A stretch of DNA of 64,000 nucleotides from Lysobacteraceae bacterium (lineage in GTDB: Bacteria > Pseudomonadota > Gammaproteobacteria > Xanthomonadales > Xanthomonadaceae). This document shows, piece after piece, positions 1 to 64,000 of the stretch. Position numbers and translations under genes: made by a program. Every line of letters begins with the position of its first letter. The first letter of the stretch is position 1. Below the pieces are notes generated by a model that did no database searches, was not told the origin of the DNA, and was given only the letters and a program-made list of their open reading frames with translations. The stretch spans positions 26,204-90,203 of the forward strand of contig JAGWUF010000001.1 in the NCBI GenBank assembly GCA_028868545.1. Reading direction: 5' to 3'.

Positions 1-632
1 GGCTGCGCGGCCCGGTTGGCACCGCGATCGAGCTGCTGGCCGGCATCCCCTCGATCATCTACGGCATGTGGGGCTTTTTCATCCTGATGCCGGTGATGCG
101 CGAGCTGCTGATCCCGTGGATGGACGAACACCTGGGCCCGCTGCCGGTGATCGGTACGCTGTTCCGCGGCCCGCCGATCGGCGCCGGCATGCTGACATCG
201 GGCTTGGTGCTTTCGATCATGGTGATTCCATTCATCGCCTCGACCATGCGCGAGGTGTTCCTGACCGTGCCGACCCGGCTGAAAGAGTCGGCCTACGCGC
301 TGGGTGCCACCAAATGGGAAGTGAGTTGGGACATCGTGCTGCCCTACACCCGTTCGGCGGTGATCGGCGGCGTGTTCCTCGGCCTTGGCCGCGCATTGGG
401 TGAAACCATGGCGGTGGCCTTCGTGATCGGCAACAGCGTGACCTTCACCGCCTCGCTGCTGGAGCCTTCCACCACCATCGCCGCACTGATCGCCAACGAC
501 TTCGGCGAAGCCACCGAAACCTATCGCTCCGCGTTGTTGTTGCTGGGCTTCGTGCTGTTCATGGTCACCTTCGTGGTGCTGGCGCTGGCACGCATGATGC
601 TCAGCAGCCTGGCGCGCAAGGAGGGCAACTGA
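1..632 (+). CDS. pstC: Phosphate ABC transporter permease PstC (5'-truncated by window edge)
   Basis: Frame is open from the window start (ELLAGIPSIIYG...); EAA-loop-like segment LKESAYALGAT and GRALGETMAV motif; stop overlaps the pstA start. Confidence 0.95.
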   Translation, partial: LRGPVGTAIELLAGIPSIIYGMWGFFILMPVMRELLIPWMDEHLGPLPVIGTLFRGPPIGAGMLTSGLVLSIMVIPFIASTMREVFLTVPTRLKESAYALGATKWEVSWDIVLPYTRSAVIGGVFLGLGRALGETMAVAFVIGNSVTFTASLLEPSTTIAALIANDFGEATETYRSALLLLGFVLFMVTFVVLALARMMLSSLARKEGN

Positions 633-1495
633 TGAACACCGCATCCGCATCCTTGCTGCGTCGCCGGAAACTGGTCAATGCCGTTGCGACCACGCTGGCC
701 TCTGCCGCCGCCGTGTTCGGGCTGCTGTTCCTCGGCTGGATCCTGTGGACGCTGGTGGCCAAGGGCATTGGCCACTTGAATCTGGCCCTGCTCATCCAGG
801 ATCAGCCCGCACCGATGGAATCCGGCGGCCTGCGCAATGCCATCGTCGGCAGCCTGCTGATGTGCGGCATCGGCGTGCTGATCGGCACCCCGCTGGGGAT
901 TGCCGCCGGCACCTGGCTGGCCGAAGTGGGCGGACACAGCCGGCTGGGGCTGGCGGTACGCTTCGTCAACGACATCCTGATGTCGGCGCCGTCGATCGTG
1001 CTGGGCCTGTTCGTGTATGCCGCCTTCGTGATGAACACCAACGGCAAGTTCTCGGCGTTCGCCGGCGGGCTGTCGCTGGCCTTCATCGTGTTGCCGGTGG
1101 TGGTTCGCACCACCGACGAAATGCTGCAGCTGGTGCCGGTACAGATGCGCGAAGCGGCGTTGTCGCTGGGCGTGCCGCAATGGAAGGTGACCTTGCAGGT
1201 GCTGTATCGCAGCGCCCTGCCCGGCATCGTCACCGGCATCCTGCTGGCGCTGGCACGCATCAGTGGCGAAACCGCGCCACTGCTGTTCACCGCCTTCGGC
1301 AACGAATTTTTCAGCCTCGACATCACCGGCGCCATGAGTGCGGTGCCGCTGACCATGTACAAATTCGCCGGCTCCGGCTTCGAAAACTGGGAACAGCTGG
1401 CCTGGGCCGGCGCCCTGCTGATCACCTTGTTCGTGCTGGCCATCAGCCTGCTGGCCCGTGCCATCCTCCTGCGCAATCGCGTTACCCATGAATGA
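632..1495 (+). CDS. pstA: Phosphate ABC transporter permease PstA
   Basis: Hydrophobic permease with [19 protein letters not shown] and [13 protein letters not shown] motifs; lies between pstC and pstB. Confidence 0.95.
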
Positions 1496-2327
1496 CTTCC
1501 GGACCATTCCGATGCATGACGCCCATTTCAACACCGTGCACGCGCTGCAAGATGCCGCCACGGCCACCCCACCACCCGTGAAGCTGTCCGCACGCGGCCT
1601 GAATTTCTGGTACGACAAGTTCCATGCGGTGAAGAACATCGACCTGGATGTGCCCGAGAAACGCGTGACCGCGCTGATCGGCCCGTCCGGCTGCGGCAAG
1701 TCCACCCTGCTGCGCGTGTTCAACCGCATCTATGCCCTGTACCCGAAGCTGGTCGCCACCGGCGATATCCGGCTGGATGGCGAAAACATCCTGGCCCCGG
1801 ACTATTCCGTGAACCGCCTGCGCAGCAAGGTCGGCATGGTGTTCCAGAAGCCGGTACCGTTCCCGATGACCATCTACGAAAACGTGGCCTACGGCATTCG
1901 TCATCACGAAAGATTGTCGAAGGCGGAGATGGATGCGCGGGTGGAGGAGGCACTGCGTCAGGCAGCGCTGTGGGACGAAGTGAAGGACAAGCTGAAAGAC
2001 AGCGGGCTGGGCCTGTCCGGCGGCCAGCAGCAGCGCCTGTGCATCGCCCGTGCGGTGGCACTCAAGCCGGACGTGCTGTTGCTGGACGAACCCACTTCGG
2101 CGCTGGATCCGATTTCCACCGGCCGGATCGAACAACTGATCGAAGATCTCAAGCAGTCGTTCACCATCATGATCGTCACCCACAACATGCAGCAGGCCGC
2201 ACGCGTGTCCGATTACACCGCCTTCATGTACCTGGGCGATCTGATCGAACACGGCGCCACCGAGCAGATTTTCTCCACCCCGGTCAAGCAGCAGACCGAG
2301 GACTACATCACCGGGAGGTTCGGCTGA
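1488..2327 (+). CDS. pstB: Phosphate ABC transporter ATP-binding protein PstB
   Basis: Walker [10 protein letters not shown], signature [14 protein letters not shown], Walker [13 protein letters not shown]-terminal [10 protein letters not shown]. Start could be 1488 or 1512. Confidence 0.96.
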
Positions 2328-3031
2328 TGAACGAACAGCACAATCACATCGTCAAAAGCCACGACGAAGAACAGACTGCCCTGCGCGACAGCCTGATCCG
2401 CATGGGGCAGCTGGCGGCCAGCCAGCTGGATGCAGCGCTGGATGCGGTGGCCCGCCGCGACGAGGCGGCCGCGCGCCGGATCATCGCCGCCGACGATGCC
2501 ATCGATCAGCTGGAGCAGCAGATCAACCACGACGTGATCCGCCTGATCCAGCGCGGCCCGCTGGCCAGCGACCTGCGCGTCATCCTCGCCGGCTTGCGCG
2601 TGGCCTCGGACATCGAACGCGTCGGCGATTATGCGGCGAACATCGCCAAGCGCTCGCTGGTGCTGAACCAGTCGCCGCCGCTGGCACAGACCCGCGGACT
2701 GAATGCGCTCGGCCGGTTGGCGGCGCAGCAGTTGCGCGATGTCCTGCAGGCCTATCTGCAGCGCGACGGCGAGGCCGCCCAACACGTGCGGGAGCGCGAT
2801 GCCGAGCTGGACACGCTCTACACCGGCATGTTCCGCGAACTTTTGACTTACATGATGGAAGACCCGCGCGCCATCACTGTCTGCACCCACCTGCTGTTCA
2901 TGGCCAAGAACCTGGAGCGCATCGGCGACCACGCCACCAATATCGCGGAAAACCTGTGGTTCCTGCTGCATGGCGATGCCCCCCTGCCGCCGCGCGACAA
3001 ACGCGACGACAGTTCGGCCGCTTCCAGCTGA
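2327..3031 (+). CDS. phoU: Phosphate signalling regulator PhoU
   Basis: Two PhoU repeats (DIERVGDYAANIA; NLERIGDHATNIAE); ATG overlaps the pstB TGA. Confidence 0.95.
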   Translation: MNEQHNHIVKSHDEEQTALRDSLIRMGQLAASQLDAALDAVARRDEAAARRIIAADDAIDQLEQQINHDVIRLIQRGPLASDLRVILAGLRVASDIERVGDYAANIAKRSLVLNQSPPLAQTRGLNALGRLAAQQLRDVLQAYLQRDGEAAQHVRERDAELDTLYTGMFRELLTYMMEDPRAITVCTHLLFMAKNLERIGDHATNIAENLWFLLHGDAPLPPRDKRDDSSAASS

Positions 3032-3037
3032 ATGCAG

Positions 3038-3091
3038 AACCCGCCGGGAATCGCGTCGCATCCGTTGGCGGGTTAGGATGGGCTTTCATCC
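3038..3091 (+). other. Two adjacent inverted repeats between phoU and the RiPP precursor gene
   Basis: AACCCGCC (3038-3045) pairs with GGCGGGTT (3067-3074); GGATG (3076-3080) pairs with CATCC (3087-3091). No U-tract follows. Confidence 0.5.
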
Positions 3092-3109
3092 CGACCCGCG
3101 AGGCAACCC

Positions 3110-3547
3110 ATGGCACAGCCCAACAAACCCTCTCTTCCGCTGATGCTGGCCGGTGCGGCCGTGGCGGCGGGTGCACTGTTCTCGATGCAGGCAATGGCGC
3201 ACGGCTATCTGCAGGACAGCGGCCAGGCCAAGCCCACCGCCAGCGAAGGCAAGTGCGGCGAAGGCAAATGCGGGGCGGGAATGAAGCAAGGCAAGGCACC
3301 GGCGAAGAACGCCAATGCCCCGGCTGCGCATCACGCATTCGGTGACCTCGACACCGACAAGGACGGCCGCATCTCGCGCAGCGAATTCGCCGCCGCGCAC
3401 GGCGGCAAGGACACCATGTTCCCGAAGATCGACAGCAATGGCGACGGCTTCATCAGCAAGGAAGAATTCGATGCCCACCATGCCGCCATGGGCAAGGCCA
3501 TGAGCGAAGGCAAATGCGGCGAGGGCAAGTGCGGCGGCAAGATGTAA
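3110..3547 (+). CDS. Secreted HvfA-like RiPP precursor (four EGKCG motifs) containing two EF-hand loops
   Basis: Signal peptide ending AMA; SEGKCGEGKCG near both ends; EF-hand loops DTDKDGRISRSE and DSNGDGFISKEE; directly upstream of DUF692 and DUF2063 genes. Confidence 0.85.
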   Translation: MAQPNKPSLPLMLAGAAVAAGALFSMQAMAHGYLQDSGQAKPTASEGKCGEGKCGAGMKQGKAPAKNANAPAAHHAFGDLDTDKDGRISRSEFAAAHGGKDTMFPKIDSNGDGFISKEEFDAHHAAMGKAMSEGKCGEGKCGGKM

Positions 3548-3553
3548 GCCGGC

Positions 3554-4378
3554 ATGGTTGAACCGCTGCCCCAGCGCAGCGCGGGCTTGGGCCTGCGCCG
3601 TGCGCTGCTGGATGAATTGATCGGGGCGCCTGCGGGCGCCTTCGATTTTCTGGAATGCGCGCCGGACAACTGGATCGGCGTCGGTGGCGCGCTCGGCGAG
3701 CAGCTGGAAACGCTGACGGCGCGGTATCCGCTCAGCTGCCACGGCCTGTCGCTGTCGCTGGGCGGCCCCGACCCGCTGGATCAGGCGTTCCTGCGCCAGA
3801 CCCGCGACTTCCTCGACCGCCACCGCTGCGCGCTCTACAGCGAACACCTGAGCTACTGTTCCGCCAACGGCCATCTCTACGACCTGCTGCCGCTGCCGTT
3901 CACCGACGAAGCGGTGACGCACGTCGCCGCACGCATCCGCCAGGTGCAGGACGCGCTGGGCCGCCGGATCGCGGTGGAAAACGTCAGCTACTACGCCGCG
4001 CCCTACCAGCAACTGTCCGAAATCGATTTCGTCGCTGCGGTGCTGGCCGAAGCCGGCTGCGACCTGCTGCTGGACGTGAACAACGTCTACGTCAACGCGA
4101 TCAACCACGGCTACGACGCGCGCGCCTTCATCAAGGCGATGCCGACGCAGCGCATCGCCAGCTACCACGTTGCCGGCCACTTCGACGAAGCCGACGACCT
4201 CAAGATCGACACCCACGGCACGGCGGTGAAGGACGACGTGTGGTCGCTGCTCGGCTACGCCTACGCCAGCCACGGCGTGCGCCCCACCCTGCTGGAACGC
4301 GACTTCAACTTCCCGCCGCTGCCGGTGCTGCTGGACGAAGTGGCGCGCATCCGCGCGCTGCAGGCGGCAGCGCCATGA
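3554..4378 (+). CDS. DUF692-family multinuclear non-heme iron oxidase (MNIO, HvfB/BufB-like)
   Basis: GLGLRR start, [57 protein letters not shown] and LLERD are all characteristic of DUF692. Confidence 0.93.
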
Positions 4379-5124
4379 GCGCGCTGCACGATCAGCTGCA
4401 CGCGCTGGCCGCGCACGTGCGCGACCCGGTCGCGCACGCCGGCCCGCCCGGCATCGAGGATCGGCGGCTGGCGGTCTATCGCGAGCTGGTGGCCAACAAC
4501 CTCGACGGCCTGCTGGCCGGCACCTTCCCGGTGATCCGCAGGACTCTGGGCGATGCCGACTGGCAGGCGCTGCTGCACCGCTTCCTCGTCGGCCACCGCA
4601 GCGAAACCCCGCTGTTCACCCGGCTGGGATTGGAGTTCATCGCCTTCCTCGAAGCCGCGGAAGAGCCCGCGCGGCCGTGGCTGACCGAGCTGGCGCATTA
4701 CGAATGGGCCGAGCTGGGCCTGCAGCTCAGCGATGCCGCGGCACCGCCGCACGTTCCCGACGGCGACCTGCTCGACGGCGTGCCGCTGCTGTCGCCGCTG
4801 GCCTGGCCGCTGGCCTACGTCTGGCCGGTGCACCGGCTCGGCCCGGACTGCCAGCCCGCCGAACCGCCGCCCGTTCCGACGCTGGTGCTGCTGCGCCGCG
4901 ATCCTGGCGGCCGCGTCCATTTCTCGCTGCTGTCGCCGCTGCTGTACCGGCTGCTGGCGCTGATTGGTGCCGACGACGGGCGCAGCGGCCACGCGCTGCT
5001 GCGCCAGCTGGCGGAGGAAGTCGGCCACCCGGATTTCGACGCGTTCCTCGGCGAAGCACTGCCGATGCTGGAACGGCTGCGCGCCGAGGGCGTGCTGCCG
5101 GGCACCGCGCCGCCGACGCGCTGA
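4375..5124 (+). CDS. DUF2063-family MNIO partner protein (HvfC/BufC-like)
   Basis: [13 protein letters not shown]...FPVIRRTLG and [10 protein letters not shown] motifs; ATGA overlap with the DUF692 stop. Confidence 0.88.
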
Positions 5125-5165
5125 AAGCGATGTGGGCCAGCAGGCCGCTCTGCTAGGCTTTGCCG

Positions 5166-5858
5166 ATGACCGATACGCAAGATGTACCCGCCTTCGCGGC
5201 GATGGCCGCGCGCTTCCGCGGCTACCTGCCGGTAGTGGTGGATGTGGAAACCGGCGGCTTCGACTGGAACAAGCACGCCCTGCTGGAAATCGCGGCGATT
5301 CCGCTTGAACTGGATGCGGCCGGCCACTACGTGCCGGGCGAAGTCGCGCACGCGCACATCGCCCCCGCGCCCGGCACCAGCATCGACCCGAAGTCGCTGG
5401 AGGTCACCGGCATCAAGATCGGCCATCCGCTGCGCGGCGAGGTGGACGAGCGCAGCGGGCTGGACGCGATCTTCGTGCCGGTGCGCGCGGCGCTGAAGAA
5501 GCACGGCTGCCAGCGCGCCATCCTGGTGGGCCACAACGCCCACTTCGACCTCAACTTCCTCAACGCCGCGGTCGCTCGCGTGCAGCACAAGCGCAACCCG
5601 TTCCACCCGTTCAGCGTGTTCGACACGGTGACGATGGCCGGCCTGGCCTACGGCCAGACCGTGCTGGCACGCGCGGCGATGGCTGCCGGGCTGGGCTGGG
5701 ACCCCAGCCAGGCGCACTCGGCGGTGTACGACACCGAACAGACCGCGAAGTTGTTCTGTGCGATCGCAAATGCATGGCATAGGCCAAATCCCGCAGCGCA
5801 GGGCGGTTCGTCCGCATCGAGCGCGGGGACAATCGGCGCCATGGATGGCGCCGATTAG
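5166..5858 (+). CDS. rnt: Ribonuclease T (DEDDh exoribonuclease) with an atypical C-terminal tail
   Basis: [37 protein letters not shown] and [12 protein letters not shown] motifs. About 25 extra residues follow the NAW terminus I would expect. Confidence 0.95.
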
Positions 5859-5915
5859 CCTACATGGACGTACTTGCGGCGTGTCCCAAGCCGATGTGGG
5901 CGGAGCGCCCTGCGC
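5796..5915. repeat. ~120-bp nested inverted-repeat element (MITE/REP-like or structured RNA) overlapping the rnt 3' end
   Basis: Arms 5796-5819 and 5892-5915 are inverted repeats matching at 20 of 24 positions; GGGACA/TGTCCC inner stem; perfect 12-bp palindrome AATCGGCGCCAT-GG-ATGGCGCCGATT at 5831-5856; GTAG on the minus strand at 5863-5860. Confidence 0.75.
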
Positions 5916-5924
5916 GTAATGGAC

Positions 5925-6194
5925 TCACGCCTGCTTCGCCTGTGATTTCGTCCTGAGCGTCCGCACGATTCCGTAGGCGCTGATCGCCATCCACACGGCT
6001 TCCAGCACGAACACCGACACGTTGAACTTGCCCAGCAGCGACACCAGCACGCCACCGGAACCGAATAGGTTCAGCAACTGATAGACGATGCCGGTGCCGG
6101 ACAGCTTGCCGGCCTGCAGCAGGAAGAACGCCACCAGCACCGCCAGCGTGCCGGCGATGCCTACCCAGTCGTACCACGCCAGATTCAACGCCAT
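5925..6194 (-). CDS. Small three-helix membrane protein (CBU_0592-like)
   Basis: MALNLAWYDWVGIAG..., 89 aa with three hydrophobic segments and a YQLLNLFGS motif; ATG overlaps the rlmB stop. Confidence 0.7.
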   Translation of the reverse strand: MALNLAWYDWVGIAGTLAVLVAFFLLQAGKLSGTGIVYQLLNLFGSGGVLVSLLGKFNVSVFVLEAVWMAISAYGIVRTLRTKSQAKQA

Positions 6195-6940
6195 CACGCG
6201 CTCCTTTGCCGCACGGCCTCGAACAGCGCCACGCCGCTGGCCACCGACACGTTGAGGCTCTCGAAGCCGCCCGGCATCGGGATCTTCACCAGCTGGTCGC
6301 AGTTCTCGCGGGTGAGCCGGCGCAGGCCCTCGCCCTCGCTGCCCATCACCAGCGCCACGTTGCCCTTGAGGTCGATGGCATACAGCGACGCATCCGCCTC
6401 GCCGGCCAGCCCGTAAATCCACACGCCCATTTTTTGCAGATCGCGCAATGTGCGCGAGAGGTTGGTCACGCTGAAGATCGGCAGCGTGTCCGCCGCGCCG
6501 GCCGAGGTCTTGCGCACGGTGGCGTTGACCTGCACCGCCTTGTCCTTCGGAATCACCACCGCGGTCGCGCCCGCCGCCGCCGCGCTGCGCAGGCAGGCGC
6601 CGAGGTTGTGCGGGTCCTGCACGCCGTCCAGCACGAGGATCAGCGCGCTTCCCCCCGCGGCTTCGACCAACCCCGGCAACTCGTGCTCATCCCAGGTCTT
6701 GGCCGCGGCGTAGCGCGCCGCCGCGCCCTGGTGGCGCACCCCGCCGGCCACGCCGTCCAGCGCCTGCTGCGCCACCCGGCGCACGTCGATGTCCTTGCGC
6801 CGCGCCTGCTGTTCGATTTCGACGATGCGCGGATTCTTGCCGCCGGCTTCCAGCAGCACTTCGCGCACGTGTTCGGCGTCGTGCTCCAGCGCGGAAGCCA
6901 CCGCGTTCAGGCCGACGATCCATTGGGAGGATTTGCTCAT
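6194..6940 (-). CDS. rlmB: 23S rRNA (Gm2251) 2'-O-methyltransferase RlmB
   Basis: SPOUT motifs LDGVQDPHNLGACLRSA, GSEGEGLRRLT and ESLNVSVA; RHQG motif; lies downstream of rnr. Confidence 0.96.
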   Translation of the reverse strand: MSKSSQWIVGLNAVASALEHDAEHVREVLLEAGGKNPRIVEIEQQARRKDIDVRRVAQQALDGVAGGVRHQGAAARYAAAKTWDEHELPGLVEAAGGSALILVLDGVQDPHNLGACLRSAAAAGATAVVIPKDKAVQVNATVRKTSAGAADTLPIFSVTNLSRTLRDLQKMGVWIYGLAGEADASLYAIDLKGNVALVMGSEGEGLRRLTRENCDQLVKIPMPGGFESLNVSVASGVALFEAVRQRSA

Positions 6941-6987
6941 GCGGGTATTTTGCCCTGAGGGCTTCCGCTTTGGCGGATTGTGCTTGT

Positions 6988-7085
6988 CTCCTCCTGCGAA
7001 CGCAGGGGGTTGAGAGGGGGTGCTTTCGCATGGCTCGACCAAGAGCACCCCTCCCCAGCCCTCCCCTGCTTTGCAAGGGAGGGGG
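6988..7085. repeat. Inverted pair of GC-rich REP-like palindromic units between rnr and rlmB
   Basis: Unit 1 (+) is CTCCTCCTGC-GAAC-GCAGGGGGTTGAGAGGGGGTG. Unit 2, read on the minus strand, is CCCCCTCCCTTGC-AAA-GCAGGGGAGGGCTGGGGAGGGGTG. The two face each other across a ~25-nt spacer. Confidence 0.7.
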
Positions 7086-7091
7086 AAAACC

Positions 7092-9503
7092 TCAGTACTT
7101 CTGCTTCTGCCGCTTCGCCGGCTTGCCGCGCTCCGGCAGCGCCGGCAGGCCGGCGTCTTCCTCGGCCAGACGGAAGTCGATCTTGCGCTCTTCCACGCTG
7201 GCCTTCAGCACCACGATGCGGACGCGGTCGCCGAGCCGGAACTCGCGGCCGCGGCGTTCGCCGGTGAGCGTCTTGCGCACCGCGTCGAAGTGGTAGAAGT
7301 CGCGCGGCAGCTGGGTGACGTGGACCAGGCCGTTGACCTTGGAATCGTCCAGCTCGACGAACAGACCGAAGCTGGTCACGCCGCTGATGGTGCCGTCGAA
7401 CTCCTTGCCGACGTGGCCTTCCATCCACGCCGCACGGTAGCGCTCGTCGACTTCGCGCTGGGCTTCGTCGGCGCGGCGCGAGCGTTCCGAACATTGCAGC
7501 GACAGGCTGGCCATTTCGTGCGGCGAGTATTCATACGCCTCCGGCCGGCCGCCGGCCAATGCGTGCTTAATCGCGCGGTGCACCAGCAGATCCGGGTAGC
7601 GCCGGATCGGCGAGGTGAAGTGCGCGTAGGCCTCCAGCGCCAGGCCGAAGTGGCCGATGTTGTCCGGCGCATACACCGCCAGCGACTGGCTGCGCAGGAT
7701 CACCGACTCCAGCAGCGCGGCGTCGGGGCGCTCGCGGATCTTCTCCAACAGCGCACGGAAATCCTTCGGCTTCACCTTGCCCCACGGCGGCAGGCGCAGC
7801 GCGAACTCCTTGAGGAATTCCTCCAGATCGGCGTACTTGGACTCCGGCGGCTTGTCGTGGTCGCGGTAGGGCGCGGGGACGCGCGCCTCCAGCAAGTACA
7901 GCGCGGCCTGCACGTTGGCCGCGATCATGCACTCCTCGATCAGCTTGTGGGCGTCGTTGCGCTGGAGCATGCCGGCCTGGGTCACCACGCCCTTGGCGTC
8001 CAGCACGAAGCGCACTTCGCTGCTCTCGAACTCGATCGCGCCACGCTTGGCGCGCGCCCTGTCGAGGACCTTGTACAGCTGGTGCAGGCGCTGCACCTGC
8101 GGCAGCAGCGCGCCGATCTTGGCCAGCGCGGCGTCGTGCTCGTCCTCCGGGATGCCCTCGCCCACCGCGTTCCACACGTCGGTGTAGGTCAGACGCGCGT
8201 GCGAGTGCATCACCGCCTCGTAGAACCGGCTCGACGTGACGATGCCGTCGCGGCCCACCTGCATGTCGCAGCAGAAGCACAGCCGGTCCAGCGCCGGATT
8301 GAGCGAGCAGATGCCGTTGCTCAGCGTCTCCGGCAGCATCGGCACCACGAAACCGGGGAAATACACCGACGTGGCACGCAATTGCGCTTCCTCGTCCAGC
8401 GGCGTTTCCGGCTGCACGTAATGCGACACGTCGGCGATCGCCACGATCAGACGGAAGCCGTCGGCGTTGGGTTCGCACCACACCGCATCATCGAAATCCT
8501 TGGCGTCCTCGCCGTCGATGGTGACCAGCGGCATCGCGCGCAGATCGACGCGCCCGGCGATGTCGGCGGGGGTCACCTGCAATGGGATGGCCGTGGCCTG
8601 GGCCAGTACCTCGGGCGAAAATTCGTGCGGAATGTCGTGGCCGTGGATCGCCGCTTCCACCGCCTGGCTGGCGGTGAGCTTGTCGCCCAGCACCGCCAGC
8701 ACCTTGCCGATCGGTGGCCGGTGCGCATCCTGCGCCGTGGTGATTTCCGCCACCACCAATTGCCCGGTTTTCGCACCGCCGCATGCCTCCTGCGGAATCA
8801 GCACATTGCGCTGGATGCGCTTGTCGTCGGGCACCACGTAGGCCACGCCCAGTTCTTCGGTGTAGCGGCCCAGCAGGCGGGTCAGGCGGCGTTCCAGCAC
8901 TTCGACGATGCTGGCTTCACCACGCCCGCGCCGATCCATGCCGGTGAGGCTGACCAGCACGCGGTCGCCGTGGCTGACCTTGCGCATCTCGTACGGCGGC
9001 AGGAACAAATCGTCGCCGCCGGCCTCCGGACGCAGGAAACCGAAGCCGTCGGGGTTGGCGATCACGCTGCCGGGGATCAGCTCGGCCTGCGCCGCCGGCA
9101 CGTAGCCGCCGCGCCGGTTCTGCAGCAGCTGACCGGCGCGCAGCATCGCGCCGAGGCGTTTTTGCAGCGCCTCGAAGCGGTCGGGCGCGGTCAGCGCCAA
9201 TTTCTGCGCCAGGGCCCGGTCGTCCATCGGGCCATCCTGCGCAGCCAGCACCTGCAGGATCATTTCGCGGCTGGCAATCGGGTGTTCGTAACGCTGCGCC
9301 TCACGCTGCGCGTGCGGATCGAAACGCGGCGCGGTTGGATGCGTGGCCACCGGCTTGCCCTTGCGCGGATGCGCAGGTGCCGGGGAGTCCGGCAACCACC
9401 CCGGCAATTTGCCTGCGCCCTTGCCTGGCTTGTTGCCGACATTGCCGGGACCCGCCCCCTTGCCGCCGCCACTGCTGCCGCGCTTGCTGGAAATTTTCTT
9501 CAT
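7092..9503 (-). CDS. rnr: Ribonuclease R
   Basis: RNB motifs VTIDGEDAKDFDDA, VAIADVSHYV and YAHFTSPIRRYPDL; N-terminal CSD (NPDGFGF) and C-terminal S1 domain. Start chosen at MKKISSKR. Confidence 0.97.
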   Translation of the reverse strand: MKKISSKRGSSGGGKGAGPGNVGNKPGKGAGKLPGWLPDSPAPAHPRKGKPVATHPTAPRFDPHAQREAQRYEHPIASREMILQVLAAQDGPMDDRALAQKLALTAPDRFEALQKRLGAMLRAGQLLQNRRGGYVPAAQAELIPGSVIANPDGFGFLRPEAGGDDLFLPPYEMRKVSHGDRVLVSLTGMDRRGRGEASIVEVLERRLTRLLGRYTEELGVAYVVPDDKRIQRNVLIPQEACGGAKTGQLVVAEITTAQDAHRPPIGKVLAVLGDKLTASQAVEAAIHGHDIPHEFSPEVLAQATAIPLQVTPADIAGRVDLRAMPLVTIDGEDAKDFDDAVWCEPNADGFRLIVAIADVSHYVQPETPLDEEAQLRATSVYFPGFVVPMLPETLSNGICSLNPALDRLCFCCDMQVGRDGIVTSSRFYEAVMHSHARLTYTDVWNAVGEGIPEDEHDAALAKIGALLPQVQRLHQLYKVLDRARAKRGAIEFESSEVRFVLDAKGVVTQAGMLQRNDAHKLIEECMIAANVQAALYLLEARVPAPYRDHDKPPESKYADLEEFLKEFALRLPPWGKVKPKDFRALLEKIRERPDAALLESVILRSQSLAVYAPDNIGHFGLALEAYAHFTSPIRRYPDLLVHRAIKHALAGGRPEAYEYSPHEMASLSLQCSERSRRADEAQREVDERYRAAWMEGHVGKEFDGTISGVTSFGLFVELDDSKVNGLVHVTQLPRDFYHFDAVRKTLTGERRGREFRLGDRVRIVVLKASVEERKIDFRLAEEDAGLPALPERGKPAKRQKQKY

Positions 9504-9532
9504 GCCACGATGGTACAGCCTGCAAAAAACTG

Positions 9533-9561
9533 TTGACAGCACCAGCCTATCCCCGGAAAAT
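9533..9561 (+). promoter_or_regulatory. Sigma70 promoter for tRNA-Leu
   Basis: TTGACA (9533-9538), 17 nt, GAAAAT (9556-9561), then a GC-rich discriminator. Confidence 0.7.
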
Positions 9562-9577
9562 GCGCGGCTCACCACCT

Positions 9578-9662
<85 letters not shown>

Positions 9663-9674
9663 CGTGATACAACG

Positions 9675-9700
9675 AAGGCCCGCGCAAGCGGGCTTTTTTG
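9675..9700 (+). terminator. Intrinsic terminator after tRNA-Leu
   Basis: AAGGCCCGC-GCAA-GCGGGCTTTTTT hairpin with T-tract. Confidence 0.85.
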
Positions 9701-9727
9701 TTGCCCTTGCCGAGGTCGGGCCCACCG

Positions 9728-10996
9728 ATGTTGATGCCGCCTCTTTCCGCGCCGCTGCTGGTCGGTTTCAGCGGCGGGCTGGATTCCACCGTGCTGCTGC
9801 AGCGCCTGGCCAGCACGCCGGCCGTGCGCGCACCGGGGCTGCGCGCCATCCATGTCCACCACGGGCTGTCCCCGCAGGCGGATGCCTGGGCAGCGCATTG
9901 CCAACGCGTCTGCGATGCCCTCGCGGTGCCGCTGCAGGTGGTACGGGTGGAAGTCGATGTCGCAGCGGGGCTGGGCCCGGAAGGTGCGGCACGCGCAGCA
10001 CGTCATGCCGCGTTCGAAGGCGCATTGCAGGCAGGCGAGATTCTGGCCCTGGCCCATCACCGGGACGATCAGGCCGAAACCTTCCTGCTGCGCGCCCTGC
10101 GCGGCGCCGGGGTGGACGGGCTGGCAGCGATGCGGCCCTGGCGCAGCTACGGCCACGGCTGGCTGTGGCGGCCCCTGCTGGGAGAATCACGCGCGGCGTT
10201 GCTGGCCAGCGCACGGCAGGCACAGTTGCACTGGCTGGACGACCCCGGCAATGCCAGCTCGGACTTCGACCGCAATTTTCTGCGCAATCAAGTCCTCCCG
10301 CTGTTGCGCCAACGCTGGCCACACGCCGCCGCAGCCTTGGCGCGCAGCGCCGCACTGAGTGCCGAAGCTGCAGATTTGCTGCACGAAGAGGATGCCGCCG
10401 CGCTGGCCGGCATCCGGATGTCGGGCGACACCGTGCAGATCGAAGCCCTGCTGGATTTGCCGCAGCCGCGCCGCGCACGCGTGCTGCGGCTCTGGATCGA
10501 TGACTTGCAACTGCCGCCGCTGCCGGCCAATGGCATCGCCCGCATCGAGGCCGACCTGTTGACGGCACGACAGGATTCGCAGGCCCGCTTCGACTGGGCG
10601 TCGGCACGGGTGCAGCGCTGGCGCGGCCTGCTGCATGCGGGCTTCATCCAGGCCGTGCTGCCGGCTGGTTTTTCGCAAGCCTGGGATGGCCGCCAACCGC
10701 TGCCTCTGCCTACCGGCGACTACCTGCGCCTGCTCGGAGCAGCACGGTTCGACGCCCCGTTGCGCGTGCACGCACGCCAGGGCGGCGAACGCATCGTGCT
10801 GCCCGGCAGGCGTCATTCGCATGCCCTCAAACATGTCCTGCAGGCCGCAAGCATGCCGCCGTGGCAACGCCTGCGCCTGCCCGTGCTGTCTGCGGGCGAT
10901 ACCGTGCTGGCGTGTGGCGATGGCATCGTCTCGGCAGCGCTGGCGCAGTGGTTGCTGCAGCACCGGGCGACGCTGCAATGGGTGCGGCTGGCGTAA
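9728..10996 (+). CDS. tilS: tRNA(Ile)-lysidine synthetase TilS
   Basis: PP-loop FSGGLDS, HVHHGL, LAHHRDDQAETFLLR, RPLL and RNFLR motifs; C-terminal TilS domain. Confidence 0.95.
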   Translation: MLMPPLSAPLLVGFSGGLDSTVLLQRLASTPAVRAPGLRAIHVHHGLSPQADAWAAHCQRVCDALAVPLQVVRVEVDVAAGLGPEGAARAARHAAFEGALQAGEILALAHHRDDQAETFLLRALRGAGVDGLAAMRPWRSYGHGWLWRPLLGESRAALLASARQAQLHWLDDPGNASSDFDRNFLRNQVLPLLRQRWPHAAAALARSAALSAEAADLLHEEDAAALAGIRMSGDTVQIEALLDLPQPRRARVLRLWIDDLQLPPLPANGIARIEADLLTARQDSQARFDWASARVQRWRGLLHAGFIQAVLPAGFSQAWDGRQPLPLPTGDYLRLLGAARFDAPLRVHARQGGERIVLPGRRHSHALKHVLQAASMPPWQRLRLPVLSAGDTVLACGDGIVSAALAQWLLQHRATLQWVRLA

Positions 10997-11005
10997 ACTG
11001 CAGGC

Positions 11006-11275
11006 ATGGCGAAGAAACCCGCATCCGTGCCCTCCCCTGTGCCTTCCCCCGTGGCCGACTTCGAGCAATCGATGCAGGCACTGGAGGCGTTGGTCGAAAA
11101 AATGGAGACCGGCGAGATGACGCTGGAGGAATCGTTGACGGCGTACGAACGTGGCGTCGGGCTGTATCGCCAATGCCAGGGCACGCTGGAACAGGCGGAA
11201 TTGCGGGTGCGCCTGCTCACCGACCCGGCCCGGCCCGAGGATGCCCGCGACTTCGATGACGGCGGCAATGCCTGA
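11006..11275 (+). CDS. xseB: Exodeoxyribonuclease VII small subunit
   Basis: [27 protein letters not shown]...C...L..AE pattern; upstream of ispA. Confidence 0.93.
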
Positions 11276-12152
11276 AGTGCACCTTGAGCAGTGGCGCACG
11301 CGCGTCGAAACCACGCTGAGCCACGCACTCCCGTCACCCGATGCGGCCCCCCGGCGCCTGCACGCCGCCATGCAGTACGCGGTGTTGAATGGCGGCAAGC
11401 GCATGCGTCCGTTGCTGGCGTACGCCACCGGCAGCGCTCTGGGCGCGGGGCTTTCCGCGCTGGATGCTGCCGCGGCGGCGGTGGAACTGATCCATTGCTA
11501 TTCGCTGGTGCACGACGACCTGCCGGCGATGGATGACGACGCCCTGCGCCGTGGCATGCCCACCGTGCATGTCGCCTTCGATGAAGCCACCGCCATTCTG
11601 GCCGGCGATGCACTGCAGACCCTGGCCTTTGCGGTGCTCGCCGACGCGCCGCTGCCTGCGGAGCAACGCGTGGCGATGCTGGCCGAACTGGCCCGCGCCT
11701 CCGGTGTTGCAGGCATGTGCGGGGGACAGGCGCTGGATATCGATGCCACCGGCACAACCATCACCGTGCTCGAACTCGAGCGTCTGCACGCCTTGAAAAC
11801 CGGTGCCCTGCTGCGCTGCGCGGTGCGGTTGGGGGCAATGGCCGCGGACGCGGATGCACACGCCCGTGCCTCGCTTGACCGGTATGCGGATGCGCTGGGA
11901 CTGGCGTTCCAGATTCGCGATGACCTGCTCGACATCGAGGGCGACGCCGCCACCCTGGGCAAGACCGCCGGCAAGGATCAGGCACAGAGCAAGGCCACGT
12001 TCCCGGCGCTGCTGGGGCTGGACGCAAGCAGGGCACGCCTGGCCGAACTGGCGGCCACCATGCAGGCCGCGCTGGACGAATTGGCCGGGCGCGGCCATGA
12101 CACCCTGGCACTGGCGGCACTGGCGCGCAAGGTCATCGAGCGCACGCACTGA
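11268..12152 (+). CDS. ispA: Farnesyl diphosphate synthase (polyprenyl synthetase)
   Basis: [38 protein letters not shown] and FQIRDDLLD motifs. Confidence 0.95.
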
Positions 12153-12210
12153 ACGGCGTTGCCCTGCGCAGCAATGCCCCGAGCGGCAATGCGCGGCTCA
12201 GGGATCAGGA

Positions 12211-13866
12211 TCAGGAAGTACGGCAAGCCGCCAGCAGATCCTTGTTCCTGTGGTACACGCTGGTCTGCACGTCGAAAGCACCCAGCACCGTGGCAAACAG
12301 GTTGTCGTGGCTGGCCGGCTGGCCAGCCACATTGCGAAGACAGGCCATGTCGATGCGGTCGCCGGCCGCAAATCCCGGCGACAGCCACAGCACCATCGGC
12401 ACATGCAGTTGCGGCCTGGGCGCAACTGCATACGGCGCACCATGCAGGTACAGGCCGTATTCGCCCAGTGATTCGCCGTGGTCGGACACATACAGCATCG
12501 CCGCATCGCGCGCGGTCTGCTGCTGCAACAGGTCGATCACCCGCCCCAGCACGGCATCGGAATACAGGATCGCGTTGTCGTAGGCATTGGCGATCTGGGC
12601 CTGACTGCAGCGGTTCAATTCCGGGGTCTTGCAAACTGGCGTCCAACGTTCGAAGGCCGGCGGATAGCGCTCGAAATAATTGGGGCCGTGGTTGCCCAGC
12701 ATGTGCAACACGAGGATGACATCGCCCTGCATCGCCTGCAGTTTCTCCGGCAGCCCCGCCAGCAGGATTTCGTCGAAACAGCGTCCCGCCGCGCACAGGC
12801 CAGGAGCATCGTCAGGCCCCATGGTCTGCGATTGCACGCCGATGCAGATGCCCTTGCAGCCGGACTGGTTGTCGCGCCACAGGACCTGCACGCCGGCACG
12901 CGCCGCCACATCCAGCACCGATTCATGGCCGCGAATCGCGTCGCGGTCGTAGTGTTCACGCCCCTGCAGGGAGAACATGCACGGCAGCGCCACCTCGGTA
13001 CTGGTGCCGCAGGCGGTGACATCGGGAAAATTCACCACCGCGCGCCGGGCCAGCTCCGGCGTGGTTTGCCGGGTGTAACCGTTCAGCCCCCAGTGGTCGC
13101 CGCGCACGGTTTCGCCCACCGCCACCACCAGCAGGCGCGGCTTGCGCGTCGCCGCATCCGCGGGCCGGTGTGCATCCGCACCCACCACCTGGCGCGTGCC
13201 GGGCCGGGGGTTTTTCGCCGGCTTGAGCACATTCACCAAGGACACGATGTAGTTGCCCGGGGTGATCTTGTAACGCAGCACCTTGTCCGTGCGCATCAAC
13301 GCGAACACGCCCTGCGAAGACACGCCCACCGCACCGGCAGCCAGCAACACCATGGCCAGCACGAAACCGAGGCGCAGCAGCAAGCCGCGCTGCCAGCTGC
13401 GCGACTTGGGGCGGGTCAGCAACACCAGCACCGCAGGCAGCACGCCCAGCAACAGGGTGTGCAGCAGCATGCCGAAGGTCAGCAATTCACGGCTTTCCGC
13501 CATGTCGGTCTGCAGCACGTTGCGGATCATCTCCGCATCGAGCACCACCGCATAGCGCGTCATGTACCAATGCGCCAGCGCCGTCACCACCAGCAGCAAG
13601 GCCAGCAACGGCCGTGCCAGCCGGCCCCAGCACAGCAGGCCGAGCAGGAAGGCATGCAGTGCGAACACCGCCACCCCCAGCGACAGCAGAACCTGCGTCG
13701 ACCCGGTGCCGACGCGTACCGCCGCCCAGAACGGGCCATTGCAGACCAGCAGGAAATACAGGCTGACCAGCGCGATCAGTGCTTCCGTCGAAATTCCTGG
13801 GCGCCACCAGGGGCCATCCGCGTGCGCCGTTGCGCGCATCACCGTGCCACGTCCGAAATTTGCCAC
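12211..13866 (-). CDS. eptA: Lipid A phosphoethanolamine transferase (EptA family)
   Basis: N-terminal membrane helices; VGETVR, CGTST (nucleophilic Thr), HMLGNHGP.Y, YDNAI and YVSDHGESLGE sulfatase-fold motifs. Start could be 13839. Confidence 0.9.
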   Translation of the reverse strand: MANFGRGTVMRATAHADGPWWRPGISTEALIALVSLYFLLVCNGPFWAAVRVGTGSTQVLLSLGVAVFALHAFLLGLLCWGRLARPLLALLLVVTALAHWYMTRYAVVLDAEMIRNVLQTDMAESRELLTFGMLLHTLLLGVLPAVLVLLTRPKSRSWQRGLLLRLGFVLAMVLLAAGAVGVSSQGVFALMRTDKVLRYKITPGNYIVSLVNVLKPAKNPRPGTRQVVGADAHRPADAATRKPRLLVVAVGETVRGDHWGLNGYTRQTTPELARRAVVNFPDVTACGTSTEVALPCMFSLQGREHYDRDAIRGHESVLDVAARAGVQVLWRDNQSGCKGICIGVQSQTMGPDDAPGLCAAGRCFDEILLAGLPEKLQAMQGDVILVLHMLGNHGPNYFERYPPAFERWTPVCKTPELNRCSQAQIANAYDNAILYSDAVLGRVIDLLQQQTARDAAMLYVSDHGESLGEYGLYLHGAPYAVAPRPQLHVPMVLWLSPGFAAGDRIDMACLRNVAGQPASHDNLFATVLGAFDVQTSVYHRNKDLLAACRTS

Positions 13867-13942
13867 GAGCCGTCCGTCACTGTTCCGAAGCCGGGTTGAC
13901 GGGCGACAGTAACATTCCAGTCACCTGCCGCCCACTCGAACA

Positions 13943-15289
13943 TCACCGCGCGCCGCGACGCTCCCCTTGGCGCGCGCCGCGCTGGCCTTCGCGTTGCCCC
14001 TCGCGCTGACCCTCGCGTTGCACCGGCTTCGGGCCGGTATGCGCATGCGCATGCGCTTCCGGCTTGCGCGGCTTGCCGTGCGGGCGGCGGTTGCGCGACG
14101 GCCGGGCCGCACGCGGGGTGTTGTCGAACGGCTTGGCATCGCTGCGGATGGCGCGCGACGGGGCAAACCCGGCAACGGTATCCATCACAATGTCGCGGCC
14201 CAGCAGCTTCTGGATCTGGCGCAGCAGATGCGCCTCTTCCGGTGCCACCAACGAAATGGCCTCGCCGCTGGCGCCATTGCGGCCGGTGCGACCGATCCGG
14301 TGCACGTAGTCTTCAGCCACCATCGGCAAGTCGTGGTTGATCACCAGCGGCAGCTGCGGAATGTCGAGGCCGCGTGCGGCCACGTCGGTGGCCACCAGGA
14401 TCCGGGTCTTGCCGGATTTGAACTCGTTCAAGGCCTTCTGCCGCGCGGCCTGGCTCTTGTTGCCGTGGATGGCCAGCGCCGGCAAACCGGCGGCCTCCAG
14501 CTGCTCGGCCAGACGGTTGCAACCGTGCTTGGTCTTGCCGAACACCAGCACCTGTTCGGTATGGCGCTCGGCCAGGATCTGGATCAGCAGGTCGCGCTTC
14601 TTGTTGCCGTCCACCGGATGCGCACGGTGCTGGATGGTTTCCACCACGGTGTTCTGCGCCGCCACCTGCACCTGTTGCGGGTTCTTCAGGAAATCCAGCG
14701 CCAGCGCCTTGATGCGCGGCTCGAAGGTGGCCGAGAACAACAGCGTCTGACGCTGGCTGGGCACATGCTTCATCACCCGCTGGATCGACGGCAGAAAGCC
14801 CATGTCCAGCATGCGGTCGGCCTCGTCCAGCACCAGCAGCTGCACCTCGCCCAGCTTGCAGGTGCCGCGCTCCAGATGGTCGATCAAGCGGCCCGGGCAG
14901 GCCACCAGCACGTCCACGCCGCGCCGGAAGGCGTCGATCTGTGGCTGCATGCCCACCCCGCCGAACAGGGCGGTGACATTCAGGCGCAGATACTTGGCGT
15001 AGCTGCGCAGGTTGTCACTCACTTGCACCGCCAGCTCGCGGGTGGGGGTGAGGATCAGCGCACGCGGGCGATGCAGGCCTTGCGGCTTGGGCAGCTCGGC
15101 CAGCTTCTGCAGCAGCGGCAGACCGAACGCGGCGGTCTTGCCGGTGCCGGTCTGGGCGCCGCCCAGCACGTCGTGGCCGGCCAGCACCAGCGGAATCGCC
15201 TGGGCCTGGATGGGGGTGGGGGTGGTGTACTGGTTGTCGGCAAGCGCACGCAGCAAGCCGGGCGCAAGGCCAAGGGTTTCAAACGACAT
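13943..15289 (-). CDS. rhlE: DEAD-box RNA helicase RhlE
   Basis: Q motif PTPIQ, AQTGTGKT, PTRELA, DEAD, SAT and HRIGRTGR motifs; basic C-terminal tail with REGQ repeats. Confidence 0.92.
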   Translation of the reverse strand: MSFETLGLAPGLLRALADNQYTTPTPIQAQAIPLVLAGHDVLGGAQTGTGKTAAFGLPLLQKLAELPKPQGLHRPRALILTPTRELAVQVSDNLRSYAKYLRLNVTALFGGVGMQPQIDAFRRGVDVLVACPGRLIDHLERGTCKLGEVQLLVLDEADRMLDMGFLPSIQRVMKHVPSQRQTLLFSATFEPRIKALALDFLKNPQQVQVAAQNTVVETIQHRAHPVDGNKKRDLLIQILAERHTEQVLVFGKTKHGCNRLAEQLEAAGLPALAIHGNKSQAARQKALNEFKSGKTRILVATDVAARGLDIPQLPLVINHDLPMVAEDYVHRIGRTGRNGASGEAISLVAPEEAHLLRQIQKLLGRDIVMDTVAGFAPSRAIRSDAKPFDNTPRAARPSRNRRPHGKPRKPEAHAHAHTGPKPVQREGQREGQREGQRGARQGERRGAR

Positions 15290-15630
15290 CGGGAACTCCG
15301 GGTAACAGAAATCCACGCGCAAGGCGTGGGCGAACCCGTGCGATTCCCTGGAACCACGCACGAGCCGGCAGATGGCACGACGCCGGAACTCCGGGCCGTG
15401 TCTGCGCGACGAAAGGCGTGTGGGGAAAACGAGCCGCGAAGGCGGCGGGCGTGACCGGGAAAACGATCAGGCGTGCGCAGAACGTGGCGAATGATACGCC
15501 AATGCCCCGCCGCTGCGCCGCGCAGCTGAACCTGGCGTTCACGATTGCCGCCCCGCCAGGCCCGCACGCAGTGGTTCCCGCGCCCCGGTGCGCATGGCAA
15601 TCTGCATCCTTCCCCAAACCGATTCGCCCC

Positions 15631-15978
15631 ATGAAAATCGAAGTACGCCTCGCCCAATGGCTGCTGGCCAGCGTGTTCCTGGTGATGGGCGGGTTCCGCC
15701 TGTGGCAGGCCCTGCACGGCGTCGCCACCCCCAACATGGCCTTGCTGCTGAGCACCGGCGAAGTGCTGCTGGGCATCTTGATTGCCGCCGGCTGGCAACT
15801 GCGGGGGATGACCCTGCTCGCCGCCACCCTGCTGCTGGTGGATGCCGCCCAGTCGCACCCGTTCTGGCACTACAGCGGTGCCGCGATGGGCCCGCAACTG
15901 CTGCAATTCATGAAGAACATGGGTCTGGTGGGCGGGCTGGTGCTGCTGTCCACGGCAGGCGGTGCGAGGCGACGGTGA
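15631..15978 (+). CDS. DoxX-family membrane protein
   Basis: Short hydrophobic protein with H.FW and FMKNMGLVGGL motifs typical of DoxX/YphA. Confidence 0.75.
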   Translation: MKIEVRLAQWLLASVFLVMGGFRLWQALHGVATPNMALLLSTGEVLLGILIAAGWQLRGMTLLAATLLLVDAAQSHPFWHYSGAAMGPQLLQFMKNMGLVGGLVLLSTAGGARRR

Positions 15979-15985
15979 GGGGGAG

Positions 15986-17359
15986 CTACACCTCCACCAC
16001 CATCCCCGGCCTGGCCAACGTGGCTTGCACGCCGTGGCGTTCGAAAATTTCGCCGGCCAGGGCTTCGCGGGCGAGGTCTTCGCCGTGCACCAGAACCAGC
16101 GGCGGGGATGGGGTGAAGCCGGCGTACCAGTGCAGCAGGCCTTGCTGGTCGGCGTGGGCGGACAGGCCGCCGACGGTGTGGCGGTGGGCATTCACGCGGA
16201 CGTCGTGGCCGTGGATGCGCACCCATTTGGCGCCATCCACCAGGCGCCGGCCAAGGGTGCCTTCGGCCTGATAGCCCACGAACACGATGCGGGTCTGCCG
16301 CTTGGGCAGGCATTGGCGCATGTGGTGCAGGATGCGGCCGCCGCTGGCCATGCCGTTGCCGGCAATCACTATCGCGCCGCCGTGGATGCGGTTGATCGCC
16401 ATCGATTCCTCGGCGGTTTCGGTCACGCGCAGGTTGGGCAGGCGGAATGGATTGGGCGAGCCGCGCCAGACTTCGCGGGCCTCGGCATCGAACAGCTCAT
16501 GGTGGTGGTCGTACACCTGCACCACCTTCGAGGCCATCGGGCTGTCCAGGAAAATTTTCCAGCGCGACATGTCCCAGTCCGCCCAATGGCGGGCAAACCA
16601 GTACAGCAATTCCTGCGTACGCCCCACCGCGAACGCCGGGATCAGCACATTGCCGTGGTCGTGCCAGGCCTGATCCAGGATTTCGGCCAACTCGATGATG
16701 GTGTCGCTGCGCTGCTTGTGGTTGCGGTTGCCGTAGGTGGATTCCATCAGCAGCAGGTCGGCCTGCCCGATCTGCACCGGGTCGCGCAGGATGGGCGTGC
16801 CAGGCATGCCGAGGTCGCCGGAGAACACCAGTTTGCGACCATCGGCCCACAGCTCGACGATGCTGGAGCCGAGGATGTGGCCGGCATCGCGGAAGGCGAT
16901 CTCCACGCCCTCCAGAATCTCGGTGCGCGCACCGTAGGGCAGCGGGCGCAACTGCGACAGCGCTTCACGCACGTCGTCGCGGGTGTACAGCGGCATTGCC
17001 TTGGGCTGGCCGGGCTTGCGCTTGCGGTTGCTGCGCTCGGCATCGTTCTCCTGCAGCGACGCCGAGTCCATCAGCATGATCGGCAGCAGGTCGACGGTGG
17101 CCGCCTGCGCATAGATCGGGCCATCGAAACCGGCCAGGGTCAGGCGCGGCACCCGACCGACGTGGTCGATATGCGCATGGCTGAGCACCAGCGCATCGAT
17201 CTGGCCGACTTCGAACGGAAATGGGGCGAAATTGCGCGCATCGGCTTCCGGGCTGCCCTGCACCATGCCGCAATCGATCAGGATGCGTTTGCCGGCCGCT
17301 TCGACCAGATGCATCGAGCCGGTGACCTCGCCGGCTGCGCCGTGGAAATGTACTTTCAT
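15986..17359 (-). CDS. Metallo-beta-lactamase/beta-CASP ribonuclease (COG1236-like)
   Basis: GAAGEVTGS, IDCG, SHAHIDH, DAGHILGS, FSGDLG, MESTYG and LSAHAD...LVHGE motifs. Confidence 0.9.
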   Translation of the reverse strand: MKVHFHGAAGEVTGSMHLVEAAGKRILIDCGMVQGSPEADARNFAPFPFEVGQIDALVLSHAHIDHVGRVPRLTLAGFDGPIYAQAATVDLLPIMLMDSASLQENDAERSNRKRKPGQPKAMPLYTRDDVREALSQLRPLPYGARTEILEGVEIAFRDAGHILGSSIVELWADGRKLVFSGDLGMPGTPILRDPVQIGQADLLLMESTYGNRNHKQRSDTIIELAEILDQAWHDHGNVLIPAFAVGRTQELLYWFARHWADWDMSRWKIFLDSPMASKVVQVYDHHHELFDAEAREVWRGSPNPFRLPNLRVTETAEESMAINRIHGGAIVIAGNGMASGGRILHHMRQCLPKRQTRIVFVGYQAEGTLGRRLVDGAKWVRIHGHDVRVNAHRHTVGGLSAHADQQGLLHWYAGFTPSPPLVLVHGEDLAREALAGEIFERHGVQATLARPGMVVEV

Positions 17360-17471
17360 GCGTCAACTCCATGCCCGTTCGTCGCAGCGTAACCCACCCC
17401 TGAACTTCCGGCAGGTGACGACCGCCGTCACAGTTCGGCATGCTATGCGGTTTCCACCTTCGGGAAATCCC

Positions 17472-18854
17472 ATGCGTCTGCTTTCTCTCGCCTGCGCGCT
17501 GGCACTGTGCGGTGTGGCCACCGTCGCTTGCGCCGCCGCACCTGCCACCAAGGCCGCCGCCAAGGTACCCGGCAGCGAGGCCATCGTCGGCAAGACCCTG
17601 CCCAATGGCCTGCAAATCATCATCTGGCCCGACCACGACATTCCCAACGCCAATTTCTACACCTTCTACAAGGCCGGCAGCCGCAACGAATACCCGGGCA
17701 TCACCGGGCTGGCGCATTTCTTCGAACACATGATGTTCAACGGCACCAGCCGCCGCCAACCCGGCGAGTTCGACCGCATCATGGAAGCCGCCGGCGGCAG
17801 CAACAATGCCAGCACCAGCAACGACCGCACGATCTACACCGACTGGTTCCCCAGCAGCGCCCTGGAAACGATTTTCGATCTGGAAGCCGACCGCATCGCG
17901 CACCTGGCATTCGATGACAAGGTGATCGAAAGCGAGCGCGGCGTGGTGTACAGCGAGCGTCGTTCCAGCGTGGACAACCAGCCGTTCGGTTCGCTGATCG
18001 AACAGATGCAGGCCACCGCCTTCACCGCCCACCCCTACCAGTTTCCCACCATCGGCTATCCGTCCGACATCGAGCACTGGACCAAGGCCGATCTGCAGCA
18101 GTTCTTCAAGACCTATTACGCGCCGAACAACGCCGTGCTGGTGATTGCCGGCGACGTGCAGCCGACGCAGGTGTTCGCGCTGGCCGACAAGTACCTGGCC
18201 CCGATTCCGTGCCAGCCGGCGCCGCGCGAGATCACCACGGTCGAACCCGAACAGCATGGCGAGCGCCGATTGATCCTGGAACGCCCGGATGCGCAAACCC
18301 CGATCGTGGCGTTTGCCTATCACACCGGCACCAATGAGGGCGGCAAGGACAGCCCGGTGCTGGACATGCTCAACACCATCCTGGCGCAAGGCGTGTCCTC
18401 GCGGCTGCATCAGCGGCTGGTGGAAAAGGAGCAGGCCGCCGTGAGCACGGGTGCCTTCGTGGAAAACGGCTACGACCCGGGCCTGTTGTGGGTGTACGCC
18501 ACGCTGGCCCCGCAAGGCGACCCGGCCAAGGCCGAGGCACTGCTGGATGACGAGCTGGCCAGGCTGGCACGCGATGGCGTGAGTGCGGCGGAGATGGACA
18601 AGGCGCGCAACCTCAACCTGTCCGCGTTCTGGCGCGGCATGGCCACCATCAATGGCAAGGCCCAGGCCTTGGGCGACTATCAGACCTTCCACGGCGATTA
18701 CCGCAAGTTGTTCGATGCGCCCGCCGTGCTGGCAGCCGTCAGTGCCGCCGACGTGCAGGCACTGGCACAAAAAATCCTGCGCAAATCCAACCGCACGGTG
18801 GGCTGGGTGCAGCCCACTCCGCAAGATTCGGCCCAGAAGGAGGCCACCCCATGA
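17472..18854 (+). CDS. Exported M16-family zinc peptidase, catalytic subunit
   Basis: Signal peptide; inverted zincin motif GLAHFFEHMMFNG; NAST; E-rich ERGVVYSERR. Confidence 0.9.
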   Translation: MRLLSLACALALCGVATVACAAAPATKAAAKVPGSEAIVGKTLPNGLQIIIWPDHDIPNANFYTFYKAGSRNEYPGITGLAHFFEHMMFNGTSRRQPGEFDRIMEAAGGSNNASTSNDRTIYTDWFPSSALETIFDLEADRIAHLAFDDKVIESERGVVYSERRSSVDNQPFGSLIEQMQATAFTAHPYQFPTIGYPSDIEHWTKADLQQFFKTYYAPNNAVLVIAGDVQPTQVFALADKYLAPIPCQPAPREITTVEPEQHGERRLILERPDAQTPIVAFAYHTGTNEGGKDSPVLDMLNTILAQGVSSRLHQRLVEKEQAAVSTGAFVENGYDPGLLWVYATLAPQGDPAKAEALLDDELARLARDGVSAAEMDKARNLNLSAFWRGMATINGKAQALGDYQTFHGDYRKLFDAPAVLAAVSAADVQALAQKILRKSNRTVGWVQPTPQDSAQKEATP

Positions 18855-20272
18855 GCCGCCCGCTGCGTCTGCTTGCCATCGCCCTGTTCGCCTGCGTCGG
18901 CATGACGGCCCATGCCGCAAGCCCCCTTGCCGGCACCACGCAAGCCACGATCAAACTGCCCGATTACACCCGCAGTACCCTGCCCAACGGCGCCACCGTG
19001 TTGCTGATGCCGCGCCACGACGTGCCGATGATCGCCGCCACCGTGCTGGTGCGTGGCGGCGCGCTGGCCGATGCGCCGGGCAAGGAAGGCACCGCGTCAC
19101 TGTTGTCGGATCTGCTGGAGAAAGGCGCGGGCGAGCGTGATGCGCTTGCGTTCGCACAGACGGTGGACGGCGCCGGCGGTTTTCTGAATGTCGGCTCCTC
19201 GCGTGAAGCGGTGGTGGCCAATGCGCAATTCCTGTCGAAGGATGCCGGCTTGATGCTGGGGCTGCTGGGCGACGCCCTGCTGCGCCCGCGGCTGGAGCAG
19301 GCCGAGTTCGACAAACTGAAAAAACGCGCCATCGACGGCATCGCCAGTGCCAAGGATGGCGACCCGCGCGGCCTGATCGGCGAGTACATGCATGCCTGGC
19401 TGTTCCAGCAGCAGCCGTACGCACGGCCGGACGGCGGCGACGAAACCAGCCTGGCCCGCATCACCCTGGAGGATCTCAAGGCCTTCCGTGCGCAGCAGAT
19501 GGGTGGCGACCGCCTGATCATCGCGATTGCCGGCGACTTCGACCCGGCCACGCTGGGCAAGCAAGTGGCTGCAGTTTTCGGCGGCTGGGGCAAGGCCACC
19601 GGTACGCTGCCGCAGGTGCAGGCCGCGCACTACCAGACCGGCCGCCGCGTGCTGCTGGTGGACAAGCCCGGTGCCACCCAGACCTATTTCACCCTGGCCA
19701 ACATCGGAACCGTCCACAATGACCCCGCCGAGGCCCCCCAGAACCTGGTGCAGACCGTGTTCGGCGGACGTTTCACCTCGATGATCAATACCGCCCTGCG
19801 AATCAAGTCCGGCCTGAGCTACGGGGCCGCCTCGGTACTGGAGCGCCCGCGCAGCCCCGGCGCGGTGTCGATCACCAGCTACACCAAGACCGAGTCCACC
19901 CAGGCCGCCATCGACCTGGCCATTGCCACCCTGGCCCAGCTGCACGCCACCCCGCTGGATGCACAGGCCATTGCCTCGGCCAAGCACTACGTCAGCGGGC
20001 AATTCGCACCTCGGCTGGAAACCGCGCCGCAACTGGCCGCGCAGCTGGCGCAACTGGCCTTGTATGGCGACAGCCGCGACAGCATCGACGGCTATCTGGG
20101 CCGGATCGCCACTGCCGATCCGGTGCAGGTCAATGCCGCGCGCAGCGTGTTTCCCAAACCCGAAGATCTGGTGATCGTGGCGATCGGGGATGCCGACAAG
20201 ATCCGCGGCATCCTGAAAACCTACGGACCGCTGACCGAGATGAAACTGACCGATCCGCGCTACTCGCCCTGA
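18851..20272 (+). CDS. Exported M16-family peptidase-like protein lacking HXXEH (partner subunit)
   Basis: Signal peptide; M16 fold (TLPNGATV, GTASLL..LL.KG, SMINTALRIKSGLSYG); no HXXEH motif; ATGA overlap with the upstream gene. Confidence 0.85.
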   Translation: MSRPLRLLAIALFACVGMTAHAASPLAGTTQATIKLPDYTRSTLPNGATVLLMPRHDVPMIAATVLVRGGALADAPGKEGTASLLSDLLEKGAGERDALAFAQTVDGAGGFLNVGSSREAVVANAQFLSKDAGLMLGLLGDALLRPRLEQAEFDKLKKRAIDGIASAKDGDPRGLIGEYMHAWLFQQQPYARPDGGDETSLARITLEDLKAFRAQQMGGDRLIIAIAGDFDPATLGKQVAAVFGGWGKATGTLPQVQAAHYQTGRRVLLVDKPGATQTYFTLANIGTVHNDPAEAPQNLVQTVFGGRFTSMINTALRIKSGLSYGAASVLERPRSPGAVSITSYTKTESTQAAIDLAIATLAQLHATPLDAQAIASAKHYVSGQFAPRLETAPQLAAQLAQLALYGDSRDSIDGYLGRIATADPVQVNAARSVFPKPEDLVIVAIGDADKIRGILKTYGPLTEMKLTDPRYSP

Positions 20273-20363
20273 TGGCCGTGGGCGACGCGACAGCCTGCCG
20301 ACCGGGGACGCTGCCGCGCTTCACCGGGCGGCACGCCACCCCTGGATTCACGACAGCTGCCCG

Positions 20364-21497
20364 ATGACCACCAACCTCCATCGCAGCCACGGCTGGCGGG
20401 ATGACACGGTCGCGCCCGACTGGCCCGCGCTGACCAGCGCCGACGTGCTTGCGCTGGCGGCGCAGTACCCGGTACTGCAGGCCAACCCCCGCATCGTCTG
20501 GCACAGCCCGCGTCCGTTCTCCTCGGCCGCACGAGTGTGGACGGCGCGTGGTGAACTCTTCATCAAGCGCCACCACTGCACGGTGCGCAGCGTTCAAGAC
20601 TTGCACGAAGAACACGCGTTCATCGCCCACCTGCTGGGGCAGGGTTTGCCGGTGCCCCGGGTGCTGCCTGCGGCCGATGGCGAAACCGCGATTGCGCAAG
20701 GCGGGTGGTCATACGAACTCCATGCCACCGCGGCAGGCGTGGATGTGTATCGCGATGCCGCCTCCTGGACACCGCCGCGCTGCCCCGGACACGCGCGCAG
20801 CGCCGGCCAGCTGCTGGCCCGCCTGCATCGTGCCGCGGCCACGTTCACTGCACCGGACCGCAGCACCGCGCTGCTGGTCAACGCTGCCACGTTGTTGTGC
20901 GCACCGGATCTGTTTGCCGCCATCGAAGCGCAATGCCTGGCCCGGCCGGCACTGGCCGACGCACTGCACGCCATCGATTGGCGCCGGCAACTTGCCTGCC
21001 TGCTGCCGCGGCATCGCCACCTGCAGCCGCTGCTGGCCGCCCAGCAACGTCTGTGGACGCATGGCGACTGGCATGTCTCCAACCTGTTCTGGGAGAGCGA
21101 CCAGGCCGACGCCCGAATCTGCAGCATTCTCGATTTCGGCCTGTGCGCACCCACCTTCGCGCTGTTCGATCTGGCCACCGCCATCGAGCGCAATGCCATC
21201 CTCTGGCTGCAACCGGATCCCGACAGCCCGTCGTTCCTGCCGGACATCGCCCGCAACCTGCTGGCAGGCTACGCCGAACTGTCGCCCCTGCTGCCCGCCC
21301 AGCGCGAGCTGCTTGCTGCACTGTTGCCACTGGTGCATCTGGATTTCGCCCTGTCCGAACTTCAATACTTCCACGCCGTGACCCGCAAACCGGACGATGC
21401 ACGCCTGGCCTGGGAGGGCTACCTGCTGGGCCATGCGCAGTGGTTCGACACGGCGCCGGGGCAGCGCCTGCTGGCTCTCATCCGCGGAACCGGATGA
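20364..21497 (+). CDS. APH/choline-kinase-fold phosphotransferase, candidate thiamine kinase
   Basis: Brenner-type HGDWHVSN catalytic motif and ILDFG metal-binding motif; next to the TPP riboswitch and uptake genes. The substrate is inferred from context. Confidence 0.75.
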   Translation: MTTNLHRSHGWRDDTVAPDWPALTSADVLALAAQYPVLQANPRIVWHSPRPFSSAARVWTARGELFIKRHHCTVRSVQDLHEEHAFIAHLLGQGLPVPRVLPAADGETAIAQGGWSYELHATAAGVDVYRDAASWTPPRCPGHARSAGQLLARLHRAAATFTAPDRSTALLVNAATLLCAPDLFAAIEAQCLARPALADALHAIDWRRQLACLLPRHRHLQPLLAAQQRLWTHGDWHVSNLFWESDQADARICSILDFGLCAPTFALFDLATAIERNAILWLQPDPDSPSFLPDIARNLLAGYAELSPLLPAQRELLAALLPLVHLDFALSELQYFHAVTRKPDDARLAWEGYLLGHAQWFDTAPGQRLLALIRGTG

Positions 21498-21554
21498 CCC
21501 ATGCACACTGCATTGCACTGGCCTCCTGCAACCGGCTGTGGTTCAATGCGCGCC

Positions 21555-21640
21555 ATGAAGCGGGGGTGCCTGGCGTTGCCGGGCTGAGAGAGTCCCTTGG
21601 AACCTGATCCGGTTTGCACCGGCGTAGGGAGCTTGATTCG
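21555..21640 (+). ncRNA. TPP (thi-box) riboswitch
   Basis: GGGGTGC...GCTGAGAG..CCCTTGGAACCTGATCCGGTTTGCACCGGCGTAGGGAG matches the canonical thi-box; AAGC/GCTT P1 stem. Confidence 0.95.
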
Positions 21641-21750
21641 AGCAGTCTGGCCATGCCTGTGCAGGGCCGTGCACATGCCATTGCGCATGTGGATGCCGTG
21701 GCATCGCCTGTTCGCCGTCGCTTCGTCCCCTTTCCCGACGATGGCTGACG

Positions 21751-23916
21751 ATGAAACTCTCCCCTACCCCGCTCCTGCTTGCCCTGTTGCCGTTGCTGGT
21801 GCACGCCAGCCCCGGCGACGACCACACCGAGACGGCTGACAGCAAGATCACCAAGCTGGCCACGGTGGAAGTCACCGCCGACGCAAAAGACGCCGCGCGC
21901 GACGCCGGCAGCAACGCCTGGGGCAAGGCCAGCCTGCATGACACCCCCGCTTCGATCCAGCGGATCGACCGCGACCAGATCGAGGCGCGCCGCATTCGTA
22001 CCTTGTCGGAACTGGCGCGCGAAGACGCCGCGCTGGGTGACAACTACGCCCCGGTGGGCTATTACCAGAACATCGCCATCCGTGGCTATCCACTGGATCT
22101 GGCCACCGGCTACCGCGGCAATGGCCTGCTGATCACCGGCGAGCAAATCCTGGCGCTGGAAGACAAGCAGCAGGTGGAAGTGCTGAAAGGGCTGGCGGGC
22201 CTGAGTGCCGGCGTGATCGAACCCGGCGGCACGGTGAACTTCATCAGCAAGCGTCCGGCCGACGTGCGCACGTTGACCTTCGGCACCGATGCGCGTGGTT
22301 CGCGCTATGCCGCGCTGGATATCGGCAGCTGGCTGACCCCCACGTTCGGGCTGCGCGCCAATCTGGCCTGGGACGCCGCGAATTCCTATGTCGAACACAG
22401 CAAGGGCCGCCGCAACCTCTTCGCGCTGGCGGCCGACTGGAAACTCTCCGATGCCACCACGCTGGAGCTCGATGCCAACCACCAATCCAGCGCGCAACGC
22501 TCGGCCTCCGGCTACATGCTGCTGGGTGGCAGCCAACTGCCGGCCCACCCGGAACCGGAAAAGCTGCTGGGCTACCAGCCCTGGCAGCAACCGGTGCGGA
22601 TCCACGCCTACAACGCCAGTGCGCGGCTGCACCACGCCTTCAGCGATGACTGGCAACTCCAGCTGAGCGCAGGCCGCAGCCACAGCGTGATCGACGACAA
22701 CGTCGCCTTCGCCTACGGCTGCTACTACACCGTCGCATGCGCCAGCGGCAATGTGCCCGGCAATTTCTTCGCCCCCGATGGCGATTACGACGTCTACGAC
22801 TACCGCAGCCCGGACGATACCCGCGTCTCCGATCAGGCCCGTGCGGTACTGACCGGACAATTCGGCGCCGGTGAAGTGCAACACGAACTCAGCCTGGGCG
22901 TCAGCGCCTTCCATCGCGGCATCACCCGGCGACCGTACGTGTACGACTACGTCGGCACCGCGAACATCAACGACCCCACGCCCCCCGTGTTCGCGCCCTC
23001 GCCCAACCAGCCCGGCAACCCGGTGCGTCGCTTCGACAGCTGGCAGCGCACGGCCTTTGCACTGGATCGCGTGCATCTGGGAGCGCAATGGCAAGTACTG
23101 GTGGGCGCCAATGCCGTGCGCATGCACGAGCGCGCCTGGAAGAAATCGGGCAAGTTGATTCGCAGCACCCGGATCGAGAAAACCCTGCCGCAACTGGCCC
23201 TGCTGTGGCAACCAAGTGCTGCACTCACGACGTATTTCAGTGCCAGTGAAGGCATCTCGCTGGGCAAGGAAGCCCCTTTCTGGACCAGCAACGACGGCGA
23301 GTTCCTGGCACCGCGGCTGTCGCGGCAGCTGGAAGCCGGCATCAAATACCGCTGGCACGATGCGCTGGATTTGAGCGCCGCGGTGTTTCGCATCCGCCAG
23401 CCGTTCCAGTTTGCCCAACCCGACACCAGCAACGCCGGTTACACCTTCGTGCAGTCGGGCGATGAAGTGCACAGCGGGCTGGAGCTATCGGCGTCGGGGC
23501 GGGTGCGGGAAAAGCTGGGCGTGAATGCCAGCGTCGCGCTGATCCGCGCCCGCGCCCAGGGCACCGGCACCCCTGCCTTCGAAGGCCACCAGGTGGCCAA
23601 CGTGCCCAGCCTGCGCAGCAGCCTGCAGCTGGATTATCGCCTGTTGCCGCAGCTGGATCTGCAAGCCGGCTGGCGGCATGTGTCGTCCAACCCCGCCACG
23701 CCCACCGGGCAGGTGCGCGCCGCCGCCTACGAGGTGTTCAATGCCGGCCTGCGCTGGCATGGGCAGTGGCGTGGCATGCCGCTGAACACGCAACTGGGTG
23801 TGGACAATCTGTTCAACCATCGCTATTGGCGTGACACCGGCAGCTCCGATGGCGACAGCTATCTGTTCCCCGGCGCGCCGCGCACCGTGTGGCTGACCGT
23901 GCAGGTCTCCCCCTGA
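21751..23916 (+). CDS. TonB-dependent receptor, putative thiamine outer-membrane transporter
   Basis: Signal peptide; TonB-box-like TVEVTA; plug motifs (VEVLKG, PGGTVN); beta-barrel C-terminus GVDNLFN..YW...PRTVWLTVQV; downstream of the TPP riboswitch. Confidence 0.9.
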   Translation: MKLSPTPLLLALLPLLVHASPGDDHTETADSKITKLATVEVTADAKDAARDAGSNAWGKASLHDTPASIQRIDRDQIEARRIRTLSELAREDAALGDNYAPVGYYQNIAIRGYPLDLATGYRGNGLLITGEQILALEDKQQVEVLKGLAGLSAGVIEPGGTVNFISKRPADVRTLTFGTDARGSRYAALDIGSWLTPTFGLRANLAWDAANSYVEHSKGRRNLFALAADWKLSDATTLELDANHQSSAQRSASGYMLLGGSQLPAHPEPEKLLGYQPWQQPVRIHAYNASARLHHAFSDDWQLQLSAGRSHSVIDDNVAFAYGCYYTVACASGNVPGNFFAPDGDYDVYDYRSPDDTRVSDQARAVLTGQFGAGEVQHELSLGVSAFHRGITRRPYVYDYVGTANINDPTPPVFAPSPNQPGNPVRRFDSWQRTAFALDRVHLGAQWQVLVGANAVRMHERAWKKSGKLIRSTRIEKTLPQLALLWQPSAALTTYFSASEGISLGKEAPFWTSNDGEFLAPRLSRQLEAGIKYRWHDALDLSAAVFRIRQPFQFAQPDTSNAGYTFVQSGDEVHSGLELSASGRVREKLGVNASVALIRARAQGTGTPAFEGHQVANVPSLRSSLQLDYRLLPQLDLQAGWRHVSSNPATPTGQVRAAAYEVFNAGLRWHGQWRGMPLNTQLGVDNLFNHRYWRDTGSSDGDSYLFPGAPRTVWLTVQVSP

Positions 23917-24488
23917 TGCCCCTGCACGAGATCATCGCTGCCTGCCTGAGCGCCTGCGCCGTGTGGCTGACCACCCGGCGCAGCCCGTGGTGCTTCCCGG
24001 TGGGGCTGGCGTCGATCTCGGTGTACATCTGGGTTTTCATCGAAGCCCGCCTGTATTCGGACGTGCTGCTGCAGTGCGCCTATGTGGCGATGCTGATTTC
24101 CGGCTGGATCCGCTGGCTGCGTCACCTCGACACCACCGGCCACGTCCGCGTGGCCGCGCTGACACCGCGCCTGGCAGGTTTGCACCTGCTGATCGGGCTG
24201 GCCGGCGGCGCCCTGCTGGGCTACACCATGCACACCTTCACCCGCGCCTCGCTGCCGTGGCTGGATGCCTTCCTGACCGCGTTCAGCCTGGTCGGGCAAT
24301 GGTGGCAGAACCGCCGCCACATCGCCGCCTGGGGCATGTGGATCGCGGTGGATCTGGTGTACATCGGCATGTACCTGCACAAGGATCTGCACGTCACGGC
24401 GTTGCTCTACGCCGGCTTCGTGTTGCTGGCGATGAAGGGCTGGCGCGACTGGCTGCGCGCTGCACGGGCCGAGCTGGCCACCGGTTGA
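23916..24488 (+). CDS. PnuC-family vitamin transporter (PnuT, thiamine, by context)
   Basis: LYSDVLLQ, PWLDAFLTAFSLVGQW and WGMWIAVD motifs; coupled to the TonB receptor by TGATG overlap. Confidence 0.9.
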   Translation: MPLHEIIAACLSACAVWLTTRRSPWCFPVGLASISVYIWVFIEARLYSDVLLQCAYVAMLISGWIRWLRHLDTTGHVRVAALTPRLAGLHLLIGLAGGALLGYTMHTFTRASLPWLDAFLTAFSLVGQWWQNRRHIAAWGMWIAVDLVYIGMYLHKDLHVTALLYAGFVLLAMKGWRDWLRAARAELATG

Positions 24489-24571
24489 CCCGATGCCGTC
24501 AACCGCACTCGCCTGCACTCGCCTGCAGGTGTATGGTCGGCATCCTCGATGGCATCGCAAGGCTTGCACCC

Positions 24572-24757
24572 ATGGACATCCACGATATCGCCCTGAACCT
24601 GTTCGCCCAGCTGGTACACGCCAATGGCAATCAGGCCCCCAGCCAGGACGCACGGATCGAACTGGGGCGCGAAGCCTATCGCTATGCCGAGGCTTACATC
24701 ACCGCCAAGGATCGGTACATCCGCGAACTGCCGGTCAGCAACGACCAGGGCTTCTGA
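24572..24757 (+). CDS. Small hypothetical protein (61 aa)
   Basis: MDIHDIALNLFAQLV...LGREAYRYAEAYITAKDRYIRELP; codon usage matches the host; fills the gap after pnuC. It appears in the ORF track only as the tail of a longer frame. Confidence 0.6.
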   Translation: MDIHDIALNLFAQLVHANGNQAPSQDARIELGREAYRYAEAYITAKDRYIRELPVSNDQGF

Positions 24758-24809
24758 TGCCCGGCATGACCGCGCTCAAGCTTGCCCCACCCCTCATCGG
24801 AGCCCAGGC

Positions 24810-25280
24810 ATGACCCGTCGGATCGCCTGCCTCGCCGCCCTGGCCCTGCTGTTGTCGGCGTGTTCCGGCGGCCCGGTGCGCCGCGTGTCGGAGCCCACCG
24901 CCAGCCTCCAGCAGCTCACCGTGCGTGCCGACGGCCAGTGGGACGTGCAACTGCGTCTGCAGAACTACAGCAGCATGGCCATGCGCTTCGACAAAACCGC
25001 ATTGGAGATCCGTTTCGACAACGGCCCGGCGGCACGGCTGGATCTGCAACCGGCGCTGGACATCGGTCCCGAATCGGCCGACGTGGTCAACGCCACCGTG
25101 GCCCCCCTGCCCGCCGGTCGTGCCCGCATCGCCAGCGCGCTGGCCGATGGCCACGGCCTCTCCTACACCCTGCATGGCAGCATCGTCGCCACCCCGCAGG
25201 ATCGCCAGCAGAAGTCCTGGGACATCCAGCGCGAGAGCGCGCTGTCGCCGGTGCCCGGGCTGCCGGGTGCACTGCGCTGA
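24810..25280 (+). CDS. LEA type-2 (WHy-domain)-like lipoprotein
   Basis: Lipobox LLLSAC; beta-rich pattern QLRLQNYS...RF..LEIRF...LSYTLHG. Confidence 0.7.
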   Translation: MTRRIACLAALALLLSACSGGPVRRVSEPTASLQQLTVRADGQWDVQLRLQNYSSMAMRFDKTALEIRFDNGPAARLDLQPALDIGPESADVVNATVAPLPAGRARIASALADGHGLSYTLHGSIVATPQDRQQKSWDIQRESALSPVPGLPGALR

Positions 25281-25387
25281 GGGCTGCCTGGCGATTCTCC
25301 GAGACTAGAGTTTTCGCTCAACATACGCAGTAGTACGCTGGAATTCCGGCAGGCCGATCACCGGCCTGCACCCGCCCGGACGCGCGC

Positions 25388-27181
25388 ATGAGCACCTACA
25401 AAGCCCCCCTCGACGATCTTCGTTTTGCCCTGTACGACGTCCTCGGTGCCGAGGCGCTGTTCGCCCGGCTCGGCCATGCCGATGCCAACCGCGAGCTGGT
25501 GGACGCGGTGCTGGACGAAGCCGCGCGCTTCAGCGAAACCGTGCTGGCCCCGCTCAACAAGATCGGCGACGAGATCGGCTGCAGCTACGACAAGACCACC
25601 GGCAACGTCACCCCGCCACCCGGCTTCAAGGACGCCTTCGACAAGTTCGTGGAAGGCGGCTGGACCGGCCTGACCAACGCGCCGGAGCACGGCGGCCAGG
25701 GCATGCCCGCGCTGCTGGGCGGCGTGCTCACCGAACTGGTGGACAGCGCCAACCTGGCTTGGGGCAATTTCCCGATGCTCAGCCACGGCGCGGTCAAATC
25801 GCTGGAAACCTACGGCGAGGACTGGCAGAAGACGGTGTTCCTGGAGCCGCTGGTGGCCGGCAAGTGGACCGGCACCATGTGCCTGACCGAGCCGCACTGC
25901 GGCACCGACCTCGGCCTGCTCAAGACCCGCGCCGAACCCATCGCCGACGACAAATACGCGATCACCGGCACCAAGATCTTCATCACCGCCGGCGAGCACG
26001 ACCTCGTCCCCAACATCCTCCACCTGGTGCTGGCCAAGCTGCCGGACGCGCCGGCGGGCGCCAAGGGCATCTCGCTGTTCGTGGTGCCGAAGTTCAAGGT
26101 CGCCCGCGACGGCAGCGTCGGCGAACGCAACGCGGTGCGTTGCGGCGCGATCGAACACAAGATGGGCATCCACGGTTCCGCCACCTGCGTGATGAACTTC
26201 GACGGCGCCGAGGGCTACCTGCTGGGCCAGCCGCACAAGGGCCTGCAGGCGATGTTCGTGATGATGAACTCGGCGCGGCTGGGCGTGGGCGTGCAGGGGC
26301 TGGCTCTGTCCGAGCGCGCTTACCAGAACGCGCTGCGCTACGCCCGCGAGCGGCTGCAGTCGCGCGCGCTGTCGGGCCCGAAATATCCCGACAAGCCGGC
26401 CGATCCGATCCTCGTCCAACCCGACGTGCGCCGCATGCTGCTGAACCAGAAGGCGCTGATCGAAGGCGGCCGGCTGCTGTCGCTGCACGCCTATTCACTG
26501 CTGGACGTGGCGGAAAAGGCGACCGACGCAGCCGAGCGCGAGCGCGCCGACACCCTGGTCAGCTTCCTCACCCCGATCTCCAAGGCCTGCCTGACCGAAT
26601 GGAGCATCGAGAACACCTACAACGCGCTGCAGTGCTTCGGCGGCCACGGCTACATCGCCGAGCACGGCATGGAGCAATACGCGCGCGACGCGCGCATCAC
26701 CACGCTGTACGAGGGCACCACCGGCATCCAGTCGCTGGACCTGATCGGCCGCAAGACCGCATCGACGCAGGGTGCGGGACTGAAGCTGTTCATCGCCGAG
26801 GTGGAAGCGTTCGCCAGGCAGCACGAGGGCGACGCCGCGTTGGCCGAGTTCATCGCGCCGCTGCGCGCCAAGTGCGGCGAATGGGGCAAGCTCACCATCG
26901 AAACGCTGACCCGCGCCGCCGGCAACCCGGAGGAGCTGGGCGCGGCCAGCACCGACTACCTGTTCTATTCGGGCTACGTGGTGCTGGCCTACTGGTGGGC
27001 GCGCAGCGTCGCCGCCGCCAATACCTCCGAGCGCCCGCAGGCGTTCAAGGACGCCAAGCGCGACACCGCCCGCTACTACTTCGCCCGCATCCTGCCGCGC
27101 ACGCTGGCGCACAAGGCAGCGATCGAAGCCGGCGCCGAACCGCTGATGGCGATGCCGGACGCAGGCTTCGGAACCTCCTGA
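25388..27181 (+). CDS. Acyl-CoA dehydrogenase
   Basis: WTGTMCLTEPHCGTDLG, ITGTKIFIT.GEHD, EHKMGIHGSATC and LYEGTTGIQSLDL motifs. Confidence 0.95.
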   Translation: MSTYKAPLDDLRFALYDVLGAEALFARLGHADANRELVDAVLDEAARFSETVLAPLNKIGDEIGCSYDKTTGNVTPPPGFKDAFDKFVEGGWTGLTNAPEHGGQGMPALLGGVLTELVDSANLAWGNFPMLSHGAVKSLETYGEDWQKTVFLEPLVAGKWTGTMCLTEPHCGTDLGLLKTRAEPIADDKYAITGTKIFITAGEHDLVPNILHLVLAKLPDAPAGAKGISLFVVPKFKVARDGSVGERNAVRCGAIEHKMGIHGSATCVMNFDGAEGYLLGQPHKGLQAMFVMMNSARLGVGVQGLALSERAYQNALRYARERLQSRALSGPKYPDKPADPILVQPDVRRMLLNQKALIEGGRLLSLHAYSLLDVAEKATDAAERERADTLVSFLTPISKACLTEWSIENTYNALQCFGGHGYIAEHGMEQYARDARITTLYEGTTGIQSLDLIGRKTASTQGAGLKLFIAEVEAFARQHEGDAALAEFIAPLRAKCGEWGKLTIETLTRAAGNPEELGAASTDYLFYSGYVVLAYWWARSVAAANTSERPQAFKDAKRDTARYYFARILPRTLAHKAAIEAGAEPLMAMPDAGFGTS

Positions 27182-27191
27182 CCTGTCGCGA

Positions 27192-27243
27192 TTCCTTCTC
27201 CCCGCCGTGCGGGGAGAAGGTGCCCGCAGGGCGGATGAGGGGC
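27192..27243 (+). repeat. 52-bp palindromic dispersed repeat, intergenic copy
   Basis: TTCCTTCTCCCCGC-CGT-GCGGGGAGAAGG-TGCCC-GCA-GGGC-GGATGAGGGGC; nearly identical to 53406-53456. Confidence 0.9.
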
Positions 27244-27291
27244 ACCGTCGATACACAAACCGTCATCGAAGGCGTATAAGCTGGTTTCCCG

Positions 27292-28005
27292 ATGGAGACC
27301 GACAGCGCGACCGTTCGCCCGGTGCATCCCGGCCCAGATCCCGCAGCCCCACTTGCGGACAGCCAACTGCTCCCTGCGCGCCTGCATGCGTCCCATGGCG
27401 TGCGCCTGCTTGGCCTGGACGCCCACGGCCGCGCCTTGGACTGGCTGAGCTGGCAGGACGCGACCTGCCTGTATGCGCGTGATGCGGTGGCATGGACGCT
27501 GGGCGAGCCGTGCCTGGAAGTGCATGGCGGCATCAATCGTCTGCGCGGCGTGCGCAGCATCCTGCAACTGCACCCCATCATCGCCGCCCGCGGCCACGCC
27601 CGGCCGCAGGCCATCGACCCCACGCCCGCTCTGACCAACCCGGCCTTGTTCACCCGCGACCAGTTCCTGTGCCTGTACTGCGGCCGCCAGTGCAATCGGC
27701 ACACGCTGACCCGCGATCATGTGCATCCCACCTCCAAGGGCGGGCGCGATGTCTGGGAAAACGTGGTCACCGCCTGCGTGCACTGCAACTCGCGCAAGGG
27801 CAACCGCACCCCGCAGCAAGCCGGGATGCCACTGCTGGCGGTGCCCTATCGGCCCAGCTGGATCGAGCATCTGATCCTCTCCAACCGCAATATCCTGGCC
27901 GACCAGATGGCCTTCCTGAAAGCCCAGCTGCCGAAGAACCCGCGGCAAGCACCGACACCGCACGCACTGCCGGCCCTGGATCACGCCGTGACCTTCTGCC
28001 ATTGA
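27292..28005 (+). CDS. HNH endonuclease (McrA-like)
   Basis: CLYCG zinc knuckle, TRDHVHP.SKGG, and W.NVVTAC..CNSRKG. Confidence 0.9.
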   Translation: METDSATVRPVHPGPDPAAPLADSQLLPARLHASHGVRLLGLDAHGRALDWLSWQDATCLYARDAVAWTLGEPCLEVHGGINRLRGVRSILQLHPIIAARGHARPQAIDPTPALTNPALFTRDQFLCLYCGRQCNRHTLTRDHVHPTSKGGRDVWENVVTACVHCNSRKGNRTPQQAGMPLLAVPYRPSWIEHLILSNRNILADQMAFLKAQLPKNPRQAPTPHALPALDHAVTFCH

Positions 28006-28055
28006 CGCGGGGCCGCGGCTTGGCAACACTGCGGTCGAGAGCAAGGGGGTAGACG

Positions 28056-29060
28056 ATGGCGCTGACGCTGGGCATGACCGGGATGGACCGCAAGATCGAA
28101 GCCGATGTTCAAACGGCTTTCAAGATCGCCAATGCCGAAGCCGGGCACCAATGGACTCTGGTCGAAGGCGACAATGCCGACTATGTCCTGATCGACATGG
28201 ACAGCCTGTACGGTCCGATGAGTTGGCTGCGCCTGCATTCGATGGGACGCAGAGTCATCGGGCTTTCGTCGACGGACCGCCAGCAGACCGACTTTCGGCT
28301 GCCGCATCCGATCACGGCCAGTGACCTGTCGGTGCTGCTCGGCGAAATCGCTTCCGGTCTTCCCCAGCAGCCGGCCACCCATGCTGCGCCGCAAGCCGCC
28401 GCCGCATCCACCCCGGAGCCGGTTCCCGAACCGATTCCGGAGCCCGCACCGACCCCGGTTCCCGAACCCGAGCCTGAGCCGGTCTCGGTACCGGAGCCCA
28501 TCGTGCCGGCCACGCCGATTGTGCGCACCCTGCAGTACTGGCTGAACGCCCGCAGCCTGCCCAGGCGGGTGCGCTTGCAGCGCGGCGAGAACCCCCCGTT
28601 GCTGATCGACGCGGCTGCCGGTTCGTGGCATGGCTCGGCCACCTTGAAACCGCTGGCGCCCTGTTTCGAGGCAGAGTTGACCGAGGCGGATTTCGAAGTG
28701 CTCGATGCCGACGCCTGGGTTGCGCAGGCCGCCAAGCTGGGGGAAGCACAGCCGCTCGCGCGCCTGCAATGGCTGGGTGGGCTGTTGACGGTCGCCGCGA
28801 CCGAGGGCAAATACATGCTGAAGAAATGGCCGCAGACCGAACGCGAATACCCCAAGCATTTCCGCATCGCCACCGTGATGATGAAGGGGCCGGCCACCGT
28901 CGTCGAAATCGCCGATGCCAGCGGCGTGAGTGCCGAGGAAGTCAACACGTTCATCAACGCCAATCTGGCCACCGGTTACGCCGAGCCGGCGGGAGATGCC
29001 CCGCCGTCACCGGCAGCACCCAAACCCGCTGGCCTGTTCGGCCGCATGCGCGGACATTGA
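28056..29060 (+). CDS. Hypothetical protein with receiver-like N-terminus, Pro/Glu linker and winged-helix-like C-terminus
   Basis: ADYVLIDMDS strand; PEPVPEPIPEPAPTPVPEPEPEP linker; YMLKKWP...HFRIATVMMKGPATVVEIADASG C-terminus. Confidence 0.7.
   Translation: MALTLGMTGMDRKIEADVQTAFKIANAEAGHQWTLVEGDNADYVLIDMDSLYGPMSWLRLHSMGRRVIGLSSTDRQQTDFRLPHPITASDLSVLLGEIASGLPQQPATHAAPQAAAASTPEPVPEPIPEPAPTPVPEPEPEPVSVPEPIVPATPIVRTLQYWLNARSLPRRVRLQRGENPPLLIDAAAGSWHGSATLKPLAPCFEAELTEADFEVLDADAWVAQAAKLGEAQPLARLQWLGGLLTVAATEGKYMLKKWPQTEREYPKHFRIATVMMKGPATVVEIADASGVSAEEVNTFINANLATGYAEPAGDAPPSPAAPKPAGLFGRMRGH
28412..28499 (+). repeat. Degenerate 6/12-bp tandem repeats encoding the Pro-Glu linker
   Basis: Repeated CCGGAGCC / CCCGAACC / CCTGAGCC units. 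Confidence 0.7.
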
Positions 29061-29248
29061 GCCACGCGCACCTGCTGCGCACCCCCGTGCATTTGCACCG
29101 GCGCGGGGACTTTATCGCTCAAAGCATGTAAACTTGCGCCTCGTTTCAACGTGGCAGCAGGTTCCCGCCAGCACGTCGGCCAGGCCGATCCAGTGGCACC
29201 CGACGCGCCGCGCTCCGTGCACGACCAGCGCGTCTGCACGCCATCCAT

Positions 29249-29358
29249 GGTGGCCCCGTCGGCCCCTCGCGACGCTAGGTCGAAAACCCCGCCAGGGCCG
29301 GAAGGCAGCAACGGTATCGACTGACGCGGGTGCCGAGGCCAGCCGGCGGGGCCGCCAC
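29249..29358 (+). ncRNA. ffs: Signal recognition particle RNA (4.5S)
   Basis: Terminal stem GGTGGCCCCGTCGG/CCGGCGGGGCCGCC enclosing the helix-8 motif GCCAGGGCCGGAAGGCAGCAACGGT (GGAA tetraloop, CAG/AGCA loops). Confidence 0.9.
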
Positions 29359-29379
29359 CTTTCCGGCCACGCAGCCGGA

Positions 29380-30123
29380 TCAGTAGCCCTTGTTCCAGGC
29401 CTGTGCGTAGGCCGCTTGCAGGCGGGCAAACGCGGCATCCACCTGTTCCACGCTGCGTTCGCCACGCAGCTTGCGCAACGAGCGCAACAACCGCTGCAGG
29501 TTGGCCTCGCGCCAGCCGGTGGCGGGAATGCGCAGACGCGACTGGTCGAAGTCGATCATCCAGCCACGTCCCTGTGCATCGAACAAAAGATTGTGCGCAT
29601 TGAGGTCGGCATGATCCAGACCGGCACGATGGAAACGTGCCACCAGCCGTCCCGCCTCTTCCCACGGCGCATCTTCGGCCGCGGCCAATGCCGCCAGCGG
29701 TCGCACATCATGCAGGCGTTGCATCAGGATGGCAGCGCGGTAATGCACGCCCTCACGCCAGTACATGGCGGCATACGGCAACGGCACCGGCAATTGCCTG
29801 GCACGCAATTGCCGCAGCAGGCGGAATTCGGCGAAGCTGCGTACGCGGTTGATGCCGCGCCACAGATGGCGGTCGTGGCTGAACCGGGCGATCAAGCCAC
29901 CGCGCAGGTATTGCCGCAGCAGCGCGTCGCCCTGCCCAAGGTCGATGAACCAGGCCCCGCCCCGCCCGCCTTCGACAACCGCCTGCGCCGAAGGCCCCCA
30001 ATGCGCCGGGTCGAACCAGGCCGGCTCGGGTTGCCGAACCTGCGTGCGGTCGAACAGAATTGCACCGTATCCGCGCCCATCGCGGAACGGCGTCAGATGC
30101 TCGTTGGCGTCGAACCCGGTCAT
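29380..30123 (-). CDS. kdkA: 3-deoxy-D-manno-octulosonic acid (Kdo) kinase
   Basis: [33 protein letters not shown] and IDFD motifs. Start chosen at MTGFDA. Confidence 0.93.
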
Positions 30124-30144
30124 TCCTGCGAGTGTAGCAACCGC

Positions 30145-31200
30145 GTGCAAAAAAGTGCCCGACTTCCACGTTCGATCTGCCTGCTGCGCCTGTCGGCGCT
30201 GGGCGATGTCACCCATGTCCTGCCGCTGGTGCACACCTTGCGCGCAGGTTTGCCCGATGCCGATCTGACCTGGGTGATCGGCAAGGCCGAGCGCCGCCTG
30301 CTGGACGGCCTGCCGGGTGTGCGCTTTGTCGAGTTCGACAAGAAAGCCGGCCTGGCCGGCATGCGTGCGCTGCGCCGCGAACTGAGCCAACGCTTCGATG
30401 CCTTGCTGCAACTGCAACTGTCCGCACGCGCCAACCTGCTGTCGGCATTCATTCCGGCGCAGCGCCGGATCGGTTACGACCACGCACGCAGCAAGGAAGG
30501 CCACGGCCTGTTCGTCAACGAACGCATTGCCGAGCACGCCGGCGGGCATGTGCTGGACACCATCGGCCGCTTCCGCGAGCCGCTGGGGCTGCCCGCCCAG
30601 CCGGTGGCGTGGAAGCTGCCGGTGCCCGCCGATGCCCATGCCTGGGCGCATGCACAGTGGGATGAGGATGGCCGCGACACCTTGTTGATCTCGCCGTGTT
30701 CCAGCCACGCACTGCGCAACTGGCGCGCCGACCGCCATGCCGCGCTGGCCGACCACGCCATTGCGCAGGGCTGGCGGGTGGTGCTGTGCGGCGGGCGCAG
30801 CGTGCTGGAGCGCGAGACCGGCGATGCCATCCTGGCCGCGATGACGGCGCGCAGCAGCGTGCTGGACCTGATCGGCAAGGACACCCTCAAGCAGTTGCCG
30901 GCGCTGCTGGCGCGCGCCGACCTGGTGGTGACGCCCGATTCCGGCCCCATGCACATCGCCAACGCGATGGGCACCAAGGTGCTGGGCCTGCACGCGGCCA
31001 CCAACCCCGAACGCAGCGGGCCGTATTCCGATCGCCGCTATTGCGTGAACCGTCATGACGACGCCGCGCGCAAATACCGCGGCAAACCAGCGTCGGAGCT
31101 GAAATGGGGAACGAAGATCGAGACCGACGGGGTGATGGATCTGGTCAGCGTGGCGGATGCCATCGCCGCATTCGAGCGCTACCGCAGCGACGCGACGTGA
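30145..31200 (+). CDS. GT9 LPS core glycosyltransferase (heptosyltransferase/OpsX-like)
   Basis: [28 protein letters not shown] and DSGPMHIA motifs; divergent from kdkA; GTG start inferred. Confidence 0.88.
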
Positions 31201-31608
31201 TCAGGCGCCGTTGCCGCTGCCGTAATCCTGGTACGATTTTTCCTCGACATAGGCCGAGCCCAGCGCCAGGTTGATGTCCTTCTTCACCCGCGCGCGGATG
31301 TCGTTTTCGAAATAGACGCTGCGCGCCAGCTTCACGAATCCGGCGTCGAAGGCCTGCGCCTTTTCCTTCAGCCGGATGTCGTCCTCGATCACCCACAGGC
31401 GTTCGTTGACCGCCTTCAACTCGGCGCGCAGCGTGGCGATGTCCTGTGCCGCCGCCGGGTGCGCCGCCCAGGTTTTTTCCAGTGCCGCCAGCTCGTTGCG
31501 CACATTGGCCAGCTTGGCCGCATCGTGCATGCGCTCGGACTTGATCTGGAGGATGGCGATCTTGTCCAGCAACTCGCCGAACGACACGGGGACCAGGATC
31601 TCGGACAT
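31201..31608 (-). CDS. DUF6165-like coiled-coil protein
   Basis: VPVSFGELLDKIAILQIK...LKAVNERLWVIED.IR...F..LARSVY..ND.RA..K..IN...GS...EEKSY pattern. Confidence 0.8.
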   Translation of the reverse strand: MSEILVPVSFGELLDKIAILQIKSERMHDAAKLANVRNELAALEKTWAAHPAAAQDIATLRAELKAVNERLWVIEDDIRLKEKAQAFDAGFVKLARSVYFENDIRARVKKDINLALGSAYVEEKSYQDYGSGNGA

Positions 31609-31659
31609 CGGGGCAGCACCTGCAAACGGGCGGCCAGTGTACCCGCCTGCGCAGCCAGC

Positions 31660-31688
31660 TTGCCGCCCGACCACCGCCCCGGTATCAT
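31660..31688 (+). promoter_or_regulatory. Sigma70 promoter for tRNA-Ser
   Basis: TTGCCG (31660-31665), 17 nt, TATCAT (31683-31688). Confidence 0.65.
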
Positions 31689-31703
31689 TTGCGGCCCACT
31701 TCC

Positions 31704-31794
<91 letters not shown>

Positions 31795-31835
31795 GACATG
31801 CAAGCGCCCCCTGCTGGGGGCGTTTTCATGTCTGC
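31795..31835 (+). terminator. Intrinsic terminator after tRNA-Ser
   Basis: GCGCCCCC-TGCT-GGGGGCG followed by TTTT, within an outer GACATG/CATGTC stem. Confidence 0.75.
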
Positions 31836-31927
31836 AAGGATGCAACGCACAGGCCCGCATTGCCGCCACGTCCGGTTCCATCGCATCATTGCGTTTCCAT
31901 CACCAACACCGGACGAAATGCCACCGC

Positions 31928-32632
31928 ATGATCGAATTCGGACACCTCACCCATGTCGGCCTGCGCCGCGAGCTGAACGAAGACACCTACTACGGCGACA
32001 GCGACCTGGGGCTGTGGCTGGTGGCAGATGGCATGGGTGGCCATGAGTATGGCGAAGTGGCCGCGGCGATGGCGCGCGAGATCATCGTGACCGCCGTGCG
32101 TGCCGGCAACACCCTGAGCCAGGCCATCACCCTGGCTGATGAGGAAATCATCCGCTGTTCCAAACGCCGGGGCGACAGCCTGCCGATGGGCACCACCGTG
32201 GTGGCCGCGCGGGTGGATGGCAACCACTTCGAAGTGGCCTGGGTGGGGGATAGCCGGGTGTACCTCTGGCGTGATGGCGACTTGATCCAGATTTCCCACG
32301 ACCACAGCTACGTGCAGGAACTGATTGCGCAAGGTGCCATCAGTGCCGCCCAGGCCCGCAACCATCCGCATCGCAACGTGGTCACGCAGGCCTTGGGCGT
32401 GACCGCCCCCGATCAGCTGAACGTGGAAACCCTGGGTGGCGAGCTGCGCGCGGGCATGCAGCTGCTGCTGTGCAGCGATGGCCTGACCGAAGAAGTGGAT
32501 GACCGCCAGATTGCCCGGATCCTGGCCCATGCCGAATGCAGTGCGCAGGAATGCGTGGACGGACTGGTGGCCGCCGCGCTGGATGGTGGCGGCTCCGACA
32601 ACATCACCGCGGTGCTGGTGCGACGCAATTGA
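31928..32632 (+). CDS. PP2C/PPM-family Ser/Thr protein phosphatase
   Basis: THVGLRR..NED, VADGMGGH, VGDSRVY, LCSDGLT and GGSDNIT motifs. Confidence 0.93.
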   Translation: MIEFGHLTHVGLRRELNEDTYYGDSDLGLWLVADGMGGHEYGEVAAAMAREIIVTAVRAGNTLSQAITLADEEIIRCSKRRGDSLPMGTTVVAARVDGNHFEVAWVGDSRVYLWRDGDLIQISHDHSYVQELIAQGAISAAQARNHPHRNVVTQALGVTAPDQLNVETLGGELRAGMQLLLCSDGLTEEVDDRQIARILAHAECSAQECVDGLVAAALDGGGSDNITAVLVRRN

Positions 32633-32645
32633 GGGGGGCCGACCC

Positions 32646-33362
32646 TCACACCCGATCCAGCTCCAGCCACAGGCAGCGGCCCGTTTTTTTCTGCAGGCCC
32701 GCCAGGCGTGCGGCGTGTGCCTCGGCTTCGTCCCCGGCGATGCGCACGCGCGGACGCGGGCCGGCATCGCCGCCGTCGGCACCCACCGTCACCACCGCAA
32801 CCGCAGCCACATGCGTGGCGGGCTCGCTCTCGAACCCGATCTCGCTCTGCCCCGAGGTCAGGGCCAGATAGACCTCCAGCAGGAGCTGTGCGTCCAGCAA
32901 GGCGCCGTGCAGGGTGCGCTGGGCGTTGTCCACGTCCAGCCGCTTGCACAGGGCATCCAGCGAGTTGCGCTGCCCCGGGTAACGCTTGCGCGCCATCAGC
33001 AGGGTGTCTTCCACCGTGCAGCGATCCTGCACCTTGCCGCGGCCGTCCAGCCGCGCCAGTTCCGCATCCAGGAAACCCAGATCGAAGGCGGCGTTGTGGA
33101 TGATCAGCTCGGCGCCGTCGATGAAGGCCAGGAACTCGTCGGCAATGTCGGCAAACCGCGGCTTGTCGGCAAGGAAATCCAGGGTAAGCCCGGTGACTTC
33201 CTGCGCGCCTTGTTCGAACTCGCGATCCGGATTCAGATAGCAATGGAACGTGCGCCCGCTGGGGCGGCGCTGCAGCAGCTCCACGCAGCCGATTTCCACC
33301 ACCCGGTTGCCCTTGCGCCATTCCAGCCCGGTGGTTTCGGTATCGAGAACAATTTGCCGCAT
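32646..33362 (-). CDS. dnaQ: DNA polymerase III epsilon subunit
   Basis: LDTETTG, IHNAAFD, NSLDALC and HGALLDA exonuclease motifs; TGATG overlap with rnhA. Confidence 0.96.
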   Translation of the reverse strand: MRQIVLDTETTGLEWRKGNRVVEIGCVELLQRRPSGRTFHCYLNPDREFEQGAQEVTGLTLDFLADKPRFADIADEFLAFIDGAELIIHNAAFDLGFLDAELARLDGRGKVQDRCTVEDTLLMARKRYPGQRNSLDALCKRLDVDNAQRTLHGALLDAQLLLEVYLALTSGQSEIGFESEPATHVAAVAVVTVGADGGDAGPRPRVRIAGDEAEAHAARLAGLQKKTGRCLWLELDRV

Positions 33363-33820
33363 CAGCCTGCCTGCTCCTTGAAGATGATGGCCTGGGCGCG
33401 GGCCAGCTGATCCACGCGTTCGTTGTCCGGGTGCCCGGCGTGCCCCTTGACCCAGCGCCAATCCACCGTGTGTCGACGCGATGCGACTTGCAGACGTTCC
33501 CACAGGTCGCGGTTCTTGACCGGGTCGCCGCCGGCGGTTTTCCAGCCGCGCCGCACCCAGCCGGCCAACCATTCGGTGATGCCCTGGCGCACGTATTGCG
33601 AATCGGTGGTGAGCACCACATCGCAGGCTTCCTTCAGGTTTTCCAGCGCCACGATGGCAGCCATCAATTCCATCCGGTTGTTGGTGGTGGCGGCCTCGCC
33701 GCCGGATAGTTCACGCTCGATCCCGCGCCAGCGCAGCAACGCCGCCCAGCCGCCCGGCCCGGGGTTGCCCAGGCAGGCGCCATCGGTATGCACTTCAACC
33801 TGCTTGCGATCGGCCGTCAC
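33362..33820 (-). CDS. rnhA: Ribonuclease HI
   Basis: [27 protein letters not shown] and WVKGHAG..NERVD motifs; GTG start inferred. Confidence 0.96.
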
Positions 33821-34479
33821 GCCGGCGTCCCCGCCTGCAAATGCAACTGCGGTTTGCGCTGTGGGGTCAGCGGCAAGCGGCGTTTTTCCGCACGCAGCAA
33901 AAACGCTGCGCGCAGGCCCACGCCGTCTTGCAGGCGCGGATCCGGACCAACCTCCCACACCGGGCCGACCCCCTGGGTCAGCGAGTCCGGGGCCAACCCG
34001 GCTGCACGCAGGCGCTTGCGCCAGGTCACCGGCTCGTGCACGCGCAGGCCCTGCCCGCGCCAGCGCCAGCGATACGGCGACAGCGGATTGAATGCCAGCA
34101 GCCACAGCCAGCCACCCGGCAGCAGGACGCGGGCGCATTCCTCCAGCAGCGCGCCGGGCGCGCAGGCGGATGTTTCCGGATGCTGCACGATCACCACTGC
34201 GCAGGTTTCACTGGCCAGCGGCAGCGGCAGACCACACTGCAGCCCCCCCGTGAACACCCCACGCTGCGGATGCAGCCGCAACGGAACCGCCCCCTGCTCT
34301 GCTGCAAGCGGCGCCGCATTCGCCGTACCCAACCACAACGCCACTTGCCCGGGCCGCTGCTGCAGGCCCGCAGCCACGCAGCCGGCCTCGCTGGCCAGCA
34401 CGGCCTGGCCGGCAGCGCCGGCAAACCAGGCGTCGGCAGCAATCAGCTCGGATTGACGTTGGAACACGGGCGGCGGCAT
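33817..34479 (-). CDS. Class I SAM-dependent methyltransferase-like protein (YafS type)
   Basis: LPLASE....V..QH...[14 protein letters not shown]...FNPLS pattern; conserved position between rnhA and gloB. Confidence 0.75.
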
Positions 34480-34524
34480 GGTGTGATTCTGCGGGAAAGC
34501 CCGCGCTTCGTCACGGCTGGACAA

Positions 34525-35325
34525 ATGCCTCAGGAAACGCTTCTCGAACCGCGTCTCGAACCTGGCCTCGAACCGCTTCCCGCCTTCGATGACAATTACA
34601 TCTGGCTGCTGCGCGATGCCGCCGGGCGCGCGTTGATCGTCGATCCAGGCGACGCCGCGCCGGTGCGGGCCGCACTGGGCGACGGCCCGCCGCCGCATGC
34701 CATCCTCATCACCCACCATCACGGCGACCATATCGGCGGCGTGGCCGAACTGCTGGCGCGCTGGCCGGACACGCCGGTATTCGCGCCGCGGGACGAGCGC
34801 ATCGCCAGCGCCAGCCAGCGGGTGGCGGATGGCGACGAGGCGGCCGTCGGGCCGTGGCACTTCCGCGTGCTGGCCGTCCCCGGCCATACCCGCAGCCACG
34901 TGGCCTACCACGGCGAAGGCCTGCTGTTCTGCGGCGACACCTTGTTCAGTCTTGGCTGCGGGCGAATGTTCGAGGGCACGGCGGCGCAGATGCACGCCTC
35001 GCTGGCGCGCCTCGCCGCGCTGCCGGGCGATGCGCAAGTCTGCTGCGCGCACGAATACACGCAGGCCAACGCCGCGTTCGCGCTGGCGGTGGAGCCGGAC
35101 AACCCGGCGCTGCAGGCACGCGTCGCGCACGTGCGTGCCCTGCGCGCTGCAGGCCAGCCCAGCCTGCCCGCCACCTTGGCCGACGAATGCGCCTGCAATC
35201 CGTTCCTGCGTTGCCATGCACCGAGCGTTCACCGTGCCGCCGAACGACATGCCGGAAAGCCGCTGGCGAATGAAACCGAAGTCTTCGCCGTTCTGCGCAG
35301 CTGGAAAAACGACTTCCGCGGCTGA
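34525..35325 (+). CDS. gloB: Hydroxyacylglutathione hydrolase (glyoxalase II)
   Basis: PAFDDNYIW, THHHGDHIGG, PGHTRSH, FCGDTLF..GCGR.FEG, CAHEYT and NPFLR motifs. Confidence 0.95.
   Translation: MPQETLLEPRLEPGLEPLPAFDDNYIWLLRDAAGRALIVDPGDAAPVRAALGDGPPPHAILITHHHGDHIGGVAELLARWPDTPVFAPRDERIASASQRVADGDEAAVGPWHFRVLAVPGHTRSHVAYHGEGLLFCGDTLFSLGCGRMFEGTAAQMHASLARLAALPGDAQVCCAHEYTQANAAFALAVEPDNPALQARVAHVRALRAAGQPSLPATLADECACNPFLRCHAPSVHRAAERHAGKPLANETEVFAVLRSWKNDFRG
34543..34578 (+). repeat. Three 12-bp tandem repeats at the 5' end of gloB
   Basis: CTCGAACCGCGT / CTCGAACCTGGC / CTCGAACCGCTT, encoding LEPR-LEPG-LEPL. Confidence 0.8.
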
Positions 35326-35408
35326 ACTGCACTGGTCGGCAACGCGCGCGCAGGGCAAACTAGAGCATTCGCTCGACGCGCCCCGCGCGCACCACACAAG
35401 GAGACACC

Positions 35409-36197
35409 ATGGGATTCCTGCAAGGCAAGCGCGCGCTGGTCACCGGCATCGCCAGCCAGCGTTCGATCGCCACCGGCATTGCCGATGCCTTCCACCGCGA
35501 AGGCGCCGAGCTGGCGCTGACCTACCAGAACGAAAAGCTCAAGTCGCGCGTCGAAGACGCCGCCGCCGGCTACGGCAGCAAGATCGTGCTGCCGCTGGAC
35601 GTGGCCGACGACGCCCAGATCGACAACTGCTTCGCCGAACTGGGCAAGCACTGGAGCGACGGCTTCGACATCCTCGTGCATTGCATCGCGTTCGCCCCGC
35701 GCGAAGCGATCGAGGGCGACTTCCTCGACGGCATCGACCGCGAGCGCTACCACATCGCCCACGACATCAGCGCCTATTCGCTGGCCGCGCTGGGCAAGGC
35801 CGCGCGCCCGCTGATGAAGGGCAGAGGCGGCAGCATCCTCACCCTCACCTACCTCGGCGCGGAACGCGCGCTGGCCAACTACAACACGATGGGCGTGGCC
35901 AAGGCCTCGCTGGAAGCCACCGTGCGCTACATGGCGATGGCGCTGGGCCCGGAGGGCACCCGCGTCAACGCGATCTCGGCCGGCCCGATCCGCACCCTCG
36001 CAGCTTCCGGCGTCGCCAACTTCCGCAAGATGCTGAGCAGCTTCGAAGCCGCCGCGCCGCTGCGCCGTGCGGTCACCATCGAGGACGTGGGCAACACCGC
36101 CGCGTTCCTGTGCTCGGACCTTGCCAACGGCATCACCGGCGAGATCACCTACGTCGACGCCGGCTACAACATCATGGGGATGAGCGGGATCGACTGA
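35409..36197 (+). CDS. fabI: Enoyl-ACP reductase FabI
   Basis: [38 protein letters not shown] and [14 protein letters not shown] motifs. Confidence 0.96.
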
Positions 36198-36220
36198 CTT
36201 CCCGACCTCGTGCTGCAAAG

Positions 36221-36247
36221 AAAACGCCCGGCAAGCCGGGCGTTTTT
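36221..36247. terminator. Bidirectional intrinsic terminator between fabI and ppiD
   Basis: AAAACGCCCGG-CAAG-CCGGGCGTTTT between convergent genes. Confidence 0.85.
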
Positions 36248-36283
36248 CATGCGGAAACCGCGATCCGGGTGACCACCGGCCGG

Positions 36284-38254
36284 TTACAACCGGTCTTCGG
36301 CCACCTTGATCTGGTAGTGCCCGCGTGCCGCCCGCACGAACGCCTCCTGCGCCTGCATCCCCGCGCCCTGCGAGACCTGCTGGCGCAACTGGGTGCGTTC
36401 CTGCGCGGTCACCTGGCCGATGTCGGCATCGCGCACGCCGCGCAGCGCGAACACCATGTAACTGCCATCGAGAAGCACCTTGCCCACCGGTACCTTGTTG
36501 TCGCCGCGCGAACGCGGCAGGCGGAAGAAGGCCTCCACCGCCGCAGCGGAGGGCTGCGGGGCGCGGCGCGCAAGATCATCGACATCCACCACCGGCAAGC
36601 CCGCCTCCTGCGCAGCCACCGCCAGACCCTTGGCCTGTGCGGCCTTCACCAGGGCATCGGCGGCGGCCTCGGCAGCCTTGCGCTGGCGGTCGGCATGCAC
36701 CGCAACCACCACCGCATCGCGCACCTGCGCCAACGGCATGGCGCGCTCGGGCTCATGCGCGATCACCCGAATCAGCACCGTGTGCTCGGGGCTGATCTCG
36801 ATCGGGTCGCTGGCAGTGCCATCCTGCATCAGGTTGTCCGAAAACGCGGCGCGCAACACTTTCTGGTCACCCGCAATGCCCGGGCCACCCGCGCGGGTGA
36901 AGGCCGGCGTGGTCTGCACTTGCAACCCCAGGGCCCTGGCCGCCGGCTCCAGCGAGGTGGGGTTCTTGTACACCGCGTCCACCAGCTTGCCGGTCAGCTC
37001 GTTGAAGGCTTGTTCGCGGCCGGTCTGCTGCAGATCCTTTTCCAGCTCGGCCCGCATCTCTTCGAAGCTGCGCTGTGCACCTTGCTGGATCTGGTTGACC
37101 TTGATCACGTGCCAGCCGAAATCACTCTTGATCGGGCCACGCACTTCACCGGCCTGCATGGCGAAGGCGGCATCATCAAACCCGCCCGGCATGCCGCCCT
37201 TGCTGATCCAGCCCAGATCGCCGCCCTTGGCCTTGGAGCCGGTGTCATCGGAATTGGCGCCGGCCAGCGCGGCGAAATCCGCACCCGGCGCCCGCGCCAG
37301 TTCGGCCAGCTGCCTGGCCTTGGCTTCGGCAGCCTTCTTGTCCGCCGCGCTGGCAGTACCGGCCACCGCGATCAGGATATGCGAGACCTCGCGCTTGTCA
37401 TTGGTGGCCGACTTTGCCAGCTGCTCCTGGTAACGCTTGTGCAGGGCGGCTTCGTCCACCGCCGGGGCAGCCAGTTTGCTGCCGTCCACTTCCACGTATT
37501 CCAGCCGCACGCTTTCCGGTGCACGGAACTGGCTCTGGTGCGCGTTGTACCAGGCATCGACCTGCGCCGGGGTGACCTCGGCGGTGTCGGCCGGCGGCGC
37601 CGGCAAACTCACGTAGCTGACGTCGCGATGCTCGCCCAGCAGGCGCATCAGGCGATCCAGCTCGCCATCGGTGACGAAAGCCGACAACGCGATGCGCGAC
37701 GGAACCAGCTCGTCCATCAGCCCCTCGCGCACCTTCGCTTCGAAGCTGCGCGGCGTCATCGGCGGGTTCTGGGTGGACAACAGCATCTGGTAGCGATCCG
37801 TGTTGAACGCGCCATCGACCTGGAAGTCCGGAATCTTGCCGATCGCATCGGCCACCTGCGCATCGCTGATGACGATGCCGTCACGCTTGACCGCCAGCTG
37901 CATCAGGCGATCATCGATCAGGGTGTCGAGGATCTTGCGCTTGTTGTCCACCGACTCGAACGCCTTGGGGTCGAAATTCTCGCCCTGCTGCGAACGCATG
38001 CGCATGCGTGCCGTCTCCAGCCGCTCCTTGTAGCTCTGGGCGTCGATGTCCTCGATCTTCCACAAGTAGGTGATCGGCCACACCTGCGGCGCCGACTGCC
38101 ACCACGACGGCGGCTCCGCGATGCGGGCGACATAGCTTTCCACCCGTTGCGACATGTACGACTCCATCCCGAAGAAGGCGAATGGAACCGTCACGATCGT
38201 GAGGATGGTGCCGGCAATCCAGCCGGTGGTCTTGTCGCGGAGTTTCTGCAGCAT
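36284..38254 (-). CDS. ppiD: Periplasmic peptidyl-prolyl isomerase/chaperone PpiD
   Basis: N-terminal anchor [10 protein letters not shown]; SurA-like domain; parvulin motifs SHILI, GGDLGW and [10 protein letters not shown]. Confidence 0.93.
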
Positions 38255-38344
38255 GGGCAAACCGGCAATGAGGCGTAGCCGCTTAGTCTACCGCGGGACA
38301 ACGCCAGCCGGCACAACCCGCGGCATTTGGATGCCGCGCACAGC

Positions 38345-38373
38345 AAAAAGCCCCGCATCGCTGCGAGGCTTCT
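38345..38373 (-). terminator. Intrinsic terminator after tRNA-Asp
   Basis: Minus strand reads AGAAGCCTCGCAGCGATGCGGGGCTTTTT. Confidence 0.75.
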
Positions 38374-38382
38374 GCTTCAAAC

Positions 38383-38459
38383 TGGCGGAGTGGACGGGAC
38401 TCGAACCCGCGACCTCCGGCGTGACAGGCCAGCATTCTAACCGACTGAACTACCACTCC
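38383..38459 (-). tRNA. tRNA-Asp (GTC)
   Basis: Minus strand reads GGAGTGGTAGTTCAGTCGGTTAGAATGCTGGCCTGTCACGCCGGAGGTCGCGGGTTCGAGTCCCGTCCACTCCGCCA. Confidence 0.97.
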
Positions 38460-38473
38460 GCTGTGAGCCCGCA

Positions 38474-38502
38474 ATCATACGCAGGCTTTTCGACGCGTGC
38501 AA
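38474..38502 (-). promoter_or_regulatory. Sigma70 promoter for tRNA-Asp
   Basis: On the minus strand: TTGCAC, 17 nt, TATGAT. Confidence 0.75.
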
Positions 38503-38624
38503 GGTTTTTCCGCAGGAAATTTTCACGCCCGGCCCCGAACCGGATCACGGCAACTGCCGGCCCGGATGGCTGCAGTCCTTTGCCGCTAGAATTGCGCCCA
38601 CGAAATTTCACATCGGGAATGCCC

Positions 38625-39347
38625 ATGTCCTCACTTGCCTATCGTCGCGTCCTGCTGAAGTTGTCCGGCGAGGCGTTGATGGGGGAGGAGGATTACGGCA
38701 TCGACCCCAATGTGCTGGTGCGTCTGGCGCGCGAGGTGATCGAGGCCAGCGAGGCCGGCGCCCAGATCGCGCTGGTGATCGGCGGCGGCAACATCTTCCG
38801 CGGCGCCGGGCTGGCCGCCGGCGGCATGGACCGCGTCACCGGCGACCACATGGGCATGCTGGCCACCGTCATCAATGCGCTGGCGATGCAGGACGCGCTG
38901 GAAAAACTGGGCGGCAAGGCGCGGGTGATGAGCGCGCTGAAGATCAACGATGTCTGCGAGGACTACATTCGTCGCCGGGCCATCCGCCACCTGGAGAAGG
39001 GCCGGCTGGTGATCTTCGCGGCCGGCACCGGCAACCCGTTCTTCACCACCGATTCGGGTGCTGCCTTGCGCGCCATCGAGATCGGCGCCGACATCCTGCT
39101 CAAGGCCACCAAGGTGGACGGGGTCTATGACAAGGATCCGAAGAAACACGCCGATGCCGTCAAGCTGGACAACCTGAGCTACGACGAGGTCATCGCCCGC
39201 AATCTGCAGGTGATGGATACCGCCGCCTTCGCGCTGTGCCGCGACGCCGGCCTGCCGCTGCGGATTTTCGACATGGCCGAACCGGGCGTGCTGCTGCGGA
39301 TCCTGCACGGCGAACGCGTCGGCACGCTGGTGCAGGGCCGCAGCTGA
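38625..39347 (+). CDS. pyrH: UMP kinase
   Basis: [26 protein letters not shown] and [10 protein letters not shown] motifs. Confidence 0.97.
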
Positions 39348-39413
39348 GCCGCGCCGGGCACCTGCATTGCCGCTTATAATCGGCGGTTTGCAGACCTTGC
39401 CCGGAGCCCCGCC

Positions 39414-39971
39414 ATGCTGAACGAAATCAAGAAAGACGCCCAGGCCCGCATGGCCAAGAGCATCGAGGCGTTGCGCCATGCCCTGGTCAAGGTGCGCACC
39501 GGCCGCGCCAACACCGGCCTGGTGGACAGCATCAAGGTGAACTATTACGGCTCGGACATGCCGCTGTCGCAGGTGGCCAGCGTGTCGGTGGGCGATGCCC
39601 GCTCCATCATCATCACGCCGTGGGAAAAGCAGATGGTGGGTGCAGTGGAAAAAGCCATTCTCGCCTCCGACCTGGGCCTGACCCCGAACACTGCGGGCAC
39701 CACCATCCGCCTCAACATCCCGGCATTGACCGAAGAGCGCCGCAAGGATCTGACCAAGGTCGTGCATGGTGAAGGCGAAGACGCCAAGGTGGCGGTGCGC
39801 AACATCCGCCGCGACGCCAACCACCAGGTCAAGGAGCTGCTGAAGGACAAGCAGATCACCGAGGACGAAAGCACCCGCACCGAGGCCGAGATCCAGAAAA
39901 TCACCGATGCGGCGATCAAGGACGTGGACGATGTCATCAAAACGAAAGAGCAGGAATTGATGTCGGTCTGA
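39414..39971 (+). CDS. frr: Ribosome recycling factor
   Basis: [22 protein letters not shown] and VRNIRRDAN motifs. Confidence 0.97.
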
Positions 39972-39988
39972 GGCCTGCGAGCCTGCCC

Positions 39989-40741
39989 GTGCCGACCCAC
40001 GCCACACCCGTGCCGCGCCACCTTGCCATCATCATGGATGGCAATGGCCGCTGGGCCCAGAAGCGGCATCGTCCCCGCATCATCGGCCATCGCGCCGGTG
40101 CGCAGGCGGTCAAGCGTTGCGTGGAATTCTGCCTGCAGCAGGGCATCGAGGCACTGACCCTGTTCGCCTTTTCCAGCGAAAACTGGAACCGCCCGGCCGA
40201 GGAAGTGGGCGGGCTGATGAAGCTGTTCCTCGGCGCGCTGGAACGCGAGGTGGACGAGTTGCACCGGCTGGGGGCGCGGCTGCGCTTCATCGGTGAACGC
40301 AGCCGCTTCGACCCGGCGATCCTGGCCCGCATGGATGCCGCCGAACGCCTCACTGCCGCCAATGTCCGCCTGCACCTGAACATCGCCGCCAGCTACGGTG
40401 GTCGTCAGGACATTGCGGCGGCGGCGCGTTCGCTGGCCGAAGACGTGGCCGCCGGCCGCCTGCTGCCGGCACAGGTCGACGAAGCCGCCCTCGGCGCTCG
40501 CATTGCCCTGGCCGACCTGCCCGCACCCGATCTGTTCATCCGTACCGGTGGCGAACTGCGCATCAGCAATTTCCTGCTGTGGCAGCTGGCCTATGCCGAG
40601 CTGTGGTTCACCGATACCCTGTGGCCCGATGTGGATGGCGCGCTGCTGCAACACGCGCTGGATGATTACGCTGGCCGCGAACGCCGCTTCGGCCTGACCA
40701 GTGCCCAGGTTCGCCCCGCCCAACCCGGATCTCCTGCATGA
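39989..40741 (+). CDS. uppS: Undecaprenyl diphosphate synthase
   Basis: HLAIIMDGNGRWA, FAFSSENW.R, SYGGR, DLFIRTGGE.RISNFLLWQ and RERRFG motifs. Confidence 0.96.
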   Translation: MPTHATPVPRHLAIIMDGNGRWAQKRHRPRIIGHRAGAQAVKRCVEFCLQQGIEALTLFAFSSENWNRPAEEVGGLMKLFLGALEREVDELHRLGARLRFIGERSRFDPAILARMDAAERLTAANVRLHLNIAASYGGRQDIAAAARSLAEDVAAGRLLPAQVDEAALGARIALADLPAPDLFIRTGGELRISNFLLWQLAYAELWFTDTLWPDVDGALLQHALDDYAGRERRFGLTSAQVRPAQPGSPA

Positions 40742-41589
40742 CCAAGATTCGCGTACTGACCGCCTTGGTCATGGCTCCGGCCGTCATCGCCGCAGTCTTG
40801 TTGCTGCCCACCGGCTGGCTGATGCTGCTCAGTGCGGTTGTGTTCCTGTTGGCGCTGTGGGAATGGCTGCGGCTGGCCGATCTGGAAGACACGCTTGCCC
40901 GCAGCATCCTGCTGGCTGCCAACCTGGGCCTGATGGTGGCCCTGGTCTGGGGCTCGAAATCCAATGTGGTGCGCTCTCTGCCTCTGTTTCAGCTGGCCGT
41001 CGTCATCGGTGCCGCATGGTGGTGCTGCGCGTTGCTGTGGCTGCGGCATTTCGATTTTGCCTCCGGCTCGCAAACAGGCGCACGCCTGATCAAGCTGGGC
41101 GCGGCCACCCTGGCGGTGGTGCCCGCATGGTGTGCTCTGGCCGTGATCCATGCCGGGAAGCCGCATGGGCCGCAGTGGTTGCTGCTGGTGCTGCTGTTGA
41201 TCTGGGCCGCCGACAGTGGTGCCTATTTCACCGGCCGGAAATTCGGCGGACGGTGGTTCAATGGCCGGAAACTGGCCCCGCGCATCAGCCCCAACAAGAC
41301 CCTGGAGGGCATGCTGGGCGGAATCGCACTGGCCATGGTGGTGGCCGTCGGCGGTGCCCTGCTGCTGCAGGCACCCCTGGGCAAGCTCCCCGGCATCCTG
41401 CTGGTCGCGGCGGTCACCGTGCTGTTCTCGGTGGCCGGTGATCTGTTCGAAAGCCTGCTCAAGCGGCACGCCGACGTGAAGGATTCGGGCACCTTGATCC
41501 CCGGTCACGGCGGCGTGCTGGATCGGGTGGACAGCCTGCTGGCCGCCCTGCCGATTTTCGCGCTGGGCAAGGTCTGGATGGGCTTCTGA
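40738..41589 (+). CDS. cdsA: Phosphatidate cytidylyltransferase
   Basis: [43 protein letters not shown] motifs. Confidence 0.96.
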
Positions 41590-41591
41590 CG

Positions 41592-42755
41592 ATGCAACGG
41601 GTTGCTGTCCTGGGCGCCACGGGTTCGATCGGCACATCGGCGCTGGATGTCATCGCACGCCACCCGGACAGCCTGCGTGCCAGCGTGCTGGCCGCCGGCA
41701 ACAAGGTCGATGCCCTGCTGGCCCTGTGCCGGTTGCATCACCCGGAGCACGCGGTGATTGCCGACACTGCAGGTTACGCCGCACTGCGCGACGGCCTGCG
41801 CGCGGCCGGCCTGCAGACCCAGGCCCATGCCGGCAGCGCGGCGCTCGATGCGCTGGTGGCCGCGGATGCCTGTGACACCGTGGTCGCGGCGATCGTGGGG
41901 GCCGCCGGCCTGCCTTCCACGCTGGCGGCGGCACGGGCCGGCAAACGCCTGCTGCTGGCCAACAAGGAATCGCTGGTGCTGGCAGGCGAACTGCTGATCG
42001 AAGCCGCACGCACCGGCGGTGCCCGCATCATCCCGATCGACAGCGAACACAACGCCATCTTCCAGTGCCTGGCCGACGGCAACCCGGCCGCACGCATCAC
42101 CCTCACCGCCTCCGGCGGGCCGTTCCGCGGCTGGACGCGGGCGCAACTGGCCAACGTGACTCCGGCACAGGCCGTGGCGCACCCGAAATGGTCGATGGGG
42201 CCGAAGATCTCGGTGGACTCGGCCAGTCTGATGAACAAGGGACTGGAGGTCATCGAAGCCCACCACCTGTTCGGCCTGCCCGGTGCGCAGATCCGGGTGC
42301 TGGTGCACCCGCAATCGCTGGTGCATTCACTGGTGGACTTCGTCGATGGCAGCACGCTGGCGCAGCTGGGCCTGCCGGACATGCGCACTGCGCTTGCCGT
42401 GGGCCTGGGCTGGCCGCAGCGCATCGCCTCGGGCGTGGCCGCGCTGGATCTGCTGGCACAGGGTGGCAAGCTGGAATTCGAAGCGCCGGATCTTGCCGCC
42501 TTCCCCTGCCTGACGCTGGCGTTTGCCGCGATGGCCGCCGGCGGCACCGCCCCGGCCGTGCTCAATGCGGCCAATGAGGAAGCCGTTTCAGCCTTTCTTC
42601 AGGGCCGAATTGGTTTTCTGGACATTCCCGATGCCGTTGCCGCCGTTCTGGATGCCATGCCGCCCGCGCCCGCCGACACCCTCGATACCCTGCTGGACGC
42701 CGACGCACGGGCACGCGCACTGACGCAGGCGCGCATCGCGCAGGTCGCGTCATGA
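41592..42755 (+). CDS. dxr: 1-deoxy-D-xylulose 5-phosphate reductoisomerase
   Basis: [44 protein letters not shown] motifs. Confidence 0.97.
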
Positions 42756-44110
42756 GCGGCTTTTTCGGGTCGGTCTGGTGGCTGCTGGTGGCACTGGGGG
42801 TGCTGGTCACCTTCCACGAGTTTGGCCATTTCTGGGTCGCGCGACGCTGCGGGGTGAAGGTGCTGCGCTTCTCGGTGGGCTTCGGCAACCCGCTGTGGAC
42901 GCACATCGGCAAGGACGGCACCGAGTACGTGCTCGCCGCCATTCCGCTGGGCGGCTATGTGCGGATGCTGGACGAGCGCGAGGGCGACGTTCCGGCCCAG
43001 CAGCGCCACCTGGCCTTCAACAACAAACCGGTGCTGCAACGCATCGCGATCGTGGCCGCCGGGCCGTTCGCGAACCTGCTGCTGGCGTTTCTGCTGCTGT
43101 GGGGGATGCTGGTGATCGGTCGTCCCGACTATGCGCCGGTGGTCGGCCAGGCCACCGCCCTTGCCGCGCAAGCCGGCTTGCAGCCGGGCGATCGCGTGCT
43201 GTCGGTGGGCGATCGCGCCACGCCGACCTGGAGCGAACTGGTGATGGCGCTGAACGTGGATGCGCTGGATCGCAAGCCGGTTCTCCTCCAGCTGCAGCGC
43301 AAGGATGGCAGCACCGCCGAGCGCACCCTGCCGCTGCAGGTCTTGCCGACCACGGTGGATGAATTGCACGCACTGGCCGCGATCGGGCTGGTGCCCCGGC
43401 ACCTGCTGCTGCCGGCCCTGGTGGGCAGCGTGCGCGAGAACAGCCCGGCCTGGGGCGTGCTGGCCGAGGGTGACCGCATCACCGCGATCGATGCGCACAC
43501 CGTTTCCAGTTTCGAGGACATCGCCCCGCTGGTGGCCAGGCTGGGTGCGCGCGGCGGGCCGGGCATGGTGGAAGTGGAGCGCGATGGCGAGCGGCTGGCG
43601 CTGGAATTGACACCCACCCGGCTCGCCGGCAAGGACGGCCAGTCGCACTTCATCCTGGGCATCACCAATGCCACGCCGGTGGAACCCCCGCACGACGCAT
43701 TGCTGCGCTTGGGGCCGCTGGCCGCCGTCCCCGCGGCCATCCGCGAAACCGGCTACCAGGCCCGCCAGATCGTGGACATGGTGGCGCGTGCGGTTGCCGG
43801 CAAGGTGTCGGTGCAGAACACCGTTTCCGGCCCGATCACCATTGCCCGTGCCGCAAACGACTTCGCGCAGCGCGGGCCGGCCTGGTTCCTGAACTTCCTG
43901 GCCCTGCTGTCGGTCAGTCTGGCCTTGATCAACCTGTTGCCCATCCCTGTCTTGGACGGGGGTCACTTGCTGTATTACCTTATCGAGCTGATCATCCGCC
44001 GCCCCGTGGGCGAGCGGGTCATGGTCGTGGGCCAGTACCTCGGTCTTGCAATGATTGCCGGATTGATGGGATTGGCCTTCTACAACGACATCCTGCACCT
44101 GATGTCGTAA
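42752..44110 (+). CDS. rseP: Intramembrane metalloprotease RseP
   Basis: HEFGH zinc motif, [11 protein letters not shown] domains, [12 protein letters not shown]. Confidence 0.96.
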
Positions 44111-44200
44111 ACCGCTTTCTCCCCCCCGCTGCGCAAGCAGCAACCGGGTGCCCCGTGCGGGGCGTCCACCACTGGCAGCACCCACCTCAGGATGTTCCGA

Positions 44201-46672
44201 ATGACCCGACCCTTGTCCCGCCGCCTGCTCTCCCTTGCCCTGGCCTCGGCATTGTCCCTGCCAGTCTGGGCGCAGGCGACGTTCACCCCGTTCACGGTCA
44301 GCGACATCCGCATCGATGGCCTGCAGCGCATCGGCGCCGGCACCGTGTTCACCTATCTGCCGGTGGAACGTGGCGATACGCTCGACCAGGGCAAGGCCGC
44401 CGAAGCGGTGCGTGCGCTGTACAAGACCGGGTTCTTCGAGGATGTGCGCATCGACCACCAGGGCAGCATCCTGGTGATCAGCGTGACCGAACGCCCGGCC
44501 ATCAACAAGCTCACCCTGTCCGGCAACAAGGATCTGAAGACCGAGGATCTGACCAAGGGCCTGAAGGACATCGGCCTGGCCGAAGGCGAAACCTACAACC
44601 CGCTGAACCTGGACCGGGTCACGCAGGAATTGACGCGCCAGTACAACAACCGCGGCAAGTACAACGTGCAGATCACCCCCAGCGCCGAGAAGCTGGATCG
44701 CAACCGCGTCAACCTGACCATCACCATCAAGGAAGGCAAGGCCGCCAAGATCCGCCACATCAATCTGATCGGCAACGAGACCTTCACCGACAAGGACATC
44801 ACCAAGGACTGGGAATCCCATACCAGCAACTGGATGTCCTGGTACAAGCGCGATGACCAGTATTCGCGCGAAAAGCTGTCCGGCGACATCGAAAAGCTCA
44901 ATGCCTGGTATCTGAACCGCGGCTACGTGGATTACAGCCTGGATTCCACCCAGGTGGCGATCGGCGGCGACCGCAAGGACATGTTCATCACCGCCGGCAT
45001 GACCGAGGGGCAGGTGTACAACTTCGCCGACGTCACCGTCTCCGGCGAGACCGTGCTGCCGAAGTCGGAAATCGAGGCCATCGTGTCCTTCATCCGGCCG
45101 GGCAACACCTTCTCGCGCGCCGCACTGGAAATGGCATCCAATGCCATCAGCCTGCGCCTGGCCAACATCGGCTATGCCTTTGCCAAGGTCAACCCGGTGC
45201 CCAACATCGACCGCGACCAGCGCACGGTGGCGATCGACTTCCAGGTGCAGCCCGGACCGCGGGTGAACGTGCGCCGGATCGTGTTCAAGGGCAACTCCCG
45301 CACCGCCGACCCGGTGTTGCGTCGTGAAATGCGCCAGTTCGAAGGCGCGTGGTATTCACAGGCCGCGATCGACCGCGGCAAGGTGCGTCTGGATCGTCTG
45401 GGCTACTTCGAAACCGTGGATGTGGACACCCAGCCGGTGGCCGGCTCCGACGACCAGGTCGACGTGACCTACACGGTCAAGGAAACCACCTCCGGCAGCA
45501 TTTCCGCCGGCGTGGGCTACTCGCAGCTGTCCGGCCTGAATCTGTCCTTGCAGCTGTCGGAAAACAACTTCCTCGGCACCGGCAATCGTGTCTCCATGGC
45601 ACTGACCAAGAGCGCCTACCAGAAGCGCTACGACTTCACCTACATCAATCCGTATTTCACCGATGACGGCTTGTCGCTGGGCTACAACCTGTGGTGGCGC
45701 ACATTCGATTATTCCAACTTCAATGTCGCCCAGTACTCCACCAACAGCGGCGCGTTCCAGGTCTTCATGGGGCTGCCGCTCAGCGAGAGCGACTCGGTGC
45801 AGCTGATGTTCGGCATCGACTCCAACCAGATCCTGGCCTTCGAAGGCAGCACGCCACCGCCGATGGTGGATTACGTGAAGGCGGTGGGCAAAAGCACCTT
45901 CCACAGCTGGCGCACCCAGCTGAGCTGGGGCCGCGACACCCGCAACAACTATTTCACGCCGGTGATCGGCGGCACCCAGAACCTGTCCGCCGAAATCACG
46001 CTGCCGGGCTCGACCGTCGAATATTTCAAGCTGCAATACGACATCGCCAAATACTGGCCGCTCAGCCAGTCTCTGGTGCTGAAGACCGGCCTGAACCTCG
46101 GGTACGGCGGCTCCTACGGCAAGGATTACACCCGCAACCTGTGCTTCACCGCACCGTTGCCGCCGGTGCCGCCCACCACTGACAACCCCAACCCGACCCA
46201 GCCGCCGGCACCGCCACCGCCCACCGTGCCCTGCCTGCCCACCTCGCCGGATTACAAGAAGACCGTCACCGCCACCGGCCTGCCGTTCTTCGAGAACTTC
46301 TACGCCGGCGGCATCGCTTCCAGCGGCAAGGTGCGCGGCTTCATGGACAACACCCTCGGCCCGGCCTACACCTCGACCTATGGCTACAAGCAGCCACTGG
46401 GTGGCTCGGTGCTGGTGGCCGGTTCGGTGGAGGCCATCTTCCCGAAGCTGTTCGACAGCCCGGCCGCACGGGTGTCGGCGTTCCTCGATTTCGGCAACGT
46501 CTACGACGGCTGGAAACACTTCAGCAGCAGCGAACTGCGCGCTTCCACCGGCGTGGCCCTGCTGTGGCGTTCGCCGATGGGCCCGCTGTCGATCAGCTAT
46601 GCGATCCCGTTGCGCAAGAAGCCCGGCGACCAGATCGAACGCCTGCAGTTCAACTTCGGTACCCAGCTGTAA
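44201..46672 (+). CDS. bamA: Outer membrane protein assembly factor BamA
   Basis: Signal peptide; POTRA repeats (IRIDGLQRI, V.ERP.I); PFFENFYAGG...VRGF; C-terminal QFNFGTQL. Start could be 44192. Confidence 0.97.
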   Translation: MTRPLSRRLLSLALASALSLPVWAQATFTPFTVSDIRIDGLQRIGAGTVFTYLPVERGDTLDQGKAAEAVRALYKTGFFEDVRIDHQGSILVISVTERPAINKLTLSGNKDLKTEDLTKGLKDIGLAEGETYNPLNLDRVTQELTRQYNNRGKYNVQITPSAEKLDRNRVNLTITIKEGKAAKIRHINLIGNETFTDKDITKDWESHTSNWMSWYKRDDQYSREKLSGDIEKLNAWYLNRGYVDYSLDSTQVAIGGDRKDMFITAGMTEGQVYNFADVTVSGETVLPKSEIEAIVSFIRPGNTFSRAALEMASNAISLRLANIGYAFAKVNPVPNIDRDQRTVAIDFQVQPGPRVNVRRIVFKGNSRTADPVLRREMRQFEGAWYSQAAIDRGKVRLDRLGYFETVDVDTQPVAGSDDQVDVTYTVKETTSGSISAGVGYSQLSGLNLSLQLSENNFLGTGNRVSMALTKSAYQKRYDFTYINPYFTDDGLSLGYNLWWRTFDYSNFNVAQYSTNSGAFQVFMGLPLSESDSVQLMFGIDSNQILAFEGSTPPPMVDYVKAVGKSTFHSWRTQLSWGRDTRNNYFTPVIGGTQNLSAEITLPGSTVEYFKLQYDIAKYWPLSQSLVLKTGLNLGYGGSYGKDYTRNLCFTAPLPPVPPTTDNPNPTQPPAPPPPTVPCLPTSPDYKKTVTATGLPFFENFYAGGIASSGKVRGFMDNTLGPAYTSTYGYKQPLGGSVLVAGSVEAIFPKLFDSPAARVSAFLDFGNVYDGWKHFSSSELRASTGVALLWRSPMGPLSISYAIPLRKKPGDQIERLQFNFGTQL

Positions 46673-46687
46673 GCAGTGCGTACCGGC

Positions 46688-47707
46688 ATGATGGCCACGA
46701 TGCTCCCGGCTTCCGCGCTGGCTGACCGATTCGGGCTGGTGCTGCGCGGCGAAGATCGCCAGGTACATGGTGTCGGCACTCTGGCCGATGCCACGCCGGA
46801 ACAGGTGAGCTTCCTTGCCAACCCGCGTTATCGCGCGCAACTTGCGCAGACGCGGGCCGGCGTGGTGGTGCTGCGCGCGGCCGATGCGGCCGGCTTCGAT
46901 GGCACCGCACTGATCGCAGCTGACCCCTACGTCGCCTACGCGAAAATCGCCGCGCTGTTCGAACCCAAACCTGTCCGCACGCCCGGCATCCATTCCAGTG
47001 CATGGGTGGATCCGTCGGCCCGCGTCGATCCGGACGCGCATGTCGGCCCGCACGCCAGCATCGGCGCACGCAGCCGCATCGGCGCGCATGCCGTGATCGG
47101 CCCCGGTTGCGTGATCGGCGAGGATTGCAGCGTCGGCGAAGGCTGCGAGCTGGTGGCGCGGGTCACGCTGGTCACCCGCGTGCGGCTGGGCCAGCGCGTG
47201 CTGGTGCATCCCGGCGCGGTGCTGGGGGCCGACGGTTTCGGCATCGCGATGGATGCCGGCCACTGGATCAAGGTGCCGCAACTGGGCGGCGTGACGGTGG
47301 GCGACGATTGCGAGATCGGCGCCAACACCACCATCGATCGCGGCGCACTGGAAGACACCGTGCTGGAAGCCGACGTGCGCCTGGACAACCAGATCCAGAT
47401 CGGCCACAACGTGCATATCGGCGCGCACACCGCCATGGCCGGCTGCTCGGCGGTGGCCGGCAGCGCGAAGATCGGCCGCCACTGCCTGATCGGCGGCGGT
47501 GCCGGCGTGCTCGGCCACCTGGAGGTTTGCGACCGCGTGGTCATCACCGCGATGTCGCTGGTCACCCATGCCATTCGCGAGCCCGGCGAGTATTCTTCCG
47601 GCACGCCGTTGATGGACAACCGCAGCTGGCGCAAGAGCGCCGCCCGCTTCAAGCAACTCGACCGCATTGCCCGGCAAGGCGCAGGCGGCGACAAGGACAA
47701 CGCATGA
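46688..47707 (+). CDS. lpxD: UDP-3-O-acylglucosamine N-acyltransferase
   Basis: Hexapeptide repeats; GADGFG; EIGANTTIDRGAL.DT; DNQIQIGHNV. Confidence 0.96.
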   Translation: MMATMLPASALADRFGLVLRGEDRQVHGVGTLADATPEQVSFLANPRYRAQLAQTRAGVVVLRAADAAGFDGTALIAADPYVAYAKIAALFEPKPVRTPGIHSSAWVDPSARVDPDAHVGPHASIGARSRIGAHAVIGPGCVIGEDCSVGEGCELVARVTLVTRVRLGQRVLVHPGAVLGADGFGIAMDAGHWIKVPQLGGVTVGDDCEIGANTTIDRGALEDTVLEADVRLDNQIQIGHNVHIGAHTAMAGCSAVAGSAKIGRHCLIGGGAGVLGHLEVCDRVVITAMSLVTHAIREPGEYSSGTPLMDNRSWRKSAARFKQLDRIARQGAGGDKDNA

Positions 47708-48174
47708 CCGAATCCACCGCCCCCGTGACCCTGCCGGTCACCAGCGCCGAAATCGAGCAATTGCTGCCGCACCGCTACCCGTTCCTGCTGGTGGATCGCG
47801 TGGTCGAATTCGAAAAGGACAAACGCGTGCTGGCGTACAAGAACGTCAGCTGCAACGAGCCCTTCTTCACCGGCCACTTCCCCGGCAACCCGGTGATGCC
47901 GGGCGTGCTGGTGGTGGAAGCACTGGCCCAGGCCGGCGGCCTGCTCACCCAGCTCTCGCGCGATCCGGGCATCGGCGAAGGCCAGGTGTTCTATCTGGTG
48001 AAGGTGGACAACGCCAAGTTCAGCCGCATGGTGATCCCGGGTGACCGGCTGGAACTTGATGTGGAATTGAAGCGCCGCATCCGCAACATGGCGCAGTACG
48101 TGGGCGTGGCACGGGTGGATGGCGAGCAGGTCGCCTGCGCCGAAATCCTGTGCGCGGCGGCGGCCCGCCAATGA
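47704..48174 (+). CDS. fabZ: 3-hydroxyacyl-ACP dehydratase
   Basis: [24 protein letters not shown] and MPGVL..EALAQ motifs. Confidence 0.97.
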
Positions 48175-48962
48175 GCGACGGCGCGCCGCTGATCCACCCG
48201 ACCGCGGTGATCCACCCGCAGGCGCGGCTGGGCACGGGCGTGCAGGTGGGTGCGTATGCGGTGATCGGCGCGGAGGTGGTGATCGGCGACAACACCCGCA
48301 TCGGCCCGCATTGCGTGGTCGACGGCCCCACCACCATCGGGTGCGACAACGTGTTCCATGGCCAGGCGGCGGTGGGTACCGCACCGCAGGACAAGAAATA
48401 CCGCGGCGAGCGGGTCGAGCTGGTGATCGGCGACGGCAACCAGGTGCGCGAATTCGTCACCATCAATCGCGGCACCGGCGACGGCGGCGGCATCACCCGC
48501 GTGGGTGACCGCAACTGGATCCTGGCCTATACCCACATCGCCCACGACTGCAGCGTCGGCAGCGACTGCGTGTTTTCCAACAACGCCACCCTGGCCGGAC
48601 ACGTGACGGTGGGCAACTTCGTCATCATCAGCGGCTTCGCCGGCATTCACCAGTTCTGCCGGATCGGCGATTACGCCTTCATCGGCATGGGCGCGTTCGT
48701 CAATGGCGACGTGCCGCCGTACCTGATGGTGGCGCAGGAAAAATATGCGCGTCCGCGCGGCATCAATGCCGAAGGCCTGAAACGGCGCGGCTTCGACGCC
48801 AGCCGCGTGGCCGCGATCAAGCGCGCCTACCGGGCGCTGTACATGGGCGAGGCGAAATTGGACGAGGCCAAGACGGAGCTGGCCGAGATCGCCGGCAGCA
48901 GCCTGGATGTGCGTGCATTCTTGGACTTCATCGAGGCCGGCGAGCGGCCGTTGCTGCGGTGA
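48171..48962 (+). CDS. lpxA: UDP-N-acetylglucosamine acyltransferase
   Basis: [34 protein letters not shown] and HQFCRIG motifs. Confidence 0.97.
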
Positions 48963-49013
48963 TTTCCAGTGTGGTTGCCGCCTGCACGGCCCGACTTGTC
49001 CGCGAGATGCAAC

Positions 49014-50156
49014 ATGACGGTTCGCATCGCCCTTTGCGCCGGCGAAACCTCCGGCGACCAGCTGGGTGCCGGCCTGATCGAAGCCCTGCGCGAGCGCTTC
49101 CCCGACGCGCAGTTCGCCGGCATCGGCGGTGATGCCATGCGTGTGGCGGGCATGGAGACCTGGTGCGATGCCAGCGAACTGGCGGTGATGGGCCTGGTGG
49201 AAGTACTCAAGCATTTGCCGCGCCTGCTCAAGCTGCGCAAGGCCTTCCGCCAGCGCGTGCTGGACTGGAAACCCGATGTCTTCATCGGCATCGACGCGCC
49301 CGACTTCAACCTCGGTGTGGAACGCTGGCTGAAACGGCGCGGCGTGCGCACCGTCCACGATGTCAGCCCCTCGATCTGGGCCTGGCGCGAGAATCGTGCG
49401 CTGAAGATCGGCGCAAGCACCGACCGCGTGCTCTGCCTGTTCCCGATGGAGCCGCCGATCTACGCCCGGCACGGGGTCGATGCCGCCTTCATCGGCCACC
49501 CGCTGGCCGATGCGATCCCGCTGCATCCCGATCGCGCTGCCGCGCGCGCCGCTCTCGGCGAGTCCAGCGACGCGCCGATCCTGGCGCTGCTGCCCGGCAG
49601 CCGGCTGGGCGAAATCCGCGGCATGCTGCCCGACTTTGCCGAAGCCGCGCGCCGGCTGGCCGCGGATGTTCCCGGCCTGCGCGTGCTGGTGCCGGCGGCG
49701 AATGCGCAGTGCCGTGCCGCCATTGACGCCATCCTCGGCGATGCGCCGGTATTCCGCGTCATCGACGGACAAGCGCAGCAGATCATGATCGCCAGCGACG
49801 TGGTGCTGCTGGCCTCTGGCACCGCCGCGCTGGAGGCGATGCTGTGCAAGCGGCCGATGGTGGTGGGCCACCGCATCGCGCCGCTGACCTACCGCATCGT
49901 CAAACTGTTCGGCCTGCTGAAATCCCGTTTCGTCAGCCTGCCCAACGTGCTGGCCGATGAAGCGCTGATTCCCGAGCTGCTGCAGGACGACTGCACGCCG
50001 GCCAACCTGCACGCCGCGCTGCTGCACTGGTTCCGCAATGCCGATGCGGTGGCCGCGCTGCAACCGCGCTTCCATGCCATCCACGCCATGCTGCGGCGCG
50101 ACGCCTCGCGGCGTGCGGCCGATGCCATCGCCGAATTGTTGCCGCCATGCACCTGA
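49014..50156 (+). CDS. lpxB: Lipid-A-disaccharide synthase
   Basis: [39 protein letters not shown] and LPNVL motifs. Confidence 0.96.
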
Positions 50157-50755
50157 TCGCCGGCGTCGACGAAGCCGGACGCGGGCCGCTGGCCGGGCCG
50201 GTGGTGGTGGCCGCGGTGATCCTCGACCCGGCGCGACCGATCAGCGGGTTGGACGATTCCAAGAAGCTCAGCGAGAAAAAGCGCGATGCGCTGTATCCGC
50301 TGATCATCGAACGCGCGCTGGCCTGGCATATCGAATTCGTCGAAGCCGACGAGATCGACCGCCTCAACATCCTGCAGGCCACCCTGGCCGGCATGCGGCG
50401 GTCGCTGCACGGCCTTGCAGTCGCGCCCGCGCACGCGCTGATCGACGGCAACCGCCTGCCCGACGGCCTGCCCTGCCCGGCCACCGCGATCATCGGCGGG
50501 GACGCCAGCGCGCCGGCGATTTCCGCCGCTTCGATCCTCGCCAAGGTCGCCCGCGACGCGCGCATGCGCGAGCTGCATGCACAGCATCCGCAGTACGGCT
50601 TCGACCGCCACAAGGGTTATCCCAGCCCGCTGCACTTGGCCGCGCTGCAGGCACATGGCCCTTGCCCGCAGCATCGGCGCAGCTATGCGCCGGTTCAGCG
50701 CGCACTGCGTGAACAATTCAGGGAAGAACCGGCCCACCCCACTTCCGGCACGTGA
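50147..50755 (+). CDS. rnhB: Ribonuclease HII
   Basis: [35 protein letters not shown] and HKGY motifs. Confidence 0.97.
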
Positions 50756-50871
50756 AACTCATTCGCGTGTGGCGTAGATTCGGCCTGCATTGACAGATGC
50801 GGCCGCGTGTACGGATCAGCCGACGCCGGCACGCCGCCTCCTTCCCGTCTGTCGGCTATGCGAGGTACGTC

Positions 50872-51507
50872 ATGCTCATGCGTACAGTCAAACATTCACC
50901 CACAGCGTTGCCATGGCAACGACATCCAGGCAAGAGCCTGCGTCGCCATGCCGGCAGCCACCTGCTCGACTCCGCAGAGGTGGCGCAATTCGACCGGCTG
51001 GTGCACCAGATCCACCCGCAGGCGCACCACGTCGACGCCGACCGCATCGCCACGCTGGCGCGCTGGCTGCTGGATCTTCCCGAGGCGCAGGCCGGCACCC
51101 TCCTCAACGAGCGCCTGGCCCGCATCGAGCTGCTGCGGGCAACGCTGGTGGATCCGGACTGGGCGCCTGGCCATGACAGCCGGGAGCCGATCGGCAAACT
51201 GCTGGCCTATATCGACCAGCGCGACGGCCAGGGCATGATCCCCGCCAGTATTCCGCTGCTGGGCCTGCTCGACGACGCGCTGCTGCTGGAACTGGCATGG
51301 CCTGCCCTGCAGGTTGAAGCCGAGGACTACCGCGACTTCTGCGACTACCGCGACGTTGCGCAGCCGCAGGGCGATGGTGCACAACGCCGCGACGCCTGGA
51401 TCCGCGAACGACTGGAGGCACTGGCGCTGTATCGGCACCACGCCCAAGTCAACGCCAGCCACTATGCCGACAGCGGACAGCCGCGCCAGTCGTTCAGGAT
51501 CAGCTGA
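50872..51507 (+). CDS. Hypothetical protein with a DUF1232/YkvA-like motif
   Basis: LLAYID....MIPASIPLLGLLDDALL resembles the IPD.IP..G.LDD signature; GAGG lies 6 nt before the ATG. Confidence 0.6.
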   Translation: MLMRTVKHSPTALPWQRHPGKSLRRHAGSHLLDSAEVAQFDRLVHQIHPQAHHVDADRIATLARWLLDLPEAQAGTLLNERLARIELLRATLVDPDWAPGHDSREPIGKLLAYIDQRDGQGMIPASIPLLGLLDDALLLELAWPALQVEAEDYRDFCDYRDVAQPQGDGAQRRDAWIRERLEALALYRHHAQVNASHYADSGQPRQSFRIS

Positions 51508-51608
51508 GCACACGCTTCCGCCTGTGCCGGGCATGGCCGCCGCGGTGTCAAGTCCTTGTTCGGAACACCGCTGCGGCCTAACCTGCCGGCTCAATCCACG
51601 GAAGCGCG

Positions 51609-54600
51609 ATGCCAGCTCGTTTCGTCCACCTGCACCTGCACACCGAGTTCTCGCTCGCGGATTCCACCATACGCGTGCCCGAGAAGCCGGACTATGCGCG
51701 CCCCGAAAAGGCCGGCGATCGGCCCAACCTGCTCAGCCGTGCGCTGGAGCTGCAGCTGCCGGCGCTGGCGGTGACCGACCGCAACAACCTGTTCGCGCTG
51801 GTCAAGTTCTACAAGGCGGCGGAAAGCGTGGGCATCAAGCCGATTGCGGGTGCCGACGTGCTGGTGGCCGACGGCGGCGACGCACCTTCGCAACTCACCC
51901 TGCTGTGCCGCGACCAGGACGGTTATCTCAGCCTGTCGCGCCTGCTCAGCCGCGCTTGGCTGGAAGGCCAGCGCGGCGACTGCGTGGCGATCGATCCGGA
52001 GTGGCTGCGCGACGACCACGCCGGCCTGTTCGCGATCGCCGGCCGCCAGAGCCTTGCCGGGCGGCTGGTGCAGGCCAATCGCCACGACGTGGCCGAAGCG
52101 CAGCTGGCGGAATGGCGGCGGGTGTTCGGCGACGACCTGCACCTGGAACTGACCCGCACCGGCCGCGACGGCGAGGAGGCGTTCAACCAGTTCGCCCTGC
52201 ACGCATCGTCCAAGCTCGGCCTGCCGGTGGTGGCCAGCAACGACGTGCGCTTCCTCGATGCCGCCGGCTTCGGCGCGCACGAGGCGCGGGTGTGCATCGC
52301 CAGCGGTCGCGTGCTCGATGATGCCCGCCGCCCGCGCGACTACAGTGCGCAGCAGTACCTGCGTTCGACCGAAGAGATGGTCGCGCTGTTCGCCGACGTG
52401 CCCGATGCGCTGGACAACACGGTGGCGCTGGCGCAGCGCTGCAACCTGCAGCTGAAGCTGGGCACCTACTTCCTGCCGGCCTATCCGGTGCCGTCCGCCG
52501 AGACGCTGGACAGCTGGATCCGCAGCGAGGCGCGCCGCGGCCTGGAAGCGCGGCTGCAGAAGAATCCATTGGCGCCCGGCAAGACCCGCGAGGACTACGC
52601 CGCGCGGCTGGAATTCGAGCTGGACACCATCATCAAGATGGGCTTCCCCGGCTACTTCCTGATCGTGGCCGACTTCATCCAGTGGGGGAAAAATCAGGGC
52701 ATCCCGATCGGCCCCGGCCGCGGTTCCGGCGCCGGCTCGCTGGTGGCGTGGGCGCTGCAGATCACCGATCTCGACCCGCTGCCGTACAATCTGCTGTTCG
52801 AACGCTTCCTCAACCCGGAACGCGTGTCGATGCCCGACTTCGACATCGACTTCTGCATGGATCGGCGCGACGAAGTCATCGACTACGTCGCCCGCAAGTA
52901 CGGCCGCGACCGCGTCTCGCAGATCATCACCTACGGCACCATGGCCGCCAAGGCGGTGCTGCGCGACACCGGCCGCGTGCTCGGCTTCGGCTACGGCATG
53001 GTCGATGGCATCGCCAAACTCATTCCCAACATCCTCGGCATCGCGCTGAAGGATGCGCTGGGCCGGGGCAAGGGCGGGATGGACGGCGAGATGGCTTCGC
53101 CCGAGCTGATCCAGCGCTACGAAAGCGAAGACGACGTCCGCGACCTGATCGACCTGGCGCTGCAGTTGGAAGACCTCACCCGCAACGCCGGCAAGCACGC
53201 CGGCGGCGTGGTGATCGCGCCGACGCCGCTGTCGGATTTCTGCCCGCTGTACGCCGAACACGACCACGGCACGCTGGGCAAGAACCCGGTCACCCAGTTC
53301 GACAAGGACGACGTGGAAGCGGTGGGGCTGGTGAAGTTCGACTTCCTCGGCCTGCGCACGCTGACCATCATCGACTGGGCGGTGAAGGCGATCAACAAGA
53401 GGCTCTTCCTTCTCCCCGCAAGCGGGGAGAAGGTGCCCGAAGGGCGGATGAGGGGCGTCGTGGACGGCAAACTCGACATCGCCGCAATCCCGCTCGACGA
53501 CGCCTCCGTCTATCGCAACGTGTTCGCCAACGGCAATACCGGCTCGGTGTTCCAGTTCGAATCCTCCGGCATGCGGCGCGCGCTGAAGGACGCGAAACCC
53601 GACCGCTTCGAGGATCTGATTGCGCTGAACGCGCTCTATCGCCCCGGCCCGATGGAGATGATCCCCTCGTTCGTGGCGCGCAAACACGGCAAGGAGCACT
53701 TCCACTACCCCGACCCGCGCACCAAGGACATGCTGCAAGAGACCTACGGCATCATGGTCTACCAGGAGCAGGTCATGCAGATGGCGCAGATCGTCGGCGG
53801 CTACTCGCTGGGCGGCGCCGACCTGCTGCGCCGCGCGATGGGCAAGAAGGTGCCGGCCGAAATGGCCAAGCACCGCGAGATTTTCCGCGAGGGCGCGGCC
53901 AAGGGCGGGGTCAGCGCGGCCAAGGCCGACGAGATCTTCGACCTGATGGAGAAGTTCGCCGGCTACGGCTTCAACAAGTCGCACGCGGCCGCTTATTCGC
54001 TGGTGGCCTACCAGACTGCGTGGCTGAAGCAGCACTACCCGGCCGAATTCATGGCCGCCACCTTGTCCTCCGACATGGACAAGACCGAAAAGGTGGTCGG
54101 CTTCCTCGACGAAGCCCGCGGCCTCGGTCTGACCGTGCTGCCGCCGGACGTGAACGCCTCCGGCTACATGTTCGAGGCCACCACCCCGGACACCATTCGC
54201 TATGGCCTCGGCGCGGTGAAGGGCGTCGGCCAGGGCGTGTGCGAGGCGATCGTGGTGGCCCGCGACGGCGCCGGCCCGTTCCGCGACCTGCTCGACTTCT
54301 GCCAGCGCGTCTCCGCCGCCGGCCTCAACAAGCGCACGCTGGAAGCGCTGATCCACGCCGGCGCGATGGACGCCCTCGCCATCAACCGCGCCTCGCTGGC
54401 GCTGCAACTGCCGGAGGCGATGAAAGCCACCGACCAGATGGCGAAGAACCGCGAAGCCGGCATGTTCGACATGTTCGGCGGTGGCGGCGGCGGCGACATC
54501 CGCGTGGATCTGCCGGAAACCACCGAGTGGCCGCTGGCGCAGCTGCTGCAGGGCGAACACGACACGCTGGGCCACTATCTCAGCGGCCACCCGATGGATC

Positions 54601-55226
54601 CCTGGCGCGACGACGTGATGAAACTGGTGGGGCATGACCTGTCGGCGATCCCCGGTATCTGGGAAAGCGGCGCGCGCGGCCATCGCCCGCAGGAAGGTCG
54701 CAGCTGGCGGCCGATGGTGCAGACCGTGCTGGCCGGCCAGGTGGTCGGCGTGCGCAAGCGCGGCGAGTCGCAGGCATTCGTGCAGCTGGAAGATGGCCGT
54801 GGCCGGATCGAATGCGGGTTCTTCAACGAGCAGTGGCAGGAATTCGCCCCGCTGCTGACCCGCGACCAGATCCTGGTGGTGGAGGGTGGCCTGCGCGAAG
54901 ACGAATTCAACGGCGGCTATTCGCTGCGCGTCAGTCGCTGCTGGAACTTCACCCAGTTGTGCAACCAGCAGGCGCAGCGCATTTCGATCCGCATCGACCT
55001 GCGCCACCCGCAGGCGCTGGGCCGGCTCGAGGACATCCTGAAAACCCGTGCCGGCCCCACCCCGGTGCTGCTGGAAGCCATCACCGCCACCGGCATCGGC
55101 CGGCTGACGATCAATGGCGGACGTGGCCTGCGGATGGACGACAGCCTGCCCGGCCTGCTGCGCAGCCTGCCCGGCATCAGCACCGTCAACGTGCAGTTGG
55201 CGCGGCCGTGGGCGACGGCGAACTGA
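51609..55226 (+). CDS. dnaE: DNA polymerase III alpha subunit, carrying an in-frame repeat insertion
   Basis: PHP HLHLHTEFSL, GPGRGSGAGS, RVSMPDFDID, KFDFLGL, YQEQVMQ and FNKSHAAAY motifs; C-terminal OB fold. Confidence 0.98.
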   Translation: MPARFVHLHLHTEFSLADSTIRVPEKPDYARPEKAGDRPNLLSRALELQLPALAVTDRNNLFALVKFYKAAESVGIKPIAGADVLVADGGDAPSQLTLLCRDQDGYLSLSRLLSRAWLEGQRGDCVAIDPEWLRDDHAGLFAIAGRQSLAGRLVQANRHDVAEAQLAEWRRVFGDDLHLELTRTGRDGEEAFNQFALHASSKLGLPVVASNDVRFLDAAGFGAHEARVCIASGRVLDDARRPRDYSAQQYLRSTEEMVALFADVPDALDNTVALAQRCNLQLKLGTYFLPAYPVPSAETLDSWIRSEARRGLEARLQKNPLAPGKTREDYAARLEFELDTIIKMGFPGYFLIVADFIQWGKNQGIPIGPGRGSGAGSLVAWALQITDLDPLPYNLLFERFLNPERVSMPDFDIDFCMDRRDEVIDYVARKYGRDRVSQIITYGTMAAKAVLRDTGRVLGFGYGMVDGIAKLIPNILGIALKDALGRGKGGMDGEMASPELIQRYESEDDVRDLIDLALQLEDLTRNAGKHAGGVVIAPTPLSDFCPLYAEHDHGTLGKNPVTQFDKDDVEAVGLVKFDFLGLRTLTIIDWAVKAINKRLFLLPASGEKVPEGRMRGVVDGKLDIAAIPLDDASVYRNVFANGNTGSVFQFESSGMRRALKDAKPDRFEDLIALNALYRPGPMEMIPSFVARKHGKEHFHYPDPRTKDMLQETYGIMVYQEQVMQMAQIVGGYSLGGADLLRRAMGKKVPAEMAKHREIFREGAAKGGVSAAKADEIFDLMEKFAGYGFNKSHAAAYSLVAYQTAWLKQHYPAEFMAATLSSDMDKTEKVVGFLDEARGLGLTVLPPDVNASGYMFEATTPDTIRYGLGAVKGVGQGVCEAIVVARDGAGPFRDLLDFCQRVSAAGLNKRTLEALIHAGAMDALAINRASLALQLPEAMKATDQMAKNREAGMFDMFGGGGGGDIRVDLPETTEWPLAQLLQGEHDTLGHYLSGHPMDPWRDDVMKLVGHDLSAIPGIWESGARGHRPQEGRSWRPMVQTVLAGQVVGVRKRGESQAFVQLEDGRGRIECGFFNEQWQEFAPLLTRDQILVVEGGLREDEFNGGYSLRVSRCWNFTQLCNQQAQRISIRIDLRHPQALGRLEDILKTRAGPTPVLLEAITATGIGRLTINGGRGLRMDDSLPGLLRSLPGISTVNVQLARPWATAN
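53406..53456 (+). repeat. 51-bp palindromic dispersed repeat inserted in frame within dnaE
   Basis: TTCCTTCTCCCCGC-AA-GCGGGGAGAAGG-TGCCC-GAA-GGGC-GGATGAGGGGC. It starts on a codon boundary and encodes FLLPASGEKVPEGRMRG (aa 600-616). It differs from 27192-27243 only in the two hairpin loops. Confidence 0.92.
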
Positions 55227-55283
55227 CCCCCCGTCGCCCCCTACGCCTCGGTACGGTGGCTCGGCTGCGCTAAACTTGACCGG

Positions 55284-56243
55284 ATGAATCCGAACTATCT
55301 CGACTTCGAGCAGCCCATCGCCGATCTGGAAAGCAAAATCCAGGAACTGCGACAGGCCAGCAACGGCCCGGCGCTCAACATCGACAAGGAAGTGCGGGCA
55401 CTGCAGGACAAGCTGCGCAAGCGCACCGCGCACATCTTCCGCGATCTCACCCCGTGGCAGGTGTCGCAGTTGTCGCGCCACCCGCAGCGGCCGTACACGC
55501 TGGATTACGTCAAGGTCATCTGCGACGAATTCCAGGAACTGGCCGGCGACCGCGCGTTCGCCAACGACCAGGCCATCGTCGGCGGCCTGGCCCGCATCGA
55601 CGGTCGCCCGGTGATGGTGATCGGCCACGAGAAAGGCCGCGACAACAAATCCAAGGTGCGCCGCAACTTCGGCATGCCCAAGCCCGAGGGCTACCGCAAG
55701 GCGCTGCGCCTGATGAAGCTGGCCGAACGCTTCGGCCTGCCCATCCTCACCTTCATCGACACCATGGGTGCGTGGCCCGGCATCGACGCCGAGGAACGCG
55801 GCCAGTCGGAGGCCATCGCCCGCAACCTGCTGGAAATGGCCGAACTGCGCGTCCCCATCGTGTGCACGGTGATCGGCGAAGGCGGCAGCGGCGGTGCACT
55901 GGCCATTGGTGTGGGCGACTGCACGATCATGCTGGAATACAGCACCTATTCGGTCATCACCCCGGAGGGCTGCGCCTCGATCCTGTGGCGCGATGCCGGC
56001 AAGGCCAAGGACGCCGCCGAGCAGCTGGGCATGACCGCGCGGCGCCTGCTGGGGCTGGGGCTGGTGGACAAGGTGGTGCGCGAGCCCACCGGCGGTGCGC
56101 ACCGCAACCCGGTGCAGATGGCCAAGCGCCTGAAAGCGGTGCTGCTGAACACCCTCGATACGCTGGATGCCATTCCCTCCGCCGACCTGCTGGAACGCCG
56201 CTACCGCCGTCTGCGCAGCTACGGCGCATACGAGGCGCACTGA
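55284..56243 (+). CDS. accA: Acetyl-CoA carboxylase carboxyltransferase alpha subunit
   Basis: [40 protein letters not shown] and [10 protein letters not shown] motifs. Confidence 0.97.
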
Positions 56244-56345
56244 TCGCAAACCGGCGATACCGCCACGCCGCATCCCTGCTGCACTGCACTTTCGGCTAAG
56301 GTGGCGCGGCGTGCAATCGGCGCGCCAATCCGTGGGGAGAGTTTG

Positions 56346-57080
56346 ATGATCAAACGACTCGGAGCCGAGTGCATCGGCACGTTCTGGCTGGTGCTGGGCG
56401 GTTGTGGCAGCGCGGTGCTGGCGGCGAAATTCGGCGGTGATGGCAACCCGCTCGGCATCGGCCTGCTCGGGGTGGCACTGGCCTTCGGTCTGACCGTGCT
56501 GACCGGCGCGTATGCCTTCGGCCACATTTCCGGCGCGCACTTCAACCCGGCGGTGAGCGTCGGCCTGTGGGCCGGCGGCCGCTTCCCGGGCCGCGACCTG
56601 CTGCCCTACGTCATCGCGCAAACCCTCGGTGCAATCTTTGCTGCGTGGATCCTGTACCAGATCGCCAGTGGCGCACCGGGTTTCAGCATCGATGCCAATG
56701 CTGCCGGCGCCTTCGCCAGCAACGGCTTCGGTGACCATTCCCCGGGCGGCTACAGCATCGCGGCAGTCTTCCTGTGCGAAGTGGTGATGACCGCGATGTT
56801 CCTGGTCATCATCATGGGGGCCACCCACAGCAATGCCCCGGCTGGCTTTGCGCCCATCGCGATTGGCCTGGGCCTGACCTTGATCCACCTGATCAGCATT
56901 CCGGTCAGCAACACCTCGGTGAACCCGGCACGCTCCACCGGCGTGGCGCTGATCGTCGGTGGCACACCGCTGTCGCAGGTCTGGCTGTTCTGGCTGGCCC
57001 CGATCCTGGGCGGCATGCTGGGCGGGGTGATCTACAAATGGCTGGGCCCGGAGCGGCCGGCTATTACCGGCAACGGTTGA
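56346..57080 (+). CDS. aqpZ: Aquaporin Z
   Basis: Two NPA boxes ([12 protein letters not shown]; SVNPARS); [17 protein letters not shown]; [10 protein letters not shown]. Confidence 0.95.
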
Positions 57081-57093
57081 TCGCAGCAGATGA

Positions 57094-57126
57094 AACAAAG
57101 GCCGCGCAGTATGCGGCCTTTGTTTT
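57094..57126. terminator. Bidirectional terminator between aqpZ and rlmKL
   Basis: AACAAAGGCCGC-GCAGTAT-GCGGCCTTTGTTTT. Confidence 0.8.
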
Positions 57127-57134
57127 GCGTGGCA

Positions 57135-59264
57135 TCACCGCCGCGTCAGTCGCCACGCGCGGTGGATGCGGGCATTGCGGGCGAAATCCGGCGGAATGGT
57201 CGAAGCGCTGATGTCCTCGACCTGCGCGAATTCGGCCAGCGCGGCTTCGTCCAGCCGGAAGCGGCGGAAGTTGTTGCTGAAGTACAGCACGCCGCCCGGC
57301 GCCAGCCGCGCCACCGCCGCGCGCAGCAGGCGCACGTGGTCGCGCTGCACGTCGAAGTCGTCGGCGCGCTTGGAGTTGGAGAAGGTGGGCGGGTCGCAGA
57401 AAATCACGTCGTACTCGCCGCTGTCAGCTTCCAGCCATTTCAGCGCATCGGCCTGGGCAACGCGGTGGCGGGTGCCGCCAATCCCGTTGCCGCGCAGGTT
57501 GTCGGCCAGCCACTCCAGATACGTTGCCGACAGATCGACGCTGGTGGTCTGTGCGGCGCCCTGCACCGCCGCCTGCACGGTGGCCACGCCGGTGTAGCAG
57601 AACAGGTTGAGGAAACGCTTGCCGCGCGCCTCCAGCGCCATCTTCGCGCGCAGCGGGCGGTGATCGAGGAACAACCCCGTATCGAGGTAATCGAACAGGT
57701 TGACCTGCAGCTTCGCCGCGCCCTCCTCCACGGTGAGGAACTGGCCGCGATGGTCGAAATGTCCGTACTTGGAACCACCCTTGCCGGTGCTGCGGGTCTT
57801 CACCGCCACCCGTTCCTTGGGCACACCGAACACCTCGCGCACGCCCAGCAGCAGATCGCTCAGGCGCTTGCGGGTGGTGGCTTCCGGGATCTCGGCGGGC
57901 GCGGCGTATTCCTGCACGTGCAGCCAGGTTTCGCCGTCGACGGTGGTGTACACGTCCACCGCGCAGGCGTATTCGGGGATGTCGGCATCGTAGGCGCGGA
58001 AGCAGCCGATCTGTTCCTGCTGCCGCCAGCGCGCCAGCTTGTCGAGGTTCTTGCGCAGGCGGTTGGCGACCATCTGCGCGCCTTCCGGCAGCGCCCGCTT
58101 CTCGATGCCTTCGCGCTGCGGCGGCGCGATCGGATCCACCGCGATCAGGCTGCATTCGATCGCGCCGTTGAACAGCTGGTAGCTCTTCTTCGCGCGCAGC
58201 CCGGTGGCCCGGGCCAGTTCGCCGTCGCCGCACAGCAGCGCCGCGCGCCACTGCGGCGCCACCCGCTTGAGCGCATCGCCCAAGGCGCGGTACAGCGCCG
58301 GATCGGCGGCCAGCCGCGCGTCGTAGGGCGGGTTGCAGACCACCGCGCCGCGCGGGCCGGTCTGCACCGGCAATGCGGCCACGTCGCACACACTGAAATC
58401 GATGGCCTCCAGCACGCCCGCCTGTTCGGCATTCTCGCGGGCGGCGCGGATCGCGTGCGGGTCCAGGTCGCTGCCGTGGATGCAAGGCCGCAGCGCCGCC
58501 TGCCCGCGCTGCGCGCGCGCCTGCGCATCGTCCACCAGCGCGCGCCATGCCGCCGCATCGAAGCCCTGCCAGCGGGTGGGTGGCAGGCCAGCGTGGCGCA
58601 CCAGGCCGGGAGCCACATCGGCGGCCATCAGCGCGCCCTCGATCAGCAGGCTGCCGCTGCCGCACATCGGATCCAGCAGATCGCCGCCTTCGGCATAGAC
58701 CTGCGGCCAGCCGGCACGCAGCAGCACGGCGGCAGCCACGGTTTCCTTCAATGGTGCAACGCCCTGCACCTTGCGCCAGCCGCGCCGGTGCATCGGCCCG
58801 CCGGACAGGTCGATGGACAGGATCGCGCGGCCCTTGCGCAGCACCAGGCTGATGCGCACGTCGGGCGCGTCCAGATCCACGTCCGGCCGCTGGCCGCTGC
58901 TGGCGCGCAGGGTATCGACGATGGCGTCCTTGACCCGCTGCGCGGCGTAGCGGGCGTGGGTGATGGCCTCGCCGGAGACGTGGGCGTCGATGGCGATGCT
59001 GTGCATCGGGCCGACGTGCGCCGTCCAGTCGATCGCGGCGGCGCCGGCATACAGCGCGTGCTCGTCGGCGCAGTCGAACTCGGCGATGGGCCACAGGATG
59101 CGGCTGGCGAGGCGCGACCACAGCACCGCGCGCTGCGCGTCCGCCTGCGATCCTTCCACGTTGGCGCCGGCGATGGTGGCGGTGGCTTTCGCGCAGCCAA
59201 GGGCGACCAGCTCGTCGGCCAGCAGGTATTCCAGGCCCTTGCCGCAGGACGCGAAGAATTTCAT
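57135..59264 (-). CDS. rlmKL: Bifunctional 23S rRNA m2G2445/m7G2069 methyltransferase RlmKL
   Basis: THUMP domain; APLKET.AAA; DPMCGSG; CNPPY; second methyltransferase domain with [17 protein letters not shown] and [10 protein letters not shown]. Confidence 0.95.
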
Positions 59265-59268
59265 GGCG

Positions 59269-59793
59269 TCACAGCGCCACCAACAGCGCGGCAAAGGCTT
59301 CGGCGCTGGCCTGCACGTGGTCGGACAGACGGTGGGAATCGTTGACCAACAGCAGCCGTGCATTGCGCGCGCCGGCCCATTCCACCACCTGCGCGGCCGG
59401 AATCAGCTCGTCGTGCCAGCCGTGGATGATCGAAGTCGGCACGCTGGCGGCCTGCATCGGCGGTGCGCCCTCCATCACCACCGGCGGGGCCATCAGGAAC
59501 AGCCCGGCCACCGGTACCTGCAGCGACACCACACCGCTGATGTAAGCACCCAGACTCGACCCGGCCAGCACCAGCGGGCCACGCGCAACGGCGGCCTGGG
59601 CCAGCGCCTGCAGGCGGGCGATGCGCGCGGCCACATCGCCCAGCGGGGTGACTTCGCGGCGGGCGTCGAGGTCGGTGTAATCGGGGCGTTCGTGGCTCCA
59701 GCCCAGGCGCTCGGCCACGTCGGCCAGTGCGGTCACCTTGGTCGCATCGGGGCCGCTTTCGAAGCCGTGCGAGAGAATGCAATGTCCTTTCAT
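59269..59793 (-). CDS. Small alpha/beta hydrolase (YqiA/UPF0227-like)
   Basis: HGFESGP oxyanion region, GSSLG nucleophile elbow, HGWHDE and SHRL. Confidence 0.85.
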
Positions 59794-59799
59794 GGGCGA

Positions 59800-59809
59800 A
59801 TGCTAGCAT
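59800..59809. promoter_or_regulatory. Palindromic bidirectional -10 element (ATGCTAGCAT)
   Basis: Reads TAGCAT on both strands, each exactly 6 nt before the ATG of one of two divergent genes (59793 on minus, 59816 on plus). Confidence 0.65.
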
Positions 59810-59815
59810 CGCCGC

Positions 59816-60379
59816 ATGTTCGCCCTCGCCCTGCATCCGCATCCGCTGCCCTATGTGCTGGCACTCGATCACCGCCCGTTGGCGGCCATCGACACCGTGG
59901 TCATCCACTGCACCGAACTGCCGGATCTGGCCACCGCGCGCGACTACGGCGAACGCGTGCTCTACCCGTCAGGCACCGGCAACAGCGGGCATTTCTACAT
60001 CGACCGCGACGGCCGCATCGAGGAATACGTGCCGCCCGACCGCGTGGCCCACCATACCCACGGCTGGAACGCACGCAGCATCGGCATCGAGCTGGTCAAC
60101 ACCGGCCGCTACCCGCGCTGGCTGGATTCGCGCCACCAGGCGATGGCCGAACCCTACCCGGACATGCAGATCACCGCCCTGATCGCCCTGCTGCAATGGC
60201 TGGAGGGCAAGGTGGGCACGCTGCGCGGCATCGCCGGGCACGAGGATCTGGATCTGGGGGAAGTGGACGCCAGCGACGCAGCCGGCGTGACCGTGCGCCG
60301 CAAACGCGACCCGGGGCCGTTGTTCCCATGGCCAACGGTACTGAGTGAAGTGGGGCTGCAACGTATAATCGCGGGATGA
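59816..60379 (+). CDS. N-acetylmuramoyl-L-alanine amidase (Amidase_2/AmpD-like)
   Basis: VVIHCTE, SGHFYIDRDG, AHH...WNARSIGIELVN, GHEDL and RKRDPG motifs; no evident signal peptide. Confidence 0.9.
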   Translation: MFALALHPHPLPYVLALDHRPLAAIDTVVIHCTELPDLATARDYGERVLYPSGTGNSGHFYIDRDGRIEEYVPPDRVAHHTHGWNARSIGIELVNTGRYPRWLDSRHQAMAEPYPDMQITALIALLQWLEGKVGTLRGIAGHEDLDLGEVDASDAAGVTVRRKRDPGPLFPWPTVLSEVGLQRIIAG

Positions 60380-61251
60380 ACGCCCCCGTCTCCGAACTGA
60401 TCGAACTGCTCTCGCTGGAACGGCTGGAAGACAACCTGTTTCGCGGCCAGAGCCGTGACATCGGCACCAAATACGTGTTCGGCGGGCAGGTGCTGGGGCA
60501 GGCGTTGTCGGCGGCGCAGGCCACCTTGACCCAGCCACGCCACGCGCATTCGCTGCACGCCTATTTCCTGCGCGCCGGCAATATCGAGGCACCGATCGTC
60601 TACCACGTGGATCGCACCCGCGACGGTGGCAGTTTCTCGGTGCGCCGGGTCACCGCCATCCAGCACGGCAACGTGATTTTCTTCTGCGCCGCCTCGTTCC
60701 AGGATCAGGAGACCGGCGGCGAGCATCAACTGTCGATGCCGGAAGTCCCCAAGCCCGAGGATCTGGAACCCGCGCCGATCATCCCGCCGGAAAAATTGGC
60801 GCTGCTGCCGACCAAGGTGCAGCGCTGGCTGGATCGTGCCGGCCCGTTCGAATTCCGCCACGTGTATCCGCGCGATGAGCTGAACCCGCCCAAGCGCCCG
60901 CCGTTCCAGCAGGTCTGGTTCCGCCTGACCGAACCCGTGGGCGACGCGCCGGAACTGCACCGCGCCCTGCTGGCCTACGCCTCCGACTTCCACCTGCTGG
61001 GCACCGCCACCTTCCCGCACGGCATCAGCTACTACCAGCCGAACGTGCTGATGGCCTCGCTGGATCATGCGCTGTGGTTCCATCGCCCGTTCCGTGCCGA
61101 CGAGTGGCTGCTGTATGCGATCGACAGCCCCAGCGCGCAGGAAGGACGCGGGCTGGCACGCGGCATGGTATTCGACCGCAACGGCCGGCTGGTGGCCAGC
61201 ACCGCGCAGGAAGGGTTGATCCGCGTGCTGGCCGATGGCGTTTCCGCGTGA
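60376..61251 (+). CDS. tesB: Acyl-CoA thioesterase II
   Basis: VFGGQVLGQAL, HSLHAYFLR, RDGGSFS.RRV, LAYASD and ASLDHALWFH motifs. Confidence 0.95.
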   Translation: MNAPVSELIELLSLERLEDNLFRGQSRDIGTKYVFGGQVLGQALSAAQATLTQPRHAHSLHAYFLRAGNIEAPIVYHVDRTRDGGSFSVRRVTAIQHGNVIFFCAASFQDQETGGEHQLSMPEVPKPEDLEPAPIIPPEKLALLPTKVQRWLDRAGPFEFRHVYPRDELNPPKRPPFQQVWFRLTEPVGDAPELHRALLAYASDFHLLGTATFPHGISYYQPNVLMASLDHALWFHRPFRADEWLLYAIDSPSAQEGRGLARGMVFDRNGRLVASTAQEGLIRVLADGVSA

Positions 61252-62060
61252 GAAAGGTGTTTTCCAGCCAGCGCCTCGAGAATGTGGAGTCGGTGGCCGA
61301 CCTGCTGCGCAGCGAGGGCATCGAGGTCAAGATCGAAAACGGTCGCACCTGGAAAGGCCATCGTCGCGGCAATTTCAGCTACGACAATCGCAGGGCGCCG
61401 TCACAGGTACCGGCGGTCTGGATCGTGCGCGCCGAAGACCAGCCACGCGGTCGCCAGCTGCTGCGCGAGATGGGCTTGCTGGAAAGCACCCGCGAGACAT
61501 TGCCCAGCTTCCTGCCCTTCACGCGTCACGGCGCTGCCGCAGGCAGCGGCAATCTCTGGAAAAGCAAACATCTGCGCATCGGCCTGCTGGCCTTGATTGG
61601 CCTGGGTATCGGCCTGATTGCCTTCACCGCGCGCAAGCAGGCAAACCCGCCCGTCGCGGTTGCGAAACCGGCGCCCTCGCCGCTGGCGAAAGCCCCGACC
61701 TTGCCGGTGCCTGAAACCATCACCGAGCTGGATGTGCATCGCGTCGACGTGCCCACCGCGCTGGCGGTGCTGCTGTTGAGCGAAGCCCTGCACAAGCGCA
61801 AACCCGCCGTGGCCTGTCTCGAAGTGGATGGCAAGGATCCCGCGCCTGCGGTGCTGCAAGCCTTGCCGAAACTGCCGCGCACCCGCGTGTTCGCAGCCTC
61901 GGCCTGCCCGGCGAAAGGCGGCTTCGGCATGGCCGTGCACGACTACATGACCGACGGCAGCGGCCGCGGCCAGGTGCAGCTGGGCCTGGACGCGGAAGAT
62001 GCGCAGCTGGTGGATGTCGAGCGCAGCGGTGCCAAGTGGCAGGTGCTGCGCCGGCACTGA
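61248..62060 (+). CDS. Hypothetical single-pass membrane protein with a DUF2007-like N-terminus
   Basis: MRKVFSSQRLENVE.VA.LL..EGI, a central transmembrane helix IGLLALIGLGIGLIAF and a Pro-rich linker; GTGA overlap with tesB. Confidence 0.65.
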   Translation: MRKVFSSQRLENVESVADLLRSEGIEVKIENGRTWKGHRRGNFSYDNRRAPSQVPAVWIVRAEDQPRGRQLLREMGLLESTRETLPSFLPFTRHGAAAGSGNLWKSKHLRIGLLALIGLGIGLIAFTARKQANPPVAVAKPAPSPLAKAPTLPVPETITELDVHRVDVPTALAVLLLSEALHKRKPAVACLEVDGKDPAPAVLQALPKLPRTRVFAASACPAKGGFGMAVHDYMTDGSGRGQVQLGLDAEDAQLVDVERSGAKWQVLRRH

Positions 62061-62071
62061 GCCCGCAAGCG

Positions 62072-62097
62072 ACACGGCCCGCGCAGTGGCGGGCCGT
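62072..62097. terminator. Hairpin between convergent genes
   Basis: CACGGCCCGC-GCAGTG-GCGGGCCGTG; no clear U-tract. Confidence 0.55.
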
Positions 62098-62114
62098 GGC
62101 ATGTCAATCGTGTC

Positions 62115-62639
62115 TCACTTCTTCGCAGGCGGTGCCGGCGGCGCAGGGGGCGCGGGCGGCGGCATCTGGCCCATGCCGCCATGCCGCATGCCCTGTCGCA
62201 TGCCATGCATCATCGGACCACACACCTCGTGCAGTTTGGCGAATTCCGCGCGGCTCAGCTGGCCGTTCTTGTCGGTATCGGCCTTGTCGAAGCATTCGGC
62301 CTGGCGCGCCGCACGGCGTGCCTGCATGTCTTCGGGGGTTCTGTCGCCTGCGTCCTGCCCATGCATGCGCCCGCCCGCGGCACTCTTGCGCCACGCCGCC
62401 AATTCATCGGCGCTCAGCTTGCCGTCCTTGTTGGTGTCGATCTGGTCGAACTTCTCGGCCAGCCGCGGGAACTTGGCCGCTTCCTCCTTGCTGATCATGC
62501 CATCGCCATTGGCATCCATCCGCAGCATCGGCGCATTCGGCTTGGCTTGCGGTGCAGGCGGCCCGGCCACTTGCGCCAGTGCCATCGTGGAGGCCAGCCC
62601 GGCGGAGACCGCCAGCGTCATCAACAACAATTTGTTCAT
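62115..62639 (-). CDS. Secreted EF-hand calcium-binding protein
   Basis: Signal peptide ending ALA; loops DANGDGMISKEE, DTNKDGKLSADE and DTDKNGQLSRAE; Met/Gly/Pro-rich tail. Confidence 0.85.
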   Translation of the reverse strand: MNKLLLMTLAVSAGLASTMALAQVAGPPAPQAKPNAPMLRMDANGDGMISKEEAAKFPRLAEKFDQIDTNKDGKLSADELAAWRKSAAGGRMHGQDAGDRTPEDMQARRAARQAECFDKADTDKNGQLSRAEFAKLHEVCGPMMHGMRQGMRHGGMGQMPPPAPPAPPAPPAKK

Positions 62640-62751
62640 GGTGTCCTCTCCTCCCGGTACCGCCCGGGGTTGCAGCCGAAAACGCATCGAAGCCCCCCCG
62701 GGTTGACGCCGAACCCCTGCCCGCTGCTGAACGTGGCGCTATGCTGCCGCC

Positions 62752-63471
62752 ATGGGTGGCAACGACGACAACCTGAAACTGTTCCACAGCGCCCCGCACC
62801 CCTGCGGCTACTGGCCCGGACGCGAAGCGCGCGACCTGGTGCTGGATCCACGCGACCCGCGCCTGGCCGCGTTGTACCCGATGGCACTGCAATGGGGCTT
62901 CCGCCGCAGCGGCGACATCGTCTACCGTCCCAGCTGCGGTGGCTGCCGCGCCTGCGTGCCGGTACGGTTGCCGGTGGCGCGCTTCACACCGGATCGCAGC
63001 CAGCGTCGCTGCCTGGCGCGCAACGCCGACATCGAAACGCACGTGGTGCTGCCGGCTTGCCTCGACGAATACCTGGCGCTGTACCAACGCTACCTGGGCA
63101 CCCGCCATCGCGGCGGCGGCATGGACGGCCACGGCGCGCACGAGTTCGAACAATTCCTGATCGGCAGCTGGAACGACAGCCGCTTCCTCGAATTGCGCCA
63201 GACCGGCAGCCATCGGCTGCTGGCGGTGGCCGTCACCGACCTTGCCGACGATGCGCTTTCGGCGGTCTACACTTTCTACGACCCGGACGAAGCCCAGCGC
63301 AGCCTCGGCACGCTGGGCGTGCTCAAGCAGATCGAATGGGCCCGCCGCGATAACCGCGCCCACCTGTACCTGGGCTACTGGATCGCCGGCCACCCGAAGA
63401 TGGACTACAAGCACCGCTTCCGCCCGCTGGAAGCCTTCGACGGGCGCGGCTGGGGCCTGCTGGCCGACTAG
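62752..63471 (+). CDS. ATE1-like aminoacyl-tRNA protein transferase (Bpt/arginyltransferase family)
   Basis: [27 protein letters not shown]...RSLG and YLGYWI...KM.YK motifs. Confidence 0.9.
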
Positions 63472-63803
63472 TCGCCCTTGGGCGTGGTTCCCGCCGGTGG
63501 CGTCATTCCCGGCTCCACGCTCGGGCTGCGCTTGCGGTCGTAGAAACCGAAGTCCGAATCACTGCGCGCGGACACGATCATCCGCACCATGTTGCCCGGC
63601 ACCATCAGTTCCAGCTCGACCACACGCCCGTCCGGGGCATGCCCTTCCAGCGTCATTTCGATGAATGCACCGCCGGTATCCACTTCCTTGCAGGGCACGA
63701 ACGGCCCCACCGGGCCGGCCTGCAGATAGGGCTTGATGGCATCCCCCAACGCCTCCAGCGCTTGTGGCAAAAAGAACACGGCATAGCCGGAGGTGTCGCT
63801 CAT
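63468..63803 (-). CDS. Conserved-looking hypothetical protein (111 aa)
   Basis: [27 protein letters not shown]...; GAGGA Shine-Dalgarno upstream; codon usage matches the host. Confidence 0.7.
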
Positions 63804-63814
63804 CGAGTATTCCT

Positions 63815-64000
63815 CAGTTGTGGATCAAGCGGGTGGCAAGAGTGGTCTGCAACAAACGGTTGCTGCCGGCCTGATCACTGTAGCCGGTGCTGCCGGACAG
63901 GCGGTATTGCCTGCACTCACGCGATTGCCCACGGCGTCGTACCCGAAGCTGGCCACATTACCACCGGCCAGTGCGCATGGGTGAGGCGGAAAACTCCGTC
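63815..64000 (-). pseudogene. Probable degraded RHS/YD-repeat fragment (continues beyond the window)
   Basis: Minus strand gives DGVFRLTHA, then after a frame change GGNVASFGYDAVGNRVSAG, then after another change GSTGYSDQAGSNRLLQTT...stop. YDAVGNR and SNRL are typical YD-repeat words. Confidence 0.5.

Follow-up and report, generated by a model that had tools for sequence, protein, structure and literature searches.

A REP-like hairpin repeat lies in frame in a DnaE loop that is a recurrent landing place for repeats in the Lysobacteraceae

Results

The dnaE gene and the repeat within it

We analyzed a 64,000-nt stretch of DNA (the window) on contig C80 of the genome of a Lysobacteraceae bacterium (G000; 2.65 Mb in 117 contigs, 66.5% GC). 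The assembly is metagenome-like, with 96% completeness and 3.6% contamination, and the relatives of G000 bear the names Thermomonas or Pseudoxanthomonas (Lysobacteraceae/Xanthomonadaceae). The relevant features of the window are as follows.

51609..55226, + strand: dnaE, encoding the DNA polymerase III alpha subunit and hosting the insert; from the ORF and its translation, 1205 aa
53397..53471, + strand: whole replaced loop, codons 597-621 (KRL + element + VVDGK); 75 nt versus 30 nt (ARRAQEGGEP) in sister species
53406..53456, + strand: 51-nt double-hairpin repeat, residues 600-616 (FLLPASGEKVPEGRMRG); from the in-frame reading, stems identical to the intergenic copy
53408..53433, + strand: hairpin 1, perfect 11-bp stem with a 4-nt loop; from a hairpin scan (perfect inverted repeat) and folding
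53435..53445, + strand: hairpin 2, GCCC-GAA-GGGC, 4-bp stem; from folding, compensated as GGCC-GAA-GGCC in other copies
27192..27243, + strand: intergenic sister copy at the typical place of the family, 10 nt past the stop codon of a same-strand gene

Pfam domains of the 1205-aa DnaE were PHP (7-183), DNA_pol3_alpha (303-581), DNA_pol3_finger (585-765), HHH_6 and OB, and the protein matched E. coli Pol III alpha structures at E 2e-58. A first-pass annotation, made from the letters of the window, had claimed that a 51-bp double hairpin begins at a codon boundary of dnaE. The distance from the dnaE ATG to position 53406 is 1797 nt, exactly 599 codons, and the element reads in frame as given above. 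The insert lies 15 residues into DNA_pol3_finger, directly past the DNA_pol3_alpha core. Its loop, at the base of the fingers domain, is equivalent to E. coli alpha residues ~575-583 and lies approximately 20 residues past the catalytic Asp region (FDFLG). An AlphaFold2 model of DnaE from 52 close homologues was discarded (mean pLDDT 62, pTM 0.39, palm below 50).

Codon usage set the element apart from the rest of the gene, in accord with the earlier remark that it uses rare codons such as AGG and GGG. Within their synonymous sets in dnaE, CTT was used 1 time in 132, GCA 4 in 129, GGG 7 in 114 and AGG 1 in 91 (each 1-6% in the rest of the gene). The element has the most atypical codon usage in the whole of dnaE, its 17-codon window ranking sixth of 1188 with the better-placed windows overlapping it. 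The codons that flank the element, AGG (598) and AAA (621), are likewise rare in dnaE, indicating that the event was not a clean 51-nt insertion. Compared with sister species, 75 nt (53397-53471) replace 30 ancestral nt, with a net gain of 45 nt and 15 residues. The initial description of a 51-bp in-frame insertion thus stands as to the frame and the intact gene, whereas the clean insertion gives way to a 75-for-30-nt replacement. No target-site duplication was found at the dnaE insert.

The stems of the dnaE copy are identical to those of the copy at 27192-27243, and the two differ only in their loops (AA versus CGT, and GAA versus GCA), just as first described. Both copies fold as two hairpins, with energies of -29.7 and -33.5 kcal/mol and z scores of -2.2 and -3.3, respectively, and the dnaE element ends in a short GGATGAGGGGC tail after its hairpins. 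A 32-nt pattern derived from the element has 0.00 chance matches expected in the window. A search of the element region against Rfam returned no family match. We also considered a longer mobile unit that would include the VVDGK flank. This candidate was rejected, as no flank is common to the other copies and the junction is unique among 53 genomes; the 3'-flank similarity of the intergenic twin is native intergenic sequence.

The repeat family in the genome and the genus

A profile built from ten copies detected approximately 21 family copies in G000 at E<1e-3. The family unit is 51-57 nt long and comprises two GC-rich hairpins and a T-rich 5' tail, the consensus being the T-rich tail, CCTTCTCCC-loop-GGGAGAAGG and then TGCCCGAAGGGCGGATGAGGG. 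In some copies the second stem is compensated, with GCCC/GGGC changed to GGCC/GGCC. Thirteen of the 21 copies in G000 lie at most 44 nt past the stop codon of a co-oriented gene (ten of them at most 11 nt), and two of about 21-22 lie deep inside genes, namely those for DnaE and a DsbD-like protein. Of 53 genus genomes, 25 contained an exact 30-nt core; matches per genome ran from 0 to 23, with 0 in G007, the closest complete genome. The expectation of a dispersed, mostly non-coding repeat was therefore borne out. In G043, a complete genome, 9 of 12 copies were co-oriented with replication, a bias that is inseparable from gene orientation.

We compared orthologous intergenic spacers for four copies (the twin at 27192-27243 and those designated C66, C25a and C25b). 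Only C25b had a clean empty site: the element is present in G000, G043 and G015, and an 8-11-nt spacer alone is found in G062 and G007, with no target-site duplication at this site. The other three were rejected as clean empty sites, as the spacers in relatives were filled by other hairpins or REPs; the spacer of the twin was occupied by other hairpins. Intergenic sites are reused elsewhere as well, since the hairpins or GTAG-tagged REPs that fill other spacers vary from species to species. This presence/absence polymorphism, together with the differing contents of the spacers, suggests that the family is mobile or frequently exchanged, with reuse of sites.

The convergent-gene spacer that holds the family copy G000:C66:17016-17066 contains a whole extra gene in G043 and G003, and its ortholog in G007 (locus L215) contains a GTAG-tagged REP pair; at this spacer, intergenic DNA turns over quickly. 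In a separate observation, G009 carried 19 exact 30-nt cores on contigs C27 and C29, 17 of them on the forward strand of the contigs and four within 6 kb on C29, which may form a clustered array.

A second coding copy and other hairpins in the genome

The first-pass annotation had proposed that the repeat may create new peptide segments elsewhere in the genome, and one such segment was found. The gene at G000:C103:13074-15473 on the minus strand, which encodes a DsbD-like protein, carries an in-frame family copy in the linker that joins the second DsbD_N domain to the membrane domain; there the copy adjoins a second, REP-like unit that is also in frame. The DsbD insert is common to G000 and G062 and is absent from G007, G003, G015 and G013.

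A scan of G000 for perfect hairpins found 224 with stems of at least 10 bp, 18 of which lay in coding-like frames and were mostly incidental. At G000:C12:398-424, a hairpin with a perfect 12-bp stem lies within a coding-like frame (…ERTTEESSVVQ…) and may be another intragenic repeat.

G000 contains two Y1-transposase genes of the RAYT/TIRYT-like kind (C45:70537-70869 and C39:19766-20026; L171, L172). Both are flanked by a different perfect palindrome of 45-51 nt (AAAAGGGGACGGAGGGAATTAA...), which constitutes a separate repeat system, so that no cognate enzyme for the dnaE-element family was identified; no copy of that family was found near either gene in this assembly (96% complete).

The empty site in relatives

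Among the genus members with a match, 44 of 50 had a loop of unexpanded length, compared with 25 aa in G000. In the 25 such species in which the loop was read directly it was 10 aa long, with the consensus ARRAREGAEP, and in one more it was 8 aa. The loops of distant genera and of E. coli are similar to the unexpanded one; between INKR and the downstream conserved motif, E. coli alpha has 8 residues and the DnaE of G000 has 23, the very numbers that the first-pass annotation had given for this comparison. In a DnaE tree computed with the loop left out, the sister of G000 was G062, a genome whose loop is empty. Across 10 kb of neighboring DNA, too, no genome is closer to G000 than G062 (86% nucleotide identity). 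In the dnaE flanks of the two genomes there are just two differences in 180 nt upstream and two more in the first 100 nt downstream. The normal loop in G062 and in most genus members indicates that dnaE is the invaded party and that, as judged from these alignments, the insert is probably a recent gain, made after G000 split from its sister. The empty site for which the first-pass annotation had called was thus found, and the segment is no family-wide part of DnaE lacking a multi-copy counterpart, since the sisters are empty and the approximately 21 copies are mostly intergenic.

Three further searches bore on the locus. The 90% protein cluster of this DnaE held C-terminal fragments only, none of which covered the loop; an exact scan of metagenome contigs for the 5' junction gave no match; and a degenerate scan for the 3' flank gave 120 unrelated loci, none of them in dnaE.

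Taken as a whole, these data are very probably best explained by the entry of a REP-like repeat into dnaE in this lineage and its toleration in the loop. The repeat is a small, non-autonomous, REP-like hairpin element that normally sits just past the stop codon of a same-strand gene, and one copy would have entered dnaE in the G000 lineage after the split from the sister species. The site of entry, at the base of the fingers domain, is a surface loop that is short and poorly conserved. The element is open in frame and adds a net 15 residues, which leaves the polymerase gene intact, and the repeat is presumably translated as an extra loop. The insert would then have persisted because nearly every length and sequence can be accommodated in the loop.

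Recurrent expansion of the DnaE loop

The claim that the insert occupies a tolerant loop was strengthened by the variation among relatives, in which the loop ranged from 7 to 73 aa and stood out as the principal site of indels in an alignment of 52 DnaE sequences. In a survey of the family, 400 Lysobacteraceae genomes were sampled and 376 had a match; 26 loops were expanded among the 150 matches listed, so that at least 26 of the 376 sampled genomes carry an expanded loop. Twenty of the 26 were fetched and classified. At least four unrelated kinds of insert were found in the loop, three of them palindromic.

Within the genus, there were at least four separate expansions (G000; G013; G052; and G001/G022/G008). 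The loop of G052 contains a 66-nt palindrome of GGTGATT heptamers, a sequence with approximately 294 matches throughout that genome (L054, L175, L177) and none in G000. The loops of G001, G022 and G008 contain a 51-nt hairpin-like insert, which we call type B (…GRTSVAEGRMPESDR…); no dispersed copies of it were found in these three genomes. Type B was also found in another genus and in a Rhodanobacteraceae MAG, and was seen in G231 (loci L014, L019, L026, L200, L114).

In at least five lineages, the hairpin family of G000 has entered the dnaE loop, each time with one and the same orientation. It was found in the loops of G183 and G322 in the same frame and of G196 in another frame, and a single related hairpin was present in G135. 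Among metagenomic sequences, P0003 (in two independent assemblies), P0113 and P0118 (with the 73-aa loop) carry the same family, again in the same orientation. Heptamer palindromes fill the loop in G432, G268, G115, G422 and G232, simple tandem repeats occupy it in G441 and G278, and the loops of one genus have non-palindromic extensions. Similar palindromic fillings were observed in Nitrosomonadales-like and other proteobacterial MAGs, and the hits extend to some Betaproteobacteria-like lineages. These independent hits by varied repeats indicate that the dnaE loop is a recurrent hotspot, or landing place, for inserts.

Beyond tolerance, the loop could be a preferred integration target, through a DNA feature of the site or a strand-specific mechanism. 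The frequency of expanded loops and the number of unrelated inserts given above are in favor of such targeting, and a 30-nt target is very unlikely to be struck at random by a family of only approximately 21 copies per genome, yet such hits have recurred. The single orientation of the family's dnaE copies also points this way, as five of the six frames are open. Moreover, the empty site, which codes for ARRAR, is an alternating GC sequence (GCGCGCCGCGCGCGC) that is itself hairpin-prone, and intergenic sites too are reused by different repeats. On the other hand, the non-palindromic expansions and simple tandem repeats in the same loop indicate that tolerance by itself plays a part; elsewhere in essential genes, insertions would kill the cell and so escape notice, and no common target sequence or duplication was found among the insert sites. 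We regard preferential integration as possible but rather improbable. The orientation bias does no more than suggest a strand-specific mechanism of movement that involves single-stranded DNA. A wider proposal, that this palm-fingers loop of DnaE is a true hotspot ("safe harbour") for unrelated hairpin repeats across phyla, to which a strand-specific or structure-specific mechanism directs them, or in which they are selected for an effect on the polymerase, rather than simply passing a filter of tolerance, seems doubtful.

A related allele in G013

The loop of G013 (L008/L032) is 25 aa long, as in G000. Between the two genomes, 28 of the 51 nt of the core are the same (null expectation 15.3 ± 3.3; 2 of 1189 in-frame windows reach 28), as are 12 of 15 nt of the 3' flank. 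The copy in G013 has lost the hairpins and uses ordinary codons. In the DnaE tree, G013 is far from G000; its sister is G050, a species with an empty loop. The neighboring DNA of G013 and G000 is 76% identical. G013 thus carries a decayed version of the G000 allele, a finding for which one recent insertion fails to account.

The likeness could have arisen by short-patch recombination between species or by two hits of one family, neither of which fits cleanly. Under the former, a different species of the genus, one with an insertion already in this loop, would have passed the allele to G000 by short-patch homologous recombination, and the G013 allele would be a decayed descendant of the same event. 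The shared loop length, core and 3' flank are consistent with this possibility, as is the position of the two species far apart on the tree, each beside an empty-loop species, and, given how strongly the flanks are conserved, a conversion tract would go unseen. However, a search for such a tract between G000 and G013, in sliding windows and at informative sites, revealed none. Up to the very edge of the loop the flanks of G000 resemble those of G062, G013-like sites are absent next to it, and the 3' junction of G000 is unique among 53 genus genomes. In addition, the copy in G000 is pristine whereas that in G013 is without hairpins, which means that the donor cannot have been G013-like. Transfer of the allele from another species is thus unlikely, and entry of the repeat in the G000 lineage itself remains the preferred reading.

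Discussion

That palindromic repeats, including REPs in DnaE, can lie in frame in genes is already known. Di Nocera, De Gregorio and Rocco (2013, PMC3733652) described in-frame copies of GTAG- and CGTC-tagged REPs in DnaE2, in the DnaE of Rickettsia conorii, and in UvrA/B and PolA; the genes with intragenic REPs were often the sole tagged genes of a genome, and the authors suspected non-random targeting. Like the family of G000, these repeats are short GC-rich palindromes that lie mostly just downstream of genes, with few copies in frame. In contrast to them, the element of G000 has no GTAG or CGTC tag and is a 51-nt two-hairpin unit with approximately 21 copies. That paper gives no account of one DnaE loop hit repeatedly across a family. 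What is new here is that a single DnaE loop has been hit many times by different repeats in related bacteria.

The first-pass annotation had named the Rickettsia palindromic elements (RPEs) as the precedent. The comparison holds, but the closest precedent also includes the REPs in DnaE, DnaE2 and repair genes just mentioned. RPEs, as reported by Ogata et al. (2000, cited in PMC3184786 and PMC3733652), are selfish palindromes that occur in frame in functional, even essential, genes. The same arrangement is present here, with both the dnaE and the DsbD frames open. According to the citing papers, RPEs sit in surface-exposed segments, as the dnaE insert of G000 does in its surface loop, and RPE-1 is 100-150 nt long with many coding copies, whereas coding copies are exceptional in the G000 family (2 of ~22). 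No sequence relationship is apparent and the organisms are unrelated, so that the likeness is by analogy only.

The family shares with the REP/REPIN-RAYT systems (Nunvar 2010, PMC2817692) hairpins at gene 3' ends, an orientation bias, compensatory stem changes and the presence of Y1_Tnp genes in the genome, and differs in that no REP doublets of the G000 family flank a transposase. Set against the properties of REPs, the element is a stable GC-rich imperfect palindrome (11-bp and 4-bp stems, -29.7 kcal/mol), and its copies are mostly extragenic near gene 3' ends (13 of 21 within 44 nt past a stop codon). Both ends of the consensus lack GTAG and CGTC on either strand, neither RAYT gene of the 96%-complete assembly is flanked by the same repeat, and the copy number (~21 in G000, at most 23 core matches in any genus genome) is below the hundred or more per genome of REPs. 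The element therefore works like a REP and is not placed in the GTAG/CGTC REP superfamilies. At 51-57 nt and with no duplication, it departs from a MITE (terminal inverted repeats, target-site duplication, 70-300 nt), nor is it an intrinsic terminator, as on the sense strand its T run comes before hairpin 1, with none following on either strand.

In Xanthomonas, arrays of GGGAATC/GGGGATT heptamer repeats have been described with dnaE among the repeat-associated genes (Rehm et al. 2015, PMC4692102). The heptamer palindromes in the DnaE loops of G052, G432, G268 and others are of this type, which is a repeat family other than that of the element in the window.

We infer that DnaE with the insert is made and active and that the insert is neutral, since the G013 copy has decayed and the inserts in the loop are diverse; the manner in which the element moves is likewise deduced. 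An adaptive insert, which would alter the polymerase (fidelity, processivity or partner binding) or the expression of dnaE through an RNA or DNA hairpin, is in our judgement very unlikely. Di Nocera et al. proposed such a role for REPs in replication and repair genes (PMC3733652), and the proximity of the site to the catalytic Asp region and the intact stems in G000 would be consistent with it. However, unrelated sequences of differing lengths occupy the one loop, the copy in G013 has lost its hairpins as a neutral sequence would, and the sister species does without the insert. An assembly artefact, or a minority strain variant in a metagenome-like assembly with 117 contigs and some contamination, is extremely unlikely even though repeats are classic misjoin sites, because both flanks carry dnaE on in frame as one gene on a 149-kb contig (C80) where a repeat misjoin would join different loci, because the loop sequences of the dnaE copy are its own and unlike those of every other family copy, and because complete genomes contain equivalent insertions, as do two independent assemblies of another species.

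Entry of a REP-like repeat into dnaE and its toleration in the loop would mean that selfish hairpin DNA can become new peptide in an enzyme that is both essential and highly conserved. The expansions mark one permissive loop of Pol III alpha that may be usable for tags or insertions, and caution that such segments of DnaE are to be annotated as repeat-derived rather than as lineage-specific domains. The recurrent hits lend support to the suspicion, already in print, that REPs do not lodge in replication genes at random, and the dnaE loop gives a defined place in which target choice can be weighed against tolerance. If the loop is a true hotspot, the pristine copy, the decayed copy and the empty alleles of sister species would form a tractable system for the entry of hairpin repeats into coding DNA.
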